Positions 1 to 64,000 of a stretch of 64,000 bases of DNA are shown here, one piece after another. Source of the stretch: Candidatus Amesbacteria bacterium RIFCSPLOWO2_01_FULL_48_25. GTDB lineage: Bacteria > Patescibacteriota > Microgenomatia > CAZETR01 > Amesbacteraceae. Where the stretch lies: contig MEXN01000005.1 in assembly GCA_001773695.1 (NCBI GenBank), positions 67,687-131,686 on the forward strand, written 5' to 3'. The notes under the pieces were generated by a model, which saw only the letters and a program-made list of their open reading frames with translations, was not told the origin of the DNA and searched no databases. The first letter of the stretch is position 1. Each line of letters opens with the position of its first letter. Both the position numbers and the translations under genes were made by a program.

Positions 1-40
1 TGGGGTTGGGGGAGTTGGGTCGGGGTCAGATTTTGAGAGA

Positions 41-790
41 GTGGAGGGAAAGTCGAGGGAAGGAGATAGTGTGAGCGGGGTGAGCTTGAAGGATTTACTT
101 GAAGCGGGGTGTCATTTCGGGCATCAGTCCAGGAGGTGGAATCCAGCTATGGCCAAGTATATTTATACGGCCCGGGACGGGGTACATATTTTAGATTTGG
201 CCCAGACTAAAAAAGGGATCGAGGAAGCGGCCAAATATTTGGGCAGCATGGCTTCTGAGGGCCGCGTGATTTTGTTCGTGGGCACCAAGCGTCAAGCCCA
301 GGAAGTAGTTAGGAGGGAAGCGGTGAGACTGGGGATGCCGTATGTGACTGCCAGATGGATAGGGGGGTTGTTGACCAATTGGGAACAGGTGCAAAAGAGG
401 CTGGCTAAACTTGCTGATTTGAAAGATAAGAGGAATAGGGGGGACTTTAAGGTTTACACCAAGCGGGAGCAACTGCTGCTAGACCGGGAGATAGCCAAAT
501 TGGAGAAGTTTTTTGGCGGTGTTTCGACTCTTTCTAAACTTCCTGACGTGTTGTTTGTCGTGGACTCACATAGAGAAGAAGTGGCGGTAAAAGAGGCCAG
601 AAGGATGAACATTCCAGTAGTGGCTCTGGTGGATACCAATGGCGACCCGGCGCTTATTGATTATGTGATTCCGGTTAATGACGATGCGGTAAAATCGGTA
701 GAATTGGTGGTGACCGCAATCGCAGATGCGATTGCAGGTTCCAAGCCACAAATCTCAAGTAACAAACAAGAATCAAGTCCCAATGAATAA
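41..790 (+). CDS. rpsB: 30S ribosomal protein S2
   Basis: GTG start. Translation has the S2 hallmarks LLEAGCHFGHQSRRWNPAM and VVDSHRE...AVKEARRMNIPVVALVDTNGDP. The stop overlaps the tsf start (ATG 783). Confidence 0.9.
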   Translation: MEGKSREGDSVSGVSLKDLLEAGCHFGHQSRRWNPAMAKYIYTARDGVHILDLAQTKKGIEEAAKYLGSMASEGRVILFVGTKRQAQEVVRREAVRLGMPYVTARWIGGLLTNWEQVQKRLAKLADLKDKRNRGDFKVYTKREQLLLDREIAKLEKFFGGVSTLSKLPDVLFVVDSHREEVAVKEARRMNIPVVALVDTNGDPALIDYVIPVNDDAVKSVELVVTAIADAIAGSKPQISSNKQESSPNE

Positions 791-1238
791 AATCTCAATA
801 GAGGACATAAAAAAACTTAGGGAGAAGACCGGGGCGGGAGTGTCCGATTGCCGGGAGGCATTGGAGGAGTCGGGGGGGGATATGAAGAAAGCTGAGGAGG
901 GTTTGCGTAAAAGGGGGATTGAACGGGCGGCCAAAAAGGCCGATCGGGAAGTGAGAGCGGGAGCCGTCTTTTCTTATGTGCATCACACCGGCCGATTGGG
1001 GTCGATGGTGGCTCTGGCCTGCGAGACGGATTTTGTGGCTAAAACCGATGATTTTGTCAAATTAGGTAAAGAATTGGCCTTGCATGTTGCCGCTTCAAGG
1101 CCCGAGAGTGTTGATGTGCTTTTGGGGCAGGAGTACGTGCGGGATCCGGCTAAAAAAATTTCCGATTTGGTAAAAGAGGTGATCGGTAAATTGGGTGAAA
1201 ATATTCAGGTAGTTGATGTCAGGATCGTAGAAGTGTAG
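783..1238 (+). CDS. tsf: Elongation factor Ts (short form)
   Basis: MNKISIEDIKKLREKTGAGVSDCREALEE is the UBA-like N-terminus of EF-Ts, and the gene sits in the conserved position after rpsB. The ORF track starts it at 726, but the ATG at 783 fits the conserved N-terminus. Confidence 0.85.
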   Translation: MNKISIEDIKKLREKTGAGVSDCREALEESGGDMKKAEEGLRKRGIERAAKKADREVRAGAVFSYVHHTGRLGSMVALACETDFVAKTDDFVKLGKELALHVAASRPESVDVLLGQEYVRDPAKKISDLVKEVIGKLGENIQVVDVRIVEV

Positions 1239-1251
1239 ACTAAAGTCCACA

Positions 1252-1806
1252 ATGGATTTGGGGGAAGTGAAGCAAAAGATGCAGGCGGGAGTGGATTATA
1301 CGCGGCGGGAAATGGCGATGATCAGAACCGGGCGGGCAAATCCGGCGCTGGTTGAGAATATTGTCATAAACGCATACGGCGGGACGGCAAAGATGAGGGT
1401 GGTGGAGCTGGGGACTATTTCTGTACCGGAGCCGCAGCAGCTGGTGATTACACCTTACGACCAATCGATAATTGGCGATGTTAGGAGGGATTTGGAGGCG
1501 GCAAATTTGGGAGTGATGCCGGTAATTGATAACGGGGTGATTCGGATGACATTTCCGGCACTAACGACCGAGCGGCGATTGGAATATGTGAAATTGCTAC
1601 ACACCAGGCTGGAGGACGGGAGAGTGAAAATAAGGCAAATTAGGCACGATAAAATGACCGAGTTAAAGAGGCAGTTTGAGGCGAAAGAGCTAACCGAGGA
1701 TGATAGGCATAGGCTGGAGAAGGAACTGCAGGAGCTGACTGATGAGATGATGAAACTGGTTGAGGAGATGGGGAAGATGAAGGAAGAGGAGTTGAAAACT
1801 TTGTAG
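1252..1806 (+). CDS. frr: Ribosome recycling factor
   Basis: 184 aa with the RRF-typical MIRTGRANPALVENIVINAYGG...LVITPYD and a C-terminal coiled coil. It follows tsf directly, with no pyrH between them. Confidence 0.9.
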   Translation: MDLGEVKQKMQAGVDYTRREMAMIRTGRANPALVENIVINAYGGTAKMRVVELGTISVPEPQQLVITPYDQSIIGDVRRDLEAANLGVMPVIDNGVIRMTFPALTTERRLEYVKLLHTRLEDGRVKIRQIRHDKMTELKRQFEAKELTEDDRHRLEKELQELTDEMMKLVEEMGKMKEEELKTL

Positions 1807-1826
1807 ACTTATAGTATAATAGGGTT

Positions 1827-2018
1827 ATGACCAGTGGTGAGTGGTGTAAGCGTAAATATAGAAATTCTGAGTTATCGTTGGGTGCCAGAATTAAGCTGGG
1901 GTTGTTGGCTCTGGCGTTGGCTTGTGGGTATGGTTTGTACAAATTAGGGCCGGATAATTGCAATCATGCGGCGATGTACGGAGATATGTGCCCACCTGCG
2001 ACTTCGCAAAGCAGGTAA
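1827..2018 (+). CDS. Small hypothetical membrane protein (63 aa)
   Basis: One hydrophobic helix (LGLLALALACGYGLYKL) in the frr-rseP gap. Supported only by ORF length and position. Confidence 0.25.
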   Translation: MTSGEWCKRKYRNSELSLGARIKLGLLALALACGYGLYKLGPDNCNHAAMYGDMCPPATSQSR

Positions 2019-2037
2019 TGTCTGATACACTTGGGAA

Positions 2038-3168
2038 ATGGCGACGGGGGTGATATTTTTTGTAGTTCTGTCGATTTTGGTGCTGGTCCACGAATTGGGG
2101 CATTTTATGGCGGCTAGGTTATTTGGGATCGAAGTAGAGGAATTTGCTTTCGGATTGCCGTTTACTAAGCCGATTTTTAAGATCAAAAAAGGGAAGACGC
2201 AGTATGGGTTGTATCCACTTTTATTTGGCGGATTCGTGAGATTAGAGGGGGAAGAGCAGGAGAGTGGAAGAGCAGGAGAGTATAAGGAGGGGTCGTTTTG
2301 GAGCAGGGGAAAGAAACAAAGAATGATGGTGATCGCGGCCGGTGTAGTCATGAACGTGGTCTTGGCTTTGGTTGGATTTGGTGTGTTGTATGCGAGTGTC
2401 GGAGTGCCGGTTAGAAGAGTGGAGCTCGTAACTGTGGTCGAAGTGCAGAAGGATACTCCCGCTGATTCTGCTGGTATTGCCCGTGACGACCGGATTGTAG
2501 CGGTGGAGGGCCGGCCGGTATCTGCTTCCGAGTTTCCCCAATTGATGAAATCCTGGGCCGGGGTGGAGGTACATTTACTAATCGAGCGGGGGAAAGGGAC
2601 ATATTTGTTTGAAGGGATTGCTCCCGGTCCGGTGGAGCAAAAGATCGTGGCCATTGTGCCCCGGGCCAACCCTCCGGAGGGACAGGGATCGATAGGAGTT
2701 CTTATTTCCAATTATCCGTATCTGGAAACAATAAAATGTTCAATGTCTAATGTTCAATGTTTAGTATTGGCAGCGGGAAAAGGGGTAGAAAGCACGGTGA
2801 TTTGGGCGGGGAGAGTGTTCGACGGCTTACGGAGTATTGGAAAAAGCTTGGTGGCGGGGAAGGCGCCTGAGGGGGTGTCGGGACCGGTAGGGATTTACCG
2901 ATTGGTGGATGTGGTGGCTGTGGGCGGGTTTTGGCCGCTTTTGGAGTTGACGGCAATATTGTCTGTTAACTTGGCTGTATTTAACGTTTTGCCCATTCCG
3001 GCGCTGGACGGAGGACGGATGATATTTATCTGGTGGGAATGGGTGAGGAAAAAGAGAGTGACACCTGAGTTGGAGAGAAAAATAAATTCCTGGGGAATGG
3101 CTTTTTTGATAGGTTTACTTGTCCTAATTACGCTTCAGGATGTGATTAGTGGAGGGTTGGGGAAGTAG
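2038..3168 (+). CDS. rseP: RseP-type site-2 zinc metalloprotease with PDZ domain
   Basis: HELGHF (HExxH) in TM1, a PDZ-like middle region, and a C-terminal LDGG motif (LPIPALDGGRMIF). Conserved position downstream of frr. Confidence 0.8.
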   Translation: MATGVIFFVVLSILVLVHELGHFMAARLFGIEVEEFAFGLPFTKPIFKIKKGKTQYGLYPLLFGGFVRLEGEEQESGRAGEYKEGSFWSRGKKQRMMVIAAGVVMNVVLALVGFGVLYASVGVPVRRVELVTVVEVQKDTPADSAGIARDDRIVAVEGRPVSASEFPQLMKSWAGVEVHLLIERGKGTYLFEGIAPGPVEQKIVAIVPRANPPEGQGSIGVLISNYPYLETIKCSMSNVQCLVLAAGKGVESTVIWAGRVFDGLRSIGKSLVAGKAPEGVSGPVGIYRLVDVVAVGGFWPLLELTAILSVNLAVFNVLPIPALDGGRMIFIWWEWVRKKRVTPELERKINSWGMAFLIGLLVLITLQDVISGGLGK

Positions 3169-3180
3169 CAAGGGATAAAT

Positions 3181-3579
3181 CTATTTCTGTCTCCGGTAAA
3201 CGGGAAGCTTGGGAAGGCCATATGCTACAGATCTAGTTTCGTCCAGAAGTCTGTCCATGAGATTACCGGTTCGTTTCATCACTTTCGGGTCGGGGTCTTG
3301 TGGGTTCAGTGTAGGATCAATATATTGTGATTCTTGGTGCCGTCTTCCATATTCAGTCATTATTTCCTGGTAGTCCTGGGAGCTAAGCCCTGGGAAAGGT
3401 GGACCGAGTTGGGTGAGGTAGTGGGCGAACAAGCTAAGCATGTTTTTTAGATGGATCTGGGCTCTTATTTGATCTTCGGGAGACATCTCACCGACTTGTT
3501 TAGTCATGTATGCTACTTGGCCTTCGAAAATATTTACGACTTTTCGGGGATCAAGAGTTTCTCTGATGTTGAGCGGCAT
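3181..3579 (-). CDS. Hypothetical protein
   Basis: 132-aa ORF convergent with rseP. Balanced composition, no recognised motif. Confidence 0.4.
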   Translation of the reverse strand: MPLNIRETLDPRKVVNIFEGQVAYMTKQVGEMSPEDQIRAQIHLKNMLSLFAHYLTQLGPPFPGLSSQDYQEIMTEYGRRHQESQYIDPTLNPQDPDPKVMKRTGNLMDRLLDETRSVAYGLPKLPVYRRQK

Positions 3580-3620
3580 AATTTAGAAATTATAGGGTAA
3601 TTTGGTAAAATGTCTAGGTT

Positions 3621-3827
3621 ATGGATGGAGGTCAGATGTTTTTAGTTGGGATGGGGCTGTTGACAGTGGCGGTAGTGGTGGGAGTGGGGTTGAAGGTGGG
3701 GGAGTTGGAATTGAGGCAGGAAAAGGAGAATAGATGGTATCGAGAGAGAGCTCACGTGGTTACTGATAGCTCTGAAATGCTTAGAGGGTTGCAGGCTAAA
3801 AGGGCAGAAGGAGCTGAGAAGGAGTAG
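3621..3827 (+). CDS. Hypothetical small membrane protein
   Basis: 68 aa with an N-terminal TM helix (MFLVGMGLLTVAVVVGVGL). Confidence 0.3.
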   Translation: MDGGQMFLVGMGLLTVAVVVGVGLKVGELELRQEKENRWYRERAHVVTDSSEMLRGLQAKRAEGAEKE

Positions 3828-3834
3828 TTAATAT

Positions 3835-4233
3835 ATGACCAGGGAACTGGAAGAGTTAATTGGTAATGAGGTCGAACCGAAGTATAGGAGAAAGTCGATT
3901 TACGATGCGGTGGTGATTGCCTATAAAAGACGAGAGCATGGGAGGCGGATTAATAACTTGATGTCAGAGCGGGGGATTACCATGCGTCAGGTGACTGGTC
4001 AGATGGAGGTGGATGTGGAACGGGAGGTGGCGAGAATGTTTATTGAGGTGGTTATGACCGGGAGGCGGGAGAGGGAATATTTAAACGTGGCGGCGGCGAC
4101 AAATTTGGCGGCAATGACACCGGAGCAGATTCAGGATTTGCATAGCATTGGGCCGGTTAAGGGGCCGATGGTGTACCGAGCGTTACAGAGGTGGTCTGAA
4201 CTCCATGGGGGAGGTCAGGCTGAGACTGAGTGA
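3835..4233 (+). CDS. Hypothetical protein
   Basis: 132-aa ORF starting 8 bp after the previous ORF. No motif recognised. Confidence 0.4.
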   Translation: MTRELEELIGNEVEPKYRRKSIYDAVVIAYKRREHGRRINNLMSERGITMRQVTGQMEVDVEREVARMFIEVVMTGRREREYLNVAAATNLAAMTPEQIQDLHSIGPVKGPMVYRALQRWSELHGGGQAETE

Positions 4234-4579
4234 GGTGGAAGATATTTCTATCGAAGCAGACGGAAAGAGTTTGTCCCCTGAATGTGTATGAATGTGATTT
4301 GCCGTCTTCGACTTCTGCCATCCAGGGAGAGTATGGTTTGCCGGTCTTTTGATAAATTGTATAGAGAGTGACATAAGGGTGGGGGTGATTGTATAAATCT
4401 TTGTAGAAGTCGGGGAGGAGGAGAGAAGAGTCGTTTAGAAAATGGGGTTTTGTGGTTTGGAGGGGAATACCAGTACAGCTGGATGGAGAAAAAGGGAAGG
4501 CTTGGACGGGGGAGGTAATGCCCAATAGGGCAAGTGCGATGGCGAGGTAGATGTGGAGGTGGCGGATTTTTTCTGGCAT
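4157..4579 (-). CDS. Hypothetical secreted protein
   Basis: N-terminal signal peptide (IYLAIALALLGITSPVQA). Overlaps the 3' end of the preceding + strand ORF. Confidence 0.35.
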   Translation of the reverse strand: MPEKIRHLHIYLAIALALLGITSPVQAFPFSPSSCTGIPLQTTKPHFLNDSSLLLPDFYKDLYNHPHPYVTLYTIYQKTGKPYSPWMAEVEDGKSHSYTFRGQTLSVCFDRNIFHLTQSQPDLPHGVQTTSVTLGTPSAP

Positions 4580-4767
4580 TTCTGAGCTGATTATATACCC
4601 ACAAAGAACTTGTTAATAGGCAACAAAAATCCTATACAAATAATGTTGAACTAGCGCAATATTTACTAGTGTCTGGATATATATAGTAACTACTTTTTAT
4701 AAGCCCGGGGGGGCGGGGTGTAAGACCGAAGATTGAACGAAAATGTTGGATTTTGGAAAATTGATTG

Positions 4768-4796
4768 TTGACCGGAAAATTTTGGGAGATTATGAT
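4768..4796 (+). promoter_or_regulatory. Sigma70-like promoter of galU (TTGACC-17-TATGAT); -10 ends 7 nt before the ATG
   Basis: TTGACC at 4768-4773, a 17-bp spacer, TATGAT at 4791-4796, and the start codon at 4804. This implies a leaderless or near-leaderless transcript. Confidence 0.4.
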
Positions 4797-4803
4797 GCGG
4801 TGA

Positions 4804-5685
4804 ATGGCAAAGGTTCGTAAGGCGGTAATTCCAGCGGCGGGGTTTGGGACGCGGTTTTTACCGATGACCAAGGCCAGTCCCAAAGAGATGCTGCCGGTCG
4901 TGGACAAGCCGATTATCCAGCGGGTAGTGGAAGAATTGGTGGGAGCGGGAATAGAAGACATTATTATCGTCACCGGTTATCATAAGCGCAGTATCGAAGA
5001 TCACTTTGATGCGCCGTCTTCGGAGTTGACACAGATGTTGAAAAATAAACCAGAGATGCTTTTGAAAGTGGAAAAGATAGGTAAATTGGCTAATTTTGCC
5101 TATGTGCGGCAAAAGGGACCGTATGGCAACGGGACGCCACTTCTCAACGTGCGGCATTTGGTGGGTAACGAGCCGTTTATTTATACGTGGGGGGATGATT
5201 TTGTCGAGGCGGCGCCGGTCACCAGATTTGCCCAGATGGTTGAGTGTTATGAGAAGTATGGAGCGACTACTTTAAGTTGTATCCGGGCGACTCGCAACCA
5301 GGACTATGTGAAATATGGATTTGCATCGGGAAAAAAGTTGGCGGAGGGGGTAATTGAGGTGGAAAAGATTGTGGAGAAACCGGGGAAGGAGAATGCTCCT
5401 TCAGATCTGGCTACGGTAAGCGGATTTCTGGCGGCGCCTGAGATATTTGAATACGTGGATCAAGCGGCCTCTGGTTTGCAGCCGGGACATGAGTTTTACT
5501 ACAATGATGTATTGAAGCTGATGCTTTTAGCGGGTAAAAAGATCATAGCCCGGGAAATTGAAAACGCCAGGTTTTATGACACTGGGGATAAACTGGATTA
5601 TTTGAAAGCGGTTGTCGAATTTGGGATAAAGCACGAGGATATCGGGGAGGAGTTTTCCAAATGGATCGGAGGGCTAAAAGTATGA
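4804..5685 (+). CDS. galU: UTP--glucose-1-phosphate uridylyltransferase
   Basis: N-terminal AVIPAAGFGTRFLPMTKASPKEMLPVVDKP is the nucleotidyltransferase signature of GalU. Length 293 aa. Confidence 0.85.
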   Translation: MAKVRKAVIPAAGFGTRFLPMTKASPKEMLPVVDKPIIQRVVEELVGAGIEDIIIVTGYHKRSIEDHFDAPSSELTQMLKNKPEMLLKVEKIGKLANFAYVRQKGPYGNGTPLLNVRHLVGNEPFIYTWGDDFVEAAPVTRFAQMVECYEKYGATTLSCIRATRNQDYVKYGFASGKKLAEGVIEVEKIVEKPGKENAPSDLATVSGFLAAPEIFEYVDQAASGLQPGHEFYYNDVLKLMLLAGKKIIAREIENARFYDTGDKLDYLKAVVEFGIKHEDIGEEFSKWIGGLKV

Positions 5686-5858
5686 AGAACAAGGAGAGGG
5701 AGCGGTTGGAGATATTGAAGGAGAATTTGGAGGTAAGTCAACGAGAACTGGATGCGGCTATAGGGTCCGGAGCGGTTGGTTGGGCCAGGGAATTTGCGAA
5801 AAAGGTAAAAAATGTCAAAAGACAGTTACTGGGAAGGAAAAATAGGCGCAAGGTCTGA
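5661..5858 (+). CDS. Hypothetical small basic protein
   Basis: 65 aa, Lys/Arg-rich. Overlaps the galU 3' end. Confidence 0.25.
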   Translation: MDRRAKSMKNKERERLEILKENLEVSQRELDAAIGSGAVGWAREFAKKVKNVKRQLLGRKNRRKV

Positions 5859-6162
5859 TATGGAATTTGATCCGGGAAAGCCATATGTGGAATCGGAAGA
5901 TACAGTGAGGTTGACGTGGAGAGATGGGTGGATTAGGAATGGAGTGTGGAGAGTGAGTATAGAGGACTATTTGACTTTTGTGCGGGATGTGGGGTTGATC
6001 TCATGGGGGTGGATGATGAGGTTGGTCCAACCGGAAGTTGGTGATTGGATCTTACCGGTACCAATTATAAGGAATGGGCGATTGCATAGGATCTTGTTTG
6101 ACCAAAGAGAAGCTGAGGAGAAATTGGTGATGTATGAATCTAGTGGACCAGAGCAGGGGTAG
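5812..6162 (+). CDS. Hypothetical protein
   Basis: 116-aa ORF, no motif recognised. Confidence 0.35.
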   Translation: MSKDSYWEGKIGARSDMEFDPGKPYVESEDTVRLTWRDGWIRNGVWRVSIEDYLTFVRDVGLISWGWMMRLVQPEVGDWILPVPIIRNGRLHRILFDQREAEEKLVMYESSGPEQG

Positions 6163-6181
6163 ATAAGGGATAGTGTAGAAT

Positions 6182-6673
6182 GTGGGGCGGATGGCGGCAG
6201 AAAATGGATCATTTGAATGGCTGGATAAACTGGAGTTTAAAAGGAGCGGTGGGCAGGTATTGAACCCTGGATGTGACCCTGGAAGGCATGCCTGTGCAGA
6301 CGGATGTGTGGTGGAATCCGGGCTTCGTTGGGAGGTTAGGATGGGGTTAATAAAGAATAGTGTCCAGGTAAAGGAGTATTTGGAGAGGCAGCCTTGCCCG
6401 GTGTTTGCAGTGGTTGTGACGAAGGCGATGGGGAAGGAGGCAAAAATTGTGGTTAGTGTCGAGGAGTTTAAGAGGAGATTGGAAAAGGAAAGGAAAAAAA
6501 AGGCCGATTTGGACGCGCAAATTGCCCAGGCCAGGGCTAATGGGGGCAAGGGGGTGGCGGGGTTGGAGAAGAAAAGGAAGCAGAGTGGGTCGGTGATTGG
6601 AGCAATTGTGACGAATCTAAAGAGATTGAACAAGGCTCGTGGTTCTGATCATGACGCGGAGGTTATGGATTGA
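6182..6673 (+). CDS. Hypothetical protein
   Basis: 163-aa ORF with a charged coiled-coil-like C-terminus. Contains an A8 run at 6493-6500. Confidence 0.4.
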   Translation: MGRMAAENGSFEWLDKLEFKRSGGQVLNPGCDPGRHACADGCVVESGLRWEVRMGLIKNSVQVKEYLERQPCPVFAVVVTKAMGKEAKIVVSVEEFKRRLEKERKKKADLDAQIAQARANGGKGVAGLEKKRKQSGSVIGAIVTNLKRLNKARGSDHDAEVMD

Positions 6674-7840
6674 GGCCAGGCGATAGTAGAGAAGCTCATG
6701 TGACTTGAAAAGATGATGGAGGTAAGAGCGCGAATAATCGCGGCAAGTGGAGCAATCGCAAGTGTCGTCGATGGGGTTTTTGTCTAGTTTGAATTGGGAT
6801 TTGGAGATATCAAGCCTTTCGGTTTTTGACTGACGATTATATAAAAGACCGCAGCGGGCGAGCCGAGTGGGAGCTACACAGTCAAACATATCCGCGCCGG
6901 CACGGATTACCGAAACTATATCTGACGGTTTGACTCCGACCCCCATGGTGTAGAGGGGTTTATTTTTGGGAAGGAGATCGCGGATGATGGCGAGAGCTTG
7001 TGAGGTTTGGCTTGGGTTGGAGCCGATGACGGCGCCGCCTATTGCGATACCGGGAAGATCTTGGTCGACAATAAATTTGGTGGATTCTTTTAATAGGTCG
7101 GGGTATTGACCACCCTGGATGATGCCAAAGAGGGCTTGTTTATTGCGGACTCGATCTTGCGAAAATTCGTGCTCGACTCCCGCAAGCGGGGTCCGGCTGC
7201 GCGCGAATTTTCTGTCAAGATCTGCGTCCTTCCATGTTTTTATGCATCGGAGTAGCCAGGCGTGGGTTCTGAGCATTGCCTCTTTGGCGTAAGCATGAGA
7301 CGCGCCGGCGGGGATGGGGTGATCGAAGGCCATAATGATATTCGCCCCAATATCTATTTGAGATAGGGTGGTAGTTTCAGGCGACAAAAATTGGAGCGAG
7401 CCGTCGAGATGGGATTTGAAATATGCTCCTTTGTCTGTAATTCGAGGAGTAAGACTCATGATTTGAAAGCCTCCCGAGTCGGTCAGAATGGGGTGAGGCC
7501 AGTTCATGAAGGTGTGGATGCCACCTAACTTTTTGATGTTTTGTGGACCGGGACGAAGATAGAGATGATAATTGTTGGCCAAGATTATTTGGGCGCCTAC
7601 TGACTCGAGATCTTCGCTGGAGAGGGACTTGACGGAGGCGGCTGTACCCACGGGCATAAAGACGGGAGCGGTGATATTGCCATGAGGCGTGGAAATGACC
7701 ATTTGGCAATTATACCTATTGACTGGGTGTGAAAAGGAGTAGAATTGGGCATGGCTGGGGTTATAAAGAAAGAGATATCTGAGTGTCCTCATAGTGAGCA
7801 CACTTCGAAATGGAAGGATGACTTTACTGGAGCAGGTCAT
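6617..7840 (-). CDS. tgt: Queuine tRNA-ribosyltransferase
   Basis: TPHGNITAPVFMPVGT near the N-terminus, the catalytic region LTDSGGFQ, and the zinc site CDCSTCRDYSRSYLHHL. The true start may be an internal Met (M17 or M47). Confidence 0.85.
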   Translation of the reverse strand: MTCSSKVILPFRSVLTMRTLRYLFLYNPSHAQFYSFSHPVNRYNCQMVISTPHGNITAPVFMPVGTAASVKSLSSEDLESVGAQIILANNYHLYLRPGPQNIKKLGGIHTFMNWPHPILTDSGGFQIMSLTPRITDKGAYFKSHLDGSLQFLSPETTTLSQIDIGANIIMAFDHPIPAGASHAYAKEAMLRTHAWLLRCIKTWKDADLDRKFARSRTPLAGVEHEFSQDRVRNKQALFGIIQGGQYPDLLKESTKFIVDQDLPGIAIGGAVIGSNPSQTSQALAIIRDLLPKNKPLYTMGVGVKPSDIVSVIRAGADMFDCVAPTRLARCGLLYNRQSKTERLDISKSQFKLDKNPIDDTCDCSTCRDYSRSYLHHLFKSHELLYYRLASIHNLRVMIRTTSLVQSL

Positions 7841-7894
7841 TGCGAGACGCGACGGCTCTTGACAAGAGGAAAGGGGATGTGATGTACTGGATGA

Positions 7895-8434
7895 GTGATG
7901 AAGAAGTTGTTGGTGTCTGTGGTTTTGGGGCTTTTGGTTTTGCCGGTGGCTGTGGGGGCGCTGGATGAGGAAGAAGTGGATGGATTGAAAGAACAGCGGG
8001 CGAAGTTGATGCTGGAGAGGCGGTCGGAGACTACGGCTCAGATTTTAGAGAGACTGGTCAAAAATATGAATGGTATAAACAGCCGGCGGGTGGCTGCTAT
8101 GAACCGGCATTTGGAGAGGATGCGAGCCTTGATGGAGAAAGTGGGTGCTGCTCGTGATAAAGCTGCCGCTTCCGGAAAAGATGTAAGTGCTGTGGACACG
8201 GCCGTGACGGCCGCGGATGCGGCGATTGCGTCGGCCCAGGCAGCGGTGGATGCGCAAGGGGCAAAAGTTTATAGTGCGACCACCCGGGCGGAATTTATGG
8301 CTGCTAAGAAGCAGCTGGCAACTGATTTGAGGGGGGTGCACCAAAGAATCGTGGAGGCGAGAAAGGCAGTAGCTCGAGCGATATCATCATTAGCTAAAGT
8401 CAGAGGGGAGGTGGCGCCGACGGCTACGCCGTAA
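7895..8434 (+). CDS. Hypothetical secreted coiled-coil protein
   Basis: Signal peptide MMKKLLVSVVLGLLVLPVAVGA, then an Ala-rich helical sequence. Confidence 0.5.
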   Translation: MMKKLLVSVVLGLLVLPVAVGALDEEEVDGLKEQRAKLMLERRSETTAQILERLVKNMNGINSRRVAAMNRHLERMRALMEKVGAARDKAAASGKDVSAVDTAVTAADAAIASAQAAVDAQGAKVYSATTRAEFMAAKKQLATDLRGVHQRIVEARKAVARAISSLAKVRGEVAPTATP

Positions 8435-8445
8435 AAAGGGATATT

Positions 8446-8712
8446 ATGGCATCTTCTGAACAAAATCAAAATAATTTTCTTATGTTTCTGCTTTTGGCTG
8501 GGGCGTTTCTGGCAGCAGGAGTGGTTTTGATGAGGCTGATTCCGGTAAGGACTGGTAGTTTGTCGGGTTACGCTAGAGGGCAAAATGTAGTTAAACCAAC
8601 TGTGTCTCCTGATGTGAGCGCGAGTGATTTGATGAATGAACTAAACACCACCGCGGATGACGGGGGTGAGGGCGATCTTCGCCAACTGGATCGAGACGCA
8701 GCGGGATTGTAG
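8446..8712 (+). CDS. Hypothetical membrane-anchored protein
   Basis: 88 aa with an N-terminal TM helix (FLMFLLLAGAFLAAGVVLM). Confidence 0.35.
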   Translation: MASSEQNQNNFLMFLLLAGAFLAAGVVLMRLIPVRTGSLSGYARGQNVVKPTVSPDVSASDLMNELNTTADDGGEGDLRQLDRDAAGL

Positions 8713-8735
8713 GGGCGGAGTATAATAAGGGGCTT

Positions 8736-9071
8736 ATGAATAGTTGCGTTTTTTGTCGGATTGTGGCGGGTGAGTTGCCTACCCAGAAAGTGTGGGAAGA
8801 CGAGGAGATAGTAGCCTTTAAGGATGTTAATCCCTCGGCGCCGGTACATGTATTAGTAGTACCTAAAAGGCACATTGATAAGTTGACGGAAGCTACTAGC
8901 CAGGATCGGGACTTGTTGGGTGGATTGCAGTTGGCAGCGGCCGTTGTCGCTCAAAAAATGGGAATAGCGGATGGATTTAGATTAATGTTGAATAACGGAG
9001 CCAGCGCGGGGCAAGTGGTCTGGCACCTGCATTATCATGTGCAGGGAGGATGGAAAGGGGGGGTGAAATGA
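8736..9071 (+). CDS. HIT-family (histidine triad) hydrolase
   Basis: CVFCRI..., VLVVPKRH, and the histidine triad HLHYHV near the C-terminus. Confidence 0.8.
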   Translation: MNSCVFCRIVAGELPTQKVWEDEEIVAFKDVNPSAPVHVLVVPKRHIDKLTEATSQDRDLLGGLQLAAAVVAQKMGIADGFRLMLNNGASAGQVVWHLHYHVQGGWKGGVK

Positions 9072-9075
9072 TTTT

Positions 9076-9261
9076 ATGGCGACAGTGGTACACAAAAAAC
9101 CCGGCCAATCAGATGACAAACTTATCGCTGACTTTCGTAAGAAAGTCCTTAATGATGAGTTGATTTTGGAGATCAAAAAGCGGGAATTTTATCGTAAGCC
9201 GTCGGTATTAAAGCAAGAGAGAATTAAAGAGCGCAGAAAAACGCGACGGAGGAGTTATTAG
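9076..9261 (+). CDS. rpsU: 30S ribosomal protein S21
   Basis: 61-aa basic protein with the S21-typical KKREFYRKPS and an Arg-rich tail. Confidence 0.8.
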   Translation: MATVVHKKPGQSDDKLIADFRKKVLNDELILEIKKREFYRKPSVLKQERIKERRKTRRRSY

Positions 9262-9266
9262 GAAAT

Positions 9267-9692
9267 ATGATTTCCGAAAAAATTAGGAGCGATTTGACGA
9301 GTGCCATGAAGGCGGGTGATTCGCTGCGGGTTTCGGTGTTGCGGATGGCCATTTCGGCCTTTGACTATAGAAAGATCGAGTTGCAGCGGGAACTGACTGA
9401 GGCAGAGGGGGTGGGTGTCCTACAAAACGAGGCCAAAAAGAGGCGAGAAGCGATCGAGTCGTACCGGGCAGGAGGACGGGGGGAGCAGGCGAAAACAGAG
9501 GAGGCAGAACTGGCTATTTTGCAGGGTTATTTGCCTTCGATGATGAGTGAAGAGGAAATAAGGACGGAAGTGGCAAAGATGGAATTGCCTAAAGATTTTG
9601 GCGGGGCGATGCGGTTAGTTGCCCCGGTTTTTAAAGGTAAGGCAGACGGAGGGTTAGTGGCTAGAATTGTTGGGGAGATGGTGAGTGGTTAA
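9267..9692 (+). CDS. yqeY: GatB/YqeY domain protein
   Basis: 141 aa. The YqeY pattern (DLTSAMKAGD...LRMAISAF..., ...EAELAILQGYLP) and its position directly after rpsU match the conserved rpsU-yqeY arrangement. Confidence 0.7.
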   Translation: MISEKIRSDLTSAMKAGDSLRVSVLRMAISAFDYRKIELQRELTEAEGVGVLQNEAKKRREAIESYRAGGRGEQAKTEEAELAILQGYLPSMMSEEEIRTEVAKMELPKDFGGAMRLVAPVFKGKADGGLVARIVGEMVSG

Positions 9693-9948
9693 GTATAAGA
9701 CCGGTGATGTTGGTGGTCGGGTATTTGAAGTGTGGCTGGGGGACGAGAAAGAAATGAGAGAGTTGGGGAAGAAATGGATGAAGGACGATGAATTTCATGA
9801 GGTGATCAGTTTTCCTCTAGACGAAATTGGACCGGGGCCGGATGGGGTGTGGAGATTGGGAGATGTAGTAATTTACAAAAGGGCTAAAAATAGGGATTTT
9901 TTTATAGTACATGGAATTGAGCATTTGCTTGGGCGTCATCACGATTGA
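9685..9948 (+). CDS. ybeY: Short YbeY-like endoribonuclease (rRNA maturation factor)
   Basis: EVISFPLDE... and HGIEHLLGRHH match the YbeY motifs SFPF and HxxxHxxxxxH. Only 87 aa, whereas YbeY is typically about 150 aa. Confidence 0.65.
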   Translation: MVKYKTGDVGGRVFEVWLGDEKEMRELGKKWMKDDEFHEVISFPLDEIGPGPDGVWRLGDVVIYKRAKNRDFFIVHGIEHLLGRHHD

Positions 9949-9996
9949 GTAGGAAATTTATACAGTTGATTAGTGAGATCGGGATCGATATAACTG

Positions 9997-11385
9997 ATGT
10001 GGCCTATGACTTTGTATTTGAAATACCGGCCCCAAACTGTTCCTGAATTGGATTTGAAGGCTGTTCGGGAGTCCTTGGGAAAAACTCTTTCTAACAAAGA
10101 CCTGCCTGCCGGCAGGCAGAGTTTGCCACATGCGTGGCTGTTTTCGGGTCCGAGAGGCGTTGGAAAGACGAGTGCAGCTAGGGTGCTGGCTAAATACATT
10201 AATTGTCGGGGGAAGGAGAAGCCATGTAATAAGTGTGATTTATGTTTGGGGATTACGGCAGGGGCGTGTCCGGACGTAGTTGAGATTGATGCGGCCAGTA
10301 ACCGGGGTATAGATGAGATTAGGCAGTTGCGTGAAGGGGTGGGCTTGGCGCCCATGCAGGCTAAATTTAAGGTTTATATTATCGACGAGGTGCATATGTT
10401 GACGTCGGAGGCGGCTAATGCTTTGCTGAAAACATTGGAGGAGCCGCCGCCACATGTGATGTTTGTGCTGTGCACGACAGAGGCGGAGAAGTTGCCGGAG
10501 ACTGTGATCAGCCGATGTACGAGGGTGGTATTTTCTAAGCCTAGCCTAGAGGAGATTGTGGAGAAGCTGAAAAGAGTGGCGGGCGAGGAGAAATTGAAAG
10601 TTGATCATGGACAACTGATATTGATAGCTAAGGCGGCGAGGGGGAGTTTCAGGGATGCCATAAAAATGCTGGAACAGGTGATGCTGGGGGGAAAGTTGGA
10701 TGAAATAGAAGGGGCGGGGGAGTTTTTGGAGATGGGGACTGATGAGGCGCTTGCTTATGTCAATAAGCTGGCAGAGAGAGGAGTGAATTTGCGGACTTTT
10801 GTGGAAAAGTGTGTTGAGGAGCTGCGGGAGAAATTGCTGGAGACGAAGGATGTGAGTTTGATTTCTAAAATTGAGGAGTTGGAGAGAGCGTATGGGAGAA
10901 TGAAAGATGCGGCGGTGCCGCAATTGCCTTTAGAAATATTTGTGATTGAAAGGGCGGGAGAGTCTAAGAGTATAAGAGCTGGAGGGGAAAAGAAGAGTGA
11001 AGGACCAACAATAAAGAAACAAGAACCTGTGGTGGGTGGGAATTTGGGGGGGCATATGCTAGATGATGTGTTGTCACATTGGCCGGAGGTGATGAAGGCG
11101 GTTCGGCCAAAAAATCATTCGGTGGAAGCGCTCCTTCGTTCTACCAAACCTGTCGGGTTTGACGGGCGGGATTTGATTTTGGAGGCTTTTTACGAGTTTC
11201 ATAAAAAGCAGTTGGAGACTGAAAGGTGCCGAGTGATTGTAGAGCAGACGGTGAGTGAGGTATTGGGGGTGGATGTGGTGGCATTGAAGATGCAGCTGGG
11301 GCATGGTTCAACGGTTGCGAAGGCCACCGGCGGAGACGGAGGAGAGGAGTTAGTCAAGGCGGCAGAAGAAATATTTAAACGATGA
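9997..11385 (+). CDS. dnaX: DNA polymerase III subunit gamma/tau
   Basis: Walker A GPRGVGKTS, the zinc module CNKCDLC, and DEVHML...ALLKTLEEPP. Contains the in-frame 18-bp palindrome at 10102-10119, which encodes LPAGRQ. Confidence 0.9.
   Translation: MWPMTLYLKYRPQTVPELDLKAVRESLGKTLSNKDLPAGRQSLPHAWLFSGPRGVGKTSAARVLAKYINCRGKEKPCNKCDLCLGITAGACPDVVEIDAASNRGIDEIRQLREGVGLAPMQAKFKVYIIDEVHMLTSEAANALLKTLEEPPPHVMFVLCTTEAEKLPETVISRCTRVVFSKPSLEEIVEKLKRVAGEEKLKVDHGQLILIAKAARGSFRDAIKMLEQVMLGGKLDEIEGAGEFLEMGTDEALAYVNKLAERGVNLRTFVEKCVEELREKLLETKDVSLISKIEELERAYGRMKDAAVPQLPLEIFVIERAGESKSIRAGGEKKSEGPTIKKQEPVVGGNLGGHMLDDVLSHWPEVMKAVRPKNHSVEALLRSTKPVGFDGRDLILEAFYEFHKKQLETERCRVIVEQTVSEVLGVDVVALKMQLGHGSTVAKATGGDGGEELVKAAEEIFKR
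10102..10119. repeat. Perfect 18-bp palindrome CTGCCTGCCGGCAGGCAG (type A element), in-frame within dnaX
   Basis: Self-complementary. The same core with its 3' flank (..GCAGRRTTTGCC) recurs at 45150-45169. Confidence 0.8.
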
Positions 11386-12014
11386 CCAAGCCACAAACCC
11401 GCCTGCCGGACGGGCAGGTCTCAAGCCACAAATTAATTTTATTGATTGCATACTTGCTAATATTGAGTGTTCCTGGGGTGACGTGGGTGAAAAACTCTGG
11501 GTGGAGTGGTGGGGTGGTTTACGGGTTGGCAAGGCTGGCCGGGTTGTATGCGTTTACCTTGATGACGCTTCAAGTGGGAATCGGGGGGCTGGCGGATAAA
11601 TTGAGGCCGATTTTTGGAGCCAGAATAATCAGATGGCATATATGGCAGGGAACAGTGGCTTTTAGTTTGGCAATGTTGCATCCGGTACTTATGGCTGTCG
11701 TGTTTGGGGTGGGAGAAGTTCTGCGAATGGGCGGGGACGCGGTGTGGGGGAAAATAGCCTTAAATCTTTTAATTATTTCTGTTTTGGCCGGAGCGATGCG
11801 GGCTCAGCCGTGGCTGGTCAGGTATTGGCGGTGGGTACACCGGCTAAATTATGTCATATTGGCGATGGTGTGGTGGCATTCGTGGAGACTAGGGACGGAT
11901 ACTCATACCTGGCCGATGGCGGGAATTTATTTACTGGCGCCGGTGGTTTTGGTTTGGGCTTTGACAAACAAGCTATTGGAGTCTAGAATCCTGAGTAAGT
12001 ATGGGTATCGGTGA
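11382..12014 (+). CDS. Hypothetical polytopic membrane protein
   Basis: Several hydrophobic helices. Its 5' end is occupied by the type B hairpin element, so the real start may lie downstream of 11432. Confidence 0.5.
   Translation: MTKPQTRLPDGQVSSHKLILLIAYLLILSVPGVTWVKNSGWSGGVVYGLARLAGLYAFTLMTLQVGIGGLADKLRPIFGARIIRWHIWQGTVAFSLAMLHPVLMAVVFGVGEVLRMGGDAVWGKIALNLLIISVLAGAMRAQPWLVRYWRWVHRLNYVILAMVWWHSWRLGTDTHTWPMAGIYLLAPVVLVWALTNKLLESRILSKYGYR
11398..11418. repeat. Type B hairpin element CCCGCCTGCCGGACGGGCAGG, flanked by 11-bp direct repeats CAAGCCACAAA (11387-11397 and 11422-11432)
   Basis: The 21-mer recurs at 29849-29869 with one change (A to T in the loop). Direct repeats on both sides were read from the sequence. 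Confidence 0.8.
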
Positions 12015-12270
12015 TGCATTCGGAAAACTTGGAGATATAAACAAGCTAAGACAGCAGGCAATGCAGATGCAAAAGAATTTGTCTGGTCAGGTGATTACCG
12101 TCGAGGAAAATGGGGTGTATATCGAGATATCCGGGGACCAGAGAATTTTGAAACTGTCTATCCAGGGGATGGAGAACCCGGTTCTAAATGATGTTTTGAA
12201 CAAGGCGATTCGAAAAAGTCAGGAGCTGGCGGCGAAAGAGTTGATGAATGTTTCCGGCGGGCAGATGTAG
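12001..12270 (+). CDS. ybaB: Nucleoid-associated protein YbaB/EbfC
   Basis: 89 aa with the typical GDINKLRQQAMQMQKNLSG... pattern, in the conserved position between dnaX and recR. Confidence 0.8.
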   Translation: MGIGDAFGKLGDINKLRQQAMQMQKNLSGQVITVEENGVYIEISGDQRILKLSIQGMENPVLNDVLNKAIRKSQELAAKELMNVSGGQM

Positions 12271-12751
12271 GATTAGCGGGGTTTTTTGGCGAGAGATTTG
12301 AGGATGAGGTAGGAGATGATCCCAATTCCTGATAGGACCCTGGGGTGCTTGAAGGCGTATTCGAGTTCATCCTGGAACTGGTTTGCAAGTGCCTTACCCA
12401 TAGGATCGCGAGGATCAGCGTCGATGTATTTTTTGGTGCGGGTGTATTTGGAAACCAGTGTGAAGATATTGTCTTTTGCAGCTCCGGATTCGATTGGCAT
12501 AATTTTATGGATTAATTTTTCGCGTTTCGGGATCGGTGCGATTGCTAACAGCATCAGCGTTGGTGGTGGGTTGAGAGGGATATTCGTCGATGCACAGGTC
12601 GGCGCGCGAGTCCTTCTTGTATTCGGGCCTTATTTTCGGAAGAAAGATGTTTTAACATGCAGCCAGTTTTGTTCTTTATTCCCATGCCTACCAGATATTT
12701 GCAGAGTTCGCAATTGGGGATGCTCATAATAGAATTGTATCCTATAGTGAC

Positions 12752-13261
12752 GTGGGGGTCAAGGGGGATGTTATACTGAGGGATATGGCTATAAAAGATA
12801 TATTTCCGGAGGAACTGCCTGGCAACGGAGTAATCCGGATGGGTGGGTCTGAGACAATTGAAAACCGGTTTGCGAGAGCGGCTGTGTTGGGGTTGCTGCG
12901 GAACGATTATAAGAAGCGGAAGGAGAGAGGGCAACCGGCTTCTGATAAGAGGTCGGCGGTTCCAGCCTATGGCCAGATTCTTGTTGTGGGTAGGGAGGGA
13001 CCCGATTTGGGGCCAAGTGTGCAACGATTGCTGGGTGAGGAGGATCTGAATACTTCTGAACAGGCGGGGGGGTTGATGACAATCAGTGTGGTGAATATGG
13101 GCATGGATGCGGCTGGCATGGCATTGGATAGACCACAGGGTGAAGAGCCGGGAAGAGTTGTGGTGCTGCAAACGGATCAGGACGGCTATGAAGGCTTTTT
13201 GGGTCTGATGGAGCGGGAGCGACAAGTACTGTCTTTTGCTCTTCTGGCTTTAAGGAAGTAA
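12752..13261 (+). CDS. Hypothetical protein
   Basis: 169-aa ORF on the same strand as the dnaX-ybaB-recR string. The long minus-strand ORF opposite it is low complexity (Pro/His/Gln-rich), so the + strand was preferred. Confidence 0.4.
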   Translation: MGVKGDVILRDMAIKDIFPEELPGNGVIRMGGSETIENRFARAAVLGLLRNDYKKRKERGQPASDKRSAVPAYGQILVVGREGPDLGPSVQRLLGEEDLNTSEQAGGLMTISVVNMGMDAAGMALDRPQGEEPGRVVVLQTDQDGYEGFLGLMERERQVLSFALLALRK

Positions 13262-13280
13262 TGGGTTAGAATATAAGCTT

Positions 13281-13871
13281 GTGAGAGTAGCTAGAGCAAT
13301 AAGTAGCCTGATTGAGGCGTTTGAGCGATTGCCGGGGATCGGGCCGAAGTCGGCGGCGCGGCTGACTTATTATCTGTTGCATGTGCCCCAGGGTGAGCTG
13401 GATAAGTTTTCTGGGGCGGTGTCTGATTTGAAGAGGAATACCAAGGAGTGCTCGGTATGTCATAATGTGGCGGAGACGGACCCGTGTGATATATGTGCTG
13501 ACCCAGGCCGGGACCGGAAGATGATTTGTGTGGTAGAGCAGCCGCTGGACGTACTAGCTTTGGAAAGGGGAGATGGATATAAGGGAGTGTATCACGTGCT
13601 GCACGGGGTAATTGATCCGTTACATAATATCGGGCCGGAAGAAATTAAGATAGTCGAGTTAATAGAGAGATTAAGAGATGAAGGAATTAAGGAGGTAATA
13701 TTGGCGTTGAATCCGAATATGGAAGGTGAGGCCACCTGCCTGTATATAAAAAGATTATTGAAGAATGTAAAAGTGACCAGATTGGCGCATGGATTGCCGG
13801 TGGGGGCGGATATTGAGTATGCCGACGATCGGACCTTGGCGCATGCGATGGAGGGGAGGAGGGAATATTAA
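13281..13871 (+). CDS. recR: Recombination protein RecR
   Basis: HhH LPGIGPKSAARL, the C4 zinc finger CSVCHN...CDIC, and a Toprim-like region (VVEQPLDVLALERGDGYKGVYHVL). Confidence 0.9.
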   Translation: MRVARAISSLIEAFERLPGIGPKSAARLTYYLLHVPQGELDKFSGAVSDLKRNTKECSVCHNVAETDPCDICADPGRDRKMICVVEQPLDVLALERGDGYKGVYHVLHGVIDPLHNIGPEEIKIVELIERLRDEGIKEVILALNPNMEGEATCLYIKRLLKNVKVTRLAHGLPVGADIEYADDRTLAHAMEGRREY

Positions 13872-14884
13872 TGATCAGGCCACTTGCTTTAAAGTCGGGT
13901 GATGTGGTGGGGTTGGTGGCGCCGTCTGATGCGGTGGAAAGAGAGGGAGTGGAAAAAAGCCTGGAGATAGTTAAATCCTGGGGATTGAAAGTGAAAGTGG
14001 GGAAACATGTGTATGCCAAAGTTGGAGATTTTATGGCTGGGACGGCGGAGGAAAGAATGGAGGACTTGAAGACGATGATTTTTGATGATGAAGTTAAAGC
14101 AGTTTGGGCGGCATCGGGTGGGTATGCGGTGACAGAGGTGATGCCGGTATTTAACCGGGAGACGATAGATCACCTCAAGGATCATCCTAAATGGTTTATC
14201 GGTTACTCGGATATGTGCATGATTTTAAATGCCTTAACTAGCTTTCGAATGGTGTCTGTTATGGGACCAAATATGTGGGGACTGCATGAGTGGGATAAGA
14301 TGAGCCAGGAGACGGTTTGCAAGATGCTTTTTGGAGAAGAAGTGGGGGGGGTAGGAGAAAAGGCGAGGTGGACGGTGGGTTTGGGGGGAGAAGCGGAAGG
14401 GAGAATTGTGGCTTCCAATCTGGAACTTTTGATCTTGTCTTTCGGGACACGATTTGACCCGATTATGTATGGGGAGGGGGATATTTTGTTGGCCCTCGAG
14501 GAGCTGGACATAGATAAAAGTACGTTGCAGCGGCAAATCGACGTAATTTTTAGTCACAAAAGAGCCAAGAGGATTAGGGGAATAATTGTGGGACGGCTGA
14601 CGAATATTTTGGAGAAATCATATCCGGAGTGGGGAATGAAGGTGACGGCGGAGGAGCTGATTCGCGGGCGAGTGAAAAAAGTAGGCCTGCCATTGGCGTT
14701 TTGCGGAGACTTCGGGCACCCGGAGTGGGCGTATGGGAATTTCCAGGAAATAAAGCGCTTTTTTCATAACCGACGGTTTTACCCGCTGCCGAATGGAATT
14801 TTGACTAAGTTGACAGTGGGGGAAAAAGAATGTAAGTTGGATTTTTTAGAACCCGTGGGTAATATGGAGAACGGTAATGCCTAG
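13871..14884 (+). CDS. ldcA: LD-carboxypeptidase (peptidase S66, LdcA-like)
   Basis: GDVVGLVAPS at the N-terminus, then ASGGYA and the GYSDMCMI nucleophile motif. Confidence 0.75.
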   Translation: MIRPLALKSGDVVGLVAPSDAVEREGVEKSLEIVKSWGLKVKVGKHVYAKVGDFMAGTAEERMEDLKTMIFDDEVKAVWAASGGYAVTEVMPVFNRETIDHLKDHPKWFIGYSDMCMILNALTSFRMVSVMGPNMWGLHEWDKMSQETVCKMLFGEEVGGVGEKARWTVGLGGEAEGRIVASNLELLILSFGTRFDPIMYGEGDILLALEELDIDKSTLQRQIDVIFSHKRAKRIRGIIVGRLTNILEKSYPEWGMKVTAEELIRGRVKKVGLPLAFCGDFGHPEWAYGNFQEIKRFFHNRRFYPLPNGILTKLTVGEKECKLDFLEPVGNMENGNA

Positions 14885-15158
14885 TGACGAATGGTTGCGC
14901 AGAGCTGAGATATTGGTGGGTGGGAATTGTGATGATTTGCGTAGACCGGAGGATAATAAAGAGAGAATTGTTTTGAGGGCTGAGGATTTTTTGGCTCATC
15001 AAATAGCTTGTTTTTTTCATCGAAACGTCCCTATTTTGAGAGAAAAACGCCGGAGAAGGCAAGAGGTGAGAGTGTCGGATTTTTCGTGGTGTCCTGATGA
15101 TTGTCCGGCGGCGTTATTGTACCAAGCCGGGCGAGGGAAAAATGGTCATAGAAAATAA
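14877..15158 (+). CDS. Hypothetical protein (possibly the 5' part of a frameshifted gene)
   Basis: 93-aa ORF overlapping the next ORF by about 60 bp in another frame. Confidence 0.25.
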   Translation: MPSDEWLRRAEILVGGNCDDLRRPEDNKERIVLRAEDFLAHQIACFFHRNVPILREKRRRRQEVRVSDFSWCPDDCPAALLYQAGRGKNGHRK

Positions 15159-15375
15159 ATGGTTGGTGGTGTGCAATGATCAAATTTTGGATGGGAGTAA
15201 CGACCTGATGGCGGCGTTGATGATGGTGGGGAGGTATTGGGGGGATGGAAGTGTGAGGGTGGGGGTGATGGAAAGGGAGAACTATAAAGCTGCAGTGTTG
15301 GGGAGGTTGGAGGCGATGGCGAGGTTAGATGAGTTGAGGAAGGCGGGATTTGGGCCTGGAAGCCAGGAAGTCTGA
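15097..15375 (+). CDS. Hypothetical protein
   Basis: 92-aa ORF. See the preceding entry. Confidence 0.25.
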   Translation: MIVRRRYCTKPGEGKMVIENKWLVVCNDQILDGSNDLMAALMMVGRYWGDGSVRVGVMERENYKAAVLGRLEAMARLDELRKAGFGPGSQEV

Positions 15376-15387
15376 TATCATTTAGAT

Positions 15388-15819
15388 ATGCAGGTAAAGC
15401 TGGTTAGAAATCCTTGGGAGACGAGCTTTGAGAACTTGACGACTAAAGTACATAAGTCGGTCAAGAAGGCGGCTTCGGATGCGACAAAAACGATCGCTGC
15501 TGATGTAAAATCCTCCTTCGCTGAAGCTCCGGCGGACAAGCAGGTTGCCCAGGCAAATTTGCAGGCAGTGCAACAGGAAGTGAAGCCGGAGGAAAAAAAG
15601 AAACTGGACCAGTGGCGGCGGAATCTGGCGGATTTGGAAGCGCAGATTAAAAAGGCCAGGGAAGAGAGGTTAAAAAAGGAGCAGGCGCTTCGGCAAGCTC
15701 AGGGTGAAAGAGCCGAAAAAAAGAAGGTGGAGGAGAAAAAAAAGAAAGAAGAACCGGTGTGGAAGAAGATGATGAAGATGGGGAGCCAGGCGGAGAGGAA
15801 AGTAAATGCGGGAGGATGA
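15388..15819 (+). CDS. Hypothetical Lys/Glu-rich coiled-coil protein
   Basis: 143 aa. The C-terminal half is KKEE-type low complexity with several poly-A tracts. Confidence 0.4.
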   Translation: MQVKLVRNPWETSFENLTTKVHKSVKKAASDATKTIAADVKSSFAEAPADKQVAQANLQAVQQEVKPEEKKKLDQWRRNLADLEAQIKKAREERLKKEQALRQAQGERAEKKKVEEKKKKEEPVWKKMMKMGSQAERKVNAGG

Positions 15820-15964
15820 TATACTAAGTTTATGTCTAGGGAAGTAAAGAAAAAGAAAGTAAAGGTTCCGCCGGTGGCGGGGTTTGACAGGGGGCCGAGG
15901 GATTTTTTCCGGGGGTCGACGGGGTTTTTCAATAAGGATCTAAAAATTCAAAATAAGGGTTTTA

Positions 15965-15993
15965 TTGGCATGAGACGGGGTTCGCGGTAGAAT
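15965..15993 (+). promoter_or_regulatory. Sigma70-like promoter of cysS (TTGGCA-17-TAGAAT); -10 ends 6 nt before the GTG start
   Basis: TTGGCA at 15965-15970, a 17-bp spacer, TAGAAT at 15988-15993, and the start codon at 16000. Confidence 0.45.
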
Positions 15994-15999
15994 GAGCTA

Positions 16000-17427
16000 G
16001 TGAGGATTTACAACAGTCTTTCTCGTCAGGTAGAAGAAATTGAGCCGTTGAAAAAAGGAAAAGTGGGGATGTATACCTGCGGGATGACGGTCTATGATTA
16101 TGCGCACATCGGGCACGGGCGTAAATACGTGTATGACGATTTATTGCGCAGAACTTTGGCTTACAATGGATTAGATGTGATACATGTTCAAAACGTGACA
16201 GATGTGGGGCATTTAGTATCAGATGCGGACGAAGGGGAGGATAAGTTGGAGAAGGGAGCGAGAAAATTAAAGAAAACGGTGTGGGAGGTGGCAAAGTATT
16301 TTGAGAGGGATTTTTTCGAGAATATGGATTTGCTTGGTGTTTTGCGGCCGACGATTGTGGCTCGGGCGACGGAGCATATTGAAGACCAGATAAAATTAAT
16401 TGACAGGTTAGTAGATCGCGGTTTTGCCTATGACACGCCGGAAGCAGTTTATTTTGATGTAGGCAGATTTCCTCGGTATGAGGGGTTGTTTGGGCGGGGC
16501 GGGCTTTCGGAAAAACAGACGGCGGTTCGGCCAGAAGTCGAGCGGGGGGAACATAAAAAAACCCCTGCTGATTTTGCGTTGTGGTTTAAACGGGTGGGCA
16601 GGTTTGCTGATCACCAAATGCACTGGGACTGCCCGTGGGGGGATGGATTTCCGGGGTGGCATATCGAGTGTTCGGCCATGTCGATGAAGTATTTAGGAGA
16701 AACGTTTGATATTCATACAGGCGGCCTAGAGCACCAAATGGTGCATCATCCAAATGAAATAGCCCAATCTGAGGCAGCATCCGGGCATCCATTCGTGAAG
16801 TACTGGGTGCATTATTCGCACTTAACTTTGGATGGAGTGAAGATGGCCAAAAGTGTAGGCAATGTGCTTCGGGTGCAAGATATTATAGAAAAGGGATTTT
16901 CACCTCTGGCACTGCGGTACTTGTATTTGACAGCGCATTACCGGACGCCTCTAAACTTTACTTGGTCAAGTATGGCGGCGGCGCAAACGGCATACGACAA
17001 ACTTTTGGACTTTGTCCGTAAATCCCAAGCTCCAAGTCTCAAATCCCAAAGAACTGAATTATCAAAAGAAAAATTAAGAAAATTGGAAAGTTACAGATCG
17101 AGATTTGAAGGGGCAATAAACACTGATTTGGGTTTCCCTGGGGCGCTTTCAGTAGTGTGGGAGATGGTCAAAAGTAACATTCCAGATTACGATAAAGCGG
17201 ATGCACTTTTGGATTGGGATGCTGTGTTGGGACTGAATTTGGCGGGGCCGCTTATTTCTGAAGAGGCACCGGGTGAGGTGAAGGATATGCTGCAAAGGAG
17301 AGAGCAGCTGCGTCGAGAGGGAAGCTATGTGGAGGCGGACAACACTCGGGTGGAGATGGAAAAAATGGGATGGAAGATAGAAGATACTAAAATGGGATCT
17401 AGACTTAAGAAAATTCCTAATTATTAA
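16000..17427 (+). CDS. cysS: Cysteine--tRNA ligase
   Basis: HIGH motif (YDYAHIGHGRKYV), the zinc-binding C in MYTCGMTVYD, and the KMSKS-type motif KMAKSVGN. Contains the low-complexity insert SQAPSLKSQ. Confidence 0.9.
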   Translation: MRIYNSLSRQVEEIEPLKKGKVGMYTCGMTVYDYAHIGHGRKYVYDDLLRRTLAYNGLDVIHVQNVTDVGHLVSDADEGEDKLEKGARKLKKTVWEVAKYFERDFFENMDLLGVLRPTIVARATEHIEDQIKLIDRLVDRGFAYDTPEAVYFDVGRFPRYEGLFGRGGLSEKQTAVRPEVERGEHKKTPADFALWFKRVGRFADHQMHWDCPWGDGFPGWHIECSAMSMKYLGETFDIHTGGLEHQMVHHPNEIAQSEAASGHPFVKYWVHYSHLTLDGVKMAKSVGNVLRVQDIIEKGFSPLALRYLYLTAHYRTPLNFTWSSMAAAQTAYDKLLDFVRKSQAPSLKSQRTELSKEKLRKLESYRSRFEGAINTDLGFPGALSVVWEMVKSNIPDYDKADALLDWDAVLGLNLAGPLISEEAPGEVKDMLQRREQLRREGSYVEADNTRVEMEKMGWKIEDTKMGSRLKKIPNY

Positions 17428-17433
17428 TTTCTA

Positions 17434-18093
17434 ATGCTAAACAAGATTTTAAAAATTATTTTGGTTTTGGATTTGGTGGCAGTGAACGGACTGCTGATTT
17501 ACCAACTTACAATTCTCAATTCACAAATAATTTCCAATGAACTAATTTCCAAGAATGAAACATCAGTTGAACAAATTGACCAGTGTGGGGAGGAGTGCAG
17601 GGAAGAAATCAGAAATCAAGTAGCAAATTTGCAGATTAAGGATCAGAAATTGGTTTTACCTACTATGGTGCCGACGGTGACGCCGACTCCGAAGCCGGTG
17701 GTGAAATCGGTGGTTAAAAAAGTTAGGCGGGAGGAGATTTTGACGATTCCGGGGAGCGGTTCGACGGGTGCGACCGACTGGGCAAATTTGAGCGGGACCG
17801 AGTTTTATTTTGATACGCGAGATTATCCGGGGTTGGTCGAAGTTTATTTTGAAGCCAATATGAGACTGGTAAGCGGGGGAGGCAGCGCTTATGTGAGGCT
17901 TTATGATGTTACGAATAATATTTCTCCAGTGGGGGGTCAGAACGACACCAAGTCCCAGGTCGATATCTGGACCAAATCGCAAAAAGTTTATTTCTGGGCC
18001 GGAAAAAATCTCATTCGGGTTCAGGCCAAGACTCTAGTGCCGGATACTACGGTATATAATAGTGGGAAACTGAGGATCGTGACGGAGAATTGA
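17434..18093 (+). CDS. Hypothetical membrane-anchored protein
   Basis: N-terminal TM helix, then a Thr/Pro/Val-rich linker and a beta-rich C-terminal domain. Confidence 0.5.
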   Translation: MLNKILKIILVLDLVAVNGLLIYQLTILNSQIISNELISKNETSVEQIDQCGEECREEIRNQVANLQIKDQKLVLPTMVPTVTPTPKPVVKSVVKKVRREEILTIPGSGSTGATDWANLSGTEFYFDTRDYPGLVEVYFEANMRLVSGGGSAYVRLYDVTNNISPVGGQNDTKSQVDIWTKSQKVYFWAGKNLIRVQAKTLVPDTTVYNSGKLRIVTEN

Positions 18094-18102
18094 ATAAGGA
18101 AG

Positions 18103-18147
18103 TAGTAATACTAGTTGACAGGGTAATACTGGGAGTATTAGTATTAC
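18103..18147 (+). promoter_or_regulatory. Promoter/operator of the VapBC-like module: TTGACA(18115)-18-TAGTAT(18139), with GTAATACT half-sites at 18105, 18124 and inverted at 18140
   Basis: Inverted repeat GTAATACTAG / TTAGTATTAC brackets the -35 and overlaps the -10. The ATG at 18151 lies 6 nt after the -10. Confidence 0.45.
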
Positions 18148-18150
18148 ATT

Positions 18151-18381
18151 ATGTATATTTCGCCGGTGACGCAGAAGGGGCAGGTGACTATTCCCGCGGG
18201 ATTGCGGGCGCAGTTTGGGGTGGAGCCTTATGGGAAAGTTAAGATCGAGCCGGGGAACGGATACATAAAAGTGTCGGCGACTGAGGATATTTTGGATCTG
18301 GCAGGAAAATGGAAAGCCCCACGGGGCAAGAACGCGTTGGCGGCCCGCCGGGCAATGGAGAAGACCTATAGGAGGTTTTAA
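18151..18381 (+). CDS. AbrB/SpoVT/MazE-family antitoxin
   Basis: KGQVTIPAGLRAQFGV...GKVKIE matches the swapped-hairpin (SpoVT/AbrB) signature. Its stop overlaps the PIN gene start. Confidence 0.7.
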   Translation: MYISPVTQKGQVTIPAGLRAQFGVEPYGKVKIEPGNGYIKVSATEDILDLAGKWKAPRGKNALAARRAMEKTYRRF

Positions 18382-18794
18382 TGAAGTATTTTCTGGATAC
18401 GAATGTCTTTTTGCGAGTGGCGGCTAGGGAAAATCAGAAAAGCTTTGAGGAGTGCAAACGGGTTTTGGAGAGGGTGAAACGGAGTGAGTTGGAAGCGGTG
18501 ACGGCGGGCCTGGTGTTGGCGGAAGTGGCTTGGACGTTGGGCTCGCATTACAAATGGGAGAAAAACCGGGTGGCGCTGGTTTTGAAAAGTATTGTTAACC
18601 TTGGAGGTTTGCGGTTTGTGAACGGTTACGGAGCGGCAGGGGCAGTAGAGCGTTTTTCGGAAAAAACGGTAAAGTTTGTGGACGCGATGATTGGCTCAAT
18701 CAGGGAGGTCGCGGATGGGGAGTGGATTGTGGTGTCGTATGACCGGGATTTTGACAAACTGGGAGTTAAAAGGGTTGAGCCGGGAGCAATATGA
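18381..18794 (+). CDS. PIN-domain toxin (VapC-like)
   Basis: The N-terminal FLDTNVFLR supplies the first acidic residue of the PIN fold, with further conserved acidic positions downstream. 137 aa. Confidence 0.75.
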   Translation: MKYFLDTNVFLRVAARENQKSFEECKRVLERVKRSELEAVTAGLVLAEVAWTLGSHYKWEKNRVALVLKSIVNLGGLRFVNGYGAAGAVERFSEKTVKFVDAMIGSIREVADGEWIVVSYDRDFDKLGVKRVEPGAI

Positions 18795-19456
18795 TTCAGG
18801 CGGTCATATTCGACTTGGATGGGACGGTTTTGGATAATGAGTCCCAATGGGAGGCCGCCTTTCGGGCGGGAGTGGACAGTTACCAGTCGACAGTTGTTCA
18901 GTTGGTGAGACAGCCAAATGGGTGGGTACATGAGCCGGGGATAGGGTTGGAGCGAAACTGGCTCAAGATTACCGAAGGGGATGTAGAGATGGCGAGGAAG
19001 TTGGCGGCGGAGACAAAAGCGAAGTATGTATCAAGCGTAGCGGATAACGGATTGGGGTTGAGGGACGGGGTGGTAGAAGTGGTGGAGAAAGTGAAAGAAA
19101 GAGGGTGGCGGACGGCTTTGGCGACCAGCTCCTTGTGGCATGTTGTGGAGCGGGAACTGGAAGAATTATCACTGCAGCTGGCGTTTGACGTGACAGTCAC
19201 CGGGGATGAGGTGCTGCTGCCTAAGCCGGATCCGGAAATATACACACTAACGGCCCAAAAATTGGGACTGGAGCCAGTGGAATGCCTGGTGATTGAGGAC
19301 GCGGTAGCGGGGGTGCGCTCGGCCGTGGAAGCGGGGTGCCCGGTCGTGGCCCTAGCGTCTGATTACGCGCCGGGTAAATTGTTGACTGCCGCGGCTGGTG
19401 AAGGAAAGATTTGGGTAGTGGAAAGTATGGAAGAAGTATTAAGCCTTGAGTTTTGA
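18791..19456 (+). CDS. HAD-superfamily hydrolase (beta-phosphoglucomutase-like)
   Basis: DxDGT motif I (VIFDLDGTVLD), a cap domain, and motif IV (IEDAVAGVRSAVEAGCPVVAL). Confidence 0.75.
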   Translation: MIQAVIFDLDGTVLDNESQWEAAFRAGVDSYQSTVVQLVRQPNGWVHEPGIGLERNWLKITEGDVEMARKLAAETKAKYVSSVADNGLGLRDGVVEVVEKVKERGWRTALATSSLWHVVERELEELSLQLAFDVTVTGDEVLLPKPDPEIYTLTAQKLGLEPVECLVIEDAVAGVRSAVEAGCPVVALASDYAPGKLLTAAAGEGKIWVVESMEEVLSLEF

Positions 19457-19876
19457 AATGGTGACAATTTCTAGTTTTTGAGAAAAATGTTCTAAACGCG
19501 AGTCGTTGGTAAGGAATGACGTACAAGCGTGTTCTTGGGCAAGGCTGAGTTGATAGCAGTCGGGGAGGGGGAAACCGTATTTTGCTTTGATGTGGGCGGC
19601 GTCGATCGCTGTTTGCATGTTGGGCTCGACCACTTTGAGGCTAGTGAGATTAGTAAATAAATTTAAGTATTTTTCGATTAAAGATTTGTTTTCCTGTTTC
19701 ATGGGATTTACCAGAACTTCTGTAACTGTAATGATTGAGGTAATAGACTGAAGCTGGTTTTGGAATATTTGATTAAATATTGGAGATATTTTGGGTGAAA
19801 AATCTGGATGGTTTTCGATCAAATAGATGAGCGCGTTCGTGTCTAGAAATATTTTGGGCGTCATGATTTTGACCAT
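19439..19876 (-). CDS. PIN-domain toxin (VapC-like)
   Basis: KIFLDTNALIYL near the N-terminus. The start is more likely MTPKIF (19864) than 19876. Confidence 0.7.
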   Translation of the reverse strand: MVKIMTPKIFLDTNALIYLIENHPDFSPKISPIFNQIFQNQLQSITSIITVTEVLVNPMKQENKSLIEKYLNLFTNLTSLKVVEPNMQTAIDAAHIKAKYGFPLPDCYQLSLAQEHACTSFLTNDSRLEHFSQKLEIVTISKLKA

Positions 19877-20100
19877 TCGTTTCTGAGGCTTTTGATGTAT
19901 TCATCTGAATTGCCGTATACACCAGTGCCTGAACCACGTAGATATGACATCCAGTCTTTGGGGGCGAGTTTGAGGCGGACTGCGTCTGGAGAGATTTCCC
20001 ACAGTAAATCGTCGCCCGGTTTGGCTCCGAGGGCTTTGCGGACTGGAGAGGGAATAAGGCGGTTGACTTTGGATTTTGTGTATTGCGGTAGGGTGTACAT
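19861..20100 (-). CDS. AbrB/SpoVT-family antitoxin (79 aa, start MYTLPQY)
   Basis: RLIPSPVRKALGAKPGDDLLWEI is the AbrB-type DNA-binding signature. The longer 128-aa ORF in the track extends through the operator and has a Cys-rich, unlikely N-terminus. Confidence 0.6.
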   Translation of the reverse strand: MYTLPQYTKSKVNRLIPSPVRKALGAKPGDDLLWEISPDAVRLKLAPKDWMSYLRGSGTGVYGNSDEYIKSLRNEWSKS

Positions 20101-20148
20101 GCTATCATAATAAACTCTTGATAGCATATTTGTCAAATGGTAGCATAG
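20099..20148 (-). promoter_or_regulatory. Minus-strand promoter/operator of the second VapBC-like module: TTGACA (20136-20131), TATTAT (20112-20107), inverted repeat ATGCTATCA..TGATAGCAT (20099-20107 / 20119-20127), third TAGCAT at 20141-20146
   Basis: The palindrome overlaps the -10, and the start codon (20100) lies 6 nt downstream of it. Confidence 0.45.
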
Positions 20149-20214
20149 GGCAAAAGCTTTTATGGCCATGCGGTTTATCTTATTGGTGCATAGTGGAGGA
20201 TATAAATAAATGCA

Positions 20215-20251
20215 TTGACATACTAAACATACTATGATATGTTTCATACTA
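20215..20251 (+). promoter_or_regulatory. Promoter (TTGACA 20215-20220, TATGTT 20238-20243) with three direct CATACTA repeats (20219, 20228, 20245) before the RHH antitoxin gene
   Basis: The repeats span the spacer and the start region. Confidence 0.4.
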
Positions 20252-20529
20252 TGCAGACAGTTACGACTAATTTAAGGATAGACGAGGAAGTTTACCGCCG
20301 AAATAGACTTATTGCGGTTGAGGAGGGGATGAGCTTTAACGAATATGTTAACCAGATATTGAGAGAAGAGCCGACCAGGAGGTATTTGGCATCCGCGAAA
20401 AAGACCAAAAAGTCGAAGACGGGAGAGGATTTTTATGAAGCTTTTGAAAAATTTATAGATGATCCGTACGAGCGAAAGCCGATGGGGTTATCCGAGGAGG
20501 ATAAGATCATTTACGGAGATAATGAATAA
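20251..20529 (+). CDS. Ribbon-helix-helix (CopG/Arc-like) antitoxin
   Basis: TTNLRIDEEVYRRNRLIAVEEGMSFNEYVNQILRE matches the RHH beta-strand plus two helices. The ATG at 20251 (MQTVTT) is preferred over 20239 because of the promoter position. Confidence 0.55.
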   Translation: MQTVTTNLRIDEEVYRRNRLIAVEEGMSFNEYVNQILREEPTRRYLASAKKTKKSKTGEDFYEAFEKFIDDPYERKPMGLSEEDKIIYGDNE

Positions 20530-20929
20530 AATCTTTTTGGATACGGGGTGGTTTAAGGCCGAGTTGGACGAGCGGGATGGTCATCACCTCCGGGCAAAAA
20601 ATATTTTCAGAAGAATTAAAAAAGAGAGGCTAGTGATGGTCACGACCAACTTTGTCCTCGATGAATCTTTTACTTTAATTAAAGATAAATGTGGTGTATT
20701 TAGGGCAAAAAGATTATTTGGGTTTTTGACCAAGTTTCCGGAAAAATTCGGAATCGAAAGGGTGACTTTGGAAGATGAAAGGAGAGTGTGGGATTGGTTT
20801 TGGCATGACTGGCGGGAGTTATCGTACACCGATTGTACCAGTTTTGCTGTTATGGAAAGGTTGGGCATAGAAAAGGTGGCGACTTTTGATGAGCATTTTG
20901 AAACGGCTGGATTTGAAGTGGTGAAGTGA
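20522..20929 (+). CDS. PIN-domain toxin (VapC-like)
   Basis: Starts MNKIFLDTGWF with the conserved acidic residues. It overlaps the antitoxin's 3' end. Confidence 0.7.
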   Translation: MNKIFLDTGWFKAELDERDGHHLRAKNIFRRIKKERLVMVTTNFVLDESFTLIKDKCGVFRAKRLFGFLTKFPEKFGIERVTLEDERRVWDWFWHDWRELSYTDCTSFAVMERLGIEKVATFDEHFETAGFEVVK

Positions 20930-20977
20930 TTGGGGATGTGGTGGAGGGGATGGAGGAAGTGAAAGGGTTGATGGAAG

Positions 20978-20986
20978 TGGTATAAT
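20978..20986 (+). promoter_or_regulatory. Extended -10 promoter TGGTATAAT, 9 nt upstream of the ATG at 20996
   Basis: TGnTATAAT with no good -35. The same TGGTATAAT..GTATG arrangement recurs at 23942-23959. Confidence 0.45.
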
Positions 20987-20995
20987 TTAGTTTGT

Positions 20996-21232
20996 ATGAC
21001 AAAGACGGGTGAGATTGCGAAGGTCGCTAAAGCCATTGCTAGCAGGATGGCTGAAAAACGTGATTCTAGGCTCTTCAGTGAGGAGCCGACTACGGGGGCT
21101 GATCCTAGGGAGGCTGGGTGGATTGAGACTGGGGAGACGGATGGTAAGGGAAGGAAAATACTTGTCAATAAGGATTTACCAGGGAGCAAGATGTATGAAG
21201 CGGGTGACAACTTTGAAGTGGTTGACGATTAA
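20996..21232 (+). CDS. Hypothetical protein (78 aa), first gene of the unknown-function operon
   Basis: Helical N-terminus, acidic C-terminus, no motif recognised. Confidence 0.45.
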   Translation: MTKTGEIAKVAKAIASRMAEKRDSRLFSEEPTTGADPREAGWIETGETDGKGRKILVNKDLPGSKMYEAGDNFEVVDD

Positions 21233-21288
21233 CTTGGGCGGTGAGATCTAGTGTGGGGATATTGGAAGAAATTTGGTAAGATTGGGGT

Positions 21289-22044
21289 ATGCCACCGGCG
21301 GCGCCAGCGAGTCCCGATATTGGTGCGAGGACAAGGTCTTTGGCTGAATTGACTAGACCACAAAAACCTGAGAATCTTGTCCAGGGTTTGTTTGGGAAGG
21401 GTGCAGTTGTTGGGGAGGACTTGGCTCAACGAGCTGAGATGGCGAGGTTAAGACAGGATGCGGCGGCGCTTGCGAGTGCAGAGCAGAAAATGATTACTGG
21501 TCAAGGGGGGTTGACGCCGAGAGAGAGCGAAGTGTTGACCGATTTCAAGTTGCGTAGTTTAGGGGTGGGGGAGAAAAAGGGAAACTCTGAAAAAAAAGCC
21601 ATGTCATTGGCTGTAGAGAAAGCAGAAACTAGAGAAAAATGGGATTTGGGGGTAGGGGCCATGAAGGTTGATACGTTAACTGGATCTCCTGAGTTGATAG
21701 TCGATCAGCGCGATGAAACGGTAGATGGCAAAACGACGATGGTGCCTCGGGTGGTAATGCTCCCTGTAGGCTCGACTCACAAATCTTTGGAAAGGCTTTG
21801 GGTTGATGATGGAAAGGGAGGAAGAAGGTATTTTAAGGCGGTTTCTGGACGGGAGGCTCAGGAAGCGGAGAGGAGAGTGGGAGAGATGATAGAAAAACTC
21901 AACAAAGACTCTCTGATTCCTGTGTATAAGGCTTCGAAAAGGATTTATTACCACGAGCTTACTGAAAAAGAGGTGCGGGTTGAGGACACAAGCAGATTTG
22001 TGGATGCTGGGAAGTATAGAAATCCTGTAGACAATAAAAAATAA
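21289..22044 (+). CDS. Hypothetical protein (251 aa)
   Basis: No TM helix and no recognised motif. Its stop abuts the next start. Confidence 0.45.
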   Translation: MPPAAPASPDIGARTRSLAELTRPQKPENLVQGLFGKGAVVGEDLAQRAEMARLRQDAAALASAEQKMITGQGGLTPRESEVLTDFKLRSLGVGEKKGNSEKKAMSLAVEKAETREKWDLGVGAMKVDTLTGSPELIVDQRDETVDGKTTMVPRVVMLPVGSTHKSLERLWVDDGKGGRRYFKAVSGREAQEAERRVGEMIEKLNKDSLIPVYKASKRIYYHELTEKEVRVEDTSRFVDAGKYRNPVDNKK

Positions 22045-22389
22045 GTGTGGTTTAATGGGGTGATGTTTGATGGGGTGTTGGATAAAGCGGGGTTTGTGGC
22101 TAGATTGAAGGAGTTGGGGTATTCGGACGAGGAGATTTCTTCTGAGTGGAAGAAGCTGGAAGACGAATTTTATCGGCAGGTATTAGTGGCTGTCTACGAT
22201 GGCCTTTCGGGTGAAGAAAAAGGCCGGTTGTCTCCGGATGGGGACTTTGGTGAGGCTATAGATAAGGTAGTGGCTTATGTTAAGGAGAACTTGTCCAAGC
22301 TGGACGGCAACGGGATTATTAAATCTGCTGCAATGCGGGCCCAGGAAAATTATTTGAAGGGATTTAAGGTTGAGGAGGGGATTTCGTGA
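22045..22389 (+). CDS. Hypothetical small protein (114 aa), paralog of the 23311-23679 product
   Basis: FVARLKELGYSDEEISSEWKKLEDEFYRQVLVAVYDGL aligns with FVRQLKEKGVSDEIITAEWEKIYKLFCLSYVMQVYDRL of the downstream ORF. Confidence 0.5.
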   Translation: MWFNGVMFDGVLDKAGFVARLKELGYSDEEISSEWKKLEDEFYRQVLVAVYDGLSGEEKGRLSPDGDFGEAIDKVVAYVKENLSKLDGNGIIKSAAMRAQENYLKGFKVEEGIS

Positions 22390-23339
22390 CGACTTTGACG
22401 AGTGGAGAAACAACTGTGGGGGCGCAGAATTTGGGAAGGGAATCTCTTGTGAGTTGGAAGGGGAGTGTTGGGGGAGCGTTTGAACTGATAAAAAATGGTG
22501 GACTTATTGTTCTGGGTGCGAGAATGGGAGTTGAGTTGGCAGGGCAATTGCCTCCCGAGGCCTGGAATTTACTTAGTACGTATGCTCAGCATTTTACAGG
22601 CGCCGGGAGAGAATCGGCGGAGGTGATGGTAGCGGGTGGAGTGGTGGTAGGATCGGCTCTGGCGGTTCCGGCAGTGGAGTGGGCGGTTGAATCGTTGGCT
22701 GGGCTCAGGAGACGGAAAGAGAAAAAATTTGAGCTGGATGTAAGAGGGGGAGTGAGCGAGAAGAGCAGGGGTGTTTATCATATGGCCATGGCTGAGTTAC
22801 CGAAGAATTTGTCTGCGGAGGAGATCCAAAAGGCCGTTCCAAGGACGATAGTTGAGTATTTGGCGGCTCGGGGAGTTGAGGGGGGTTTGTCTGGGGATAA
22901 ATTGGATAAAGGGGTTGAGGCGGTTGCTCAGGCGATGAGAGTCATTGAAGGAGATCCAGCTTTGAAAAAAGAGCTTAATGCGAAATATTCGATGCCGGGC
23001 AGGGAACCAAACCCGGTAGGTCAGGATTTGACAGAAAGGGAGAAGGTTTACTTGGGGGGGAGAATGTTTCAGCAGGCGGCATTGGAGAACCATGTGGATG
23101 GTGAGAGAGTGTCGGATAACTTGAAATTGTTGGGTTTGGACGGAAACAGGACAACGTATTTGGATGCAGTGGTTGGTGCGGTGGTGGGGAGTGAGCCAGT
23201 AATGAAATCGAGCCCAGTTGTTAAAAGGTTGGCAGAGTTGATAAGGGGGGGCGAGGATGGGGGAAAGGTATACGACGAGGCAGTAAATGGAATTAGAGGT
23301 TTGATGGGGGGTGTTGGAGGTCGGGGGAGAAATGGATAG
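22386..23339 (+). CDS. Hypothetical Gly/Ala-rich protein (317 aa)
   Basis: Overlaps both neighbouring ORFs by 4-29 bp. One hydrophobic stretch (GGVVVGSALAVPAVEWAV). Confidence 0.45.
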   Translation: MTTLTSGETTVGAQNLGRESLVSWKGSVGGAFELIKNGGLIVLGARMGVELAGQLPPEAWNLLSTYAQHFTGAGRESAEVMVAGGVVVGSALAVPAVEWAVESLAGLRRRKEKKFELDVRGGVSEKSRGVYHMAMAELPKNLSAEEIQKAVPRTIVEYLAARGVEGGLSGDKLDKGVEAVAQAMRVIEGDPALKKELNAKYSMPGREPNPVGQDLTEREKVYLGGRMFQQAALENHVDGERVSDNLKLLGLDGNRTTYLDAVVGAVVGSEPVMKSSPVVKRLAELIRGGEDGGKVYDEAVNGIRGLMGGVGGRGRNG

Positions 23340-23679
23340 CGCGAATTTGTATGATAGGATTTTGGGGAAGGAGGAGTTTGTAAGGCAACTAAAAGAGAAA
23401 GGTGTTTCGGATGAGATTATTACTGCGGAGTGGGAGAAAATCTATAAGTTGTTTTGTTTATCGTATGTCATGCAAGTTTATGACAGACTACCGATGAGCT
23501 TGCAGAAAGAGGCGGAGATGGGTCTGGACATAACTAAGGCCGAAGGCGCGACTGAGTTTCTACAAAGAGTTTCCAAGCATACGAAAGAGTTTGGTGGTAA
23601 AATGGACGTGGCAGATTTAGTTAAGGAGGCTGCCAACGAGGCATACAAGATGTATGTTGAACTAGAGGAGAAAAAATGA
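23311..23679 (+). CDS. Hypothetical small protein (122 aa), paralog of the 22045-22389 product
   Basis: See the paralog entry at 22045-22389. Confidence 0.5.
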   Translation: MLEVGGEMDSANLYDRILGKEEFVRQLKEKGVSDEIITAEWEKIYKLFCLSYVMQVYDRLPMSLQKEAEMGLDITKAEGATEFLQRVSKHTKEFGGKMDVADLVKEAANEAYKMYVELEEKK

Positions 23680-23924
23680 ATATTGATGCTAGTATGGCTG
23701 AAAAAACAGGTCATTCGCCGGAGAATCCTTTGGCTAAAGGAAAGAGAATATTTTTGGGGGCGCTGGCTCTGGCTAACACCGCAGTGGCTGGAGTAGGGAT
23801 TGGAGTGCTGGCAATGGGTGAGTTGGGTCATTCTGCGGCCCTAGCGGGGGCTGAAGGATTGGTGGGCGGTGTGTTATTCGCTGCAGTTGTGAACAAAGTG
23901 GTTAATAAGGCATTCGGGTATTGA
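23676..23924 (+). CDS. Hypothetical glycine-zipper membrane peptide (82 aa)
   Basis: GALALANTAVAGVGIGVLAMGELGHSAALAGAEGLVGGVLFAAVV contains repeated GxxxG/AxxxG motifs. Last gene of the operon. Confidence 0.45.
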   Translation: MNIDASMAEKTGHSPENPLAKGKRIFLGALALANTAVAGVGIGVLAMGELGHSAALAGAEGLVGGVLFAAVVNKVVNKAFGY

Positions 23925-23956
23925 TCGGTGTTGGCATTTTGTGGTATAATGAATGT

Positions 23957-24070
23957 ATGTTGAAAGAGTTGGCTCAAAAGCTAACGATTATTCGAGAGGC
24001 TCGGGAGGCTGCATTAGCGGCAGCGAGAGAGGCTGATCAGCAAGAGCGGTTAGGGCCGCTTTATGGGTGA
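23957..24070 (+). CDS. Hypothetical 37-aa helical peptide on a leaderless transcript
   Basis: MLKELAQKLTIIREAREAALAAAREADQQERLGPLYG. Preceded by TGGTATAAT (23942-23950), which places the ATG at the predicted transcription start. Too short for the ORF track. Confidence 0.25.
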   Translation: MLKELAQKLTIIREAREAALAAAREADQQERLGPLYG

Positions 24071-24148
24071 TAGGGGGGGACACAAACGTTGAAATTGAAG
24101 GTTGGAAGCCGTCTCCTAAAGTCGGTTCTGAGACTCAAGACAAGGGAA

Positions 24149-24508
24149 CTACTGGATCGTAAGGGGAATGGAGATGAGGTCGGTGGGAGAGCCGAGAGTG
24201 AGGGAAATGGTGTCACCTGGCTGGACGGACGAGGAGAGGTCGATAATTTGGGTGAAATTGGAGTCGGAAACGGTAGTTGAATAAATCTCGCGGTTGGATG
24301 AATCGGTAATGATCAGGGGTGCGGGTGGGGATTTGATGAAGCCGGTGACGGTGAAAAGGCTTGGGATTCTTTGGCCGGAGCGGGGGGAGGTGACGATGAT
24401 GTTGGGAAGGGGAAGGCTGGGGAAGCGGGTGAAGAATTGGGGCTGGTATTTGAAGGTGAGGAAGGCGGCGATGGCCACTCCCAAGATGACCAGAAGCGCG
24501 ACTTTCAT
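24149..24508 (-). CDS. Hypothetical secreted / membrane-anchored protein
   Basis: N-terminal hydrophobic helix followed by a Ser/Thr-rich beta-type sequence. Confidence 0.45.
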   Translation of the reverse strand: MKVALLVILGVAIAAFLTFKYQPQFFTRFPSLPLPNIIVTSPRSGQRIPSLFTVTGFIKSPPAPLIITDSSNREIYSTTVSDSNFTQIIDLSSSVQPGDTISLTLGSPTDLISIPLTIQ

Positions 24509-24522
24509 GTTAATATATTAGC

Positions 24523-25527
24523 ATGCCTAACCTGTGGCTGGTGTTTACAACTGGGCTTTTGGCTGGGGGAGTGACATGTATGGCAGTTCAGGGAGGTCTT
24601 CTCGCCACTGCAGTGGCGGCAAATCCCAATCCTCAAGCCACAAACCCCAATAAAATCTTGGGGACGATTAGTTTTTTAATCAGCAAGCTAGTTGCTTACA
24701 CGATACTGGGGTTGATACTCGGGTGGTTGGGAAGTAAGTTGCAGTTTTCGCCGCAATTTTTCGGGTGGCTGCAAGCAATTGTCGCTGTATATATGCTGGG
24801 GGTGGGACTATCTATGCTTGGTGTCCACCCAATTTTTCGATATTTCGTGATCCAGCCGCCTAGATTTTTGACGCGGATGGTAAGAAATCAGGCTAAAGCC
24901 GGAACGGTTTTTGCCCCGGCTGTACTAGGAGCCATGACGGTTTTTATCCCCTGCGGCACAACACAGGCGATGATGGCACTAGCCGTCGCCTCGGGTAATC
25001 CGGTATGGGGGGCCGCTATTTTGGGGACATTTGTATTGGGAACTAGCCCACTGTTTATGGGTTTGGGGATGGCAATGAGCAAGTTGGGGGACATGTTTCG
25101 GGAGAGATTTTTGCGATATGCAGCGTGGGTTGTCGTTGGAATGGCAGTGTGGGGTGGGAATTCGGCGGCTGTCGTATTGGGTAGTCCGGTGACGATTCAA
25201 GGAGTGCTGGCGCGGGCGGAGTGTGCCATTAGCTATTGTGAGGGACAAGTGGCGGGAATGGTGTCTGATCGGGTGACGGTGGAGATTAATAAAAGCGGAT
25301 ACAGCGTGTCTAATTCGGTGCGGGCTGGAGATGAGGTTAAAATGACATTGGTAAATACTGATGGGCGGGGATGCCAGCAAGCGGTAACTATCCCGTCTTT
25401 GGGAATATCCAAAATTGTGCGGCCGGGGCAGAGCCAGGAAATTAGCTTTAAAGCCCCTCAGAAACCTGGGGAGCTGTTGATTGCTTGCGCTATGGGAATG
25501 TATACCGGAAGCATTAAGATAATATGA
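24523..25527 (+). CDS. Polytopic membrane protein with conserved TM cysteines and a C-terminal cupredoxin-like domain; probable copper/heavy-metal handling
   Basis: At least 6 TM helices with Cys in TM1 (GGVTCMAV) and in a later TM (VFIPCGTTQ), similar to DsbD_2/CcdA-type proteins. The C-terminal roughly 100 aa is beta-rich with C..C..M ligand-like residues. Followed by copZ. Confidence 0.45.
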   Translation: MPNLWLVFTTGLLAGGVTCMAVQGGLLATAVAANPNPQATNPNKILGTISFLISKLVAYTILGLILGWLGSKLQFSPQFFGWLQAIVAVYMLGVGLSMLGVHPIFRYFVIQPPRFLTRMVRNQAKAGTVFAPAVLGAMTVFIPCGTTQAMMALAVASGNPVWGAAILGTFVLGTSPLFMGLGMAMSKLGDMFRERFLRYAAWVVVGMAVWGGNSAAVVLGSPVTIQGVLARAECAISYCEGQVAGMVSDRVTVEINKSGYSVSNSVRAGDEVKMTLVNTDGRGCQQAVTIPSLGISKIVRPGQSQEISFKAPQKPGELLIACAMGMYTGSIKII

Positions 25528-25727
25528 CAAAAAAAATCTATAAATTGTCGGGGATGCATTGCACTAGTTGCGCTATGGTGATCGAGGGAGAACTAGAAGA
25601 TCAGCTAGGGGTGAGAGCCGCGTGCGATTGGATCAAGCAGATAGTGGAGGTAGAGGGAGAGGTGGATGACAAGAAAATTCGCCAGATAATTGAGGCGCAG
25701 GGATACAGGGTGGTGGGAGAAGGCTGA
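25524..25727 (+). CDS. copZ: Heavy-metal-associated (HMA) copper chaperone
   Basis: GMHCTSC (GMxCxxC metal-binding loop) in a 67-aa ferredoxin-like protein. Confidence 0.75.
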   Translation: MTKKIYKLSGMHCTSCAMVIEGELEDQLGVRAACDWIKQIVEVEGEVDDKKIRQIIEAQGYRVVGEG

Positions 25728-25728
25728 G

Positions 25729-26847
25729 ATGGATATCCCACTGGCGGAGAGATTGAGACCGACAACACTTGATGAATTTGTGGGCCAGGAGCATTTGGTG
25801 GGTAGAGATAAGCCTCTTCGCGTTGCCATTGTACAGAAACATAAATTTAGCTTTATTTTGTGGGGGCCGCCGGGGTCCGGGAAAACGACACTGGCTCGGA
25901 TTTATGCGAAAGCGTTGAAGTTGGAATTGACAGAGATTTCAGCAGTGTCGGCGGGTAAAGACGAGATGCGCCAGGCTGTAAAAATGGGTGGAGTGTTGTT
26001 TGTGGATGAGATTCATCGATTTAATAAGGCTCAACAGGACTATTTATTGCCATATGTCGAGAATGGGACAATTACCTTGATTGGGGCGACGACCGAAAAT
26101 CCCAGCTTTGAGGTAATTAGTCCGTTGTTGTCTCGAGCCAGAGTTTTTGTCTTGAATGAACTGACTGACGAGGAGATGAAACTGATTATTGCCAGGACGG
26201 GAATAAAGATAGCGGTGAAAGAAATGGATTGGTTAGTGAGGATGGCCAATGGGGATGCCAGGCAGGCTATAACTATGATTGAGAATACGCAGGAACTGTA
26301 TAAAAAAATAACTTTAGAGACATTGAAGAATACTTTGCAATCCAAGCATTTGCGGTATGACAAACTGGGAGAGGAGCATTACAACACTATATCGGCATTT
26401 ATTAAATCCATGCGGGCGTCTGATGTGGATGCCGCATTGTACTATTTGGCCAGGATGGTGGATGCGGGCGAGGACCCGCTTTTTATTGCTCGGAGAATGG
26501 TGGTGTTTGCCAGCGAAGATGTGGCGGCACCCACGGCTTTGGTTGTTGCCAATGCTGTGTTTCGGGCGTGTGAGACGGTTGGATATCCTGAGTGCCAGGA
26601 GAATTTGGCGGCGGGGGTGGTGTATTTCTCTAGCGCTAAAAAAGACCGGCGGGCGTACGACGCGTATATGACTGCCCTTTCTGATGTCAAGAAATACGGC
26701 AACTTGCCGATCCCCTTAAAAATTAGAAATGCTCCGACAAAGTTGATGAAAGATTTAGGTTATGGGAAAGGATATGAAAAATATGCAAAAGAGAGTCTAT
26801 TGCCGGATGAATTGAAAGGAAAAGTGTATTTTAAGAAAAATGCCTGA
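25729..26847 (+). CDS. rarA: Replication-associated recombination protein A (AAA+ ATPase RarA/MgsA)
   Basis: LAERLRPTTLDEFVGQEHL, Walker A GPPGSGKTT, Walker B VLFVDEIHRFNKAQQD, and the conserved MgsA C-terminal domain. Start taken at MDIPLAE. Confidence 0.85.
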   Translation: MDIPLAERLRPTTLDEFVGQEHLVGRDKPLRVAIVQKHKFSFILWGPPGSGKTTLARIYAKALKLELTEISAVSAGKDEMRQAVKMGGVLFVDEIHRFNKAQQDYLLPYVENGTITLIGATTENPSFEVISPLLSRARVFVLNELTDEEMKLIIARTGIKIAVKEMDWLVRMANGDARQAITMIENTQELYKKITLETLKNTLQSKHLRYDKLGEEHYNTISAFIKSMRASDVDAALYYLARMVDAGEDPLFIARRMVVFASEDVAAPTALVVANAVFRACETVGYPECQENLAAGVVYFSSAKKDRRAYDAYMTALSDVKKYGNLPIPLKIRNAPTKLMKDLGYGKGYEKYAKESLLPDELKGKVYFKKNA

Positions 26848-26871
26848 GGAGTTAGCTGACCAATTGGGTGA

Positions 26872-27207
26872 TTACTCGTGGGATCTGGTGCAATGTTTTC
26901 TCTGGCCGTGGAATGTGACAAGACGATGAGAGCTTTGTTGATTGGCAAATACTTCAAGAACCGTGGCTGAGAGTGAGGCTAGTTCCGGGTCTTGGATATT
27001 GCGGCGCAAGGTTGCAGCCTCTTTTTGTGGATCGAGAAGAACTCTGGCTAAGGCCAAAAAGGTAATGTTGGGATAGGTTGATTTCAATTCAGCGGCGAGA
27101 TTTTCGAGGTCGGTTAAATTTTTTTTGTGAAGAGGGCAGCGGCTGGGGCAGTTTGCTGGGTAATTTGGTAGGAGGAAATTCCAGATGCAGGGGATTTCGA
27201 TAGCCAT
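26872..27207 (-). CDS. Hypothetical protein
   Basis: 111-aa ORF convergent with rarA. No motif recognised. Confidence 0.4.
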   Translation of the reverse strand: MAIEIPCIWNFLLPNYPANCPSRCPLHKKNLTDLENLAAELKSTYPNITFLALARVLLDPQKEAATLRRNIQDPELASLSATVLEVFANQQSSHRLVTFHGQRKHCTRSHE

Positions 27208-27269
27208 GGGATAGGATTATACATCAGGGTGGTTGACAGAGCTTATGAGGGGGAATTAATATAGTCTGG

Positions 27270-28058
27270 ATGCCTGCCCGGAAGAAAGTTATTAAGAAGG
27301 AGGAGGAAGAATCTAAGCCGGAGGTGAGATTGGAGACGGCGGTTGAGGGAACTCCGGCATCTTCTACTACCGATGAGTATGCGGCTACGTCAGTGACGGA
27401 ATTGGGTAAAGCTAGCGCCGGGTCAGTGCCGGAAGTGGCGCATGCGGTGACGGTGGGTGACTTGGCTCGGGTAACTGAGCCGGAAGCGGTTACGTCAGCG
27501 CCAGCGGTGACAACGGCGACTCCATCAACTACCCAAATGCCGGTGGTTATGCCTGAGGTGGAGATGGCTAGTGCCAAGGGTGGGGGGTGGAACTGGCTGG
27601 GGGTGGTAGTAGCGTTTTTGGGTGGGGCAGCTATTGGAGGATTGGGCGGATACGCGGCGTGGGGGTCGGGACTATTGGCCAAACTTATTAAAGCTCCAGC
27701 AGCGGTAGTGATGACAAAAGGGGGCACAGAGACGGCCCCAACTGCCGCTCCAAGTCCCACTATGGCAACGGTCGCGAGGGAGGATTTGAAAGTTCAGGTA
27801 TTGAACGGGAGTGGTGTACGAGGAGCAGCGGGGGTAGCTGGGGGTTATTTGGAGAGTTTGGGATATAGCATTGCTGATGTGGGCAACGCTCCGGACAGTG
27901 ACTTCGAGGAGACGGTGGTCCGGATTAAGTCCGACAAGAAGACGTATTGGGAAATGTTGAAAGCGGACTTAGGGGGAAAGTACACAGTTGTGGCCCAGGT
28001 GGAGAGCCTTGAAGAGGGCTCACTATATGATGTTGTCGTTATAGTGGGGAAGAAGTGA
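27270..28058 (+). CDS. LytR_C-domain membrane protein
   Basis: Low-complexity N-terminus, one TM helix, and a C-terminal LKVQVLNGSGVRGAAGVAGGYLESLGY...VVRIKSD typical of the LytR C-terminal domain. Confidence 0.55.
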   Translation: MPARKKVIKKEEEESKPEVRLETAVEGTPASSTTDEYAATSVTELGKASAGSVPEVAHAVTVGDLARVTEPEAVTSAPAVTTATPSTTQMPVVMPEVEMASAKGGGWNWLGVVVAFLGGAAIGGLGGYAAWGSGLLAKLIKAPAAVVMTKGGTETAPTAAPSPTMATVAREDLKVQVLNGSGVRGAAGVAGGYLESLGYSIADVGNAPDSDFEETVVRIKSDKKTYWEMLKADLGGKYTVVAQVESLEEGSLYDVVVIVGKK

Positions 28059-28059
28059 G

Positions 28060-29025
28060 CTATTTGAAGAGAGTGAGGGAGGAAATTTGGGCGGTGACGA
28101 AGGCGACGTAAAGAGTGATCAAAACGATGCCTTCAAGATATGAAAGACGGTTTTTGGAATGGGTGAAGACCAAAAAAAGCACTAATGAGAAAACCATAAA
28201 GATGGCGGAGATCTCGATTTGTATTTGGGAATTGACGACGAAAGGGGAGAAAATTGCTAAAAGTGAGATGATGAAGGTGTTGGCGGCGGCGCTGCCTAAA
28301 ATGTCACCGATGACCAGATTGGTATGACGGCCGCGGATGGCGGCGATGGCGACTGAGATTTCGGGAATATTGGTGCCCAGTGACAAAAACAGAGTACCAA
28401 TGACGAGAGGGGGGATGCGGAGGAGGGTGGCCAGGCGGAGGGAGGAAAAAAGGACAGCGCGGGAAGACAAAACTACTCCAATGAGCCCTACCAGAGTGAG
28501 AAATACTGTGTTTAGAAATTTTTGGTTGAGCAAATTTTCGTCGAGAGGCGGAGAATCCGGCGGACGAAGTTTGTAGACGTATAGCAAATAGCCAATATAG
28601 AGCAAGATTAGAAATACACCGTCTAGTCGGGTAAGGCGGGAATCAAGAAGAAGAATAAGGGGGGAGAGAATGAGAACGGCAATATGCAGTATTCGGTCGG
28701 GATGGGCCAGTTCGTCGCGAATAATAGCATTGGGATGAAAGACGGCGGTGCCGCCAGCGATAAGGGACAGAAGAACAATGGTGGCGCCAAAGAGATTGCC
28801 CAGAGAAAGTTGGGGGTTTCCAGAAAGAATGGAATTAACTGCGATTCCGGTTTCGGGGATGGAAGTGGCGATGCCTAAAATAATAAATCCGGTAAGGAAT
28901 TGGGAGAGGCGGAGAAAGACTCCCAGACGGGAGACTGCGGTAACTAGATAGCCTGCAGTTTTGCCTAAAATTATGAGGCCAATTAGACAGGTGAAGAAAT
29001 AAAAGAGCAGGTGGACAGGGACCAT
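28060..29025 (-). CDS. Ca2+/cation antiporter (CaCA family, YrbG-like)
   Basis: Two alpha-repeat motifs, GNLFGATI and GDILGSAAANTF, in a 10-TM protein. Confidence 0.75.
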   Translation of the reverse strand: MVPVHLLFYFFTCLIGLIILGKTAGYLVTAVSRLGVFLRLSQFLTGFIILGIATSIPETGIAVNSILSGNPQLSLGNLFGATIVLLSLIAGGTAVFHPNAIIRDELAHPDRILHIAVLILSPLILLLDSRLTRLDGVFLILLYIGYLLYVYKLRPPDSPPLDENLLNQKFLNTVFLTLVGLIGVVLSSRAVLFSSLRLATLLRIPPLVIGTLFLSLGTNIPEISVAIAAIRGRHTNLVIGDILGSAAANTFIISLLAIFSPFVVNSQIQIEISAIFMVFSLVLFLVFTHSKNRLSYLEGIVLITLYVAFVTAQISSLTLFK

Positions 29026-29044
29026 TTAATATAATGTAACAGAT

Positions 29045-30076
29045 ATGACGGGGTTTTGGAAAAGTTTGTCGCGGCCATTTTGGGCAATGGCGCCAATGGA
29101 AGATGTGACGGATACGGTTTTTAGAAGAATCGTGGCCAGTGTGGGGAAGCCGGATGTGTGTTTTACGGAGTTTACGAATGTAGATGCGATAGTGTATGCA
29201 GTTCGGAATGCGCAAAAGTCTGTCCTCGAACTACCGGTCTCACTGCGTTCGCCGGGATCGCTGCGGGCGGATTTTGCTAGCATTCCTGCACTGCAGAGAT
29301 TGTATTTCTCTGAATCAGAGAGGCCGATTGTGGCTCAGATTTGGGGGACGGATCCTCAAAAGTTTTATGAGGCCTCCAAAATTATAAAAAAACTCGGGTT
29401 TGACGGGATAGACATAAATTTCGGCTGTCCGGTTAGAGACGTGGTCAAAATCGGCGCTTGTTCGGCGATGATAGGAAAAAATTCGCAGGTGGCTGAAATA
29501 ATTGCGGCTGTGAAAGAAGGAAGTAAGTTGCCGGTGAGTATCAAGACCAGGATTGGATTTAAAGCGATAGTTACCGAGGAGTGGATTGGATTTTTGTTGG
29601 GGCAAGGGCTAGCGGCGATTACGGTTCATGGGAGGACGGCAGTCGAGCTCAGCTCGGTGCCGGCGCATTGGGAGGAGATTGGGAAGGCGGTCAGTTTAAG
29701 AGATCAGTCTGAGTCTGAGACTTTGATAGTTGGTAATGGAGATGTGAAGAGTCTGGAGGAGGCAAGAGAGAAGGTTCGTGAATATGGAGTGGATGGGGTG
29801 ATGATAGGAAGGGGGGTTTTGGAGAATCCCGCGATTTTTAATTCTAAACCCGCCTGCCGGTCGGGCAGGTTTTTAATTTTAAATCGAACTCAAAAGTTGA
29901 AATTATTGAATCAGCACTTAAAACTTTGGGAAGAGACGTGGGGGGAACACAAAAATTTTGCGGCGTTTAAAAAATATGTAAAAGTTTATGTCAGGGATTT
30001 TGAGGGAGCGGGGGAATTACGGGCGAGGCTAATGAATGCGGCGAGCTATAGTGATTTGAGGCAGATTCTGGGGTAA
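29045..30076 (+). CDS. dusB: tRNA-dihydrouridine synthase (DusB-like)
   Basis: APMEDVTDTVFRRI at the N-terminus, a TIM-barrel flavin-binding region, and the catalytic Cys region (INFGCP). Contains the in-frame type B hairpin at 29849-29869. Confidence 0.85.
   Translation: MTGFWKSLSRPFWAMAPMEDVTDTVFRRIVASVGKPDVCFTEFTNVDAIVYAVRNAQKSVLELPVSLRSPGSLRADFASIPALQRLYFSESERPIVAQIWGTDPQKFYEASKIIKKLGFDGIDINFGCPVRDVVKIGACSAMIGKNSQVAEIIAAVKEGSKLPVSIKTRIGFKAIVTEEWIGFLLGQGLAAITVHGRTAVELSSVPAHWEEIGKAVSLRDQSESETLIVGNGDVKSLEEAREKVREYGVDGVMIGRGVLENPAIFNSKPACRSGRFLILNRTQKLKLLNQHLKLWEETWGEHKNFAAFKKYVKVYVRDFEGAGELRARLMNAASYSDLRQILG
29849..29869. repeat. Type B hairpin element CCCGCCTGCCGGTCGGGCAGG inside dusB, flanked by 14-bp direct repeats TTTTTAATT(C/T)TAAA (29835-29848 and 29870-29883)
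   Basis: Second copy of the 21-mer found at 11398-11418. Both copies are bracketed by direct repeats, and this one is in-frame (encodes PACRSGR). Confidence 0.8.
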
Positions 30077-30087
30077 AATGGGCTTGG

Positions 30088-30576
30088 ATGTTGCAAAAGA
30101 AAACGGTAGTAAAGGCGGAATCTGCAAGACGGGAGTTTGCCAAGCGATTGATGGCTGTCGTTATTGGGACTTGGGTGTGGGAAATGGGTTTAGAGAAGCA
30201 AGGGAAGAAATGGCAGGAAGCGGGTAGGGTGCTTGATGAAATGTTGGCAGAGGCAAAGAAACGAGGTTATGAGGAATTGGTGGAGAAACGGAGAGGGAAG
30301 TTGGTGCCGGCTGGATGGTTATACGATCAGGTGGAAGAGATGATAGAGGAATTTGAGGACGACATGTTTTGGGAAAGATTGGAGACGGATTTGGCCCATC
30401 GGGATTTGGAGGAAAATCATGGAGAGGACTTGAAGAAAATGGGTGATGAGAAAAAAGCCGACTTGCACGATCGGTATCACGAGAAATGGGCTCAGGAGTT
30501 TGAAAAAAATGGACTGAAAAGGCTGGATATAATAGACAACGTTCCCTCGGTTAGGACGGGAAGAGTGAGGAATTAA
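30088..30576 (+). CDS. Hypothetical acidic protein
   Basis: 162-aa ORF, charged and helical, no motif recognised. Confidence 0.4.
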   Translation: MLQKKTVVKAESARREFAKRLMAVVIGTWVWEMGLEKQGKKWQEAGRVLDEMLAEAKKRGYEELVEKRRGKLVPAGWLYDQVEEMIEEFEDDMFWERLETDLAHRDLEENHGEDLKKMGDEKKADLHDRYHEKWAQEFEKNGLKRLDIIDNVPSVRTGRVRN

Positions 30577-30627
30577 ATATGGGTGATTCTTGCATAGCAG
30601 TAATATTTATTGTATGACTGAGCGAGA

Positions 30628-31755
30628 GTGAAAATGTCGAAGAAGTTGTTTCTGCTGGTACTGATTTTCTCTTTGGCGGTGTTTCTGACAGCTTCGCGTA
30701 GTTCTAAAGCGGAAGTAACGTTGACGAGTTTTGGCTCTTTGGTATTACCGGAGACTTCTGCTTGGGTTAACCTGGGAATTGCAATTTCCGAAGGGGCGGA
30801 AGGGGAGTGGGACAGGTATCTGTGGGGAGGATTTGCAGAGAGTCTGGTTAAAAAGCATGGGGTTTACTATTTGTATTATCAGGGTTCGTCCTCATTTAGC
30901 GATACATGCAACGATAATACGTATAGACAAATCGGGGTAGCGACATCGACGGACGGGATCAATTGGACGAAATATGCCGGTAATCCGGTGATAACTTGGA
31001 CGGATCAGGGAGCAGTGACGGAGGGGGCAGTCAGTTCGGGGGCAGTTTTGGGAGCAGATGGGAATATATACCTCTATTATGGGGCGAATAGCGCTTATGA
31101 TCAGTGTTTGGTGCATGCTGCCGGAAGGCTGGCCCAAAGTAGTGACGGTATTAATTTTACTGACGTAGGTGAGGTTATTCACAATGCGTCTCCGTTGTGG
31201 GGCTTCGGCGATGAGATTTTTCCGGTAGGGGTTTATGAAAACGGAGGCAGTTGGAATGTGTTTTATATTCCAAATGGGGTAAGCAAATATGCGAATAAAA
31301 AGTTGGGTGTTATTACCGGATCGAGCTTGACAGGATTGGACCCAAATCAGAGCAGGGGAGTAAATGGCGGGTTGCCGGCTTGGGGTCCAGTTTCGATTGT
31401 AAGTGATAGTTCGGCGGCTTATGCATTTGTAAATGACCCAGCGACAAATCGTCCCGTGAAGGTTTACTCGTTTGCCCCTGGCTTTCCTTCTAGTATGACT
31501 TTGCGGAAGACATATGTATTCTCTGATTGTATGCAAGCGTCAGTGTTGTATGAACCGGAGATGAGCAGGTGGCTAATGCTGTGCAGAGACGTGCCCGATA
31601 ATGCTTTTTATAGGGTAAAGGTTGCCCCGGTAGTGTTTGCCACTCCCAGTCCGACGGGAGGTCCGGTTCCGACCATAGGTCCCAGCTCAACTTCTTCTCC
31701 AAAATCCACGCCACCATCAAGCTCCCCGACACCCTGGCCTACAGGGACTAAATAG
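30628..31755 (+). CDS. Secreted five-bladed beta-propeller glycoside hydrolase-like protein (GH43/GH32/GH130-type fold)
   Basis: Signal peptide, then repeated blade motifs (GVYYLYYQGS, GVATSTDGINWTKYAGNPVI, GNIYLYYGAN), and a Ser/Pro/Thr-rich C-terminal tail. Confidence 0.5.
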   Translation: MKMSKKLFLLVLIFSLAVFLTASRSSKAEVTLTSFGSLVLPETSAWVNLGIAISEGAEGEWDRYLWGGFAESLVKKHGVYYLYYQGSSSFSDTCNDNTYRQIGVATSTDGINWTKYAGNPVITWTDQGAVTEGAVSSGAVLGADGNIYLYYGANSAYDQCLVHAAGRLAQSSDGINFTDVGEVIHNASPLWGFGDEIFPVGVYENGGSWNVFYIPNGVSKYANKKLGVITGSSLTGLDPNQSRGVNGGLPAWGPVSIVSDSSAAYAFVNDPATNRPVKVYSFAPGFPSSMTLRKTYVFSDCMQASVLYEPEMSRWLMLCRDVPDNAFYRVKVAPVVFATPSPTGGPVPTIGPSSTSSPKSTPPSSSPTPWPTGTK

Positions 31756-32037
31756 AACAACATGACTTTTAGGCTCGAATCCGAGTGGTGGTGGCGGAAT
31801 GATAAAATTGGTGAATGACATTAAAAAAGACTTGGGTAGTGGTTTTCTGTGGTAGGGAGGGTTTTTGCCCAAAAGGTGGGATATGAACCTATCGGTAGGG
31901 ATCGAGATTGCGCCATCCCAACGTTCTTCCGGAGCTGAGAAAGATAAGAATTATTACCCAAGGGGATGAATTTGGGAGAATAGTTAGTTCGATAACTCCC
32001 AGTATAAAAATGAGTTATTTGCAAACCGAAAATATTA

Positions 32038-32682
32038 TTGTATAAATCGAGCATGAGATTGGAATCAGTATTAATGCACGATGCTATTGGCGAGAAAGAT
32101 TTGGCAGTAGTTCCGCGTCAAAACCTCTTCAGCGGGGAATATTGGAGCGGAGTTCGAGAGATGGGAGAAGAAGAGCTGTTCCAATTATTGAGTCGGCAAA
32201 TGGTTTTTAAAGAAAGAACAGAGGAGCTGGAAAAGGACGAAAGTTTAAAACAAGTAATACCTTATTTCTTGGTTCGGAGAGATGATCAATATTTAACTGC
32301 CAGGAGAAAAAACACTCAAGGAGAAAAAAGGTTGCATGGTGGTAGATTAATTGGATTCGGTGGGCATCTAAGAGCAGGCGATATCAAAGGAAGGATGAAA
32401 GACTGGTTGGAAAGAGAGTTTGATGAGGAGATTGAAGCCGAAAAGGTTTTAGGAATTTCTTTTTTCGGTGTTGTGAATCATGACGGGCCGGAAGACAATG
32501 GGGTGCACAAAGTTCACTTTGGGCTAATTTTTGAAATTCAGGTTGAAGATGAGGCAAAGATTAGGGAAGAAGACAAGTTTCAAGAAGAGGAATTCTTGCC
32601 AATTGAGTCTTTAATTTGGAAGAGAGAGGAAATGGAGTTGTGGAGCAGGCTTGTTTTGGACTTCATTGCCCAGGGAAAATGA
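32038..32682 (+). CDS. Putative Nudix-like hydrolase
   Basis: A degenerate Nudix-box-like stretch (GGHLRAGD...LEREFDEEIEAE). The assignment is weak. Confidence 0.3.
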   Translation: MYKSSMRLESVLMHDAIGEKDLAVVPRQNLFSGEYWSGVREMGEEELFQLLSRQMVFKERTEELEKDESLKQVIPYFLVRRDDQYLTARRKNTQGEKRLHGGRLIGFGGHLRAGDIKGRMKDWLEREFDEEIEAEKVLGISFFGVVNHDGPEDNGVHKVHFGLIFEIQVEDEAKIREEDKFQEEEFLPIESLIWKREEMELWSRLVLDFIAQGK

Positions 32683-32694
32683 TAAAATTGAGCC

Positions 32695-33324
32695 ATGAAG
32701 ACAAACGCTTTCATTGACGCTTCGAATCTCTTTTATGGGGGCGAGAAGAGTTTGGGATGGAAAATTGATTACGCGAAGCTGATAAAGTATTTGAAGAGTA
32801 AATATGGAGTTTCCGAGGTCTATTATTTTGGCGGTGTAGAAATACATGGATATCAGTACGATTATCTTAAAAATGACTGTGTGCCGGTGGACGAGTTGGA
32901 AAGTAAATTATTAGAGTACATTAAGAAAGAGAAGAAGAATCTTGATGAGGCTAAGCTCTTTTTATTGTCTAAGCACTTGGGGCGGATACGCTTTTATCTA
33001 AAATTGAAACAATTTGGATATACATTATTCTTGAAACCAGTGAAACTATATCATCAGGAAGATGGCAGCACTCAAAGAAAAGCTAACTGTGATGTAGAAA
33101 TGGCTTTCTATCTAATGAAAGAGAAAGACAATTTCGATCGAGTCTTGGTATTGTCCGGAGATGGAGACTTCTTGCCGGTTCTTAAACACCTTAGGGAGAT
33201 TGGAAAGGAAGTTATCATATTAGCTAGAGGAGAGAGGACAGCGAGGGAAATTCGTCAATTTGCTGGAGACAAGTTTAGAGATTTCGTGAAGCTTGAGCGG
33301 GAAATCAAATATGAAGGTAAGTAG
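32695..33324 (+). CDS. NYN-domain (LabA-like) protein
   Basis: FIDASNLFY at the N-terminus, CDVEMAF and LSGDGDF match the conserved NYN/LabA acidic residues. Confidence 0.7.
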   Translation: MKTNAFIDASNLFYGGEKSLGWKIDYAKLIKYLKSKYGVSEVYYFGGVEIHGYQYDYLKNDCVPVDELESKLLEYIKKEKKNLDEAKLFLLSKHLGRIRFYLKLKQFGYTLFLKPVKLYHQEDGSTQRKANCDVEMAFYLMKEKDNFDRVLVLSGDGDFLPVLKHLREIGKEVIILARGERTAREIRQFAGDKFRDFVKLEREIKYEGK

Positions 33325-33333
33325 ACAAAAAAA

Positions 33334-33360
33334 GAAGCGGACATACGAGATATCCGCTTC
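33334..33360 (+). terminator. Hairpin GAAGCGGA-11nt-TCCGCTTC downstream of the NYN gene, flanked by an A-run upstream and an AUGUUUAGU tail
   Basis: 8-bp perfect stem 10 nt after the stop. The weak U-tail makes intrinsic termination plausible but unproven. Confidence 0.4.
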
Positions 33361-33411
33361 ATGTTTAGTAAGTTCATTATATACATATGTTGATTTTTGT
33401 CAATATTTACT

Positions 33412-34317
33412 ATGGGTCTAGAAATTGGGATTATTGGCCTGCCGAATGTGGGAAAGTCCACATTGTTTAATGCACTTTTGAGGAAACAGCAGGCGTATGT
33501 GGCTAATTACCCGTTTGCGACGATTGAGCCAAATATTGGAATAGTGCCCGTGCCGGATGAGAGATTGCAGAAACTAGCGGATGTGGCACACACGGAAAAG
33601 ATCGTCCCGGCGACGGTGAAATTTGTGGATATTGCCGGGTTGGTGAAGGGGGCGAGCCAAGGAGAGGGGTTGGGGAATAAATTTTTATCACATATCCGGG
33701 AAGTAGACGCGATAGTTTATGTACTAAGGGATTTTACGGATGAGAATGTGATCCGGGCGGGATCGGTCAGCCCGCAAAGTGATTATGAGACACTACGGAC
33801 GGAGTTGCAATTGGCAGACTTGGAGACGATAGAAAAAAGAAAAGCTAAAAAAGGTGAAATTCAAGAGGCGCTGGCATTATTGGCTGAGAAGCCGGAGATA
33901 AAAGTATTGAATGTCGATGAGGACAAGATCGCGCCCAGGGAGGAATACATTGTTTTGAGTGCCAAATTGGAAAGTGAACTGGGGGATGAGATAAAAGATT
34001 TGGGGATTTCAGAATCGGGTTTGGAAAAGTTGATTAAAAGATCATATGAGATTTTGGGATTGCAGAGTTTTTTGACGGCCGGCGAGAAAGAGGTGCGGGC
34101 GTGGACTATTAAAAGGGGGATTAAAGCGCCACAGGCCGCAGGAGTAATCCACACCGATTTTGAAAAGCATTTTATAAAAGCTGATGTTATTTATTGGGAG
34201 GATTTTGTAAAGCTGGGGGGGTGGCAGAAGGCGAGAGAAGCGGGCAAAGTGCGGCTAGAAGGACGGGATTATGTGATGCAGGAAGGGGACGTAGTGGAGT
34301 TTAAAGTGGGGGTTTAA
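33412..34317 (+). CDS. ychF: Ribosome-binding ATPase YchF (Obg-family GTPase, short form)
   Basis: GIIGLPNVGKSTLFNAL (G1), DIAGLVKGAS (G3), and a C-terminal TGS-like domain. ATG at 33412 preferred over the upstream TTG. Confidence 0.85.
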   Translation: MGLEIGIIGLPNVGKSTLFNALLRKQQAYVANYPFATIEPNIGIVPVPDERLQKLADVAHTEKIVPATVKFVDIAGLVKGASQGEGLGNKFLSHIREVDAIVYVLRDFTDENVIRAGSVSPQSDYETLRTELQLADLETIEKRKAKKGEIQEALALLAEKPEIKVLNVDEDKIAPREEYIVLSAKLESELGDEIKDLGISESGLEKLIKRSYEILGLQSFLTAGEKEVRAWTIKRGIKAPQAAGVIHTDFEKHFIKADVIYWEDFVKLGGWQKAREAGKVRLEGRDYVMQEGDVVEFKVGV

Positions 34318-34703
34318 GTGGGTGGTTGGGTTGCTTCTTGAAGAAATTTTGATTTTATTTCCCCAGCCATTTGATTAAGTTCGGCTGGTGTGTAGGGTCC
34401 TTTATCACTGGCATTAAGGGCCTCAGTAATTAGAGCTTGGATTTGCGCGGCTGTGGAGTCAACGTATGTATGAGACATTTTAATATTGAGATGCCGGTCC
34501 GCCATGATAGCTTTGTATGTGGCCAAGAATAAGTATCCAGGTGCTTGTTTCCAGATTTCTTCGGGGTTGGTTACACCAGGAGTGTTTTTTACAAGATATG
34601 GTTTGAGAATTGTGGATTCAGCTTTGGTATAATCCCGGGTTGGGTTGTCTGGTTGCCCGATGGGACGACCAAGCTTGAAACTATAATTTTTTTCGTCTCC
34701 CAT
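34314..34703 (-). CDS. Hypothetical protein
   Basis: 129-aa ORF convergent with ychF. Confidence 0.4.
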   Translation of the reverse strand: MGDEKNYSFKLGRPIGQPDNPTRDYTKAESTILKPYLVKNTPGVTNPEEIWKQAPGYLFLATYKAIMADRHLNIKMSHTYVDSTAAQIQALITEALNASDKGPYTPAELNQMAGEIKSKFLQEATQPPT

Positions 34704-35009
34704 ACACTTTTAATTATAGCGTTTATATGGAGTTTTTGCTATACTTGGGAGATGTTTGAGATTCCCGATGAGACTGCTCGAGAGTATGATAAGTTAGTGA
34801 AGTGGCTTGAAATAAAAAGTGAATCACTGGCTTTGTATGGGTTTGGTATGATTTTGAGCGTGGCTGAGATGGCTGGTAATTTGCTGGGTAGAGTTGTAGG
34901 ACGAACTGGAAGGACGGGTGATGAGAAGTAGTGGGCGTATTCGGAGCAGGCTCAGGTGGAGAAGCCATCATAAAGTGGAATTGAGCTGGATTTTATTGTA
35001 AAATGCATC

Positions 35010-35276
35010 GTGATGAAAAAGTATGAATTGACGATTTTGGCCACGGATTTGGCCGGGTTGGTCGAGAAAATCGAAAAACTAGTTAAAGTTCTTAAGGGAG
35101 GGGTCGAAAAAGTGACGGAGATGGGGAAGAAACCACTGGCGTTTACGATTAAGAAAGCCGGCGAAGCCCATTATTTATCACTGGATGTTGAACTGCCGGG
35201 TGAGTCGGTGGTACAATTGAGAAAGAAGTTATCGGTGGATAAGGTAATCTTGAGATATTTGTTGGTGAAAAAATAG
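35010..35276 (+). CDS. rpsF: 30S ribosomal protein S6
   Basis: MMKKYELTIL...VILRYLLVKK shows the S6 fold pattern. First gene of the rpsF-ssb-rpsR string. Confidence 0.8.
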   Translation: MMKKYELTILATDLAGLVEKIEKLVKVLKGGVEKVTEMGKKPLAFTIKKAGEAHYLSLDVELPGESVVQLRKKLSVDKVILRYLLVKK

Positions 35277-35278
35277 AA

Positions 35279-35800
35279 ATGGCTACGAGGTCTTTAAATA
35301 AGGTGATGCTGATTGGGAACTTGACCCGGGATCCGGAGATGAGATACACACCCCAGGGGACAGCAGTGTGCACTTTTGGTCTGGCGACTAACCGGACATG
35401 GGTGACTGACTCTGGAGAGAAAAGGGAAGAGACGGAATGGCATCGGATCGTGGCCTGGAACAAATTGGCTGAGCTATGTTCGCAACTTCTGTTTAAGGGG
35501 CGGAGAGTGTATGTGGAGGGTCGGTTGCAGACCCGGCAGTGGACGGGCCAGGACGGATCGACTAGGCAGGCGACTGAAATTGTGATCGAGGATATGCTGG
35601 TACTGGACTCTAAAAGGCAAGGAGAAGAGGGAGGCGGAGGATATGACGTGACTCCAATGGAGCCGGTAATGGCTGCCGGAGGCTCTGAAGATATAGCTAA
35701 AGAAGTGGTTTCGGCTACGGCTGGGAAGCCAGGAAAGAAAAAAGAAGAGAAAGAGGAGAAAGAGGAGAAAACAGAAGTTGCCGAGGATATACCCTTCTAG
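35279..35800 (+). CDS. ssb: Single-stranded DNA-binding protein
   Basis: OB fold (VMLIGNLTRDPEMRYTPQG...WHRIVAWNKLAE), a Gly-rich linker, and the acidic tail ending DIPF. Confidence 0.9.
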   Translation: MATRSLNKVMLIGNLTRDPEMRYTPQGTAVCTFGLATNRTWVTDSGEKREETEWHRIVAWNKLAELCSQLLFKGRRVYVEGRLQTRQWTGQDGSTRQATEIVIEDMLVLDSKRQGEEGGGGYDVTPMEPVMAAGGSEDIAKEVVSATAGKPGKKKEEKEEKEEKTEVAEDIPF

Positions 35801-35802
35801 TC

Positions 35803-36033
35803 ATGATACAGAGAAAAAGAATATTCAAAGTTCCTAGGAATTGTATGTTTTGTAAAGAAGGCCGGGAGCCGGATTTTAGAGATGTGGCGGCGCTTTCTAG
35901 ATATGTTTCGGATCGGGGGAGAATATTGGGGAAGGACCGGACTGGGGTATGCGCCAAACATCAGAGGAAGCTCGCTAGGTCGATTAAGAGGTCTAGGCAG
36001 ATGGCTATGATGCCCTTTGTTGCAGGATTGTAA
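35803..36033 (+). CDS. rpsR: 30S ribosomal protein S18
   Basis: CMFCKEG...DFRDVAALSRYVSDRGRIL...RKLARSIKRSRQMA matches the S18 signature. Confidence 0.85.
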   Translation: MIQRKRIFKVPRNCMFCKEGREPDFRDVAALSRYVSDRGRILGKDRTGVCAKHQRKLARSIKRSRQMAMMPFVAGL

Positions 36034-36042
36034 TCTGGTACT

Positions 36043-37311
36043 ATGGACGGCATGGGAGTGAGGAAGTATCTACTCATAGTAACCCTGATTACTCTATCAG
36101 TAACGGTGGGTTATTGGTTGGGGGAGCAGAGAGTAAGGCTGGCTTGGCAGGGATGGAAACCCGGGGTGGTAGTTAACAAGACTCCAAACTTCCCAACTCC
36201 TCAGAGCGACGTAGATTTTTCCTTGTTTTGGCGGGTGTGGGATAGATTGGGAGAGTTGTATGTGGACAAAAATGCACTGGACTCCAAAAAAATGCTGGAC
36301 GGGGCGATTTCAGGCATGGTGGGGGCTGTCGGTGACCCTTATACCGTGTATTTGCCGGGACAAATTAACAAAGAGTCCAAGGAGGATTTGGGAGGAGCGT
36401 TTGAGGGGGTGGGAATACAACTGGGGTATAGGGATAGCCGATTGGCGGTTGTGGCGCCACTTGAGGGGTCCCCGGCATATTTGGCGGGGGTAAAAGCGGG
36501 TGACTATATTTTGCATATCAAGGACGTTGTCGCTAAAATGGATCGAGATACGGATGGGCTGAGCTTGCCGGAGGCGGTGAGACTTATTCGGGGAAAGAAG
36601 GGGACAGTGGTGCAATTGTCTCTTCTTCGAAACGGCCAGAAAGAACCGATCAAAGTAGATTTGGTACGGAATACGATTGTGGTGAAGAGTGTGGAGGTGA
36701 TGTTTTTGGATCGTGAATTATCTGAAAGCGAGAGGGCTAACATTGCCTGGATTAAGCTTTCTAGATTTGGGGATAGGACCCAGTCGGAATGGGGAGAGGC
36801 AATTAGCCGCATTGTGAACAATGAATCACGTATAACGGGAATCGTCTTAGACTTAAGAAATAATCCGGGGGGGTATTTGGAGGGAGCGGTGCAAATTGCA
36901 GGGGAATTTTTAACCCCTGGGAAATTGGTAGTAGCTCAACAATATGGTGATGGGTCTAAAATTGAAAGTAAGGTGGGGCGGAACGGGTCTTTGCTTAAGA
37001 TTCCATTGGTGGTTGTGGTGAACAAGGGAAGCGCCTCGGCTTCGGAGATTCTGGCTGGGGCGCTACAGGATTATAAGCGGGCTAAGATTGTAGGGGAGAA
37101 GTCGTTTGGCAAGGGAAGCGTGCAGCAGCCGGAGGATTTTGCCGACGGGTCGGGATTGCATGTGACAGTCGCTCGCTGGTTACGGCCGAGCGGGGAGTGG
37201 ATAGATAAAAAAGGAATAACGCCAGATTTTGAGGTGAAATACGAGGCGTCTGATAGCGCAGAGTTAAAAGATGACTTGCAGCTAGTAAAATCCATAGACT
37301 TGTTGAAGTAG
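36043..37311 (+). CDS. ctpA: Carboxyl-terminal processing protease (peptidase S41) with PDZ domain
   Basis: N-terminal TM, a PDZ region (GVGIQLGYRDSRLAVVAPLEGSPAYLAGVKAGD), and the S41 catalytic region (NNPGGYL...GSASASEILAGAL...GKGSVQ). Confidence 0.8.
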   Translation: MDGMGVRKYLLIVTLITLSVTVGYWLGEQRVRLAWQGWKPGVVVNKTPNFPTPQSDVDFSLFWRVWDRLGELYVDKNALDSKKMLDGAISGMVGAVGDPYTVYLPGQINKESKEDLGGAFEGVGIQLGYRDSRLAVVAPLEGSPAYLAGVKAGDYILHIKDVVAKMDRDTDGLSLPEAVRLIRGKKGTVVQLSLLRNGQKEPIKVDLVRNTIVVKSVEVMFLDRELSESERANIAWIKLSRFGDRTQSEWGEAISRIVNNESRITGIVLDLRNNPGGYLEGAVQIAGEFLTPGKLVVAQQYGDGSKIESKVGRNGSLLKIPLVVVVNKGSASASEILAGALQDYKRAKIVGEKSFGKGSVQQPEDFADGSGLHVTVARWLRPSGEWIDKKGITPDFEVKYEASDSAELKDDLQLVKSIDLLK

Positions 37312-37349
37312 GTATTAATTTCAGGTATTTTTAAGGATGGAGGAGTGAA

Positions 37350-38531
37350 ATGAATGCCATGAAGACTATAGACTTGAGAAGTTTTGGAGTCGGGGCTTTG
37401 GCTGCTGTAGTGGTCGTGGGGAGCGTGGTTGGAGGGTCGGTTGCAGATAGGTTGGGGAAGATGGAGTGGCTGGACAAGTTTCTGCCGAGGCAGAACAATA
37501 CTCAGTCCTCAAGCCTCAATTCTCAAAGGGTTTTAAGTGAGGAGAATGTGGTGATTGAGGTGGCGGAAAAGGTATCGCCATCGGTAGTAACTGTGGGAAT
37601 TAAAAAGACACAAACGGTAAGGTTTATGGATCCGTTTGGGATGTTTCGCCGGATTCCTGGGGGCCAGCCTCAGGAGAGGAAAATTGAGCAGGACATAGGT
37701 ACGGGTTTTGTGATCTCGGCCGACGGGCTAATTGTGACTAATAAGCATGTGGTAGATGATTCGGATGCCGAGTACAAGATCGTGACTCGGGACGATAAGA
37801 CGTATGAAGTGGAAAAAATTTACCGCGATCCAGTGAGCGACCTGGCTATTTTGAAAATAAGTCCTTCGGCAGGCTCAGGATTTAAACCAGTGGAGATGGG
37901 CGACTCGGCAAAATTGAAAGTAGGGCAGTTTGTGGTGGCAATTGGAACCGCTTTGGGGGAATTTAGGCATACAGTGACGACAGGGGTGGTGTCCGGATTG
38001 GGGCGGGGGATTACGGCCGGAAGTCCGTTTGAGGGATCGGAAAAACTGGATGACGTAATCCAGACTGATGCGGCTATAAACCCGGGTAATTCGGGAGGGC
38101 CGCTCCTCAATTCGGCCGGACAGGTAATAGGAGTAAATGTAGCAGTGTCTACCCAGGGGCAGAATATCGGGTTTGCCCTACCCATAAATGTAGTGAAAGA
38201 AGCAATAGAAAATTTTAATAAAACCGGCCAGTTTAGCCGGCCGTACTTGGGAGTCAGGTACCGGATGATTGACTTAAAAACCGCTCTTAATAACGATGTT
38301 GTCCAGGGAGCATATGTGCAGGAGGTGATCGAGGATTCGCCGGCTGCCCGGGGTGGGATAGAGCCGGGAGATATTATCACGAAAATGGGTGGGGAGAAAA
38401 TAGACGGAGACGATCAGAATGGCCTGGCTAAGTTGATTTCCGGGCACAAAGTGGGAGACAGAGTAGAACTTGAGGTGTGGAGGGAAGGGGAGACTAATAA
38501 ATTGACGGTGACGCTGGAAGAAGCAAAGTAG
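37350..38531 (+). CDS. htrA: HtrA/DegP-family serine protease (S1C) with PDZ domain
   Basis: Catalytic triad context (TNKHVV, DLAILK, GNSGGPL) and a C-terminal PDZ domain. Confidence 0.85.
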   Translation: MNAMKTIDLRSFGVGALAAVVVVGSVVGGSVADRLGKMEWLDKFLPRQNNTQSSSLNSQRVLSEENVVIEVAEKVSPSVVTVGIKKTQTVRFMDPFGMFRRIPGGQPQERKIEQDIGTGFVISADGLIVTNKHVVDDSDAEYKIVTRDDKTYEVEKIYRDPVSDLAILKISPSAGSGFKPVEMGDSAKLKVGQFVVAIGTALGEFRHTVTTGVVSGLGRGITAGSPFEGSEKLDDVIQTDAAINPGNSGGPLLNSAGQVIGVNVAVSTQGQNIGFALPINVVKEAIENFNKTGQFSRPYLGVRYRMIDLKTALNNDVVQGAYVQEVIEDSPAARGGIEPGDIITKMGGEKIDGDDQNGLAKLISGHKVGDRVELEVWREGETNKLTVTLEEAK

Positions 38532-38546
38532 ATTTGGTAAAATGGC

Positions 38547-38882
38547 TTGATGAAGGCGAAGATACACCCAACTTACTATTCCGATTGTGTGGTCACGTGC
38601 GCGTGCGGCACGACTTTGACCGTGGGTTCGACTAAGCCTGCGATTTCTGTAGAAATTTGCTCGGCTTGCCATCCGTTTTTTACGGGGGAGATGAGGTTTG
38701 TGGATACCATGGGGAGGGTGGAACGGTTCCAACAGAAACAACAGGCACTAGGTCTTGCTCAAGGTAAGCCGTTGTCGAAGAAAGCCAGAGTAGCACTCAA
38801 AAAGAAACTTGAGGAGGAGGAAGAGGCCAAGAGGCCAAAGAGTCTCAAAGAGATGTTTGATCGGGTTAAAGCGAGGGCGTAG
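38547..38882 (+). CDS. rpmE: 50S ribosomal protein L31 with a Lys/Glu-rich C-terminal extension
   Basis: [10 protein letters not shown]...CACG...[10 protein letters not shown] is the L31 zinc ribbon. About 40 extra C-terminal residues. Confidence 0.8.
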
Positions 38883-39737
38883 ATGGACTATTTAGAGCAG
38901 GAGCTGGCTAAGATTGAGACTAAAATCGTCGAGACTGGTGAGTTGGTGGAAGAATTAGGAGAAGTAGCAGCCAAAGAATTGGAGGAATTGAAGCGGAGGC
39001 GGGACGAGTTGAAACGAATAATTGAGGGTGAACCGGCGGAGTCGCAAAGTTTTAATAGCGTTATTTTGGAAGTAAGACCCGGGGTGGGAGGGGAAGAAGC
39101 TAAGATCTGGGCAGAGGATCTGCAGCGAATGTATAACCGCTTTGCGGAGTTCAACAGTTTTTCAGTTTCCCAGTTGGACAGTGGGGTAATTAAAATTAAA
39201 GGCAAAGGGGTTTGGGAGAAGCTGAAGTATGAGACTGGAGTTCACAGGGTGCAGCGGGTGCCTGAAACTGAGGCGCAGGGGCGGATCCATACTTCTACAG
39301 CGTCGGTAGTAGTGCTGCCTGAAGTTCCTGAGTCTCAAATTGAAATTGGCGAAGATGATCTGTTGTGGGAGTTTAGCCGGGGGGGCGGGCACGGGGGGCA
39401 GAATGTGAACAAGGTGGCGACGGCGGTGCGATTAACTCATAAACCGACAGGAATCGTGGTGTCTTGCCGGCAGGAGAGATTCCAAGAGCAGAACCGGAAA
39501 ATAGCATTGGAGTTATTGAGGGCGGAGTTATGGGAAATAGAGCAGGAGAAGAAGAGCAAGTTAATCAGTGATCAGCGATCTGCAATCGGGAGGAGTATGC
39601 GGGCGGAAAAGATCAGGACTTATAACTATCCACAAAACCGGGTAACGGATCACAGAATTGGTAAGAGCTGGCACAAGCTGGACCGGATTATTGATGGGGA
39701 TTTGGAGGATGTGGTTGTTTCTTTGTCTCAGCTATGA
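38883..39737 (+). CDS. prfA: Peptide chain release factor 1
   Basis: GGQ motif (RGGGHGGQNVN) and a PET tripeptide in the position of the RF1 PxT anticodon-mimic (SPF would indicate RF2). Conserved rpmE-prfA arrangement. The 3' end overlaps the convergent EamA gene by 50 bp. Confidence 0.85.
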   Translation: MDYLEQELAKIETKIVETGELVEELGEVAAKELEELKRRRDELKRIIEGEPAESQSFNSVILEVRPGVGGEEAKIWAEDLQRMYNRFAEFNSFSVSQLDSGVIKIKGKGVWEKLKYETGVHRVQRVPETEAQGRIHTSTASVVVLPEVPESQIEIGEDDLLWEFSRGGGHGGQNVNKVATAVRLTHKPTGIVVSCRQERFQEQNRKIALELLRAELWEIEQEKKSKLISDQRSAIGRSMRAEKIRTYNYPQNRVTDHRIGKSWHKLDRIIDGDLEDVVVSLSQL

Positions 39738-40638
39738 TCACGCCGATTGCGGTTATGAAGGCGCCGAAAATAAAAATTGGCGTAACCTGTTCGTGTAGCC
39801 AGAGTATGGATAGAGGAATGGTGAAAATGGGGTAGAGATAGGAGAACACGGCGGTTTCTCCGGTTTCTATGGTTTTTTGGGCCCGGTGCCAGAGAGAGTA
39901 GGCGAGAGTGCCAGATATCAGGGCCATGTAAAATATGCTGGCATGGGCGCTTGCGGGGATGCTAGTTACTAGATGGTAGATGCTAGATGGGGAGTACAGA
40001 AAAAGTACGATTGGGATTACGGTTACAAATCCGACGATGAAAGAAAGTTGAGTTAGGGCGAAATCAAAGTTTACGAGGTGCCGAAGTAGAAGTTTTGCCA
40101 TGATGGCTAATACGATGCCAACCAAGAGTGAAGCGATAATGTATAGGTTACCTGATAACGATGAGCCTGGTTCGAAAACTATCGCCATGGTTCCTAGCGT
40201 GGCGATGGCCATACCGGTCTTTTCGCGTCGCGTGACACGTTCGTGCAAGAAAGCGGCTCCGGTTGCTGAGACCATGATGGGATATAGGGCGTTGATGATG
40301 CTGCCGTCTAGAGCTGTAGTTTTTTCGTAACCTAGAAATAAAAGCCCTAATGAAACTGTTGACGTTAGGAAGCAGTAGATGGTAATCCAAATAATGTCGG
40401 AAATTTTTTTGGGCCATTGAGTTTTGGTGAAAGAAAGTAGGAAGATTCCTGCAATTGCTGATAGAAAAAAACGATAAAGAAGAAATAGAAATGGAGGTAT
40501 AAATCCCACCGTGAAGCGGATGACGGGACCGGCAAAGCCCCAAATGGCAGAAACGGCAAGAAGGATAAGGTAAGCGCGAGTACGGGTTTTGGTCACTGCT
40601 CTATTGTTGGGTTTTGGACTCGTATTTTCAATCGCCAA
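39688..40638 (-). CDS. EamA/DMT-family transporter
   Basis: Ten predicted TM helices in two EamA-like halves. Confidence 0.7.
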   Translation of the reverse strand: MAIENTSPKPNNRAVTKTRTRAYLILLAVSAIWGFAGPVIRFTVGFIPPFLFLLYRFFLSAIAGIFLLSFTKTQWPKKISDIIWITIYCFLTSTVSLGLLFLGYEKTTALDGSIINALYPIMVSATGAAFLHERVTRREKTGMAIATLGTMAIVFEPGSSLSGNLYIIASLLVGIVLAIMAKLLLRHLVNFDFALTQLSFIVGFVTVIPIVLFLYSPSSIYHLVTSIPASAHASIFYMALISGTLAYSLWHRAQKTIETGETAVFSYLYPIFTIPLSILWLHEQVTPIFIFGAFITAIGVIIAETKKQPHPPNPHQ

Positions 40639-40996
40639 AAAATTTGGTATACTATGGGGTATGAGGTTAGAAGATTTTTTGGGGCCAAGAAACTATGCTC
40701 GATTAGGAGTGGGTATATTGATCATTGCTACGGCTTGTGGTGCAGTGAGGACGCCAGTGGTGGATGTGTTTGCTACCGAAGAGGCGAAGGCTGATGCAAG
40801 TAGAACAGCATTGGAGCTGACTCAGAGCGCTTTGGGGATTTGCGCTGATTTGGAACGAATTAATGGTGATTTGGCGACTTTAGCCGTGGAAGGTGGGGAT
40901 CAGGCAATTGTGGTAACGCAAATTTTGGCCCAAATGACTGAGAGGCCGGTGCCCGCTTGTGCTACTGCGACTGCGACAGTTGAGCCAGTTCAATAA
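40589..40996 (+). CDS. Hypothetical protein
   Basis: 135-aa ORF bridging two convergent/divergent genes. The start is more likely internal (MRLEDFL). Confidence 0.3.
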   Translation: MVTALLLGFGLVFSIAKKFGILWGMRLEDFLGPRNYARLGVGILIIATACGAVRTPVVDVFATEEAKADASRTALELTQSALGICADLERINGDLATLAVEGGDQAIVVTQILAQMTERPVPACATATATVEPVQ

Positions 40997-42182
40997 CGAG
41001 ATAGTTTTGGCTGAGGGTTTTTTGTTCTCCCGTGGCCATGTTTTTGAGAGTAACCGTGCCTTTTTCGATTTCTTCTGGGCCTAAAATGGCAACATACGGG
41101 ATGCCTTTGGCGCTGGCGTATTTGAGCTGTTTGTCTAACTTAATATTCGGGTCGGGATAAAGTTCAGTATTAATATTTTGTGAGCGGAGGGATTGAGACA
41201 GGGAGAGAGAGTTGTTTAATAGTTCCGGTGAGAAAACGGTTACGAGAACTTGAGTGGGGGTTTTAAATTGGGGAACTAGCCCAAGTTTTTCGGCGGCCTC
41301 GAGAGTGCGGTCGAAGCCAAAAGCAATGCCAGTGCCGGGGATTTTTTGACCGGTGATTCTTTCTACAAGTGCGTCGTATCTTTCGCCACCGCCGACCGAA
41401 CCGGAGGAGTATTCTGGGATAACAATTTCCCAAATGGGGCCTTGGGAATAGGAGAAAGCCCGGGCGAGGGTGGGCTGGAAACGATACCAGTCCGGAGGGA
41501 AGCCGGCATTTTTCAGATAATCGAAAATGGTATTAATAGTTTCGTCGGGCTGAATATTTCTGACCTGGTCGAAATACTTTTGGGCCAGATCCGGGGTAAT
41601 ACCCTTGGAGATCATGCTGGAAATTACTCCGTCAGAGCCGATTTTATCCAGTTTGTCGATGGCGGAAATGGCGGCGTAGGGGATATCTTTCATCAGGTCG
41701 CGGTTATTAACTACGGCGACCACTTGTTTGAAGCCTAGAGATTTGTAAAGATCCAAAGAAATTGCGATGGTTTCGGCGTCTGCCAGGGGGGATGCGACTC
41801 CGAAAATATCCACATCTGCTTGGACGAATTCACGATATCTACCAGCCTGGGGTTTTTCGGCTCTAAAATTGGATTGGATCTGGTAGCGGCGGAATGGAAA
41901 GGTTAATTGATTGAAATACTGGCCGATTACCCTGCAGGTGGGAACGGTCTGGTCGTAGCGGAGCATAATTTCCCGATCACCCAGGTCTTTGAACTTGTAG
42001 AATAGTTTCTCGTCTTCGCCGATTTCGCCTTTGAATAATTCGTATGACTCTAAAGTCGGGGTTTCCAAGGGTTCGTAGCCCCATTTTTCAAAAACTTTAA
42101 TCATTTGGCCTTTTAACCACTGCCTAGCCGCTGCCTGCGGCGGCAAAAAATCCCGAAAGCCTTTGAGGGTTTGAGTGGTCAT
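40962..42182 (-). CDS. hisS: Histidine--tRNA ligase
   Basis: KGFRDFLP near the N-terminus, class II motif 2 context (RYDQTVP...FRAEKPQAGRYREF), and a C-terminal anticodon-binding domain. Confidence 0.9.
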   Translation of the reverse strand: MTTQTLKGFRDFLPPQAAARQWLKGQMIKVFEKWGYEPLETPTLESYELFKGEIGEDEKLFYKFKDLGDREIMLRYDQTVPTCRVIGQYFNQLTFPFRRYQIQSNFRAEKPQAGRYREFVQADVDIFGVASPLADAETIAISLDLYKSLGFKQVVAVVNNRDLMKDIPYAAISAIDKLDKIGSDGVISSMISKGITPDLAQKYFDQVRNIQPDETINTIFDYLKNAGFPPDWYRFQPTLARAFSYSQGPIWEIVIPEYSSGSVGGGERYDALVERITGQKIPGTGIAFGFDRTLEAAEKLGLVPQFKTPTQVLVTVFSPELLNNSLSLSQSLRSQNINTELYPDPNIKLDKQLKYASAKGIPYVAILGPEEIEKGTVTLKNMATGEQKTLSQNYLVIELAQLSQSQ

Positions 42183-42197
42183 ATGTTTATTTAAGCA

Positions 42198-42219
42198 TAA
42201 AAAAGCACCTTGCGGTGCT
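42198..42219 (-). terminator. Intrinsic terminator-like hairpin AGCACC-GCAA-GGUGCU followed by UUUUU, 16 nt upstream of the hisS start codon
   Basis: 6-bp perfect stem with a GNRA loop, then a T5 run on the minus strand. Confidence 0.6.
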
Positions 42220-42328
42220 CTGTATTATCGACTTTGGCGGATTTTTACAGTTTGCCTTCTGTACAGTATTTGGCTGTCTCCTCCCCAGGCGTGACTTGGG
42301 TACAAGCGGATTTACAAATTGTACACTT

Positions 42329-42358
42329 TTTATACCGGATATATTTGACTTGTCAAAT
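42329..42358 (-). promoter_or_regulatory. Minus-strand promoter TTGACA (42356-42351) -16- TATAAA (42334-42329), embedded in the palindrome ATTTGAC-TT-GTCAAAT (42343-42358), just downstream of the yafQ-like stop
   Basis: Consensus -35 within a 7-bp-arm inverted repeat. It would give a roughly 140-nt leader for hisS that ends in the terminator hairpin. Confidence 0.4.
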
Positions 42359-42359
42359 T

Positions 42360-42626
42360 TCAGTAGACTTGGGGGTGGGTACCGATGTCTAAAAACAATA
42401 CAGTGTTTTCGTCCAGTTTTTCGTAAATAACACGGATATTTCCGGTGATCCAGAATGCCCTGTGTCCGAAATGGGTTCCGGTTAAAGCATGGTCTTTGAT
42501 GAGGGGGTTTTTTGGATCTTGTTTAAATAGACCGACTCTTTCTATTGTTTTGGAAGTAAGTTTTTGATTTTGGGAAATTCTTTTTTTGTAGTGCTTTTTG
42601 AATGTGGGATGAAGTTCAATGTTCAT
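42360..42626 (-). CDS. RelE/YafQ-family toxin
   Basis: HPTFKKHYKK...NPLIKDHALTG...RAFWITGNIRVIY is typical of YafQ/RelE mRNA interferases. Overlaps the antitoxin stop. Confidence 0.7.
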   Translation of the reverse strand: MNIELHPTFKKHYKKRISQNQKLTSKTIERVGLFKQDPKNPLIKDHALTGTHFGHRAFWITGNIRVIYEKLDENTVLFLDIGTHPQVY

Positions 42627-42907
42627 GAATTGAGGTATTTGAACATCTCGTCAACGTCAGTGAAACCGACGGTTTTGACTTTTCCTGATTTGACATCCTC
42701 GCTCATTTTATTATATTTTCGGATGGCCTTGTGGGAGAGTTGGACTGGTTGGGGCTCGAAGGTGACGCGGATGGCCTGGGATGAAAGCTGATTTAAAAAA
42801 ACCCTAACGGCTTCCTGAAGAGAGGAAAATCCTTGGGAAAGAGCGGATTTGGCTGCTTTATCACGAAGGGCCTTGCTAATGGGAACCTGGAGAATAGTTG
42901 CGTCCAT
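42623..42907 (-). CDS. DinJ/RelB-family antitoxin
   Basis: N-terminal RHH-like segment (ILQVPISKALRDKAAKSA) directly upstream of, and translationally coupled to, the YafQ-like toxin. Confidence 0.6.
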   Translation of the reverse strand: MDATILQVPISKALRDKAAKSALSQGFSSLQEAVRVFLNQLSSQAIRVTFEPQPVQLSHKAIRKYNKMSEDVKSGKVKTVGFTDVDEMFKYLNS

Positions 42908-42942
42908 GTTTATTATTATAATGGTTTGATAATGGATGTCAA

Positions 42943-43725
42943 CTAGCGGTTTTTTTCGTTGTGATTGAGGAAGTATGTTCCGGCAGTAAGGTAGAGGAGG
43001 AAAAGGACCGACATGATGGCCAGATTTATGAGGGGAGAGTGGAGAACGACTCGGGAGTATTCCGGGCGGCCGAGATAATACAAACCGCGTAAAAAGTCGA
43101 CAGCGTAGGTCATGGGGGCGATGCGGGAAAGAACAAAAAGGAGCGGGGGGAGGTGGGTAATGGGATTAAAAACACCGGCTAGGAAAAACTGGGGAAAGAT
43201 GACGAAGGGAAAAACTTGGTTGGCTGATTGAACACCGGAAAGATTGGACATGACTAGGACGCCGAAGGCGCCACCCAGAAGACAGGCAAGAAAGCCGGCG
43301 GGTAAAATGAGAATTAAGCGGGTCCAATCGACTGGAATGCTCATGATAAGGCCTAAAATCAAGATACTAAGGACCAATATGAATGAAACAGTCGATTCAC
43401 CTAAGATTTTGCCGGTAATTATGGTGTAGCGGGAGATGGGGGCGACGAACATTTCTTGGGCGAAATCAGAGTCGCGGTCGGTGACTAGAGAGATGATGCC
43501 CGAGGCTGAGGATTGAAAAAGTGTTTGGGCCATGACGCCGATGAAAGTAAACAGAAGGACATTGAAGCCCAGAGAAGAGGCGACGTTGGCTTGGAGGCTT
43601 TGACCTAAGATACCTATGAAGATGAGAGGGAACATAAAACTAAAGATGATACGGGTGCGGTCGCGCAAAAGTTTGGTGACGTCGCGGCCGGCTATGGCTA
43701 ATATGGCGTTTAGTTCATGGTTCAT
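42943..43725 (-). CDS. ABC-2 type transporter permease
   Basis: Six TM helices with the ABC-2 architecture. Translationally adjacent to the ATPase gene. Confidence 0.75.
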   Translation of the reverse strand: MNHELNAILAIAGRDVTKLLRDRTRIIFSFMFPLIFIGILGQSLQANVASSLGFNVLLFTFIGVMAQTLFQSSASGIISLVTDRDSDFAQEMFVAPISRYTIITGKILGESTVSFILVLSILILGLIMSIPVDWTRLILILPAGFLACLLGGAFGVLVMSNLSGVQSANQVFPFVIFPQFFLAGVFNPITHLPPLLFVLSRIAPMTYAVDFLRGLYYLGRPEYSRVVLHSPLINLAIMSVLFLLYLTAGTYFLNHNEKNR

Positions 43726-43727
43726 AG

Positions 43728-44501
43728 TCAGTTAGTCTCTTGGATGATTTTTAGATAGGCCTGTTCGAGGGTGGTGTGGTGGCCGGTGTATTGCCTCTTG
43801 ATGTCACCGGGGCTGCCGTAAGCCACTATTTTGCCGTTATTTATGATGCAGACGTTGTCGCAGTCTTCTGCTTCTTCGAGATAGTGGGTGGTGAGAAAGA
43901 TTGTGGTGCGATCGTTTTTGCGAATATGGGTAAGATAGTCCCAGAGATTTTTTCGGGATAGTGGGTCGAGACCGGAAGTGGGTTCATCTAAAAAAAGGAT
44001 TTCCGGTTTGTGCATCAGACTTCTGACGATTTCTAATTTGCGTCTCATGCCGCCGGACATGTCTTTGACTTGCTTATTTAAGTCTGTGGCAGTTAATCCT
44101 ATGACCTCGGTTAGAGATTTAACTTGGATTTTATAATTATCCGGCATTTGGGTGTAAAGCGGGCGGTAGGGGAAAAGGTTATATAGACAAGCGTGGAAGC
44201 GGATGTTTTCCTCGGCAGTGAGGTTTTTGTCCAGGCTGGGGTTTTGAAAGATAATGCCGATTTTTGCCCGGACAGAAGCGCTTTGAGTGGCGACGTCTAG
44301 GCCTGCTACCAGGCAGTCGCCTGAAGTTTTGGAGAGGGTCGTCGTTAGAATGGAGATGATGGTGGTTTTACCGGCGCCATTGGGGCCCAATAGAGAGAAG
44401 AATTCGCCCCTTTTTACACTAAAGCTAATATCGTCAACGGATGAGGTGGGGGAGTTGCGATAACGTTTAACCAGGTTTTTGACGGAGATAATCGACGACA
44501 T
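43728..44501 (-). CDS. ABC transporter ATP-binding protein
   Basis: Walker A GPNGAGKTT, signature LSGGMRRK, and Walker B ILFLDEPTSGLD. Confidence 0.85.
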   Translation of the reverse strand: MSSIISVKNLVKRYRNSPTSSVDDISFSVKRGEFFSLLGPNGAGKTTIISILTTTLSKTSGDCLVAGLDVATQSASVRAKIGIIFQNPSLDKNLTAEENIRFHACLYNLFPYRPLYTQMPDNYKIQVKSLTEVIGLTATDLNKQVKDMSGGMRRKLEIVRSLMHKPEILFLDEPTSGLDPLSRKNLWDYLTHIRKNDRTTIFLTTHYLEEAEDCDNVCIINNGKIVAYGSPGDIKRQYTGHHTTLEQAYLKIIQETN

Positions 44502-44504
44502 GAT

Positions 44505-45038
44505 CTAGAGTTTGCGGTGAAGGAGCGTTTCGAAGTTCTCCAGGGCTTCGGAAATGGCTAGGGGTTTGGGAGAGAGTTCTTTTTCCACTTGGGACTCAAT
44601 CTGGGCAGTGTTGAGGGCCTTGAGCATATGTTCAAGTTCGGGATCCGGTTTTTTGTCGGTAACTATTTTTTTGTGAATTTCGGCTAGGAGTTGGAGGGAT
44701 TTGGTAATTTCCTTTTCGGCGATTTCGTTTATCTGGAGGTGGATTTCCTCTCGAAGTGAGTCGATTGCGGAGGCGCGGTTTTGGCTCATGAGGACAAAAA
44801 CGGCCAAAAATATGGCTTCAAGAGAAACGAGCATGGTAAGGAAGGTGAACGGGTAGGGGTCGATAATGGATAGCCCCGGGATGGACCCGGAGTTCATGGC
44901 AATCCAGAAGGCAAAAACTATGATGTTTGTTGTAAAGAATCCGAAGGATCCGGCGATGCGGGTGATGTCATCGGCCATCCGCTCTGTAAACTTGCGGTTC
45001 TTTTGCAGTTTGGCTTCGAAAGAGTGGACAGGGGGCAT
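44505..45038 (-). CDS. DUF1003-like membrane protein
   Basis: Two TM helices followed by a long charged coiled coil. Family assignment made from memory of the sequence pattern only. Confidence 0.45.
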   Translation of the reverse strand: MPPVHSFEAKLQKNRKFTERMADDITRIAGSFGFFTTNIIVFAFWIAMNSGSIPGLSIIDPYPFTFLTMLVSLEAIFLAVFVLMSQNRASAIDSLREEIHLQINEIAEKEITKSLQLLAEIHKKIVTDKKPDPELEHMLKALNTAQIESQVEKELSPKPLAISEALENFETLLHRKL

Positions 45039-45039
45039 T

Positions 45040-45684
45040 TCAAGGAGATTGTACCAGATGGATCAGGCGGGCAGTAAGGGTATTGGCCGTGGCGCTTTCG
45101 GTACCCACGACGACAATTTTGGAGTTTACTTTGACGTCGGAAGCTTTGGCCTGCCTGCCGGCAGGCAGGATTTGCCCAGTGTATTTGGTGGCGGAAGTGA
45201 GTTTTATGGTCAGGGTCTGGTTTTTGTTATCGGTTACAGTGAGTTGGGAAGTCGTAACTTTAGTGATGTTTGTGAAGATGGCGCGGCGTTTGTCCGCCCG
45301 GGGAGTGGGAACGACCAGGAGGCGTTTGGCGGTCAGTTTGCCTTCGGCGTCGGCGTCACCCATTGCCAAAACGGTAGTGCCTTCTTTGAGGTCTGCAATG
45401 GTGCCGTCCTTACCACCGGTTAACTTGATGATTGAGTCGGTGGTGACGGTTATGGTTCTGGTAGCGTTGCCTGTGGTAGTCAGGGTGAGGGTGGCGTCGG
45501 ACTTGGAAGAGATAGTACCCAGGTAGGCACGTTTGGAAATTGCCTGTTTAATGAGGTTTAGCTCCTCGTCAACTTTCTTTTTGATGGAGTCACGGATGCC
45601 GCTGTCGGTGGCGGTTGGGGATTGGGCAGCAATTAGAGCAGGAGAGTTTAAGAGTAGGAGAGCTAGAGCCAGGAGAGTTTTCAT
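45040..45684 (-). CDS. Hypothetical secreted beta-rich protein
   Basis: Signal peptide MKTLLALALLLLNSPALIAAQ. Thr-rich repeats. Contains the in-frame type A palindrome, which encodes LPAGRQ. Confidence 0.5.
   Translation of the reverse strand: MKTLLALALLLLNSPALIAAQSPTATDSGIRDSIKKKVDEELNLIKQAISKRAYLGTISSKSDATLTLTTTGNATRTITVTTDSIIKLTGGKDGTIADLKEGTTVLAMGDADAEGKLTAKRLLVVPTPRADKRRAIFTNITKVTTSQLTVTDNKNQTLTIKLTSATKYTGQILPAGRQAKASDVKVNSKIVVVGTESATANTLTARLIHLVQSP
45150..45169. repeat. Perfect 20-bp palindrome CCTGCCTGCCGGCAGGCAGG (type A element) inside a secreted-protein gene
   Basis: Same core and 3' flank as 10102-10119. Confidence 0.8.
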
Positions 45685-45685
45685 T

Positions 45686-46126
45686 TTAGATTTTGCTAGT
45701 GGAGTAAGTAACTAATAGTTTTTGCTCGGTGGAGTTGCCGGAATTGTCAAAAACCACGATACGCAGTTGGTTGTAACCGCCTTCCAATTCGACCTCGGCT
45801 GAAAAGTTACCGGTGGCACTGCTTGTGGTGATCTTCTCCTCGGTTTCGGTGAAGATGACTATTGTTGCAGATGGGGAAGTTTTTCCGGATATAGTGAGAA
45901 CGTTATTATTTGTTAAAAGCTCGTCACTTGGGGAGTCGAGGGTGAGGGACAGTTGAGATGATGGTGCGGGAGCGGGTGAGGGGCCTTCAGCTAGTGGGGA
46001 AGAGGTGGGGGTGGGTTTGGTGGTGGCGGCCTGACGCAAACTTTTATTGGCTGTCCAGATTCCGAAAGTGATGGTAAGGCCTACGGCAAAGCCGATAAGA
46101 ATGGCTAAGATGACCTCCTTTTTCAT
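45686..46126 (-). CDS. Hypothetical membrane-anchored Ig-like protein
   Basis: N-terminal TM helix, a Pro/Ser/Thr linker, and a beta-rich domain. Confidence 0.45.
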   Translation of the reverse strand: MKKEVILAILIGFAVGLTITFGIWTANKSLRQAATTKPTPTSSPLAEGPSPAPAPSSQLSLTLDSPSDELLTNNNVLTISGKTSPSATIVIFTETEEKITTSSATGNFSAEVELEGGYNQLRIVVFDNSGNSTEQKLLVTYSTSKI

Positions 46127-46159
46127 TGTTGGTCTTGAGATTAACAGCGGAAACTGGTA

Positions 46160-46816
46160 TTGTCAAGAATTGTGGAAATAACTTATTTGGGACACTCAAG
46201 TTTTAGACTGAAGGGTAAGTCGGCTGTAGTGGTGACTGACCCTTATGATGAAAAATGCGGTAAGTACCCTCGTGATATTACGGCGGATATGGTGACAGTT
46301 TCGCACGATCATGGTGACCATAATGCCACGAAATTACTTAGTTCATCGTTTATTGTTCGTGGTCCTGGGGAATACGAGGTGAAAGGGGTATCTGTTGTTG
46401 GAGTACACACTTGGCATGATGATAAAAACGGAGTGGAGAGGGGGGCAAACTCGGTTTATGTAATAGAGATTGACGGACTGCGAGTGGCGCACTTGGGAGA
46501 CTTGGGACACAAGTTGGCTCAAGAGCAAATAGATGAAATGGGGCCTGTTGATGTGGTATTGGTTCCAGTGGGCGGGGTATATACCATAGATGCCAAGATT
46601 GCGGCGGAAGTGGTTCGCCAGGTGGATCCGTGGGTGGCGATTCCGATGCATTACCAGCAAGGAGGGTTAGATGCTAAGGTTTTTGGCCAGTTGGGAGGAG
46701 TGGGTGAGTTTTTGAGCGAGATGGGAAAAGGTGAGGTACAGCCGGTAGCAAAGTACGTAATAACAGTTGACAAACTTCCGTCCGAAATGCAGGTAGTTGT
46801 TTTGGAGAGGAAATAG
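46160..46816 (+). CDS. Metallo-beta-lactamase-fold metal-dependent hydrolase (UPF0173-like)
   Basis: ITYLGHSSF and the SHDHGDH metal-binding motif. Confidence 0.7.
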   Translation: MSRIVEITYLGHSSFRLKGKSAVVVTDPYDEKCGKYPRDITADMVTVSHDHGDHNATKLLSSSFIVRGPGEYEVKGVSVVGVHTWHDDKNGVERGANSVYVIEIDGLRVAHLGDLGHKLAQEQIDEMGPVDVVLVPVGGVYTIDAKIAAEVVRQVDPWVAIPMHYQQGGLDAKVFGQLGGVGEFLSEMGKGEVQPVAKYVITVDKLPSEMQVVVLERK

Positions 46817-46831
46817 TATATTTGGGGCAAG

Positions 46832-48151
46832 ATGGCAGAATTAAAAGTGCCGCCGCATTCGATTGAGGCTGAGAAGTCGGTATTGGGGGCGTGTCTTTTG
46901 GATCGGGATGCGGTCGTAGAGGTGGTGGAGTTTTTGCGGCCGGAACACTTTTATGAGGACAAACACGGGAAGATATTTGAGTCGATAGTGGATTTATACC
47001 AGGCTCGTGAGCCAGTAGACGTGGTGTCCGTGGCGGAAACGCTGAAGAAGAAAAAGGCCTTGACGGCAGTCGGCGGGCAGGCGTATCTGACCGAACTGGT
47101 AAATAATGTGCCGACGGCGGCTCACGCCCAGCATTACGGACAACTGGTGCGGGACCATTTTACGAAGCGGCAGTTGATCTCGTCCGCTGCTCAGATTTCG
47201 GACATGTCGTTCGACGCATCTGCCGATGTGAAGCAGATTTTGGATACTGCCGAACAGAAAGTGTTTTCGCTGTCCCAGCAACATTTAAAGCAAGTGTTTG
47301 TGCCGGTTAAGGAAATTTTGTCCGAGTCATTTGATCGGCTGGACGAGCTGCATAAAACTGCTGGGGCGCTACGAGGAGTGCCGACGGGATTTTCTGATTT
47401 GGATGATACATTGGCTGGAATGCAGGATTCAAACCTTCTTATTCTGGCTGCCAGGCCAGGGGTGGGGAAGACGGCATTGGCTCTGAATATTGCTCAAAAC
47501 GCCGCATTTGGGTATAAGCAGCCGGTTGGATTTTTCTCACTTGAAATGAGCCGGGAGGAGTTGATGGATCGACTTTTGGTATCCCAGGCGGAAATTGACG
47601 CTTGGAAAATGAAAACAGGAAATTTGGAGGAAGGAGAATTTGACCGGTTGTCCCGGGCAATGGGGGAGCTATATGAGACACCGCTTTTTATAGATGATAC
47701 GCCGGGGGCGTCGATATTGGAGATGAGGACCAAGGCCAGACGACTACAGGCGGAGCACGGATTGAGGCTGGTCATTGTTGATTACTTGCAGCTAGCCCGA
47801 CCGGTTCGGAATTTGGATAATAGGGTGCAGGAAGTATCGGAAATTTCCCAGGGATTAAAAAATTTGGCTCGGGAACTCAAAGTGCCAGTACTGGCTTTGT
47901 CCCAATTGTCCAGGCAGGTGGAGTCCCGCGGGGTGAAAAGACCCCAGCTAGCTGATCTAAGGGAGTCGGGAGCGATTGAGCAGGATGCGGACGTGGTGAT
48001 GTTCATGTGGCGGGAAAACGATGAGGATTTGGAAAATATGACTTTGGATATTGCCAAACACAGAAACGGTCCACTACGCTCTCTTAAACTGCGCTTCCGT
48101 GGCGACAGGATCAAGTTTTATGGAGTGGAGGGGAAGAGGAAGGGGGAGTAA
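46832..48151 (+). CDS. dnaB: Replicative DNA helicase
   Basis: N-terminal PPHSIEAEKSVLGACL, Walker A ARPGVGKTALALNIA, Walker B LVIVDYLQL, and the arginine finger region. Its last 39 bp are duplicated at 48827-48865. Confidence 0.9.
   Translation: MAELKVPPHSIEAEKSVLGACLLDRDAVVEVVEFLRPEHFYEDKHGKIFESIVDLYQAREPVDVVSVAETLKKKKALTAVGGQAYLTELVNNVPTAAHAQHYGQLVRDHFTKRQLISSAAQISDMSFDASADVKQILDTAEQKVFSLSQQHLKQVFVPVKEILSESFDRLDELHKTAGALRGVPTGFSDLDDTLAGMQDSNLLILAARPGVGKTALALNIAQNAAFGYKQPVGFFSLEMSREELMDRLLVSQAEIDAWKMKTGNLEEGEFDRLSRAMGELYETPLFIDDTPGASILEMRTKARRLQAEHGLRLVIVDYLQLARPVRNLDNRVQEVSEISQGLKNLARELKVPVLALSQLSRQVESRGVKRPQLADLRESGAIEQDADVVMFMWRENDEDLENMTLDIAKHRNGPLRSLKLRFRGDRIKFYGVEGKRKGE
48113..48151. 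repeat. Direct repeat copy 1 (39 bp, the dnaB 3' end: AAGTTTTATGGAGTGGAGGGGAAGAGGAAGGGGGAGTAA)
   Basis: Matches 48827-48865 at 37 of 39 positions. Confidence 0.9.
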
Positions 48152-48164
48152 TTATTTGTCACCA

Positions 48165-48201
48165 TTGACAGGGTATGAAAGTATGATAGTATGAAAGTAT
48201 G
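48165..48201 (+). promoter_or_regulatory. Promoter/operator of the inserted TA cassette: TTGACA (48165-48170) -16- TAGTAT (48187-48192), with direct repeats GTATGAAAGTATG at 48173-48185 and 48189-48201
   Basis: Shares TTGACAGGGTA...TAGTAT-6nt-ATG geometry with the promoter at 18115-18150. Confidence 0.45.
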
Positions 48202-48441
48202 GATGATGTGATAGTAATGCTCCAACCCAGGGGACAGATAACGGTACCTAGGAGATTCAGGGTCAAATATGGTTTTGGTCAGGGCCCGGTAAGGGTGAGG
48301 GATGTGGGTGGTGGGGTGATGATAGAACCAGTGACGATTTTGAAATATCGAGTGAGAAGATATAGCGATCAGGAAGTGGACGAGTTTTTGAAGCTGGACG
48401 AAAAGGAAAGTCGGGAGCTGAAAAATGCGGGTATTATTTAA
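48199..48441 (+). CDS. AbrB/SpoVT-family antitoxin
   Basis: PRGQITVPRRFRVKYGF...VRV matches the swapped-hairpin motif. It overlaps the toxin start. Confidence 0.65.
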   Translation: MDDVIVMLQPRGQITVPRRFRVKYGFGQGPVRVRDVGGGVMIEPVTILKYRVRRYSDQEVDEFLKLDEKESRELKNAGII

Positions 48442-48865
48442 CGCCTCGGTAATTATTGCCGGGGTTGGTTCTCCGGCCGGAGGGTCTGGGGCGGCTTTAG
48501 AATTGGCAAAGCGAGGTAAGATCGTGGGGATTGTATCTGAACTTATTGTGAATGAAGTGGTAAGTCACGCCGGAAAGGTGAAAAAGGACGAAGTGGAAAT
48601 GCAAGCGATAGTTGTGGAGACTTTTCGTGAAGTAACTCTCGCTCCGAGTAAGTCGCAGGTTGAAAAACAAGCTGTTCATGTGACGGATCCCGGGGATGCT
48701 CATATTTTGGCGACCTACATGAATGAAAAATGCGACCTGCTTATCACTTTGGACAAGAAACACCTGTTGGTTTTGCAGGGTAAGTTAAAGGGGGTGGAGA
48801 TTTTGACCCCCGGCCAGCTTATTGGGAAGTTTTATAGAGTGGAGGGGAAGAGGAAGGGGGAGTAG
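48425..48865 (+). CDS. PIN-family toxin-like protein
   Basis: 146-aa ORF with acidic residues placed for a PIN-like fold (LFNASVII, DAHILAT, LITLDKK). Its C-terminal 13 residues are a copy of the DnaB tail. Confidence 0.55.
   Translation: MRVLFNASVIIAGVGSPAGGSGAALELAKRGKIVGIVSELIVNEVVSHAGKVKKDEVEMQAIVVETFREVTLAPSKSQVEKQAVHVTDPGDAHILATYMNEKCDLLITLDKKHLLVLQGKLKGVEILTPGQLIGKFYRVEGKRKGE
48827..48865. repeat. Direct repeat copy 2 (39 bp), immediately abutting the tRNA-Leu 3' end
   Basis: AAGTTTTATAGAGTGGAGGGGAAGAGGAAGGGGGAGTAG. Confidence 0.9.
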
Positions 48866-48950
48866 TGCCGGGGGAGGGACTCGAACCCACACGAGCGTTT
48901 CGGCTCACTGGTTTTTGAGACCAGCCTGTCTACCATTCCAGCACCCCGGC
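48866..48950 (-). tRNA. tRNA-Leu (anticodon CAA), class II with a long variable arm, no encoded CCA
   Basis: Folded by hand: a 7-bp acceptor stem (GCCGGGG/CCCCGGC) with discriminator A, a 3-bp D stem, the anticodon stem CUGGU/ACCAG with loop CUCAAAA, a variable arm GAGC-CGAAAC-GCUC, and the T arm GUGGG-UUCGAGU-CCCUC with one U-U mismatch. Confidence 0.8.
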
Positions 48951-49167
48951 CGATATTGCTTATTTTAGCTTTTGGGGCGTAAAATTGCCAGGTTATGAGA
49001 GAACGAGAAGTTGTGACAAGAAGACTTGATATATTGCCCGTTGGGTTTGGGTTGGGTATAGCTTTTGTTGCTAAGGGTGAGACATGGCTGGTCAGAGTGA
49101 CTAAAAATGAGGGGGTGAGTTACATTCGGAGATTAATGAATGCGGATGCGGGAGAGGTGAAGAAAAA

Positions 49168-49725
49168 ATGATCGGGGTGCAGGATATTAGGAATGGGACG
49201 GCGTTTCTTTTGGATGGGCAACCATGGGTGGGCCTTAAATACGAGCACATCAAAATGGGCCGGGGGTCGGCAACGATTAAGATCAAGATGCGGAATTTGT
49301 TGACCGGGGCGATTGTGGAAAAAGCGTTTATCAATTCAGCTCGGGTAGAGGAGATTAATTTGGCGAGAAAGCCGATGCAATACCTGTACAAGGACCAGGG
49401 GTATGTATTCATGGATCCCAGAACATATGAACAGGTGGTTCTTCCGGCAGATGTGGTGGCTGAGTCGCTGGGTTATTTGAAAGAGGGAATAGTAGTCAAC
49501 GTTTTGTTTTGGGATGAGCGGGCGCTCCTGTTGGAACTACCGCCAAAAATGTCATTTACTGTCGTGGAGTGCGACCCGGGGATAAAGGGTAACTCTGTGG
49601 CCAACCTGTATAAACAAGCGCTTTTGGATAACGGGATGAGTGTGAGGGTGCCGCTTTTTATTGAGGTGGGGGACGGAGTGGTAATTGATACGCGTGATGG
49701 AAGTTATGCGGAGAGAGTGAAATAA
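49168..49725 (+). CDS. efp: Elongation factor P
   Basis: 185 aa with three OB-like domains (KMGRGSA...IKMRNL). Preceded by an SD-like GGAGAGGTG. Confidence 0.9.
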   Translation: MIGVQDIRNGTAFLLDGQPWVGLKYEHIKMGRGSATIKIKMRNLLTGAIVEKAFINSARVEEINLARKPMQYLYKDQGYVFMDPRTYEQVVLPADVVAESLGYLKEGIVVNVLFWDERALLLELPPKMSFTVVECDPGIKGNSVANLYKQALLDNGMSVRVPLFIEVGDGVVIDTRDGSYAERVK

Positions 49726-50402
49726 TGGATAAGTTGGCGAGTTTAACAATTGTACAGTCGATTAGTAGTGTTGCGGGGGTTTTTGCTGGGGGATTTTGGG
49801 TGTGGAAGAGGATGCGGGCAGAATATGAAAGTGAAAAAATATTGTCACTTCTGGCCAGAGTAATAGTTGGAGCGATAGTTTTTGGAGGTGTGAGCTACTT
49901 TGTGATATATAGAAATTTGGGCGTATGGGTGTGGGGGACGGTTGCTGGGGCCGGGGTAGCTGTGTATTGGTGGTGCGTGAATTCGGAGTGGGACACGTGG
50001 GAGTGGTTGGACGGGTTGACGGCAGGAGGGCTGGTAGTCGGAACTGTAGTGGCGCTGGCGGGGCTTAAGTGGCAGCAGGCGGTAGGATATGGTGTGGGAG
50101 TGGGAGTGGTGGCGGTGTTGGCCGGGGTACATCGGAGATGGCGATGGTATGTGAGTGGGAAACCCGGGTTGGTGGGTCTAATTGGCTTGATGTGGTTGGG
50201 ATTGGTGCAATTGCTGGTTGCAAACCGCAACAATGACGGTTTATACTGGGGCGGCTTTGAGCTTTCACAGTGGATCGGTTTGTGGGTAGTGGTGGCCTGC
50301 ACTGTGGTAATATATTTGCGTGGGGGACGGAGAGTTACGCAAGATGCGTATAACTTATGGCAAAAGACGAAAATAATAAAAAAAAGAAGTCATCGAGAGT
50401 GA
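49725..50402 (+). CDS. Hypothetical polytopic membrane protein
   Basis: Gly/Val/Trp-rich TM segments. Confidence 0.45.
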   Translation: MDKLASLTIVQSISSVAGVFAGGFWVWKRMRAEYESEKILSLLARVIVGAIVFGGVSYFVIYRNLGVWVWGTVAGAGVAVYWWCVNSEWDTWEWLDGLTAGGLVVGTVVALAGLKWQQAVGYGVGVGVVAVLAGVHRRWRWYVSGKPGLVGLIGLMWLGLVQLLVANRNNDGLYWGGFELSQWIGLWVVVACTVVIYLRGGRRVTQDAYNLWQKTKIIKKRSHRE

Positions 50403-50761
50403 TCAGATACCCTTGGGAGGTGCTGGAGCCGGTGAGGAGATATTTGGGAGAGAGGCTGGCTACGCTGGAGAAAAGAAAGAGGGCGGTTTCTGAGGCGGAT
50501 CCGTTTCGGGATAAGAGCAGACTGGATGACAACGCGGCTATTGATGCAGATGCGGCGGAACAAGTGGGGCATATGCAGGCGTCGGCCATTCGCCAAGTGC
50601 TCGACCGGAGTATTATCCAGGTAAGAAAGGCTATGTCTATGATGAAGATTGGTAAGTATGGTGTGTGTGAGAATTGCGGGAAAATGATAGACACCGACCG
50701 GTTGATGGTTATGCCGGAAACGACCTTGTGTGTGGGCTGTGAGAAAAAGAGAGAGAAATGA
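50357..50761 (+). CDS. DksA/TraR-family C4 zinc-finger protein
   Basis: C-terminal CENCGKMIDTDRL...CVGC is a four-Cys zinc finger after a helical region. The start may be internal. Confidence 0.6.
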   Translation: MAKDENNKKKKSSRVIRYPWEVLEPVRRYLGERLATLEKRKRAVSEADPFRDKSRLDDNAAIDADAAEQVGHMQASAIRQVLDRSIIQVRKAMSMMKIGKYGVCENCGKMIDTDRLMVMPETTLCVGCEKKREK

Positions 50762-51462
50762 AGATAATTTTTGAAGATGAATGGATCTGCGTGGTGGACA
50801 AGCCGGCGGGGGTAATAGTGAATGATTCGCACACATCCGGCGATACATTACAAAGCTGGTTTGCAAAAAAAAATAAGATTGAGAGGGACGACACGGAATT
50901 TGGTTCTAAGCAAGGCGTGGTGCACCGGTTGGATAAAGACACCAGTGGAGTAATGATATTGGCCAAAACCCCAGCGGCTTACGAAAAAATGAAATATCAG
51001 TTTCTCGAGAGAAAAGTTGTGAAAGTATATTTGGCTTTGGTGCATGGGATTATGAATGAGAGAGAGGGGATTGTGAGCATGCCTGTTGTTAGGAACCCTA
51101 AAAATAAAATGAAATTCACAGTCGGAAATGATCTATCCCGGACGGCAGTCACGCAGTGGAGAGAGATTCATAGGTACAAGGGCATAGGGGAGCAGAGCTT
51201 TAGTCTGTTGGAGATAAGACCGATGACGGGAAGGACTCACCAAATTAGAGTACATCTGAAGCATTTGGGTCACCAAATCGTGGGAGATCCCATTTATGGA
51301 GGGAAACGGTATAGAGAGGATGTGGCGTGGTGTCCCAGATTGTTTTTACATGCCAAGTCCTTGGGATTTGTACATCCGGGTACTGGTGAGGAAGTTGAAT
51401 TTGAGGCGCGGATCCCTGCGGCGCTTGAGAGGGTGTTGGCAAACTTGGTACACTTGAACTAA
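50758..51462 (+). CDS. rluA: RluA-family pseudouridine synthase
   Basis: Catalytic HRLDKDTSG motif and RTHQIRVHL. Confidence 0.8.
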   Translation: MKIIFEDEWICVVDKPAGVIVNDSHTSGDTLQSWFAKKNKIERDDTEFGSKQGVVHRLDKDTSGVMILAKTPAAYEKMKYQFLERKVVKVYLALVHGIMNEREGIVSMPVVRNPKNKMKFTVGNDLSRTAVTQWREIHRYKGIGEQSFSLLEIRPMTGRTHQIRVHLKHLGHQIVGDPIYGGKRYREDVAWCPRLFLHAKSLGFVHPGTGEEVEFEARIPAALERVLANLVHLN

Positions 51463-53162
51463 TGGCGTACGAATCGATAGGGGTTTTGGCGGGGGTGTTG
51501 ATACTTTCCGCAGTCGGGGGGGCGTTGGCTAGATGGATGAGACTGCCTGTTATAACTGGCTATATTTTGGTGGGGGTGATGGTGGGATGGATAGGATGGG
51601 CGGCAAATCCTGGGGTTCGAAATTTACTGGGACTGATGGGGCAAATGGGAGTGATGTTCCTGCTGTTTTTGGTGGGATTGGAGTTGCCCGTGTCTCAGGT
51701 GAAGAAGATGGGGAGAGCGGCACTTTTATCTGGAGTGGGACAGATAGCAGTAACTTCGGGTTTGGGATTCTTTTTGTCCCGCCTTTTGGGGTTTGGGATA
51801 GCAGCGGCTTTGTATTTGGGAGTAGCACTGACGTTTAGCAGCACGATAATAATAGTAAAGCTGCTTTCGGAGAAGAGGGAATTGAATAGCTTGCATGGGC
51901 GGATTGCCGTGGGATCGCTTCTGGTACAGGATTTTGTGGCCATAGGTATTTTGATTGTGCTTTCCGGGGTGGGCAGATTTGACGGTGTGGGAGTGGCGGC
52001 TTTGTTAATAAAAGGGACGGCAGCGGTAGCAATTGGTCTGGGTCTGGCTGACAAAGTTTTGCCGTGGGTGGCTCGGAAGTTGTCAACTTCGGTTGAGGTG
52101 TTGTTTATTTTTTCTATTGCCTGGTGCTTGGCTGTCGCTTGGGTGGCGGCATCCAAGTGGGTGGGTTTGTCACTTGAGATCGGAGGGTTTTTGGCGGGAT
52201 TATCGCTCGCTCATGCTGCGGCTCATTTTCAAATCACGGCCCGGATTCGTCCCCTGAGGGATTTTTTCCTGACTCTATTTTTTGTGGTACTGGGGACTCA
52301 AGTAAGTTTGGAGTCTTTGGGATCTGTTTGGTGGCCGGCTATGGTACTGGCACTTTATGTGATGGTCGGGAACCCGTTGATAATGGTGTGGGTTTTGACC
52401 GGGTTGGGCTATGGTAAACGGACTGCGTTTTTGGCCGGAATAACTATGGGTCAGATCTCGGAATTTTCCCTGGTGGTAGTGGCGGCGGCTGTCGCGGCCG
52501 GACAAGTGCCGCGGGAAGTAATAGGGGTTGTGACCGTGGTAGGGCTGGTTACGATGACGACAGGTAGTTATGTGGTGGCAAATTCCGAGAAAGTTTATAG
52601 AAGAATAAGTAAGTACTTGCCGGTTTGGCCAGGGAAGGGCAAAAAACAATCGCCTCTTGAACTTTCGGGGGAGGAGCTAGTTGGACACGCAATCCTTTTT
52701 GGCCATAGTCGAACTGGATCGAGTTTGGGCAAATCTTTGGCCACATTTGGGAGATTGGTTGTCGTTGATTTTGATCCGGTGGTGGTGGAGAAGGCCAAGA
52801 GTGAGGGGTTGGACGCGATCTTTGGGGACATGTCCGACCCGGAATTGTATGAAAGTTTGGGGTTGGATAGGGCTAGTGTGGTGGTGTCGACAGTGCCGGA
52901 TTTGAGTGATACCCTGCAACTACTTAGGGTACTGCGCCCGGAGGGAAAAAGGGGAGGGAAGAAGCAGCTGGTGATAGTGACGGCCGTTGACAGCGGGGAC
53001 GCGAAAGAGTTGTACAGGGCGGGTGCGGATTATGTGTTGGTGCCGCATAGCGTGGGCGGGGATTTTCTGGCGCAGATATTGGACCGTCACAAGCGGGATA
53101 TGGAGTACGTGGTGAACTATGGCAAGTTACATTGGAATTGGTTGGTGGCAAATGCGGTTTAG
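51462..53162 (+). CDS. Monovalent cation:proton antiporter (CPA2/Kef-type) with a C-terminal RCK/TrkA-N domain
   Basis: About 12 TM helices, then a Rossmann-like domain (GHAILFGHSRTGSSLGKSL). Confidence 0.75.
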   Translation: MAYESIGVLAGVLILSAVGGALARWMRLPVITGYILVGVMVGWIGWAANPGVRNLLGLMGQMGVMFLLFLVGLELPVSQVKKMGRAALLSGVGQIAVTSGLGFFLSRLLGFGIAAALYLGVALTFSSTIIIVKLLSEKRELNSLHGRIAVGSLLVQDFVAIGILIVLSGVGRFDGVGVAALLIKGTAAVAIGLGLADKVLPWVARKLSTSVEVLFIFSIAWCLAVAWVAASKWVGLSLEIGGFLAGLSLAHAAAHFQITARIRPLRDFFLTLFFVVLGTQVSLESLGSVWWPAMVLALYVMVGNPLIMVWVLTGLGYGKRTAFLAGITMGQISEFSLVVVAAAVAAGQVPREVIGVVTVVGLVTMTTGSYVVANSEKVYRRISKYLPVWPGKGKKQSPLELSGEELVGHAILFGHSRTGSSLGKSLATFGRLVVVDFDPVVVEKAKSEGLDAIFGDMSDPELYESLGLDRASVVVSTVPDLSDTLQLLRVLRPEGKRGGKKQLVIVTAVDSGDAKELYRAGADYVLVPHSVGGDFLAQILDRHKRDMEYVVNYGKLHWNWLVANAV

Positions 53163-53991
53163 GAAGATTTTTGGCGGTTGGATTGTGGTGGGGGGCATTG
53201 TTTGGGCGGGGGTAACAATTGTCGCGGTAACGAGGGGTTATTTGCTTCGGAAATGGGATGGGATGAGCCGATTTACGATTGTTGATATTGGCGATGGAGA
53301 TGAAAGCAGGACAGTGGTCGAAAGTTTTGATCCAGTTTCTAGGAGGGGTGTCAAACTTATCCTGCCCGATAATATGGAAATCGATACAGTAGGAGGGCGG
53401 GGTAAGTGGAGGGTAAAAATGTTGAGTCAGGCACCGTCTTGGTTTGGGGGAAAGAAGTGGGCGGCAGATTCGGTAGCTGATTATATGGGGATAATGTATA
53501 CCGGAGAAAAGACGCTTTTGGGCTGGTGGGATAATTTGGCTTGGTGGAGATGGAGATCTAGGGTAGATTGGCGGGAGAAGGATGTAGCAGACTCGAGTTG
53601 GGTGGAAGAAGTAGTGGCGGCGGACGGAGAGAGAATGTGGCGGTTGGGATTAAATTGGGATGTTGAAGCAAGGGAATTATTTGTATCCGCGGCAATAGTG
53701 GGTGAGAAGTTGAATGTGACCGTGGTGAACACCACAATTACATCCGGTTTGGGAGGACATGCGGCCAGGTCGTTGGAGTCGGCGGGCTTGCGAGTAGGAT
53801 TGGTTAAGTCCGATGAAGATGCGGGTGGGGAGAGATGCAAGATCGTGGCGGGGGGAAATACACTTGATAGCATTGGGGCTAAAAGAATGGTTGGAAATTT
53901 TGGTTGTGGGGCGGAAGTGGGGGAGTTTGGGGAGGGGGAGGTAGAACTGAGGTTGGGTATCAATTATCAGAGATGGTGGTTGGGAATCTAG
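53152..53991 (+). CDS. LytR_C-domain (LCP-like) membrane protein
   Basis: TM helix, then LNVTVVNTTITSGLGGHAARSLESAGLRVG typical of the LytR C-terminal domain. Start taken at MRFRKIF. Confidence 0.5.
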   Translation: MRFRKIFGGWIVVGGIVWAGVTIVAVTRGYLLRKWDGMSRFTIVDIGDGDESRTVVESFDPVSRRGVKLILPDNMEIDTVGGRGKWRVKMLSQAPSWFGGKKWAADSVADYMGIMYTGEKTLLGWWDNLAWWRWRSRVDWREKDVADSSWVEEVVAADGERMWRLGLNWDVEARELFVSAAIVGEKLNVTVVNTTITSGLGGHAARSLESAGLRVGLVKSDEDAGGERCKIVAGGNTLDSIGAKRMVGNFGCGAEVGEFGEGEVELRLGINYQRWWLGI

Positions 53992-54755
53992 GACTCTTCG
54001 CGTGCGGAATCGGCGTCGAAGCGTGATTCGGTATCTTGTTCTTCCGGGGTGGAGACATCCGGTTTTTCGTCGTGAACGAGCTCTGGGGGCGTAAATGCCG
54101 CGTAGGAGAGTTTTTCACTGAGAGGGAATGAGGGAGAATGGCGGAATTTGTGGCTGCGAAAAGTCTCGCGGATGAAAATTTTGAGAGTGGGGGACGATAC
54201 GTGTTCACGAGTATCGACCGATTTGATCCAGGCGTCGTATTTGTTGCCGGCGTTAATCAGCGAGCGCAATCGGGAGGCCAAGTCGTCTGGAAGCCTACCC
54301 AGATATGCATTTTGGGAGGAGACGACGCTGACCAGGTGTCCGCGAGCGACGATTTTTACGGCGTCACCCGGATGGAGAGAGGAAATAACTTTGGGATCTC
54401 CGGGCCGGATAAGAGGAACTGTCTTGGTGACTCCGGGTTCTTCTAGGAATAAAGGGAGGACAGCTGGAGGTGGAGAAGAGCGGATAGGGGAGACTCGGGA
54501 CTTTTTTAATAGTTCGAGGTTTCTGGTGGCTATGGAGTTGAATTTGTCTAATCTGGTGACCTGTGAGTAGATATTTTTGGCTTTGGTTTTTAGTCCGAGT
54601 TCGGTGTATGCCCGGCCGAGACGGTTTAGGGAGTCGATGTCTTTCGGGTTTTGTTTTATGAGCCGAAGATTTGTGGTTACGGCTTGTTTCCAATCAGACT
54701 TTAGAGCGGCATTGATGGCGTCTTGGGGAGTATAGTCCATATTAAACTGTTGCAA
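53988..54755 (-). CDS. Hypothetical TPR-like protein
   Basis: N-terminal helical repeats (AINAALKSDWKQAVTTNLRLIKQNPKDIDSLNRLGRAYTELG). Confidence 0.45.
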   Translation of the reverse strand: MQQFNMDYTPQDAINAALKSDWKQAVTTNLRLIKQNPKDIDSLNRLGRAYTELGLKTKAKNIYSQVTRLDKFNSIATRNLELLKKSRVSPIRSSPPPAVLPLFLEEPGVTKTVPLIRPGDPKVISSLHPGDAVKIVARGHLVSVVSSQNAYLGRLPDDLASRLRSLINAGNKYDAWIKSVDTREHVSSPTLKIFIRETFRSHKFRHSPSFPLSEKLSYAAFTPPELVHDEKPDVSTPEEQDTESRFDADSAREES

Positions 54756-54800
54756 AGTATATGGTGTGTGTGGAGGATGTCAATGGTGTAAAATTGCGCT

Positions 54801-55523
54801 ATGTCCGGTCATTCGAAATGGGCGACAATTCACCGACAAAAAGAGATAAAAGACGCGAAGAGGGGAGCAATATTTACGAAACTGGCGGCAAATATTACAG
54901 TAGCGGTTAAATCTGGGGGAGGGATTGCTGATCCGAGTCAAAACTTCAGGTTGAGGCTGGCAATTGATAAGGCCAAGCAATTTAATATGCCTAAGGAGAA
55001 TGTGAACCGGGCAATCGAGAAGGGTATGGGTGGGGTTTTGGAAAATACGTTGACAGAGGTGGTGTATGAGGGCTTTGCGCCGGGCGGGGTGGCGGTAATG
55101 ATTGAGGTTTTGACTGATAACAAGCTGCGGGCAGCCCAAGCGGTTCGGGAGGTTTTTGATAAAAACGGAGGGACGATGGGAAGCAGTGGAGCGGTAGCGT
55201 ATTTGTTTTCACAAAAGGGGGAGATAAGAATTAAGAATAAGGAGTTGAAGGATGAAGATGAGCTGAGGATAATCGATTTGGCAGTTTCTGAAATTGTGAG
55301 GGGCGAGGACGAGTGGATGATATATTGCCATCCTGACCAAACGTTTGTCATTCGCGACAGATTGGCAGGTATGGGGTGCGAAGTGGTGGGGGCCGAGCTG
55401 GTGCGGTTACCGGAGACCACGGTCTTGGTGTCAGACCCCGGAGCCAGAGTTAAAATCGAAAAAATATTGGAAATGTTGTCTGAATTGGACGATGTTCAAA
55501 AGGTTTGGACCAACTATGCGTAA
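54801..55523 (+). CDS. yebC: YebC/PmpR-family transcriptional regulator
   Basis: MSGHSKWATIHRQK...RGAIFTKLA is the invariant YebC N-terminus. 240 aa. Confidence 0.85.
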   Translation: MSGHSKWATIHRQKEIKDAKRGAIFTKLAANITVAVKSGGGIADPSQNFRLRLAIDKAKQFNMPKENVNRAIEKGMGGVLENTLTEVVYEGFAPGGVAVMIEVLTDNKLRAAQAVREVFDKNGGTMGSSGAVAYLFSQKGEIRIKNKELKDEDELRIIDLAVSEIVRGEDEWMIYCHPDQTFVIRDRLAGMGCEVVGAELVRLPETTVLVSDPGARVKIEKILEMLSELDDVQKVWTNYA

Positions 55524-56286
55524 AAGACAAAAATTTGTTTTGACGTCGGTGCTACTGTCTGTCGGAGTTCTGGCTGTTCAGTATGCTCCTCTGGAGTGGA
55601 GGTACTGGCTGGTTTTTGGATTGGCGGCTGTTTCCTGGGCGCTTTCGGCCTGGTCGCTTCGGGAGGGGCTGACTGGAGTAGAGTGGTTGGTGGTGACGAT
55701 GCCGCCGGTGCTGTTTACTGGGGCGGTGGGTCTGTTTTACATATTGTTGCCCCAGGCGTGGTGGGCGAAACTACTGGTAGTATTTTTGTTTGGGGTGGGT
55801 GAGTATGCCTTGCTTTTGACAGCTAACATTTTTTCAGTGGCGGCGATTCGAACTATTGCTCTTTTGCGGGCTGCTCATGCTGTAGGATTTGTGATGACAC
55901 TTCTGACGGGATTTTTCATGTATGACACAATTTTATCTTTCAGGTTGGATTTTTGGTGGCAGGGACTTTTGGTCGGAATGGCGACGTTTTTGCTTTTAGT
56001 GCCGGCTTTGTGGTCGGTGGACTTGAGAGAGAAGATTTCTGCTGACACCTGGTGGTTTAGCTTGGGGTTGGGAGAGAGTGTGGGGGGGCTGGCGGTGGCA
56101 GTGGCGTTTTGGCCGGTGACGCTGGCCGTGGCATCGTTGTTTTTGACCACGGCTTTATATGTGTTTTTGGGTATTTCCCAGCATCACTTCTCGCAGAGAT
56201 TGTTTTTTAGAACTGTTATGGAATATGTGGTGGTGGGAGTGGTAGTGTTGGTGACAATGTTAGTCACTTCGGCGTGGGGGGTGTAG
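55519..56286 (+). CDS. Hypothetical polytopic membrane protein
   Basis: Start taken at MRKRQKFVL, which overlaps the yebC stop. Six or more TM helices. Confidence 0.45.
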   Translation, partial: RKRQKFVLTSVLLSVGVLAVQYAPLEWRYWLVFGLAAVSWALSAWSLREGLTGVEWLVVTMPPVLFTGAVGLFYILLPQAWWAKLLVVFLFGVGEYALLLTANIFSVAAIRTIALLRAAHAVGFVMTLLTGFFMYDTILSFRLDFWWQGLLVGMATFLLLVPALWSVDLREKISADTWWFSLGLGESVGGLAVAVAFWPVTLAVASLFLTTALYVFLGISQHHFSQRLFFRTVMEYVVVGVVVLVTMLVTSAWGV

Positions 56287-56455
56287 TTTCCTCGCCTGGC
56301 TCCAAATTTATTCCCAGGGCTTTTAGTGTTTTTAATATTTCGTCAAGACGTTCTGGCCCTATTGGTTGTTCGGGCAGGGTAGCAGTCCAGCCGGCAGGGG
56401 TGCCTCTGGTGATTGATTTGATTCTGACTCTTACCTCGGCCGGGGGCGGGGGCAT

Positions 56456-57094
56456 GTGGTTGAGATTATAGACACAGTTTGGTTTAAAATTCCAGATATG
56501 TTTCCGGATTGGGAGCGGAGAGTAATTACGCCTTCGATGATTAGAGAGGCTAAGTATGGGCCGATGAAACTGGACGAAAGAAGTAAAGAATTGGCTAGAG
56601 CGGGGCAAGAGTACCATAGGCGTTTGTTTTCGTTAGTTCTGGGTGGCGGGCTGATTGATATTGACGGGAGAAATGTAAAGAAAGAGGTTACGGTAAAGAG
56701 AGCGGTGAGTTTTCCGTGGGAAGTGAAGGCTCGACTGGATGTGGTTGTGGAGAATGGTGATGGCCGTGTGGTTGTTGAGGGGAAAATGCGCAGAGGTGAA
56801 GAGAAAATAGATGCTGTTCAGGCTGTCTGCATAGCAATAGCTGGAGCTACGATTAGGGAATTATTTTTTTGTTATGGTCATGAACACCGATTAGTTCATG
56901 TAAATGTGGAAGGTTTGCGGGAATTGCAACCGATCTTACTGAGCGTGGCTGGGGCTGCCTTGGCTTTCTTGGGGAGGGGAGGACAACGGATGTCAAAAAG
57001 CCAGTTGAAGGAAGAGTTACTGGGAAATTTTAACCCAGTATACGACAGATTGGTGGGTGAGGGGATGAAATTTTTTGGGGTCAATGGGAAGTAG
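56456..57094 (+). CDS. Hypothetical protein
   Basis: 212-aa ORF, no motif recognised. Confidence 0.4.
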   Translation: MVEIIDTVWFKIPDMFPDWERRVITPSMIREAKYGPMKLDERSKELARAGQEYHRRLFSLVLGGGLIDIDGRNVKKEVTVKRAVSFPWEVKARLDVVVENGDGRVVVEGKMRRGEEKIDAVQAVCIAIAGATIRELFFCYGHEHRLVHVNVEGLRELQPILLSVAGAALAFLGRGGQRMSKSQLKEELLGNFNPVYDRLVGEGMKFFGVNGK

Positions 57095-57426
57095 GGTAGT
57101 CGCTTTTCACGCGGGGAGGGGAGAGTTTTCACAACTAGGTGATATTACTATGGGACTATCCTGTTGCACTTGGGAAGTGATATTGGGGCTTAACATGGGT
57201 TAGATTACACTAATCTTAGATTTAAATGATATAGTTTGATGTGTATCCCCGAGTAGGGGGGTGCTCCCTTGTTGAGCACAATTTGTGGATAAGTGCTAGG
57301 AAAATGCCGGAGAGAGAGTTATGGATTAAGGTTTGGGGACTGGGGACTAGTAAGAGCAATTAATAAAGTGATAGTGAATAGTAATAGAGATATAGAAAGA
57401 AGGGTTGTTGTTCTTCCCTAGTGGTA

Positions 57427-57455
57427 CTTGACGGCATTACAGTAACTGGGTATAA
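57427..57455 (+). promoter_or_regulatory. Near-consensus sigma70 promoter TTGACG-17-TATAAT, about 70 nt upstream of the xerC-like gene
   Basis: TTGACG at 57427-57432, a 17-bp spacer, and TATAAT at 57450-57455. Sits inside a 430-bp AT-rich non-coding region. Confidence 0.5.
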
Positions 57456-57530
57456 TATCTCTTAGGCTCGGTTACCTTTGATCGGAGGAGACCTAGTCTA
57501 AGAGTTATTAATCCGAGTGATAATTTTCCT

Positions 57531-58493
57531 ATGAATGACGAGGTTCCCCAGAAGTCAAAAGTGAGATTACCCTACTTTGATGAATTCCTCTTATTTCTCA
57601 AGACCCAAAACTATTCCGAAGAAACTTTGTATAACTACGAGGCGGATTTAAAACAGCTGGAACATTTTTTAGAAGAAGAAGAAATTGACTTTCTAGCCTT
57701 GAATAAAGAAAAGGTTAACCATTATAAGGCGTATCTGGTCAGCCGGGAGCGAAAACAGCCGTTTACGGGGCTTACAGCGGGTCGTAAGCTTGAAGCGAGA
57801 TCGGTAAATCGCAACTTATCGACCTTTAGGACTTATTTGCGATATCTCATCGATATGGATCGGAAGGTTCCGGTGCCGCCGGATGCAGTAAAGTTGGTGA
57901 AGACAGATAAGAAACACCCGCAAGTGGCGGAGCTGGCTGAACTAATTTCTCTTATCGAAAGTCCGATGCGGCTTGAGAAAGATCAATTGATTGGGATTCG
58001 CAATCGGGCGATGCTCGAAGTTTTGTTATCCACCGGGATGCGAATTTCGGAACTGGTGTCACTTAATAAAAACCAGCTAGATGGTACGGGTAGATTGTTT
58101 ATCCGCGGTAAGGGACGCAAAGAGAGGTTTGTTTATTTGACCGACAGGGCGGTGTATTGGCTGAACCAATACTTAACCCGAAGGGTGGATCCGGCGCCGG
58201 CGATGTTTGTGCCGTACCGGGGGAATAATGCTGGCAAAATGATTAGGCGGATTTCCACCAATTACTTACAAGCGAAAATTAAGGAGTACAGGGAGAAACT
58301 AAGGATAAATGTACCAACCTCGGCTCATTCGTTGAGACATGGGTTTGCAACTTATCTGGCGGAAAGTGGTGCAAACCCGGCGGCAATACAGGTATTGTTG
58401 GGTCACGAATCTTTGGATACTACAACTCGTTATGTCCATGCGTCGGATAAATTTGCTGAAGAGACGCACCGAAAATTTCATCCGGTAAAATAG
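57531..58493 (+). CDS. xerC: Tyrosine site-specific recombinase (XerC/XerD family)
   Basis: Catalytic residues in context: R in RNRAMLEVLLSTGMRISEL, HSLRHGFAT, and LLGHESLDTTTRYVH, which contains the catalytic Tyr. Confidence 0.8.
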   Translation: MNDEVPQKSKVRLPYFDEFLLFLKTQNYSEETLYNYEADLKQLEHFLEEEEIDFLALNKEKVNHYKAYLVSRERKQPFTGLTAGRKLEARSVNRNLSTFRTYLRYLIDMDRKVPVPPDAVKLVKTDKKHPQVAELAELISLIESPMRLEKDQLIGIRNRAMLEVLLSTGMRISELVSLNKNQLDGTGRLFIRGKGRKERFVYLTDRAVYWLNQYLTRRVDPAPAMFVPYRGNNAGKMIRRISTNYLQAKIKEYREKLRINVPTSAHSLRHGFATYLAESGANPAAIQVLLGHESLDTTTRYVHASDKFAEETHRKFHPVK

Positions 58494-58545
58494 CCCCTGG
58501 TCCCCTACTCCAGTCCCCTGTTTGTGAAAACAATTTTGTGGAAAT

Positions 58546-58959
58546 TTAAATTTCGTTAATAAATCCACGGCATTTAGGCGAACCACAGTGGCAAACTTCC
58601 AATGGTTCTTTGGAATCGAAGGCGTAGTCGACAGTTAGTTCGTTGCCTTTCGGAATAAATTTGTTGGAATAAAGAAAAACCCGATTTTTAAATCTTTCAG
58701 CGTCGCAATTCGGATCACAGGAGTGATTTATATATTTTGAGTTGTTACCTCCGATTGCAGCGTCGATACTGTATCTGTCGTTGACGTCGAAGATATATGT
58801 GATACCAATTTTTTCGTTTTGTTTTTCGCGACGTGCTTCCTCTTTTTTGTCAATTAACTCTCCAGTATATTCAATTATCCGAGTGCCGACCGGGATATCT
58901 TGACCCGCAAAAATTCCGAAATTGTGGATATGAGATTTTTTTACAAAAGTTTTAATCAT
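58546..58959 (-). CDS. SET-domain protein (putative protein-lysine methyltransferase)
   Basis: GIFAGQDIPVGTRIIEYTGELI, NHSCDPNC, ELTVDY, and the post-SET CHCGSPKC cysteine cluster. Confidence 0.7.
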   Translation of the reverse strand: MIKTFVKKSHIHNFGIFAGQDIPVGTRIIEYTGELIDKKEEARREKQNEKIGITYIFDVNDRYSIDAAIGGNNSKYINHSCDPNCDAERFKNRVFLYSNKFIPKGNELTVDYAFDSKEPLEVCHCGSPKCRGFINEI

Positions 58960-59111
58960 TAATTTTATTTCAATAATTTATTACGCACAAATATGATATT
59001 TAACGCCTTAGTAGGGCCATAAAAAAACTTGACATAAAATTGATTATTATTCAGACTCAATTGTATTAGTTGTATAGTGTTTGTTTGAAATGAAAATTTC
59101 AAAAGCCGTTA

Positions 59112-60071
59112 ATGAAAAGAATAAATTCGATAACTGTATTATATAACTTACCCGAATTGAGTGATGAATCGGACACTGATACGCAAAAATCGGCTCAGAG
59201 AGTGGCGGAGGAATTGAAGCGATATTATGACGTTAGAATATTGGGAATTGATAGTAACGATATTGGTAATTTGATGAATTTAAAAACGGATTTTGTGTTT
59301 AATCTGGTCGAGTGGTCGGGACTAAATTCGCAATGGGGAGTGAAAGTTATCGAGACTTTGGAAAAGGCCGGTCTCCCCTACTCTGGTTCTAACTCTTGGG
59401 GGTATTGGTTGTCATGTAATAAAAAAATTATGAAAGAAGAGATGGATAAAAAAAATATTCCTACACCAAGATGGTTTGTAAACGAGGGCAAGTTGAAATT
59501 TCCGGTGATTGTGAAACCCGTGCTTGAGCATTGTGGGATAGGAATTTCGCAAACCAGTGTTTGCTACAACGACCAAGACACAAGAAACAAGGTACAAGAA
59601 ATGATGGAAAAATATAAACAACCGGTGTTGGTGGAAGAATATATCGACGGGCGGGAGTTGCATGTGACTATTCTGGAAAAAAACGGGGAACCGTGGGTGC
59701 TGCCACCTGCCGAGGTGATTTATGAGAAAAAAGAAGGGCATGTGCCGATTTTGTCCTACGAAATGAAGTGGAACGAGAAGTCGGAAGAGTACAAAATGGC
59801 TAGGATGCAGGTGGCGAAATTGGATAAGAGGCTTGAGAAAGAGGTAGGGAGAATCGCTAAAAAGTGCTATTTGGAATTGGGGGGAAGGGATTATCCCCGT
59901 TTGGATCTAAGAATTAGGGATAATGAGATTTTTGTGTTGGAGATAAATAACAATCCGGGTATTGATTACGATGTTGAAAGCGGTATTGGTGTGTCTGCAA
60001 GAGCGGTGAGTTTGAATTGGGAAGACTTACTGAAACACATTGTGGAAAACGCTTGGAGGAGGTTTGTATGA
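59112..60071 (+). CDS. ATP-grasp ligase, D-Ala-D-Ala ligase (Ddl)-like, copy 1
   Basis: Ddl-type layout with EEYIDGRELHVTIL and the C-terminal RLDLRI..NEIFVLEINNNPGI. Confidence 0.7.
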   Translation: MKRINSITVLYNLPELSDESDTDTQKSAQRVAEELKRYYDVRILGIDSNDIGNLMNLKTDFVFNLVEWSGLNSQWGVKVIETLEKAGLPYSGSNSWGYWLSCNKKIMKEEMDKKNIPTPRWFVNEGKLKFPVIVKPVLEHCGIGISQTSVCYNDQDTRNKVQEMMEKYKQPVLVEEYIDGRELHVTILEKNGEPWVLPPAEVIYEKKEGHVPILSYEMKWNEKSEEYKMARMQVAKLDKRLEKEVGRIAKKCYLELGGRDYPRLDLRIRDNEIFVLEINNNPGIDYDVESGIGVSARAVSLNWEDLLKHIVENAWRRFV

Positions 60072-61117
60072 CTCCATTACATTTTGATTATCCGATTTCC
60101 GTGGCGGTATTGTATTACGGGGGGGAAGCCGGTGATTTACAGGATACTGAGGAGGCAGTAGAAGGAATTACCCAAGCTCTGGAAGAAAACGGACACGTGG
60201 TCCGGACGATGTTGGTGAATGAAAGAAATTGGTTGAGGGCGGTTCGGACGCCGGGTGAGGTGGTGTTTAATTTGGTGGAAGATCCAATGTGGGAGTTGTA
60301 CGTAAAAGTGGGGCAAAGGTTGGAAATGCTGGGGAGAGCTCAGGTGGGACATGATATGAAATGTTTCAAGTATGCGACACGTAAGGCGTGGGTAAAAAAT
60401 CGGATGCAAAAATTGGGAATAAGCACCCCGAATTTTAGGATATTTAACCGGAGATCTAAGTTTAGTCAGGTGCGGGGACTTGAATTTCCATTAATGGTTA
60501 AGCCGTCCAGGCAGCACGCTGGGATTGGGATTTCCCAGGACTCGGTGGTGATTGACCAGCAGGAATTGGAAGAAAGAGTGAAGTATTTGTTTAGTAATTT
60601 TCCCGGAGAAGTAATTGCGGAAGAGTTTGTAGATGGGCGGGAAATTCACGTCACTTTGATGGGTAATAATAGGCGGGTGGTGGCGCTGCCAGCGAGTGAA
60701 GTAAGTTTTGGGGGAGAGTTTGTAGACAATTGGGATGTATATTCCTATGAGGCTAAGTGGGATAAGAAGTCTTGGGAGTATTGGGACGCGCGGGTGGAGG
60801 CACCGGCGAAATTGCCCCGCAAACTGGAGGAAAAGATAGAGAAACTGGCTATCGGTGCGTATAGGGCATTTGGGTGTCGGGATATTGCCAGAATAGACTT
60901 AAGGCTTAATGAAAAGGACCGACCGTTTATTGTCGATGTAAATATGAACCCCAGCCTAAATAAATTTGACGATCAGGATGCGACGCTGGCGTCCGTTTAT
61001 GCATTGGACTGGACGTATGAGCAATTTGTGGAGACCTTAGTGGCGATTACTTATAAACGTGTTTATGGGAGGTTGCCGGACCGGATTCGCGAGCGGCAAT
61101 TGATGCTGACGGCATGA
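60068..61117 (+). CDS. ATP-grasp ligase, Ddl-like, copy 2 (paralog of the upstream gene)
   Basis: EEFVDGREIHVTLM and RIDLRLNEKDRPFIVDVNMNPSL. The ATG overlaps the upstream stop (ATGA). Confidence 0.7.
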   Translation: MTPLHFDYPISVAVLYYGGEAGDLQDTEEAVEGITQALEENGHVVRTMLVNERNWLRAVRTPGEVVFNLVEDPMWELYVKVGQRLEMLGRAQVGHDMKCFKYATRKAWVKNRMQKLGISTPNFRIFNRRSKFSQVRGLEFPLMVKPSRQHAGIGISQDSVVIDQQELEERVKYLFSNFPGEVIAEEFVDGREIHVTLMGNNRRVVALPASEVSFGGEFVDNWDVYSYEAKWDKKSWEYWDARVEAPAKLPRKLEEKIEKLAIGAYRAFGCRDIARIDLRLNEKDRPFIVDVNMNPSLNKFDDQDATLASVYALDWTYEQFVETLVAITYKRVYGRLPDRIRERQLMLTA

Positions 61118-61497
61118 TACTTGAAGACGGAAAAACTAACACCCAGTTCGGTCAAGAGCTTATACTGGACTTGTACGAGTGCGATTTGAAAAGAATTTCT
61201 GACGGGGAGCATATCCGAAAATATATTGTTAAATTGTGTGATGAAGTGATTTTGATGAAGAGATATAAAGGGCCGTTGATTGAACATTTCGGACATGATA
61301 ATCCAATTACAGCGGGATACTCGGTGGTGCAACTTATAGAGACTAGCTGCGTCTCGGGACACTTTTCTGAATACAAAAAATCCTGTTACATTAATATTTT
61401 TTCGTGCAAATGGTTTGATGCGGATGCTGCGGCGGAGTTTACTAAGAACTGGTTTGGAGCTACCTCGTTTCGTAGGAAAGTGTTACAACGGAGGTGA
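61114..61497 (+). CDS. S-adenosylmethionine decarboxylase-like pyruvoyl-dependent decarboxylase (SpeH/PdaD family)
   Basis: 127 aa. LILDLYECD, LIETSCVSGHFSEY (corresponding to the ESH-type self-cleavage region) and NIFSCKWFD follow the class 1a AdoMetDC pattern. The start overlaps the upstream stop. Confidence 0.55.
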   Translation: MILEDGKTNTQFGQELILDLYECDLKRISDGEHIRKYIVKLCDEVILMKRYKGPLIEHFGHDNPITAGYSVVQLIETSCVSGHFSEYKKSCYINIFSCKWFDADAAAEFTKNWFGATSFRRKVLQRR

Positions 61498-62185
61498 TGT
61501 CAGTGGAGCCGGGTTCTACTTGGGTATCCCCTCCCCCACGGCCTATGGCCTTTTCGGATAGTGCTAGGTAGGGTCTGGGAAATGAAGGCTCCGATTCCTG
61601 GACATTGACGATTCGACCCAGGGTAAGTCCAGCTGAGCGGGACAGGCTTTCCGCCTTGATTTTGGCTTCTTTGACTGCCTCTTGCCGGGCTTGTTGTGAT
61701 AGTTCTTTTTGGCGGGTTTCGTCTACGGTAAATTGGACTGAGCTAATTGTATTGGCACCTTGGGCTGTGGCTGTATCTATGGCCTCGTTTATTTTTTCAA
61801 GATTTCTGACGGTGACAGTAAGACTGGTAGATACTTGGTAGCCAGTGATGCGATTGGTGCCGCTTTGGTAGTCGTATTGAGGATAGATGGAATATTGATC
61901 GGTCTTAATGTCCTTTTCGGCAATGCCAGCACTTTTCAGGCTGGAAGTAATCCGGTTGATTATAGTGTTGGCTTCTGTTTGGGCTGCCTTGACAGTGGGA
62001 CGGGAGACCGTGATGCCTAGGCTGATGATGGCTGTGTCGGGGATGACTGTAACTTTGCCGGTGCCAGTGACGGTGAATAAATCTTGTTTTTGGGTGACGG
62101 TAGAAGAAATTGGTATGGCTGGAGCGAAGCGCAGAAGGAGGTAGGCCAGAATGAATATGGAGAAAATATTAATTAGGCCTTTCAT
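61460..62185 (-). CDS. SIMPL-domain (DUF541) protein
   Basis: Signal anchor, then TVTGTGKV...IPDTAIISLGI typical of the SIMPL family. Confidence 0.6.
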   Translation of the reverse strand: MKGLINIFSIFILAYLLLRFAPAIPISSTVTQKQDLFTVTGTGKVTVIPDTAIISLGITVSRPTVKAAQTEANTIINRITSSLKSAGIAEKDIKTDQYSIYPQYDYQSGTNRITGYQVSTSLTVTVRNLEKINEAIDTATAQGANTISSVQFTVDETRQKELSQQARQEAVKEAKIKAESLSRSAGLTLGRIVNVQESEPSFPRPYLALSEKAIGRGGGDTQVEPGSTDITSVVTLSYETR

Positions 62186-63560
62186 ATATCCCTGTTTTGG
62201 TTATATCATTTTGTGAAACAAGTTTCCATTCTTTATATTCGGTGGGAAGTTGACCGCGGACAAGGAGGTAATCGAGGTTTCCGGAAGGCGTTGCAATGTA
62301 AGCGTTTAGGTAGAATAAATTATTAATGCCGATAGGTAGAACTTTATCTGTGTCTTTGAAAAAATGATCGAAGTCGTAGTAATCTCCAAAGTCGAATGCG
62401 AGTTTGGAGGCAAGGAGTTTTTCTTTGGGTTGGAGATATTTTAAATTAGCAGCGAAACGATAAGAGATGCTGAATACCGAATACAGAATACAGAATACTA
62501 TAAGGGCCTTGTGTTTTGATGCTATCGATGCCGCGACGATGGATAGGGCGGGGAGGTAGGGCAGGATGAAGCGGCCGCCACCGGTATTGGGGGTCAAGAT
62601 CCAAATTATTAAAGATAATAGAGAATAGAGAATAATAATTTTTAATTTATGATTTTTAATTTTTAAAGTCGGGATTAAAAGTAGTGAAACCAGATAGATG
62701 GGGTGGATGGGATCGACGGCGTGGGTAAGTAAATTTAATAAATTTCTGGGATCTAGTGAAATGTGCGTGTCAGTGTAGAGAGATGAAAAGAAGGGATAAA
62801 ATGGGTTGCTAGTGTGATAATAGGCACGGAGAAGCCAAGGGCTTAAAACGAGTATTACGTATAACGTATAACGTATGAGGGGTTTGAATGATTTTTCTTT
62901 GAACCAGAGAAGTAGCCAGAAGATGGGGAGGGAGGTGAGGGCTAAAAGCTTGGTGGAGGCGGCGAGTCCTAGCATGACGGCGGATTTGTATATTTTGTTC
63001 TGGGTGAACATATAAAGGGCCATGATTTCAAAAAAGGCCCTGGATAAATCTATGTAGGCCGAAGTTTGTTGCCAGCCAAATACAAGATTGGCTGATAATA
63101 TGAGAACAGCTAAGAGTGAGCGGGAAAGTTTGTAGGTGACGATAAGAGTTAAAACTCCGAACAAGTAATGAATAAGCTTGCCCGGGAAAATAAAGTAAAA
63201 CATTTCGGTGAGCATGGGCATGACGGAGTATTTAAACTGCGCGCCGGGGATGAAAATCATTTCACCTCGTTGAAGCCAGATTTTGGGAAGAGTGAGATGA
63301 TACCAGAGAGCGTCGAAACCGATTTCCGGGCCAAGAGCGCCAACCAAGTTTACAAGTAACTGAGTGATTAAAAGACTAAGTAATATTTTTGATAATTTAT
63401 CTTCCGGAAGTTTAAAAGAGAGATTCTTTAATTTATTAAACAGCCAGAGCGCTAGGGGGATAGTGACTAAAATAATATTGGTTTTGGTGAGGAGGTGGAG
63501 TACGCCGAGGAAAAAAATGGTGTATGAATAGAGGCCGAGGGTGAGAGCTAGTGCGAACAC
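62169..63560 (-). CDS. Membrane glycosyltransferase, family 39/83-like (PMT/ArnT-type)
   Basis: 463 aa with about 11 TM helices and an early extracytoplasmic loop, consistent with a GT-C fold. Contains three 7-bp tandem-repeat tracts. Confidence 0.55.
   Translation of the reverse strand: MFALALTLGLYSYTIFFLGVLHLLTKTNIILVTIPLALWLFNKLKNLSFKLPEDKLSKILLSLLITQLLVNLVGALGPEIGFDALWYHLTLPKIWLQRGEMIFIPGAQFKYSVMPMLTEMFYFIFPGKLIHYLFGVLTLIVTYKLSRSLLAVLILSANLVFGWQQTSAYIDLSRAFFEIMALYMFTQNKIYKSAVMLGLAASTKLLALTSLPIFWLLLWFKEKSFKPLIRYTLYVILVLSPWLLRAYYHTSNPFYPFFSSLYTDTHISLDPRNLLNLLTHAVDPIHPIYLVSLLLIPTLKIKNHKLKIIILYSLLSLIIWILTPNTGGGRFILPYLPALSIVAASIASKHKALIVFCILYSVFSISYRFAANLKYLQPKEKLLASKLAFDFGDYYDFDHFFKDTDKVLPIGINNLFYLNAYIATPSGNLDYLLVRGQLPTEYKEWKLVSQNDITKTGIYERPN
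62472..62499. repeat. 4 x 7-bp tandem repeat GAATACN inside the glycosyltransferase gene
   Basis: gaatacc gaataca gaataca gaatact. Further tracts at 62613-62640 (AGAGAAT-like) and 62854-62880 (TATAACG x3). Confidence 0.8.
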
Positions 63561-63623
63561 AACATTATTTTACTTCGTTTTCTTTTTCCAGGCAGGTGAC
63601 TGAGGAGATGGAATAGCCCTTTA

Positions 63624-63977
63624 TTATTGAGTTGTAATTAAGTGGGAAATTAGTATTTGGTCCAACTTGTCCGAATTTAATTTATGAACTTCGTCCTTTT
63701 TTTCTTGTTTCTCAGCGTCCCTGTCGTAGTAGGCTTCACCTACTTTACCGAATCCGCAGGCTCGGAGAACGTTTCGGGATTTTATATTTTGAGGATCGAT
63801 GGTGGCTATAAAAATTGTCTCGTGGTGTGTGAGTCCTTTGCCACTCGCATAGGCCTTTATGGCTTGCCTGGTGGCACTGGCTACTTGATTAGGTTTGGCT
63901 CCCGGGAGAGCAGCAAAGCTGACTTCTGAAAGTTTAGTATCTGGTATATTAATTCCTCCCTTCTTGAAACAATCCAT
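63624..63977 (-). CDS. GNAT-family acetyltransferase-like protein (probably partial; N-terminus beyond the window)
   Basis: SRNVLRACGF near the C-terminus is the typical GNAT motif D region. Confidence 0.35.
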   Translation of the reverse strand: MDCFKKGGINIPDTKLSEVSFAALPGAKPNQVASATRQAIKAYASGKGLTHHETIFIATIDPQNIKSRNVLRACGFGKVGEAYYDRDAEKQEKKDEVHKLNSDKLDQILISHLITTQ

Positions 63978-64000
63978 TGATTCCTGGCTTACGGGATAAA

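What the first reader, a model, noticed from the sequence alone, without database searches (positions are those of the whole stretch)
10102..10119. Perfect GC-rich palindrome CTGCCTGCCGGCAGGCAG sits in-frame in dnaX and recurs in a secreted-protein gene (45150-45169)
An 18-20 bp perfect palindrome with a shared 3' flank (..GCAGRRTTTGCC) occurs twice in this 64-kb window. Both copies lie inside ORFs and both are in-frame, each adding the same hexapeptide LPAGRQ, which reads the same on either strand. This is the behaviour described for Rickettsia palindromic elements: short selfish hairpin repeats tolerated inside coding sequences. The window is only about 48% GC, and the element is 72% GC.
Basis: partly seen in the sequence, partly recalled or inferred. 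Interest (0 to 1): 0.6.

Follow-up and report, generated by a model that had tools for sequence, protein, structure and literature searches.

The report
Tiny mobile palindrome inserted in genes
The two palindromes are copies of one 20-base hairpin sequence that occurs, letter for letter, in bacteria of many phyla, inserts even into essential genes without breaking them, and is the regular neighbour of a very small nuclease gene that sits at tRNA genes, a pairing I could not find described in the papers I could search.

Summary
CTGCCTGCCGGCAGGCAG lies at 10102-10119 in dnaX and at 45151-45168 in a secreted DUF5666 protein gene. Both copies read LPAGRQ in frame.

Orthologue alignments show both are lineage-specific insertions of 21 nt (7 aa), not native sequence. 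The unit is the 20-mer CCTGCCTGCCGGCAGGCAGG ("PAL").

- **Distribution:** PAL occurs exactly in at least 120 genomes, mainly Patescibacteria and Bacteroidota, with fewer from Omnitrophota, Planctomycetota and others, and in 35 viral-contig stretches. Two composition-matched control palindromes gave 0 hits.
- **Recurrence:** In dnaX it lies at the same codon in four separate Amesbacteria clades, and each has a sister without it.
- **Other hosts:** It also sits in frame in FtsK, GatB and a dehydratase.
- **Partner gene:** Among 80 metagenome loci chosen only for an ~80-aa GIY-YIG nuclease gene, 27 carry exact PAL and 29 a near-copy within 130 nt upstream. There PAL splits a loop of a redundant tRNA fragment. 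Comparison with the intact tRNA beside it shows an exact 20-nt insertion with no target duplication.

Best reading: these are orphan copies of a very small mobile palindrome whose cognate enzyme is this mini GIY-YIG nuclease. Mobilisation by the nuclease is inferred, not shown. It behaves like Rickettsia palindromic elements but is not one. No description was found in the searchable literature.

The parts
10101..10120 (.). PAL copy 1: CCTGCCTGCCGGCAGGCAGa, 19/20 match to the 20-nt element, with a perfect 18-mer at 10102-10119. It lies in dnaX, frame LPAGRQ.
   Evidence: Searches show the sequence. Searches show that orthologues lack 21 nt here.
10099..10122 (+). Codons GAC CTG CCT GCC GGC AGG CAG AGT. 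This is the stretch that holds the 21-nt (7-aa) net insertion between K-D and L-P-H-A-W-L-F, just before strand beta1 and the Walker A motif of DnaX. The exact ends are ambiguous by 1-2 nt.
   Evidence: codon alignment with empty-site sisters. (alignment to E. coli gamma/tau structures).
9997..11385 (+). dnaX (DNA polymerase III gamma/tau, 462 aa), host gene of copy 1.
45150..45169 (.). PAL copy 2: CCTGCCTGCCGGCAGGCAGG, 20/20. It is read on the - strand as LPAGRQ.
45149..45170 (-). Stretch that holds the 21-nt (7-aa) net insertion, TKYTG[QILPAGR]QAKASD, absent from all 38 other aligned orthologues. The exact ends are ambiguous by 1 nt.
45040..45684 (-). Secreted DUF5666-like protein gene (214 aa), host gene of copy 2.

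Best explanation
Both palindromes are orphan copies of a 20-nt mobile element, 5'-CCTGCCTGCCGGCAGGCAGG-3' (PAL). As a single strand it folds into an 8-bp hairpin with a CCGG loop.

PAL enters DNA as a discrete 20-nt block with no target-site duplication, usually 3' of an A. Selection then keeps only harmless copies. These are found in intergenic DNA, in redundant tRNA fragments, and inside genes. The genic copies are rare events whose net length is a multiple of three (here 20+1 nt) and which fall in a length-tolerant loop. They are nearly always in the one frame that reads LPAGRQ and avoids cysteine.

The cognate protein is an ~80-aa stand-alone GIY-YIG nuclease (subfamily motif REKYLKSG). 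Its gene sits next to tRNA genes, between an intact tRNA and a redundant partial copy of that tRNA, and the redundant copy carries PAL in one of its loops.

I infer that this nuclease recognises PAL, either as a duplex palindrome bound by a dimer or as an extruded hairpin or cruciform, and makes the nicks or breaks through which PAL is copied or ligated into new sites. The window itself has no such gene. If the inference is right, the enzyme is encoded elsewhere in the genome or acted in the past.

Shown: the insertion status, the exact 20-nt unit, the cross-phylum identity, recurrent insertion at one dnaX site, and the PAL/GIY-YIG/tRNA association. Inferred: that the nuclease binds or cuts PAL and mobilises it, and the chemistry of insertion.
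For: 1. Insertion, not native sequence.
- 114 of 118 DnaX orthologues lack the 7 aa.
- Sister pairs give empty sites: P0015 AAG AGT|TTG and P0086 AAA AAT|GTG, at 85.5% and 80.6% nucleotide identity to the filled alleles.
- All 38 other aligned orthologues of the secreted protein lack the 7 aa.

2. Recent or maintained.
- In the four dnaX lineages that carry PAL, synonymous sites in the flanking codons are scrambled, but the 18-nt core is identical in three and differs by one base in the fourth.
- The four lie in four separate clades of the tree.

3. Discrete 20-nt unit.
- In 127 sites from 120 genomes, 122 share the full 20-mer and conservation stops there.
- In 19 of 21 nuclease cassettes compared (the other two gave no usable match), the PAL-bearing tRNA fragment and the intact tRNA beside it differ by exactly 20 nt, with no duplication or deletion. 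The base before PAL is A in all 19.

4. Not chance.
- About 0.5 hits are expected in 596 Gb at equal base frequencies. At least 120 stretches were found, mostly in genomes of 31-50% G+C.
- Viral contigs gave 35 stretches for PAL and 0 for each of two control palindromes of the same composition.

5. Partner gene.
- Of 80 metagenome loci selected only by similarity to the GIY-YIG protein, 27 have exact PAL and 29 have PAL with up to 4 edits within 130 nt upstream.
- A further 11 exact copies lie elsewhere in these loci. At least seven of them sit in redundant tRNA copies just downstream of the ORF: T-loop, variable region, D-loop or position 9.
- The functional tRNA next to the ORF is PAL-free.
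- Starting from PAL instead, 4 of about 172 PAL sites have the nuclease ORF starting 20-41 nt away, and 7 of 120 genome loci of about 8 kb or less hold the subfamily.
- In L061, PAL plus the GIY-YIG domain are inserted together, in frame, in an hsdS gene.
- The named taxa of the nuclease subfamily (more than 7000 clusters) match those of the PAL hits.

6. Tolerated in genes.
- PAL is in frame in FtsK, GatB and an RfbB-like dehydratase.
- 8 of 9 independent genic sites use the LPAGRQ frame.

7. Real DNA.
- The identical DnaX protein is on at least 24 contigs from separate ENA and JGI samples.
- PAL is also in cultured isolates and long-read chromosomes.
Against: - No GIY-YIG gene of this subfamily was found in the window or in about 128 kb of Amesbacteria DNA examined, which includes the window and its overlapping extensions. 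Co-occurrence in the source genome is untested.
- 24 of 80 nuclease loci show no PAL within 130 nt upstream. Some of them carry it downstream, or carry other hairpins.
- The spacing from PAL to the start codon varies (11-51 nt) and the DNA between them is host tRNA sequence. PAL and the ORF are therefore not one contiguous transposon.
- An 80-aa catalytic domain has no obvious DNA-binding module to read 20 bp.
- GIY-YIG enzymes hydrolyse DNA and do not transfer strands, so host ligation or repair must be invoked.
- The genic copies are 21 nt, not 20 nt. The origin of the extra base is unexplained. Four dnaX lineages sharing the same +1 fits transfer of an already in-frame allele as well as it fits four de novo hits.
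- My impression that PAL sits at the tip of host hairpins did not survive a control.
Confidence: 0.6

Rival explanations
1. PAL is the homing target rather than the cargo. The mini GIY-YIG gene is a free-standing homing endonuclease gene that recognises PAL and inserts itself, together with a duplicated tRNA segment, a few tens of bases away. PAL spreads by some other route, such as microhomology-templated repair from existing copies or recombination of already filled alleles between relatives.
For: - PAL and the ORF are separated by 11-51 nt of host tRNA sequence, as with enzymes that cut at a distance from their binding site.
- All four filled dnaX alleles share the same net +21 nt at one codon. 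This is easier to explain if an in-frame allele was passed on by gene conversion.
- Flanks are enriched for A..T, in 31 of 127 sites against roughly 8% expected, which is compatible with use of microhomology.
Against: - A bare target site has no drive of its own, yet it is identical across many phyla and occurs far from any nuclease gene.
- The functional tRNA copy in each cassette has no PAL, so PAL is not needed for the ORF to sit at a tRNA.
- No co-conversion tract is evident around the dnaX site, though the region is too variable to judge.
Confidence: 0.17
2. PAL is an enzyme-independent selfish hairpin. It is copied into new sites by host replication or repair, for example template switching or snap-back synthesis at palindromes. 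Its presence beside GIY-YIG genes only reflects a shared liking for tRNA-like DNA and for neutral pseudo-tRNA fragments.
For: - Most PAL copies have no nuclease gene within the roughly 8-kb stretch fetched.
- The window has none.
- Perfect palindromes are known hot spots for template switching (general knowledge).
Against: - Template switching makes palindromes out of local sequence. It does not produce one fixed 20-mer in many phyla.
- Control palindromes of the same composition are absent.
- 56 of 80 independently chosen nuclease loci carry PAL or a near-copy within 130 nt, and PAL travels with the GIY-YIG domain into hsdS in L061.
- A strictly conserved sequence points to a sequence-reading protein.
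Confidence: 0.12
3. PAL serves the host. It could be a protein-binding site, a recombination or uptake signal, a terminator, or a structural peptide (LPAGRQ) selected in each protein.
For: - The sequence is strictly conserved.
- The same reading frame is used in 8 of 9 genic sites.
- Most copies are intergenic.
Against: - Presence and absence alternate among close relatives in unrelated proteins: DnaX, FtsK, GatB, a secreted protein and a dehydratase.
- PAL interrupts tRNA-derived sequences only in redundant copies.
- Density in the source genome is low, 2 copies in 81 kb.
- The frame bias is explained more simply by avoidance of the two cysteine-containing frames.
Confidence: 0.05
4. Artefact or chance: an adaptor or chimeric sequence introduced during library preparation or assembly, or two chance matches.
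For: Most hits are metagenome-assembled genomes. Several contigs end close to PAL.
Against: - 0 of 100 shuffles gave two copies.
- The identical protein is on at least 24 contigs from independent samples and pipelines.
- PAL is present in cultured isolates and long-read chromosomes.
- It preserves the reading frame in essential genes.
- Point variants exist, such as LPTGRQ in P0012.
- PAL does not match any sequencing adaptor that I know of (from memory, not tested).
Confidence: 0.01

Closest known systems
Rickettsia palindromic elements (RPE)
   Same: Selfish palindromic repeats that insert in frame into protein-coding genes, including essential ones. They add a short peptide in tolerated surface regions, and they also occur in RNA genes and intergenic DNA (from my own knowledge of Ogata et al. 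2000, 2002).
   Different: RPEs are about 100-150 nt, form lineage-specific families in Rickettsia, and have no known cognate enzyme. PAL is 20 nt, is identical across many phyla and in viral contigs, and has a candidate partner nuclease gene.
REP / REPIN elements with RAYT transposases
   Same: Short (20-40 nt) GC-rich palindromes dispersed in the genome, which cannot move on their own. A small nuclease gene is physically flanked by its own repeats and is thought to mobilise them in trans (PMC3116915, PMC2817692, PMC3733652).
   Different: - The REP enzyme is an HUH/Y1 transposase; here it is a GIY-YIG hydrolase of about 80 aa.
- REPs carry GTAG or CGTC tags, are extragenic, reach hundreds of copies, differ between species and are inherited vertically.
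- PAL has no tag, enters ORFs and tRNA-derived DNA, is at low density in this genome, and has the same sequence across phyla.
Small dispersed repeats (SDR) of Nostocaceae ('very small mobile repeated elements', Elhai et al. 2008)
   Same: Mobile-looking repeats of only 21-27 nt, some with palindromic cores. They are recognised by presence or absence at orthologous sites, and the enzyme is unknown (my recollection of the paper; cited in PMC5861425 and PMC3116915).
   Different: SDRs are reported only in one cyanobacterial family (PMC5861425). No nuclease partner or tRNA cassette is described. Sequence relation to PAL was not tested, because the paper is not held in the library.
GC clusters and palindromic elements of fungal mitochondria
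   Same: GC-rich palindromes in DNA of different composition. They are optional between strains, are sometimes in frame inside genes (yeast var1), and co-reside with GIY-YIG or LAGLIDADG endonuclease genes (general knowledge; compare PMC7218506).
   Different: They are organellar, longer (30-60 nt), form lineage-specific families, and are often flanked by short duplications.
Free-standing GIY-YIG homing endonuclease genes (phage T4 Seg proteins, e.g. SegB in the tRNA gene cluster)
   Same: A GIY-YIG gene inserted between or next to conserved genes, including tRNA genes, and spread by break-induced gene conversion (PMC2988022).
   Different: Seg and I-TevI enzymes carry C-terminal DNA-binding modules and have no dispersed cognate palindrome. 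The protein here is a bare catalytic domain. It comes with a duplicated tRNA segment and with PAL.

Membership tests
Rickettsia palindromic elements (RPE) | Element length about 100-150 nt with a family consensus | tested here: not met
   The conserved unit is 20 nt and conservation ends at its borders.
Rickettsia palindromic elements (RPE) | Confined to Rickettsia and close relatives | tested here: not met
   The source is Candidatus Amesbacteria. Hits come from Patescibacteria, Bacteroidota, Omnitrophota, Planctomycetota and others.
Rickettsia palindromic elements (RPE) | In-frame insertion into ORFs, absent from orthologues | tested here: met
   DnaX and the DUF5666 protein; FtsK, GatB and a dehydratase.
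REP/REPIN-RAYT systems | Short GC-rich palindrome able to form a hairpin | tested here: met
   8-bp stem with a CCGG loop, -8 kcal/mol as single-stranded DNA.
REP/REPIN-RAYT systems | GTAG or CGTC tag at one end of the palindrome | tested here: not met
   No conserved bases outside the 20-mer. GTAG precedes PAL only in one viral contig.
REP/REPIN-RAYT systems | Cognate HUH/Y1 (RAYT) transposase gene flanked by the repeats | tested here: not met
   No protein family recurred in more than 5 of the 120 PAL loci (ORFs under 90 aa excluded, families not annotated). The gene found next to PAL is a GIY-YIG nuclease, PF01541. A genome-wide search for RAYT genes was not possible.
REP/REPIN-RAYT systems | Extragenic, with more than 100 copies per genome | tested here: not met
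   Both window copies are genic. There are 2 copies in 81 kb of the source genome, and about 4% of loci hold a second copy. Whole-genome counts were not obtainable.
Free-standing GIY-YIG homing endonuclease genes (applies to the partner gene, not to PAL) | GIY-YIG catalytic domain | tested here: met
   PF01541, E = 6e-15 to 8e-14.
Free-standing GIY-YIG homing endonuclease genes (applies to the partner gene, not to PAL) | Separate DNA-binding domain (NUMOD, zinc finger or helix-turn-helix) that gives site specificity | tested here: not met
   The proteins are 75-88 aa and the domain covers nearly the whole length.
Free-standing GIY-YIG homing endonuclease genes (applies to the partner gene, not to PAL) | Cleaves the allele that lacks the gene and is copied into it | not testable with these tools
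   Needs biochemistry or crosses. The only indirect sign is the variety of tRNA genes occupied: Arg, Leu, Lys, Phe, Met, Asn, Gly and Thr.
Small dispersed repeats (SDR) of Nostocaceae | 21-27-nt repeat families defined in Nostoc genomes | not tested
   The paper (PMC2527708) is not held in the library.

The most novel reading that the evidence does not exclude
PAL and the ~80-aa GIY-YIG nuclease together form a previously undescribed two-part mobile system. PAL would be a 20-nt hairpin, among the smallest mobile DNA units known. It would be inserted without target duplication and mobilised in trans by a bare GIY-YIG catalytic domain. The nuclease gene rides on tRNA genes by duplicating part of them. 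The pair has spread horizontally through many bacterial phyla and viral contigs with the 20-mer kept letter-perfect.
Probability: 0.4. Interest if true: 0.85.

Novelty: new variant of a known kind. Interest (0 to 1): 0.78.

Why it matters
- **Scale and reach.** If the reading holds, this is a mobile element an order of magnitude smaller than typical MITEs, with one sequence shared across very distant bacteria. That raises the question of how a 20-mer is kept identical and how it crosses between phyla.
- **A testable enzyme-site pair.** The pairing with an ~80-aa nuclease resembles REP and RAYT but uses different chemistry. It could yield a very compact nuclease specific for a sequence or a DNA structure.
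- **Annotation.** PAL adds LPAGRQ to essential proteins such as DnaX, FtsK and GatB, and it creates tRNA gene fragments. Annotators and phylogeneticists working with candidate-phyla and Bacteroidota genomes should recognise both. The many short 'hypothetical proteins' containing ...PAGRQ... may be translations of this hairpin, though I did not test that.
- **Strain marker.** Recurrent insertion at one dnaX codon gives a natural marker of strain history in Amesbacteria.

Tried and rejected
1. **PAL sits at the tip of pre-existing host hairpins.** This was suggested by eye. With PAL removed, 20% of sites fall in a loop closed by at least 4 bp, against 18% of intergenic-like control positions (Fisher p = 0.5). 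Rejected. The flanks are only slightly more structured overall (p = 0.004).
2. **A protein family encoded next to PAL in the 120 genome loci.** All-against-all clustering of ORFs of 90 aa or more found nothing in more than 5 loci. The nuclease was missed at first because it is shorter than the 90-aa cut-off.
3. **Known RNA families.** Rfam at gathering thresholds found only tRNAs. Nothing was found at PAL.
4. **Literature.** Searches used the DNA strings, the peptides (LPAGRQ and others), and combinations of GIY-YIG with tRNA, palindrome, REP or RAYT. The GIY-YIG superfamily survey was also checked. None describes PAL or the cassette.
5. **Cultured phages and plasmids as vectors.** The nuclease subfamily is rare there, in 16 phage records and 2 plasmid records at 39-47% identity. 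PAL context was not examined in those records.
6. **Extending the source contig by about 17 kb to find more copies or a nuclease gene.** Neither was found.
7. **Frame restoration by removing PAL, as a sign of RNA-level excision.** A few loci gain long ORFs after a 20- or 22-nt deletion. These are high-GC or ambiguous cases, and I do not regard them as evidence.
8. **A co-conversion tract around the dnaX site in sister pairs.** The upstream region is too variable to tell.
Full report
**1. The observation**

The 18-mer CTGCCTGCCGGCAGGCAG is present at 10102-10119 and 45151-45168. Even with three mismatches allowed these are the only two matches in the window. Dinucleotide-preserving shuffles expect 0.02, and none of 100 gave two.

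Copy 1 lies in the + strand dnaX ORF 9997-11385 and is read CTG CCT GCC GGC AGG CAG = LPAGRQ. Copy 2 lies in the - strand ORF 45040-45684, a 214-aa protein with a signal-peptide-like N-terminus and a weak DUF5666 match. It gives the same peptide, because the palindrome reads the same on both strands in this frame.

The window is 47.8% G+C but very skewed, with G 32.4% and C 15.4% on the + strand. A sequence with eight C in one arm is therefore foreign to the local composition. The 18-mer is 78% G+C, not 72%.

**2. Both copies are insertions**

The source is Candidatus Amesbacteria (Microgenomates, candidate phyla radiation). The identical DnaX is encoded on at least 24 contigs from independent ENA and JGI samples, which rules out an assembly artefact.

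In an alignment of DnaX orthologues the segment LPAGRQS is missing from 114 of 118 proteins. The usual sequence runs ...KD-LPHAWLFSGPRG.... The insertion is 7 aa (21 nt). It lies just before strand beta1 and the Walker A motif, in a stretch whose length also differs in E. coli gamma/tau (LSLGRIHHAYLF).

The secreted protein has TKYTG[QILPAGR]QAKASD where all 38 other aligned orthologues have TKYTG-KTKASD. This is again +7 aa.

**3. One dnaX codon has been hit, or converted, repeatedly**

Three other DnaX proteins carry the element at exactly this position: P0012 (LPTGRQG), P0013 (LPAGRQG) and P0030 (LPAGRQD). They are 53-57% identical to the window protein.

In a neighbour-joining tree the four lie in four separate clades, and each has a sister without the element. 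DNA of the sister pairs gives the empty sites. P0015 has AAG AGT|TTG CCG against P0012's AAA AAC [CTG CCT ACC GGC AGG CAG] GGT TTG CCG. P0086 has AAA AAT|GTG against P0030's AAA AAC [CTG...CAG] GAT ATT.

Third codon positions around the site differ freely between the four lineages. The 18-nt core is identical in three and differs by one base in the fourth. That is incompatible with neutral descent from one old insertion.

It means one of three things: recent independent insertions at a hot spot, transfer of a filled allele between lineages, or active homogenisation. I cannot tell these apart. The shared net length of 21 nt (20+1) favours transfer of an already in-frame allele, or a strong selective filter.

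**4. The unit is a 20-mer found across many phyla**

Each came from a different genome:
- about 37 Patescibacteria
- 38 Bacteroidota, including cultured isolates (Winogradskyella, Flagellimonas, Longitalea, Flavivirga, Aquiflexum, Agriterribacter, Aestuariivivens) and long-read chromosomes
- 9 Omnitrophota
- about 12 labelled Gammaproteobacteria or Pseudomonadota
- 7 Planctomycetota or PVC group
- smaller numbers of Nitrospirota, Desulfobacterota, Bdellovibrionota, Elusimicrobia, Chloroflexi and others

At equal base frequencies the expectation for the 20-mer is about 0.5 hits. It is far lower at the 31-50% G+C of most of these loci.

In 122 of 127 sites the 18-mer is flanked by C and G, giving CCTGCCTGCCGGCAGGCAGG. 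Beyond that nothing is conserved except a bias at the next position: A..T 31, G..G 17, C..C 16.

Viral contigs hold 35 stretches (45 sites), and one 29.5-kb contig has six copies. Two controls of identical composition gave no hit at all: the same arms swapped (GGCAGGCAGGCCTGCCTGCC) and shuffled arms.

Sites are mostly intergenic. The median open frame spanning them is 261 nt, against 927 nt for random positions in the same loci. Clear genic cases exist in FtsK, GatB and an RfbB-like dehydratase. Eight of nine independent genic sites use the LPAGRQ frame. The other two frames would encode cysteine (PACRQAG, CLPAGR), so I read this bias as selection.

**5. The partner gene**

Several hits interrupt tRNA-like sequences, and removing 20 nt restores a normal tRNA sequence. 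In L038, L109 and the viral locus L159 the interrupted piece is only a 5' fragment. It is followed by a ~80-aa ORF, and in L038 and L109 that ORF is followed by an intact copy of the same tRNA. The ORF is a stand-alone GIY-YIG catalytic domain (PF01541).

I then took the reverse route. Eighty metagenome loci were collected only by similarity to this protein. Twenty-seven have exact PAL and 29 have PAL with one to four edits within 130 nt upstream of the start codon.

In nearly all loci with enough flank, an intact tRNA follows the ORF within a few bases. The tRNAs include Arg, Leu, Lys, Phe, Met, Asn, Gly and Thr.

In 19 cassettes the upstream fragment could be compared with the intact copy. 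PAL is exactly 20 nt, with no duplication and no deletion, and follows an A. It sits at tRNA positions 9, 14-15 or 20-23, which are the borders of the D-loop.

A mirror form also exists: intact tRNA, then the ORF, then a 3' fragment or second copy of the tRNA. In that form PAL is in the T-loop, the variable region or the D-loop.

The rule is that the redundant tRNA copy next to the nuclease gene carries PAL and the working copy does not.

In L061, PAL and the GIY-YIG domain sit together, in frame, in the middle of a type I restriction specificity gene. The pair is therefore not restricted to tRNA genes.

The subfamily is large, with more than 7000 clusters at 90% identity. Its named members come from WWE3, Paceibacteria, Yanofskybacteria, Falkowbacteria, Flavobacteriales, Chitinophagaceae, Cytophagales, Omnitrophica, Chlorobi and WOR-3. 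These are the same groups that hold PAL.

Among the 120 PAL-selected genome loci, 7 contain the subfamily. In 3 of them, plus one viral locus, it lies 20-41 nt from PAL.

**6. What this means for the window**

The window has no gene of this subfamily, and neither does about 128 kb of Amesbacteria DNA examined, which includes the window and its overlapping extensions. It has a single, intact tRNA. The two copies are therefore orphans, like most PAL copies elsewhere.

The most economical reading has four parts:
- PAL is a very small non-autonomous mobile element.
- Its cognate protein is the mini GIY-YIG nuclease.
- Insertions are frequent in tRNA-like DNA near the gene, and they persist only where harmless.
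- Rare events with a net length of 3n in tolerant protein loops, in the cysteine-free frame, survive in genes such as dnaX.

How a hydrolytic nuclease would move a hairpin is not known. Two schemes fit the absence of target duplication. In the first, the self-folded 20-mer is ligated into a nick and fixed at the next replication. In the second, PAL is copied from an existing copy into a nuclease-made break, using the few bases of microhomology at its borders. The second scheme would also explain occasional extra bases and the A..T flanks. Both are inference.

**7. Alternatives**

PAL might instead be the landing mark for the nuclease gene. The variable spacing of 11-51 nt, filled with host tRNA sequence, shows that they are not one contiguous transposon. 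Or the association might be indirect.

I give the mobilisation model 0.6, the target-only model 0.17 and the enzyme-independent model 0.12. A host function (0.05) fits poorly with alternating presence and absence in unrelated proteins. Artefact or chance (0.01) is excluded by the points in sections 1, 2 and 4.

**8. Comparison with known elements**

The closest logic is REP/REPIN with RAYT, a dispersed palindrome plus a nuclease gene flanked by it. The differences are large:
- The enzyme class differs (GIY-YIG, not HUH).
- There is no GTAG or CGTC tag.
- The element enters genes.
- Its sequence is shared across phyla instead of being species-specific.

The 21-27-nt small dispersed repeats of Nostocaceae and the GC clusters of fungal mitochondria are further analogues.

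I found no paper describing this 20-mer, the LPAGRQ insertions or the tRNA-GIY-YIG-palindrome cassette. The library lacks most subscription journals, so prior description cannot be excluded.

**9. Verdict**

The finding is real and more interesting than proposed. The insertion status, the unit, its distribution and the gene association are shown by computation. The mechanism is a hypothesis that whole-genome co-occurrence counts and a simple cleavage assay would decide.

Noticed in passing
window 1-64000: Extreme strand asymmetry over the whole window. G is 32.4% and C 15.4% on the + strand, giving a GC skew of 0.36 (0.25-0.45 in every 4-kb bin). Third codon positions of + strand ORFs are 40% G and 12% C. 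About two thirds of long ORFs are on the + strand.
   Followed up: partly
window 48113-48150 and 48827-48864 (with ORFs 48199-48441 and 48425-48865, and tRNA-Leu at 48865-48950 on the - strand): A 38-nt direct repeat (97% identical) duplicates the 3' end of dnaB. Between the copies lie two small overlapping ORFs of 80 and 146 aa, and the second ends with a copy of DnaB's C-terminus (FYRVEGKRKGE against FYGVEGKRKGE). It looks like a two-gene cassette, perhaps toxin-antitoxin, inserted at the end of dnaB with a target duplication. It was not checked against protein families.
   Followed up: partly
L011, L015, L016, L032, L041 (two copies), L111, L113; L053, L063, L071: Other perfect palindromes recur in unrelated genomes that also hold PAL. 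TCCGCCAGCTGGCGGA occurs 8 times in 7 loci. CCCGATAGCTATCGGG occurs in 3 Bacteroidota loci. They may be sister elements with their own partner enzymes.
   Followed up: no
L115 1893-2300: A tandem array with a period of 44 nt, of eight units. Seven of them centre on the 20-nt perfect palindrome GGACAGGTCGCGACCTGTCC. The array starts about 25 nt downstream of a PAL copy in a Bacteroidetes genome.
   Followed up: no
L061 2853-4892: A type I restriction-modification specificity (hsdS) gene carries PAL (read PACRQAG) and a complete GIY-YIG domain in frame between its two target-recognition halves.
   Followed up: partly
L181, L194, L201, L164, L203, L186; L125 (P0012 dnaX): The same single-base variant of PAL, CCTGCCTACCGGCAGGCAGG (equal to ...CCGGTAGGCAGG on the other strand), recurs at several independent sites, including the dnaX copy of P0012 (L186 carries one further change). 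It is either a propagating sub-family or a mutation hot spot next to the central CCGG.
   Followed up: no
L200, L226, L165: Nuclease loci without PAL carry different hairpins at the equivalent place in the tRNA fragment: GTAGCACGTCTGACGTGCTCAC, twice in L200 and once in L226, and CCGCCTTCGGCGG in L165. This hints that nuclease lineages may each have their own hairpin.
   Followed up: no
L148, L155, L156 (viral contig IMGVR_UViG_3300037242_000417, 29.5 kb): Six PAL copies lie on one contig. Several are embedded in longer direct and inverted repeats, for example cccgtag[PAL]gggcggcacaa twice, and ccaccctcg[PAL]cagaaaacgcgagg with its reverse complement.
   Followed up: no
PMC1564403 (GIY-YIG superfamily survey): The survey notes a prokaryotic Slx1-like GIY-YIG domain fused to a TrmH-type methyltransferase that modifies G18 in the tRNA D-loop. 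The D-loop is the same tRNA region where PAL sits in the cassettes. This may be coincidence.
   Followed up: no

Follow-up and report, generated by a model that had tools for sequence, protein, structure and literature searches.

The window, that is, the whole 64-kb stretch of DNA that was analyzed, carries on its plus strand the dnaX gene (9997–11385; DNA polymerase III gamma/tau, with Pfam matches to DNA_pol3_delta2 and DnaX_C) and, downstream of it, a plus-strand gene for a membrane protein of 210 aa (11382–12014) with a weak, below-cut-off match to Ferric_reduct. The ATG of the latter overlaps the dnaX stop codon (ATGA), and the N-terminus of the membrane protein is conserved in an orthologue. 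A 21-bp sequence, hereafter E (CCCGCCTGCCGGACGGGCAGG), lies on the plus strand at 11398–11418, with 12 nt between it and the dnaX stop and 16 nt of the downstream ORF ahead of it. It stands between identical plus-strand 11-mers (CAAGCCACAAA) at 11387–11397 and 11422–11432, the second of which is separated from E by TCT. This confirmed the original prediction as far as a 21-bp palindrome after the dnaX stop, bracketed by identical 11-mers and constituting the 5' end of the ORF that follows, is concerned. The prediction had also placed E at the junction of the two genes; E does adjoin the dnaX stop, but an intergenic placement is untenable since it is located inside ORF 11382–12014.

E starts with CCCG, ends with CAGG and folds into a hairpin whose 6-bp stem (CCTGCC/GGCAGG) carries a loop of 5 nt and is preceded by a 4-nt 5' tail; the hairpin energy is -6.7 kcal/mol as DNA and -11.1 kcal/mol as RNA. 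Its 21 nt correspond to seven codons and are free of stop codons in all six frames, and E can therefore be read through; judging from the reading frames, it would be translated. In the membrane-protein ORF, E sits at codon 6 and adds TRLPDGQ after MTKPQ, in a presumably cytoplasmic tail of the protein. The junction around this copy was identical across independent assemblies (L121–L123).

A second copy (CCCGCCTGCCGGTCGGGCAGG), a one-base variant with A changed to T in the loop, was located on the plus strand at 29849–29869 within the Dus ORF (29045–30076). It is placed between two Dus codons and adds PACRSGR in a linker, in accordance with the near-identical dus member of the same family that had been predicted. 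At up to three mismatches, these two copies were the only matches in the 64-kb window, where shuffles gave an expectation of 0.

Empty sites and the length of the insertion

At the orthologous dnaX junction L131, ATGACCAGGCCACAAA is followed directly by TCCCAAACCCCAAATTAATTTTA; the only extra sequence in the window at this point is the 21-mer. E is likewise absent from protein P0243 and from the orthologous junction L130. L131 is the nearest empty site for this junction, yet it belongs to a distant orthologue (58% amino-acid identity). In the protein alignment, MTRPQ-------IPNPKLILL of the orthologue faced MTKPQTRLPDGQVSSHKLILL of the window, and in silico deletion of E yielded MTKPQISSHK, which aligned gap-free with MTRPQIPNPK. 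The empty site and the gap-free alignment together indicated a net gain of 21 nt, not of 32 or 35, and the tiny insertion that had been postulated was thus borne out. The nearest DnaX homologues, L124 and L125 (65–68% identity), are without the membrane gene and therefore unusable as empty sites, and in L127 the sequence extends no further than the stop codon of dnaX. A metagenome scan with ATGACCARGCCACAAATCYCAARCC, aimed at alleles of this species without E, gave 0 matches.

Both 11-mers are native coding sequence: where the window has the left one (..KPQ..), L131 has CAGGCCACAAA without E, and where the window has the right one (SSHK), L131 has CAAACCCCAAA, again without E. Once E is removed, the flanks consist of four heptad-like units, GACCAAG CCACAAA before the insertion point and TCTCAAG CCACAAA after it. 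Exact CAAGCCACAAA occurs four times in the 64 kb (at 742, 11387, 11422 and 24634), and seven times at up to one mismatch versus 2.1 expected. Moreover, the target motif has a paralogue that is not occupied by E (CAAGCCACAAATCTCAAGTAACAAA, composed of CAAGCCACAAA, TCT and CAAGTAACAAA) on the plus strand at 742–766, in the C-terminal tail of a ribosomal protein S2-like ORF (..SKPQISSNK..). Judged by these sequences, the flanking repeats are part of an older CA-rich, heptad-like coding sequence. A point against the reading as an insertion element is that the repeats agree at 11 of 11 positions in the filled allele versus 8 of 11 in L131.

The dus copy lies between two 14-nt units of native dus coding sequence on the plus strand, TTTTTAATTCTAAA at 29835–29848, also present in the empty allele, and TTTTTAATTTTAAA at 29870–29883, which reads TTTTTAACTTTAAA in the empty allele. 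In the dus genes of L128 and L129, both repeat units (TTTTTAATTCTAAA directly followed by TTTTTAACTTTAAA) were found with no 21-mer between them, and a 7-aa gap stood opposite PACRSGR in all 16 aligned Dus orthologues.

In total, nine filled/empty comparisons (dus versus L128/L129, the dnaX junction versus L131, the L054 paralogues, and the prophage paralogues of L149, L150 and L135) showed a clean gain of 21 nt and no duplication, with identical flanks in the L054 pairs. Among them, the six filled/empty pairs from other genomes were clean 21-nt insertions. No microhomology between the junctions and the ends of E was detected in dus and these six pairs.

A related palindrome, family A, behaves similarly. 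In the dnaX gene of the window, a plus-strand 21-nt insert at 10102–10122 (palindrome CCTGCCTGCCGGCAGGCAGA at 10101–10120) is in frame, encodes LPAGRQS and is absent from 12 of the 14 orthologues covering the region. In a DNA-level comparison, the 20-bp family A palindrome CCTGCCTGCCGGCAGGCAGG was present or absent among dnaX orthologues as a 21-nt indel. A perfect copy of CCTGCCTGCCGGCAGGCAGG, with no strand assigned, lies at 45150–45169 in the minus-strand ORF 45040–45684 (weak DUF5666), where it is read as LPAGRQ. Both families add exactly 21 nt.

Distribution and landing sites of E

The exact 21-mer was recovered from more than 200 distinct places. Among the matches listed, species-representative genomes contributed more than 120 loci with E, metagenome contigs more than 120 further ones and viral stretches 20. 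One prophage held 10 copies in 14 kb, five in plus and five in minus orientation, a mixture that would speak against a strict bias toward one replication strand. The hosts are low-GC genomes labelled as belonging to more than 10 phyla, with the labels of metagenome-assembled genomes (MAGs) being record titles only, together with phages. They include Bacteroidota isolates (Flavivirga, Flavobacterium, Mucilaginibacter, Pedobacter, Aequorivita, Aureibaculum and Flagellimonas) and, by title, MAGs of Patescibacteria, Planctomycetota, Nitrospirota, Ignavibacteriota, Elusimicrobiota, Omnitrophota, Bacillota and others. By our own arithmetic, based on 40% GC DNA and the size of the collection, less than one match was expected by chance. 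Within the low-GC loci, the base preceding the 20-mer pattern was C in 82 of 85 copies, so that the whole 21-mer is conserved. Many matches in high-GC genomes were without this C, and the high-GC matches are plausibly due to chance. Decayed copies, mostly with transitions, coexist with exact ones. A blastn search of cultured phages (INPHARED) with a tandem E query returned weak, near-chance matches only.

Around 75% of the copies are inside long open frames. Stop-free frames of at least 450 nt contained 71% of the copies in low-GC loci compared to 82% of random sites, and those of at least 300 nt contained 78% of the copies in the pooled set compared to 88%. Across its host genes, E is read in all six frames, with a ratio of sense to antisense orientation of 46 to 25. 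Frames containing Cys were the rarest (10/71), which suggests selection on the peptide.

With regard to its targets, E was found in hairpin loops in 16% of cases versus 2% (10% versus 2.6% in a second count), usually in the order 5' arm, loop, E, 3' arm. Nested copies of E within E always split the host copy between CCCGCCTGCCG and GACGGGCAGG, and E is also nested in family A and in other hairpins. The position preceding E was a purine in 85 of 112 copies and the position following it was rarely C; the commonest junction, between A and T, accounted for 24% versus 8% (23% in a second count), and no 4–5-nt target consensus was found in the flanks. E also favors the junctions of 7- or 14-nt tandem repeats, a result that was replicated on an independent set; period-7 repeats flank a fifth to a quarter of the copies, including both copies in the window. 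This preference for periods of 7 and 14 is predicted by no single-strand model, and is a point against the mechanism considered below. Copies also lie in the D-arm of tRNA-gene fragments (L053 and L185) where ARAGORN calls no gene, and the idea of a tRNA intron was ruled out on these grounds.

Flank-versus-flank blastn detected no conserved sequence around E between genomes, which excluded a larger master element surrounding it. When the ORFs lying up to about 4 kb from around 150 copies were clustered all against all in search of a mobilizer gene, only generic families emerged, i.e., histidine kinases and response regulators, ABC ATPases and short-chain dehydrogenases. Similarly, no candidate mobilizer was common to viral contigs rich in E or in family A when these were compared between samples.

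Comparison with known repeats and mobile elements

Like the REP sequences of REP/RAYT systems, which are GC-rich imperfect palindromes of 20–40 bp, E (21 bp) has a 4-nt 5' head before its stem, is dispersed in many copies, and shows neither transposon-type terminal inverted repeats nor target duplication. However, REPs are extragenic and lineage-specific, whereas E is mostly intragenic and identical across phyla. As described in PMC3733652, REPs carry a GTAG or CGTC head, unlike the CCCG head of E. A REP-bearing genome also has a cognate RAYT gene for an IS200-like Y1 transposase, on whose flanks REPs are often found. No RAYT gene was seen, nor did any gene family other than generic ones recur, in the neighborhoods of the approximately 150 copies.

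Miniature inverted-repeat elements (MITEs) are mostly intergenic (PMC10969869). E departs from this habit, with 71–78% of its copies in long stop-free frames and both window copies intragenic. It further differs from MITEs, which have terminal inverted repeats around an internal sequence of about 50–500 bp in total and are expected to duplicate their target, in being a single 21-bp hairpin that added 21 nt only in the nine comparisons. Rickettsia palindromic elements (RPEs) are palindromic selfish DNA found in frame in unrelated protein-coding genes and translated as an extra peptide, as E would be. As reviewed in PMC10969869, RPEs measure about 150 bp, form ten families and are confined to Rickettsia. 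In contrast to these genus-restricted elements of about 100–150 bp with a conserved peptide module, E comprises 21 bp and one sequence, read in six frames in many phyla and phages.

The GC clusters of yeast mitochondria (e.g., GC42), whose mechanism is unknown (PMC4478555), are, like E, GC-rich hairpin repeats in AT-richer genomes that merge, nest and shuffle and whose stems are more conserved than their loops. They differ in their putative AG target duplication, their length of 30–50 bp and their organellar, mostly intergenic location, whereas E is free of duplication, bacterial or phage-borne, and intragenic.

The ‘peel-and-paste’ elements of the IS200/IS605 type and other HUH elements (IS91, Helitrons) share with E the absence of target-site duplication and, as proposed for E, depend on a DNA hairpin and use single-stranded targets. 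Helitrons insert between A and T, which the commonest junction of E resembles. Elements of the IS200/IS605 type insert 3' of a fixed 4–5-nt target by means of a TnpA (Y1 HUH) provided in cis or in trans. Their two ends are unlike each other and each measure tens of nt, and they show a replication-strand bias; E has no target consensus, consists of a single hairpin and occurs in both orientations within 14 kb. The short tandemly repeated repetitive (STRR) sequences of cyanobacteria are heptanucleotide tandem repeats; STRR-like period-7 repeats flank E as a preferred landing site and are not part of it. We know of no report that connects STRRs with inserted hairpins.

Literature searches with the exact sequences, the related hairpins and the encoded peptides gave nothing relevant, and searches by concept returned only papers on REPs, MITEs, RPEs and GC clusters. 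Among the described mobile elements, none fitting E was found.

Nature, spread and significance of E

Taking these observations together, the 21-mer is probably a copy of an insertion element that is ultra-small, rich in GC, able to form a hairpin, frame-neutral and selfish. Its arrival added exactly 21 bp to the part of the membrane-protein gene that encodes the N-terminus, with neither target-site duplication nor microhomology. As selfish DNA it would have no role at the dnaX locus, and would persist through its frame neutrality and the tolerance of its sites. Its targets may be stretches that become single-stranded for a time, such as hairpin loops and slipped tandem repeats, with a duplication-free activity integrating E in trans. 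That an HUH/IS200-like or another single-strand mechanism moves E is a tentative proposal, which we would rate as rather doubtful.

An alternative that concerns only this mechanism, and that we consider unlikely though worth weighing, is a spread without any dedicated enzyme, in which an existing E would be copied into non-B DNA where forks stall, by template switching or copy-choice, or else through gene conversion between short repeats. The targets, hairpins and tandem repeats, are structures that stall forks, no mobilizer gene was found near the approximately 150 copies, and the closest analogue, the yeast mitochondrial GC clusters, is without a known enzyme (PMC4478555). In addition, the family A inserts in dnaX begin with CTGCC and are followed by TTGCC, which constitutes microhomology. 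The junctions of E, however, show no microhomology to its ends, the exact 21-nt boundaries in nine pairs would be hard to obtain by template switching, and a vehicle would still be needed to reach new phyla.

A functional hairpin selected at the junction, whether as a terminator or attenuator, an mRNA stabilizer, a brake on translational coupling or a protein-binding site, is improbable. The position of E just past the dnaX stop and just within the next ORF would be apt for such a role, as would its RNA folding energy. An intrinsic terminator is a GC-rich stem-loop followed by a T-run; the dus copy scores as terminator-like, but only by virtue of the native T-run of dus, and at 11398 there is neither a T-run nor a terminator call. 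No terminator-like site was found in the region 11000–12100, so that a terminator at the dnaX junction was ruled out. Furthermore, E is missing from the orthologous junctions L130 and L131, the same sequence occurs mid-gene in hundreds of unrelated genes and in six frames, and an Rfam search of 9000–13000 (E ≤ 10) gave 0 matches.

It is more improbable still that E is never translated, being removed from the RNA as a mini-intron or bypassed by ribosomes in a ‘byp’-like manner. The stability of the hairpin, the copies in the D-arm of tRNA-gene fragments and the excess of sense orientation would be in line with this. Nevertheless, the exact length of 21 nt in both families and the lack of stop codons in E matter only if E is translated, Cys-containing frames are the rarest, and the tRNA-like targets are fragments not called by ARAGORN.

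Very little credence is due to the miniature transposon with a target-site duplication of 11–14 bp, which is how the original prediction had explained the 11-mers. Exact 11-mers do surround the hairpin, the dus copy also lies between 14-nt repeats with the same 35-nt period, and perfect 7-nt repeats abut both ends of a minority of copies elsewhere. Yet the empty sites in L131 and L128/L129 already carry both repeat units without E, CAAGCCACAAA is a piece of the older heptad-like sequence also seen unoccupied at 742–766, and a gain of 32 or 35 nt would break frames that are in fact intact and align gap-free to orthologues. By our frame reading, the L103 copy, with CAGATTG on both sides of E, fits a gain of 21 nt only. 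The prediction had also named other copies without flanking direct repeats as evidence against itself; most copies elsewhere indeed have none, an adjacent direct repeat of at least 4 nt being present at about 5%, and together with the empty sites this settled the matter against it.

Finally, neither coincidence nor an artefact of the assembly or the library is a credible source of the palindrome: apart from the high-GC matches, E was found twice in the window versus 0 expected, its junction agrees in independent ENA, JGI and other assemblies, and isolate genomes hold it in host-specific in-frame contexts.

Beyond the reading of E as a selfish insertion element, E, CCTGCCTGCCGGCAGGCAGG and others could represent an undescribed class of 20–21-bp frame-neutral hairpins, possibly the smallest mobile DNA, although we put this forward with less than even confidence. 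Members of such a class would cross phyla, probably on phages, and would enter without duplication at hairpin loops and at junctions of 7-nt tandem repeats, by a mechanism that counts in sevens and matches no known transposase or recombinase. If this is true, 21 bases are enough for a sequence to behave as mobile DNA among bacterial phyla and phages, and it colonizes essential genes, here dus and, in the case of family A, dnaX, thanks to its small size, its lack of stop codons and a length divisible by three. The mechanistic puzzle would then be an insertion that leaves no duplication yet favors, in replicated counts, tandem repeats with a period of 7 or 14. Several carriers are cultivable Bacteroidota, among them Flavivirga sp. 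57AJ16, Mucilaginibacter sp. PPCGB 2223, Aequorivita capsosiphonis DSM 23843, Pedobacter frigiditerrae RP-1-13 and Flavobacterium soyangense, which opens the mechanism to experiment. For annotation, junction hairpins of this kind should not be taken for terminators or intergenic signals. Such elements would also account for a class of 7-residue indels (LPAGRQ, RLPDGQ, PPAGRA and others) that clutter protein alignments of uncultured bacteria, and copies of E would mark very recent horizontal contact between lineages.

Filled and empty alleles at the dnaX junction and in dus

A 21-bp GC-rich hairpin element (E) was found at two places in the window at up to 3 mismatches, at 11398-11418 and 29849-29869, and not once in 100 shuffles; the 64-kb window was the part of the host genome covered. 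In the folded form a 4-nt tail (CCCG) precedes a 6-bp stem (CCTGCC/GGCAGG) that closes on a 5-nt loop, with folding energies of -6.7 kcal/mol as DNA and -11.1 kcal/mol as RNA. The first copy lies downstream of dnaX (ORF 9997-11385), inside the ORF of a 210-aa membrane protein (11382-12014; weak, below-cut-off Ferric_reduct match) whose ATG start overlaps the dnaX stop (ATGA). The window DnaX matches a Candidatus Amesbacteria protein (Microgenomates, candidate phyla radiation) at 100% identity. As originally noted, a near-identical copy, with one loop base different, is present in the gene of a Dus-family tRNA-dihydrouridine synthase (ORF 29045-30076). Positions 11380-11440 read CGATGA CCAAGCCACAAA CCCGCCTGCCGGACGGGCAGG TCT CAAGCCACAAA TTAATTTT, with exact 11-mers at 11387-11397 and 11422-11432; the 11-mer has four exact occurrences in the window (742, 11387, 11422 and 24634). 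At 742-766, CAAGCCACAAATCTCAAGTAACAAA represents the two-unit motif of the target at 11387-11432 without the hairpin, and encodes KPQISSNK within the C-terminal tail of an S2-like ORF (41-790) directly before an EF-Ts-like ORF. A perfect 16-bp palindrome, CGCCACTGCAGTGGCG (24603-24618), lies within a membrane ORF (24523-25527), and a further exact CAAGCCACAAA (24634) follows it after 15 nt.

Five homologues of the membrane protein were available. Alignment of the N-termini of one of them, P0243 (MTRPQ-------IPNPKLILL), and of the window protein (MTKPQTRLPDGQVSSHKLILL) revealed a 7-residue gap in P0243, which places E in codon 6 of a genuine coding N-terminus, to which it adds 7 residues; without E, the window N-terminus reads MTKPQISSHK. 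The contig of P0243 (L131), a distant orthologue, has the gene order of the window, dnaX then the membrane gene. Its empty junction is ATGACCAGGCCACAAA/TCCCAAACCCCAAATTAATTTTA (the slash marks the insertion point here and below), compared with ATGACCAAGCCACAAA, E and TCTCAAGCCACAAATTAATTTTA in the window, so the net difference is the 21-mer, and the second 'repeat' of the window already has a counterpart in the empty site, CAAACCCCAAA. The hairpin was thus correctly proposed to be an insertion forming the 5' part of the downstream ORF, being 21 nt extra in codon 6 relative to L131 and P0243, while the reading of the 11-mers as a target-site duplication was not borne out, since the L131 junction differs by the 21-mer only. 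In L130 (79% identity), the N-terminus is shorter and without E, and the filled junction is identical in L121-L123, independent assemblies of the same organism. Other Amesbacteria are uninformative here because ybaB directly follows dnaX, and the sequence of L127 stops at the dnaX stop codon.

Gene order around this junction was compared between window positions 11382-13261 and L124, L125 and L152-L154. Several Amesbacteria relatives, arranged dnaX-ybaB-(one ORF)-recR, lack both the membrane gene of the dnaX-ybaB gap and the ~1 kb, with ORFs that have no Pfam match, that separates ybaB from recR in the window; dnaX followed by the membrane gene is common to L130 and L131. At L121 303-1169 (P0044), an unrelated N-terminal segment is fused to the C-terminal half of DnaX, which reflects a chimeric assembly or else a rearrangement on the upstream side of the dnaX junction.

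For the dus copy, 7 window residues were missing in 16 of 16 orthologues (ENPAIFNSK-------FLTLN, compared with ENPAIFNSKPACRSGRFLILN), and the DNA of L128 and L129 reads GCGATTTTTAATTCTAAA/TTTTTAACTTTAAATC, where the window carries E at the slash. The boundaries are unambiguous, because no base is shared between the ends of E and the opposite flanks. The empty allele already has, side by side, both 14-nt units that bracket this copy (TTTTTAATTCTAAA and TTTTTAATTTTAAA); they belong to the native coding sequence (IFNSKFLTLN) and are therefore not a duplication made by insertion. Upstream of the insertion site L129 matches the window exactly, and downstream it resembles L128, with the switch at the site itself; in its Dus protein (P0124) ~25 aa are missing internally. 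L129 probably combines two co-occurring strains in a chimeric assembly, of which one carried the 21-mer and the other did not, and given this mosaic the empty dus site rests mainly on L128 and the protein alignment. At 29852-29880, the dus hairpin adjoins a native T-run (GGCAGGTTTTTAATTTT) and scores as intrinsic-terminator-like, so the insertion may have created a premature terminator.

E was deleted in silico from every fetched copy and the flanks were searched against all loci, which yielded further filled/empty pairs. In L054, GGATTCCCGC, E and TTTCGCGGGAAT were matched by a paralogue identical except for E, which had entered a hairpin loop, and prophage paralogues showed clean 21-nt gaps at four sites between L149 and L150 and at one between L135 and L149. 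Among the matches listed, about 5% of the 85 copies at low-GC loci had a direct repeat of 4 nt or longer next to them; copies elsewhere thus generally lack the flanking repeats that a duplication would leave. Target-site duplication was rejected, the empty dus site already having both units and the further pairs being clean 21-nt gaps.

A related 20-bp palindrome (family A) occurs in perfect form, CCTGCCTGCCGGCAGGCAGG, at 45150-45169 inside a minus-strand ORF, and with one mismatch at 10101-10120 in dnaX; both copies encode LPAGRQ. In the DnaX alignment the window, P0012 and P0030 had the segment, and it was missing in the other 12 orthologues covering the region, including P0014, which is close to P0012. 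Comparison of 10101-10122 with L152, L153 and L154 showed that in 3 of 3 carriers, from three separate Amesbacteria lineages, the indel is 21 nt long, keeps the frame and falls at one shared codon, which implies that a single hotspot gained inserts repeatedly or that inserts were precisely lost more than once. All three inserts start with CTGCC, followed after the insert by native TTGCC in two (window and L152), a short microhomology not seen with E. Family A was also found in viral contigs.

Target sites and putative movement

Base preferences at the junction were weak overall. In a first set, A/T accounted for 24% of junctions (8% in controls) and G/G for 21% (4.5%), with T scarce at -1 and C scarce at +1; A/T was again the most frequent in a second set. 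E was located in the loop of a pre-existing hairpin far more often than a random site was (16% versus 2%; second set, 10% versus 2.6%), usually as 5' arm, loop, E, 3' arm, and the L054 filled/empty pair proves insertion into a loop already there. Nesting of E in E was invariably CCCGCCTGCCG/E/GACGGGCAGG. Fragments of tRNA-gene 5' ends carry an insert in the D-arm hairpin, the 21-mer in L053 (4535-4610) and the 20-bp palindrome in L185 (490-560); ARAGORN called no tRNA gene at either, and they may be attachment-site remnants.

Tandem repeats were examined in L001-L120, L132-L151, L189-L308 and both window copies. Period-7 junctions (at least 5/7 matching) made up 12.5% of the first set against 2.2% of controls, and period-14 junctions (at least 10/14) 6.2% against 0.1%; 87 further copies that formed an independent set gave 25.3% versus 2.1% and 10.3% versus 0.2%, respectively, with periods 8-13, 15 and 16 at or near control levels. 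Overall, this enrichment was roughly ten to fifty times random sites, and it persisted inside long open frames (20.5% versus 2.0%). The two copies in the window belong to this class (GACCAAG CCACAAA/TCTCAAG CCACAAA and TTTTTAA TTCTAAA/TTTTTAA TTTTAAA). As the repeats are already in the empty sites, the association reflects site choice and not duplication. For the period of seven we found no explanation; the length of E is likewise 3 x 7 nt.

A single-strand cut-and-join activity, which would be supplied in trans and insert E, is suggested by the exact boundaries, the lack of duplication and microhomology, the hairpin core and the exposure of single strands at the targets, with phage carriage as the putative vehicle between hosts. 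The nearest precedents are IS200/IS605 and REP-RAYT. Three observations speak against such an activity: E has no fixed target tetranucleotide, it occurs in both orientations within one short stretch, and no candidate gene emerged, since ORF clustering near ~150 copies yielded generic families only and the E-rich phage contigs compared had no gene in common. Enzyme-free spread, by template switching at stalled forks, is a possible alternative.

Distribution and relation to named repeats

When a single genome per species was scanned with CCGCCTGCCGGNCGGGCAGG, at least 120 loci matched, and a metagenome scan with the exact 21-mer gave at least 120 further contigs. Among the matches listed, C preceded CCGCCTGCCGGNCGGGCAGG in 82 of the 85 copies at loci with GC below 0.52, indicating that the entire 21-mer is conserved. 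This C was often missing in GC-rich genomes, where matches are plausibly due to chance: we calculate that chance would give about 0.1 match in DNA of 40% GC and the collection's size, and tens at 70% GC. By record title, carriers among the matches listed included 7 Bacteroidota isolates, and MAGs labelled Patescibacteria (many), Saccharibacteria, Planctomycetota, Nitrospirota, Ignavibacteriota, Chlorobiaceae, Elusimicrobiota, Omnitrophota, Margulisbacteria, Marinimicrobia, Synergistales, Bacillota and proteobacterial classes.

E was also present in 20 viral stretches. Prophage-like contigs of one Bacillota MAG (L134-L136, L140-L142, L149 and L150, IMG/VR genome 2820306284; also L026) held 27 exact copies in ~80 kb, inside structural genes and in both orientations, and one stretch of 14 kb, encoding a terminase, tail sheath and head-tail connector, held 10 of them in both orientations. 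Paralogous prophage genes of this MAG differ by the presence or absence of single copies, and judged by sequence the prophage copies look like a recent burst. Degenerate copies (1-4 substitutions, mostly transitions) and variants of the same architecture occurred in the same loci.

Other GC-rich hairpins recur across unrelated genomes, adjoining the 21-mer or interrupted by it, for example TCCGCC-NNN-GGCGGA, GTCATCCTGAGCG...GTCGAAGG and CCYTCTC-CAAAG-GAGARGG (L011, L064, L076, L085, L096, L116; L016, L069, L107, L108, L114; L038, L046, L083; L015). They suggest a larger group of hairpin repeats that span phyla and nest in one another.

In size and head-plus-hairpin layout E resembles REPs, which, unlike E, are extragenic, lineage-specific and tagged with GTAG or CGTC (PMC3733652). 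RPEs likewise colonise genes in frame, but are ~150 bp long and limited to Rickettsia (PMC10969869). Like E, the GC clusters of yeast mitochondria form hairpins, nest and have no established mechanism; unlike E, they carry a putative AG duplication (PMC4478555). MITEs need terminal inverted repeats and target duplications, neither of which E has. A literature search found nothing for E sequences or the encoded peptides. On these grounds we file E as a selfish palindromic repeat in kind, whose mobility we infer, and assign it to no named family.

Coding context and local effect

Every frame of E is free of stop codons. Frames of 450 nt or longer without a stop surrounded 71% of copies and 82% of random sites (pooled set, 300 nt or longer: 78% and 88%). 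Frame usage was uneven (RLPDGQ 25, PARPAGG 16, PPAGRA 14, PACRTGR 7, LPVRQA 6, CPSGRR 3), with Cys-containing readings rarest and sense versus the other orientation at 46:25, a bias that would fit translation and purifying selection.

At 11398, no T-run follows the hairpin and no terminator-like call was made, and an Rfam search matched no family to the E region. Together with the lack of E at orthologous junctions, this favours a tolerated passenger, which would be the simplest reading of the sequence: E may do little more there than lengthen the terminal tail of the membrane protein by 7 residues.
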